Part shown: piece by piece, positions 1-1,824 of the stretch
Position numbering within the stretch: the stretch's first letter is position 1
Layout of the letters: each line of letters starts with the position of its first letter
NCBI GenBank assembly: GCA_000004985.1
Contig: GG739322.1
Reading direction: 5' to 3' (one strand)
DNA from: Naegleria gruberi
Taxonomy: Eukaryota
Length of the DNA stretch: 1,824 bases
Made by a program: the position numbers and the translations under genes
The notes under the pieces: generated by a model
The model's database searches: none
The model's input: only the letters and a program-made list of their open reading frames with translations
Told to the model about the DNA's origin: nothing

Positions 1-110
1 TTCATAATCTTTTGGAGTTACATAGAATGAAGTGGTATCAATGAGTGGACAATCAGCAGTTGTTTCATTATGTTCTTTCAAATACATTGAATGTGGATCA
101 ATTGACACTA
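1..110 (-). CDS. Putative second coding exon of the RGS gene, partial, running off the window start.
   Basis: Joining the first base of the GGT codon (the G at 246) to 110 downward gives GTA (Val). It then reads VSIDPHSMYLKEHNETTADCPLIDTTSFYVTPKDYE with no stop to position 1. Composition is not low-complexity and GC is higher than in the proposed intron. The acceptor (gacAG) is weaker than the TTTCAG consensus. Confidence 0.3.
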
Positions 111-245
111 CTGTCAAATTTTACAAAAAAATTTACAATAAATTTTACAATAATTTCAATTTTCCAATTTTCCAATTATTTCCATTATTCCAAAACATAT
201 TTTCCATTATTAATTTTCCAAATTTACAAAAAAAACTCAACTCAC
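111..245 (-). other. Probable intron of the RGS gene, 135 nt, phase 1, built from AT-rich short tandem repeats.
   Basis: The minus-strand donor GTGAGTT sits at 245-239. A candidate acceptor aatttgacAG ends at 111 and is preceded by a T-rich tract (tttttttgtaaaatttgacag). The interval is about 20% GC, against about 35% in the flanks, and consists of tandem motifs (aattttacaat, ttttccaatt x2, ttccattatt x2). If this region is read as coding it gives only a low-complexity tail (ELSFFCKFGKLIMENMFWNNGNNWKIGKLKLL). Confidence 0.4.
119..235. repeat. AT-rich low-complexity region of short tandem repeats, bounded by direct repeats of (a)atttacaaaaaaa at 119-131 and 222-234.
   Basis: Repeated motifs are visible directly: aaatttacaat / aaattttacaat, ttttccaatt twice in tandem, ttccattatt twice, and the flanking ttttacaaaaaaa / atttacaaaaaaa copies. 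Confidence 0.6.
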
Positions 246-810
246 CATCATCATCTTTCTTATCTCCCAACATTTCAAAAATTGTTTCATTCTTTTTAAA
301 TTCCTTCATGATAAATTTTTTAAATTCTTTCGATCTGACAAATCTTGGAAAATTATCTTGTTTCAATTCTGTAAAAATTACATCTTGAGCATTGGCAAAT
401 AAATCTGAAGGACATGTCAATAATTCCAAATTTGGCAGGTTTTGATTCTTTTCCAAGATTTGAGCATGTTGTTTTAGAATTTCATTTCTGATAGCCATTG
501 ACATGTTTAATTCATGTTTTGAGTTGACAACAATAAATTGATTGATAATGTCAGCTGCCAATTCTAAACGATTCTTGTCTAATCTTGTTTTTTGATAGTT
601 TTCGACCATTTCGTAGAACATGAAAGGTTCTTCATTTAAACAAACTTTCTTTAAATATTTACGAAAGGTATCTCTTGCTGGAGAATAATCGAATATTGCT
701 TCTATACGAAACTTGTATTCGGATAAGAGAGTTTCTATTCTATCGGAAGATGATTGTTTGGATGAACTTCCTCTAGGCGTAGAAACTGTCGAATGTTCGT
801 CGTTTAGCAT
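246..810 (-). CDS. RGS (regulator of G-protein signalling) domain protein, first coding exon. It contains the ATG and the complete RGS domain at roughly 309-738. If the GTGAGT donor at 240-245 is not used, the ORF instead runs on to the TAA at 145-147.
   Basis: A 221-codon minus-strand ORF whose ATG (808-810) follows an in-frame TAA two codons upstream. The translation carries RGS-box hallmarks: IFDYSPARDTFRKYLKKVCLNEEPFMFYEMVENYQK matches the conserved F..FL..E.SEEN..FW.A.E.YKK region, AADIINQFIVVNSKHELNMSMAIRNEI matches the A.eIY..Fi...ap.EvNld..tRe region, and AQDVIFTELKQDNFPRFVRSKEFKKFI matches Aq..If.lMekDsYpRFlkS..Y..l. The N-terminus is Ser-rich (STVSTPRGSSSKQSSS). On the minus strand the sequence reads GATGATGATG|GTGAGTTGAG at 255-236, a consensus nematode 5' splice donor. 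Confidence 0.75.
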
Positions 811-1088
811 TTCTTATTGTTATTCGAAATCTTTCCAATAATTAATTTTTCGAATGATGATGAACTTTGTGATGAAATTAACGTGGAATTGTTTGTCTTG
901 CAAGAAGAACACAGACAGCCACACAGAAACGGTATTTTTTTTAGGAAATTTGCTGTCAAACTCGCTTTGATAATTGACAGTCGTAAAACGCCAAATGAGG
1001 CACATATTTGCGTACTTAAAAGTTCAGATAAAATTGATTACAATATTGAATTTTGCCTATTCTAAAATTGTTTCGAAAGGATTCTTCA
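811..1088 (-). promoter_or_regulatory. 5' flanking region, probably the promoter and 5' UTR, of the minus-strand RGS gene.
   Basis: It lies immediately upstream, on the minus strand, of the ATG at 808-810. There is no supported coding sequence. It is AT-rich and carries GATA-like hexamers (TGATAA 967-972, AGATAA 1026-1031). This is a positional inference only. Confidence 0.3.
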
Positions 1089-1114
1089 TACAGCACGTTT
1101 ACTTCAAGTTTGAC
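1089..1114. repeat. Left terminal inverted repeat of the MITE, including the TA target-site duplication.
   Basis: Its reverse complement matches 1462-1487 at 25 of 26 positions. TA is followed by a CAG terminus. Confidence 0.7.
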
Positions 1115-1461
1115 AAGATTTGGGGAAATTAAAATTGTTTTTTTTAAAATTTAAAGTATTTCATCTTTCAATTTTGATTTGGCAAGTAAACTCAACTTCA
1201 TTTGAAAAGAATCTGTAACGATAATATTTTATTCAACAAAATGCTAATTTCTCGATGGAATTAAGGTAGTTTTGAAATCTGACTTCAAATTATGAATCCT
1301 CGCATTGACATACCCCTTGGGGTGGCAGCATTCTCAAAAATATGTAGAAATGAGTAAGAACGAGTGGTTAGGTGTTGTTCAATTGAAATGCTTATTTTGG
1401 ATTTGACAGCAGAAGAACAACAAAATTTTTTCTAAACAATTTATTTTCTTTCAAAAAACGC

Positions 1462-1487
1462 GTCAAATTTGAAGTAAACGTGCTGTA
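1462..1487. repeat. Right terminal inverted repeat of the MITE, including the TA target-site duplication.
   Basis: It matches the reverse complement of 1089-1114 at 25 of 26 positions. It ends ...CTG followed by TA. Confidence 0.7.
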
Positions 1488-1602
1488 CAGTTCATATTAA
1501 CGAAATTTAATTTTTTATTCGAAACTCTTCAAGTATTTTGAAAAATTAAAAATTTCAAAAAGAAAATTGTAGTGAGATTACAAAATGCAAAAAATTTGTT
1601 AT

Positions 1603-1609
1603 CTTCCAG
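1603..1609 (+). promoter_or_regulatory. Candidate 3' splice / SL trans-splice acceptor (tcTTCCAG) about 70 nt upstream of the plus-strand ATG.
   Basis: The sequence ttgttatcTTCCAG|ttcacc is a close match to the nematode TTTCAG acceptor consensus. It lies in otherwise non-coding 5' flank and the nearest downstream ATG is the signal-peptide start at 1680. The overlapping TTATCT (1597-1602) is the reverse complement of a GATA site. Confidence 0.25.
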
Positions 1610-1679
1610 TTCACCAATTTGAAAACCATTTCGCTTCTCATCAATCAAAAGTCAAATTTCCAATAACATCACAAAAAAA

Positions 1680-1824
1680 ATGAAATTACTTTACACCTTG
1701 ACATTCCTCGTGATTTTAGCATGTGGTATTCTTGCTTTTGATCAAGAAACCTATCAACCACTTTCTGAAACAGCTGTCAGAGATCATTTCCTTGATTTTA
1801 CTCGTAAATTCCAAAGATTTTACA
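1680..1824 (+). CDS. N-terminal 48 codons of a secreted protein with a cleavable signal peptide. It is partial and continues beyond the window. It may be a cathepsin-L-type (I29 propeptide) precursor, but that is unproven.
   Basis: The start context is acaAAAAAAAATG. The translation is MKLLYTLTFLVILACGILAFDQETYQPLSETAVRDHFLDFTRKFQRFY. That is one basic residue and then about 16 hydrophobic residues, ending in a small-residue cleavage motif (ILA|FD), so a classic signal peptide. It stays open to the window edge. FLDFTRKFQRFY has the same spacing of aromatic and basic residues as the W..WK..H.K.Y opening of cathepsin propeptides. The ORF is absent from the supplied track only because it is shorter than the track's length cutoff and is truncated by the window. 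Confidence 0.55.
   Translation, partial: MKLLYTLTFLVILACGILAFDQETYQPLSETAVRDHFLDFTRKFQRFY

Follow-up and report, generated by a model that had tools for sequence, protein, structure and literature searches.

A TA-flanked element with near-perfect terminal inverted repeats between two divergent genes of Naegleria gruberi: a candidate non-autonomous DNA transposon of the Tc1/mariner type

Between two divergently transcribed genes of the heterolobosean amoeboflagellate Naegleria gruberi, two short sequences face each other as near-perfect inverted repeats. Are they the ends of a transposon that has inserted into the spacer, and if so, of what type, or do they belong to the host? These questions were addressed by analysing a stretch of 1,824 nucleotides, which is referred to as the window. 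The window is an entire stand-alone scaffold; both flanking genes are cut off at its ends, and their models are incomplete.

The inverted repeats lie within the 869-bp spacer (811-1679) of the gene pair. The features of the locus are listed in Table 1. Read directly, the letters at 1089-1114 are TACAGCACGTTTACTTCAAGTTTGAC, and the reverse complement of 1462-1487 is TACAGCACGTTTACTTCAAATTTGAC. The single mismatch of the repeat is T1468 opposite G1108, which corresponds to a G/A difference. The element comprises 395 bp without and 399 bp with the two TA dinucleotides, and its tips are 5'-CAG...CTG-3'. An initial annotation of this DNA had described an element with CAG/CTG ends and a TA on each side, inserted between divergent genes, and this anatomy is right. 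Recomputation gave exactly the same coordinates and confirmed that the ends, counted with the TA, are reverse complements at 25 of 26 positions. The length of about 395 bp and the lack of an ORF were borne out as well, the longest stop-free stretch being 36 codons. Likewise, the proposed distances of about 280 bp and 190 bp to the two start codons agree well with the measured values, which are 278 bp to the ATG of the RGS gene (810) and 192 bp to the ATG of the other gene (1680).

Table 1. Features of the window and their coordinates.
Feature	Position	Strand	Remarks
Putative intron of the RGS gene	111-245	-	
RGS-domain gene, first exon; ATG at 810	246..810	-	Pfam PF00615
Left TA, putative target-site duplication	1089..1090	.	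Read directly
Left terminal inverted repeat, CAGCACGTTTACTTCAAGTTTGAC, 24 nt	1091..1114	+	23/24 identical to right repeat; 25/26 with TA
AT-rich non-coding interior, 347 bp	1115..1461	.	
Right terminal inverted repeat, 24 nt; minus-strand reading CAGCACGTTTACTTCAAATTTGAC	1462..1485	-	
Right TA, putative target-site duplication	1486..1487	.	Read directly
Gene start with signal-peptide-like N-terminus, cut by scaffold end	1680..1824	+	Translation MKLLYTLTFLVILACGILAFDQ...

If one mismatch is permitted, no inverted repeat in the window is longer than the terminal pair. Under the same condition, the maximum length was 12-19 nt in 40 random sequences of matched composition, which were generated with a first-order Markov model. 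A terminal inverted repeat of 24 bp is far beyond chance. The outer 14-mer occurs in the window at the two ends only, even if three mismatches are allowed (0.09 occurrences expected). Apart from the two ends, no additional copy of the terminal motif was detected in the window; the matches inside the element were just AT-rich ones with three mismatches, which are not convincing. Beyond the 26-nt core, the similarity between the two sides is not significant: the local score of 20 compares with a shuffle mean of 16.9 and was reached or surpassed by 46 of 300 shuffles, and unrelated AT-rich control regions scored 19-28 in the same subterminal comparison. The inverted repeat is therefore strictly terminal. 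A 64-nt inverted repeat (70%) that had been returned by the repeat search was rejected, as it consists of the 26-nt core plus AT-rich background. The right terminal repeat also contains a perfect 10-bp palindrome, TCAAATTTGA, at 1463-1472, which is present with one mismatch in the left repeat. It was dismissed as an unusual feature, because the window contains five palindromes of at least 10 bp and 3.9 are expected.

An inverted repeat that exceeds chance may nevertheless be of host origin, for example a pair of inverted 24-bp protein-binding sites on either side of a bidirectional promoter region, or the result of a local inverted duplication. The location in a divergent promoter region is in line with this explanation. 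The same holds for the base composition of the element, which is the same as that of its flanks (29.8% GC compared to 30.9% and 24% in the flanking spacer) and has to be counted against a transposon, as does the fact that only one copy has been seen. Furthermore, Naegleria genomes are transposon-poor; one pipeline determined a TE content of 0.28% for N. gruberi (bioRxiv 10.64898/2026.06.24.734286). On the other hand, a 24-bp repeat that ends exactly at a TA and possesses CAG/CTG tips displays the standard signature of transposon ends, and a host repeat is also disfavoured by the lack of additional motif copies in the window. To our knowledge, there is no regulatory system that makes use of 24-bp inverted sites spaced by approximately 350 bp, which likewise speaks against a host repeat. 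Taken together, we consider a host origin unlikely.

The interior of the element is devoid of any transposase remnant, and no stretch of more than 36 codons is free of stops. Comparison of the element with Rfam yielded no family at E <= 1, and no tRNA was detected by ARAGORN. The complete element folds better than its shuffled counterparts (z = -3.4 for DNA, z = -3.8 for RNA), as a structured RNA or a small-RNA precursor would do, that is, a hairpin gene that is not mobile. However, the z values are +1.1 for the interior (1115-1461) and +1.4 for positions 1153-1423, which means that these parts fold no better than shuffled sequences. The excess stability thus originates entirely from the 26-bp terminal stem. 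Given this distribution of stability and the missing Rfam match, a hairpin gene is very improbable. For the same reason, the long hairpin that the initial annotation had predicted for a transcript is not supported, because the interior has no excess of self-complementarity. A transcript of the element would rather form a 26-bp stem that closes a large and unremarkable loop.

If the repeats are the ends of a mobile element, the immediately adjacent nucleotides should indicate its type. A TA that is flush with both ends is found in 0.36% of random flanks (P ~0.0036); since TA is self-complementary, it is not possible to tell from one copy whether the dinucleotide was duplicated or simply continues the inverted repeat. 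Two other boundaries can be drawn, each of which would suggest a mobile element with terminal inverted repeats from a different superfamily or with a different extent. If the TA is assigned to a 26-bp repeat, the flush dinucleotide is CA (1087-88 and 1488-89). This would correspond to the 2-bp duplications of ISL2EU, a member of the PHIS group whose preference for AT-rich targets would also fit (PMC4122938). But the duplication of ISL2EU is typically AT (PMC4122938), whereas it would be TA here, or CA for this alternative boundary, and any identical flush 2-mer is found in as many as ~9% of random flanks. The other option makes use of a 6-bp direct repeat, TTCATA, one copy of which abuts the left end (1085-1090), whereas the second one is located 3 bp past the right TA (1491-1496). 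With a 6-bp duplication the element would extend from 1091 to 1490, and the empty site reconstructed around this repeat is TTCATA-CAG-TTCATA. In ~5% of random flanks, a direct repeat of 6 bp or more is found at a distance of up to 8 bp from the ends. Moreover, with this boundary five bases beyond the right repeat have no partner, an uncommon situation for elements with terminal inverted repeats. The TTCATA repeat may have arisen by chance or may be a property of the target site. Among the three readings of the boundary, the TA is clearly the most difficult one to ascribe to chance, and it is flush with the perfect ends of the repeat.

The flanks were further compared with the flush duplications expected for other superfamilies, which are 8 bp for hAT, 9-10 bp for Mutator, TTAA for piggyBac-Kolobok and 3 bp (TWA) for PIF-Harbinger. 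Directly next to the CAG...CTG ends, the 3-mers are ATA (left) and TAC (right), and the corresponding 8-mers are TCTTCATA and TACAGTTC. Neither a flush direct repeat of 3, 4, 8 or 9 bp nor a TTAA is present at the ends of the element, and all direct repeats of at least 3 bp in their vicinity are offset from the ends. These findings argue against PIF/Harbinger, piggyBac/Kolobok, hAT and Mutator.

Several of these groups have been found in the genus, and the presence of DNA transposons in the host is in line with a mobile origin of the element. Kolobok (PMC9587614) and the MuDR-type element MuDRF (PMC3164196) were reported in N. gruberi. In N. lovaniensis, DNA transposons account for 0.68%, and the repeat table contains CMC-EnSpm and PiggyBac and no Tc1/mariner class (PMC6125883). 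The lack of a reported Tc1/mariner class in Naegleria favours an element of another superfamily. With Kolobok, MuDRF, CMC-EnSpm and piggyBac, the candidate would share the cut-and-paste type and the host genus. EnSpm elements generate 3-bp duplications and have CACTA ends, and this signature is absent at the ends of the element. The same is true for the TTAA duplicated by Kolobok and piggyBac and the 5'-RR...YY-3' termini of Kolobok (PMC9587614), and for the 9-bp duplications of MuDRF (PMC3164196). The repeats of N. gruberi are mostly unclassified, and young transposon insertions are methylated (PMC12344493). Considering all these signatures, another superfamily or other boundaries appear rather unlikely for the element, and the TA-flanked structure of the Tc1/mariner type is pursued further in the following.

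The ends of the autonomous transposons Tc1 and pogo follow the pattern of a TA that is directly succeeded by CAG, and CAG...CTG termini are common in many Tc1 and pogo elements. The element matches Tc1 and pogo in the TA target and the CAG tip, and its repeats of ~24 bp are comparable to their simple, short terminal repeats. Unlike these transposons, it contains no transposase gene, and the similarity of the repeats ends at the CAG. It is also reminiscent of MITEs derived from Tc1/mariner elements, such as Stowaway of plants and Submariner, which are also short, non-coding, flanked by TA on both sides, equipped with terminal inverted repeats and situated near genes. The hallmarks of MITEs are a length of 100-600 bp, terminal inverted repeats, a TA or TAA duplication, the lack of coding sequence, a relatively high copy number and a uniform length, and MITEs are commonly located in intergenic regions near genes (PMC4495683). 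With 395 bp, terminal inverted repeats and no coding capacity, the element possesses several of these hallmarks. However, copy number is part of the definition and the element is known here from one copy, so that a strict designation as MITE is premature.

Among amoebae, Submariner is the closest precedent. These TA-flanked MITEs belong to a family of Pandoravirus salinus and Acanthamoeba castellanii and have a Tc1/mariner-related partner in Acanthamoeba; their length is 243 bp compared to 395 bp here (PMC4495683). In both cases, the host is a free-living amoeba. Submariner has been shown to occur in 30 copies, with paralogous empty sites and a relative bearing a transposase (PMC4495683), whereas our element is represented by one copy that is known from its sequence. 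Moreover, the host of Submariner is an amoebozoan, and the host studied here is a heterolobosean, a group for which the searchable literature holds no report of Tc1/mariner elements. Between our element and any retrievable element, no sequence similarity was found.

The search for relatives covered metagenomic, viral, prokaryotic and plasmid collections as well as catalogued proteins. A scan with the terminal repeats produced three matches in JGI metagenome contigs, ten in IMG/VR and three in 185,579 prokaryotic genomes of GTDB. All of them were judged to be due to chance, because they stop at the 17-20-nt seed, comprise one terminus per locus and have an unrelated composition. At the protein level, a composite query made from all six frames of the element gave no match at E <= 1 among the 8,000 candidates listed. 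This query also contained the 48-residue N-terminus of the right-hand gene and the spliced junction of the RGS gene. Among the candidates listed, there was no catalogued ORF that crosses another copy of the element. No record was returned when the RGS ORF, its metagenomic relative (see below) and three small ORFs located within the element or next to it were looked up as exact proteins. In the searchable literature, the sequence itself, MITEs of Naegleria and Tc1/mariner elements of Heterolobosea are all undescribed.

The location on a stand-alone scaffold of 1,824 bp, which is very small, might also be taken as a sign of an assembly or cloning artefact. However, the element is internal and is accompanied on both sides by bona fide Naegleria gene sequence. 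In addition, a blastn search of plasmid and vector records revealed no similarity to the element, and chimeras do not typically show a clean 24-bp inverted repeat with arms separated by 347 bp. The probability of an artefact is therefore regarded as very small.

On the left-hand side, the minus-strand ORF 145-810 encodes an RGS domain (Pfam PF00615, E = 2.4e-17) and is 100% identical to the predicted N. gruberi protein XP_002668102.1 / NAEGRDRAFT_76987 (221 aa). This protein model is a plain read-through ORF across an apparent 135-nt phase-1 intron (GTGAGT...ACAG) with a GC content of 19%. Upon removal of the intron, the RGS frame continues without a stop for another 37 codons up to the end of the scaffold. 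The annotated C-terminus ...GELSFFCKFGKLIMENMFWNNGNNWKIGKLKLL therefore probably represents translated intron. Short tandem repeats crowd positions 116-193 of this putative intron: a 12-nt unit, AAATTTTACAAT, is present in 3.2 copies, an 8-nt unit, AATTTTCC, in 4.5 copies, and a 25-nt unit in 2.1 copies. Among 5.8 billion proteins, a single relative of the RGS protein was found, namely P0002 from the soil metagenome SRR3989338, which is 74% identical; no orthologue from Naegleria fowleri or N. lovaniensis surfaced in this set. P0002 is a truncated ORF of 159 residues with an almost identical RGS core and a longer, divergent N-terminus, which begins with ML like the RGS protein translated from the ATG at 810. 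Its source is probably a soil-dwelling organism closely related to N. gruberi.

On the right-hand side, the 48 residues encoded before the scaffold ends begin, as judged by inspection, with a signal-peptide-like stretch that is followed by a polar region. No Pfam family scored above the cut-off (the best was DUF6608, E = 0.034), and no homologue was found at E <= 1 among the 8,000 candidates listed. The product looks like a secreted protein, a label that is due to inspection only.

How is the element then best interpreted? The near-perfect 24-bp repeat, the CAG/CTG tips, the flush TA and the 347 non-coding base pairs in between point to a TA-targeting element of the Tc1/mariner type. Judged by sequence, a non-autonomous element of this type fits better than the signatures of the other superfamilies that were considered. 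A mobile origin of any kind, including an element of another superfamily or with other boundaries, is probable on these grounds. With moderate confidence, we propose more specifically that the element is a single, MITE-like copy of a DNA transposon of the Tc1/mariner type, which is non-autonomous and targets TA. The superfamily we infer from the structure of the ends alone, and we likewise infer rather than observe mobility, mobilisation in trans and any regulatory effect. The initial annotation had called the structure diagnostic of Tc1/mariner elements. The structure is present and fits, but "diagnostic" is too strong a term for a single copy flanked by a palindromic TA.

For a member of this superfamily, which also includes IS630, the course of the insertion would be as follows. 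A DDE/D transposase encoded elsewhere would bind to both 24-bp terminal inverted repeats and excise the element at its CAG...CTG tips. The element would then integrate at a TA dinucleotide, which would be duplicated on both sides by gap repair. The predicted pre-insertion site is ...GGATTCTTCA-TA-CAGTTCATATT..., and the junction expected at an empty site is GGATTCTTCATACAGTTCATATT. By such an event, the spacer between the two genes would have grown from ~472 bp to its present 869 bp. The insertion would have occurred in a spacer that contains promoters, and the element itself encodes nothing. Its effects on the neighbouring genes would therefore likely be passive only: upstream sequences would have been moved ~400 bp further away from one or both promoters, and an AT-rich segment would have been added.

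A more far-reaching interpretation is that the element belongs to the first Tc1/mariner-type MITE family in Heterolobosea, which would be mobilised by an unrecognised transposase or would have been acquired horizontally. This is a speculative and quite improbable scenario. By analogy with the proposal made for Submariner MITEs, giant viruses would be a possible route of horizontal arrival. If this scenario were true, the near-perfect state of the repeats would suggest that the element was active recently.

MITEs in the vicinity of genes are commonplace in eukaryotes, and current understanding is unchanged by this locus. The feature is of an ordinary kind and at most a new example in a transposon-poor genus. 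If it turned out to belong to a repeated family, a TA-targeting family would be added to the sparse catalogue of Naegleria transposons, and its insertions might serve as polymorphism markers for the distinction of strains. Finally, an insertion that nearly doubled the length of the spacer may constitute a natural experiment on promoter spacing in Naegleria, whose promoters are poorly described.
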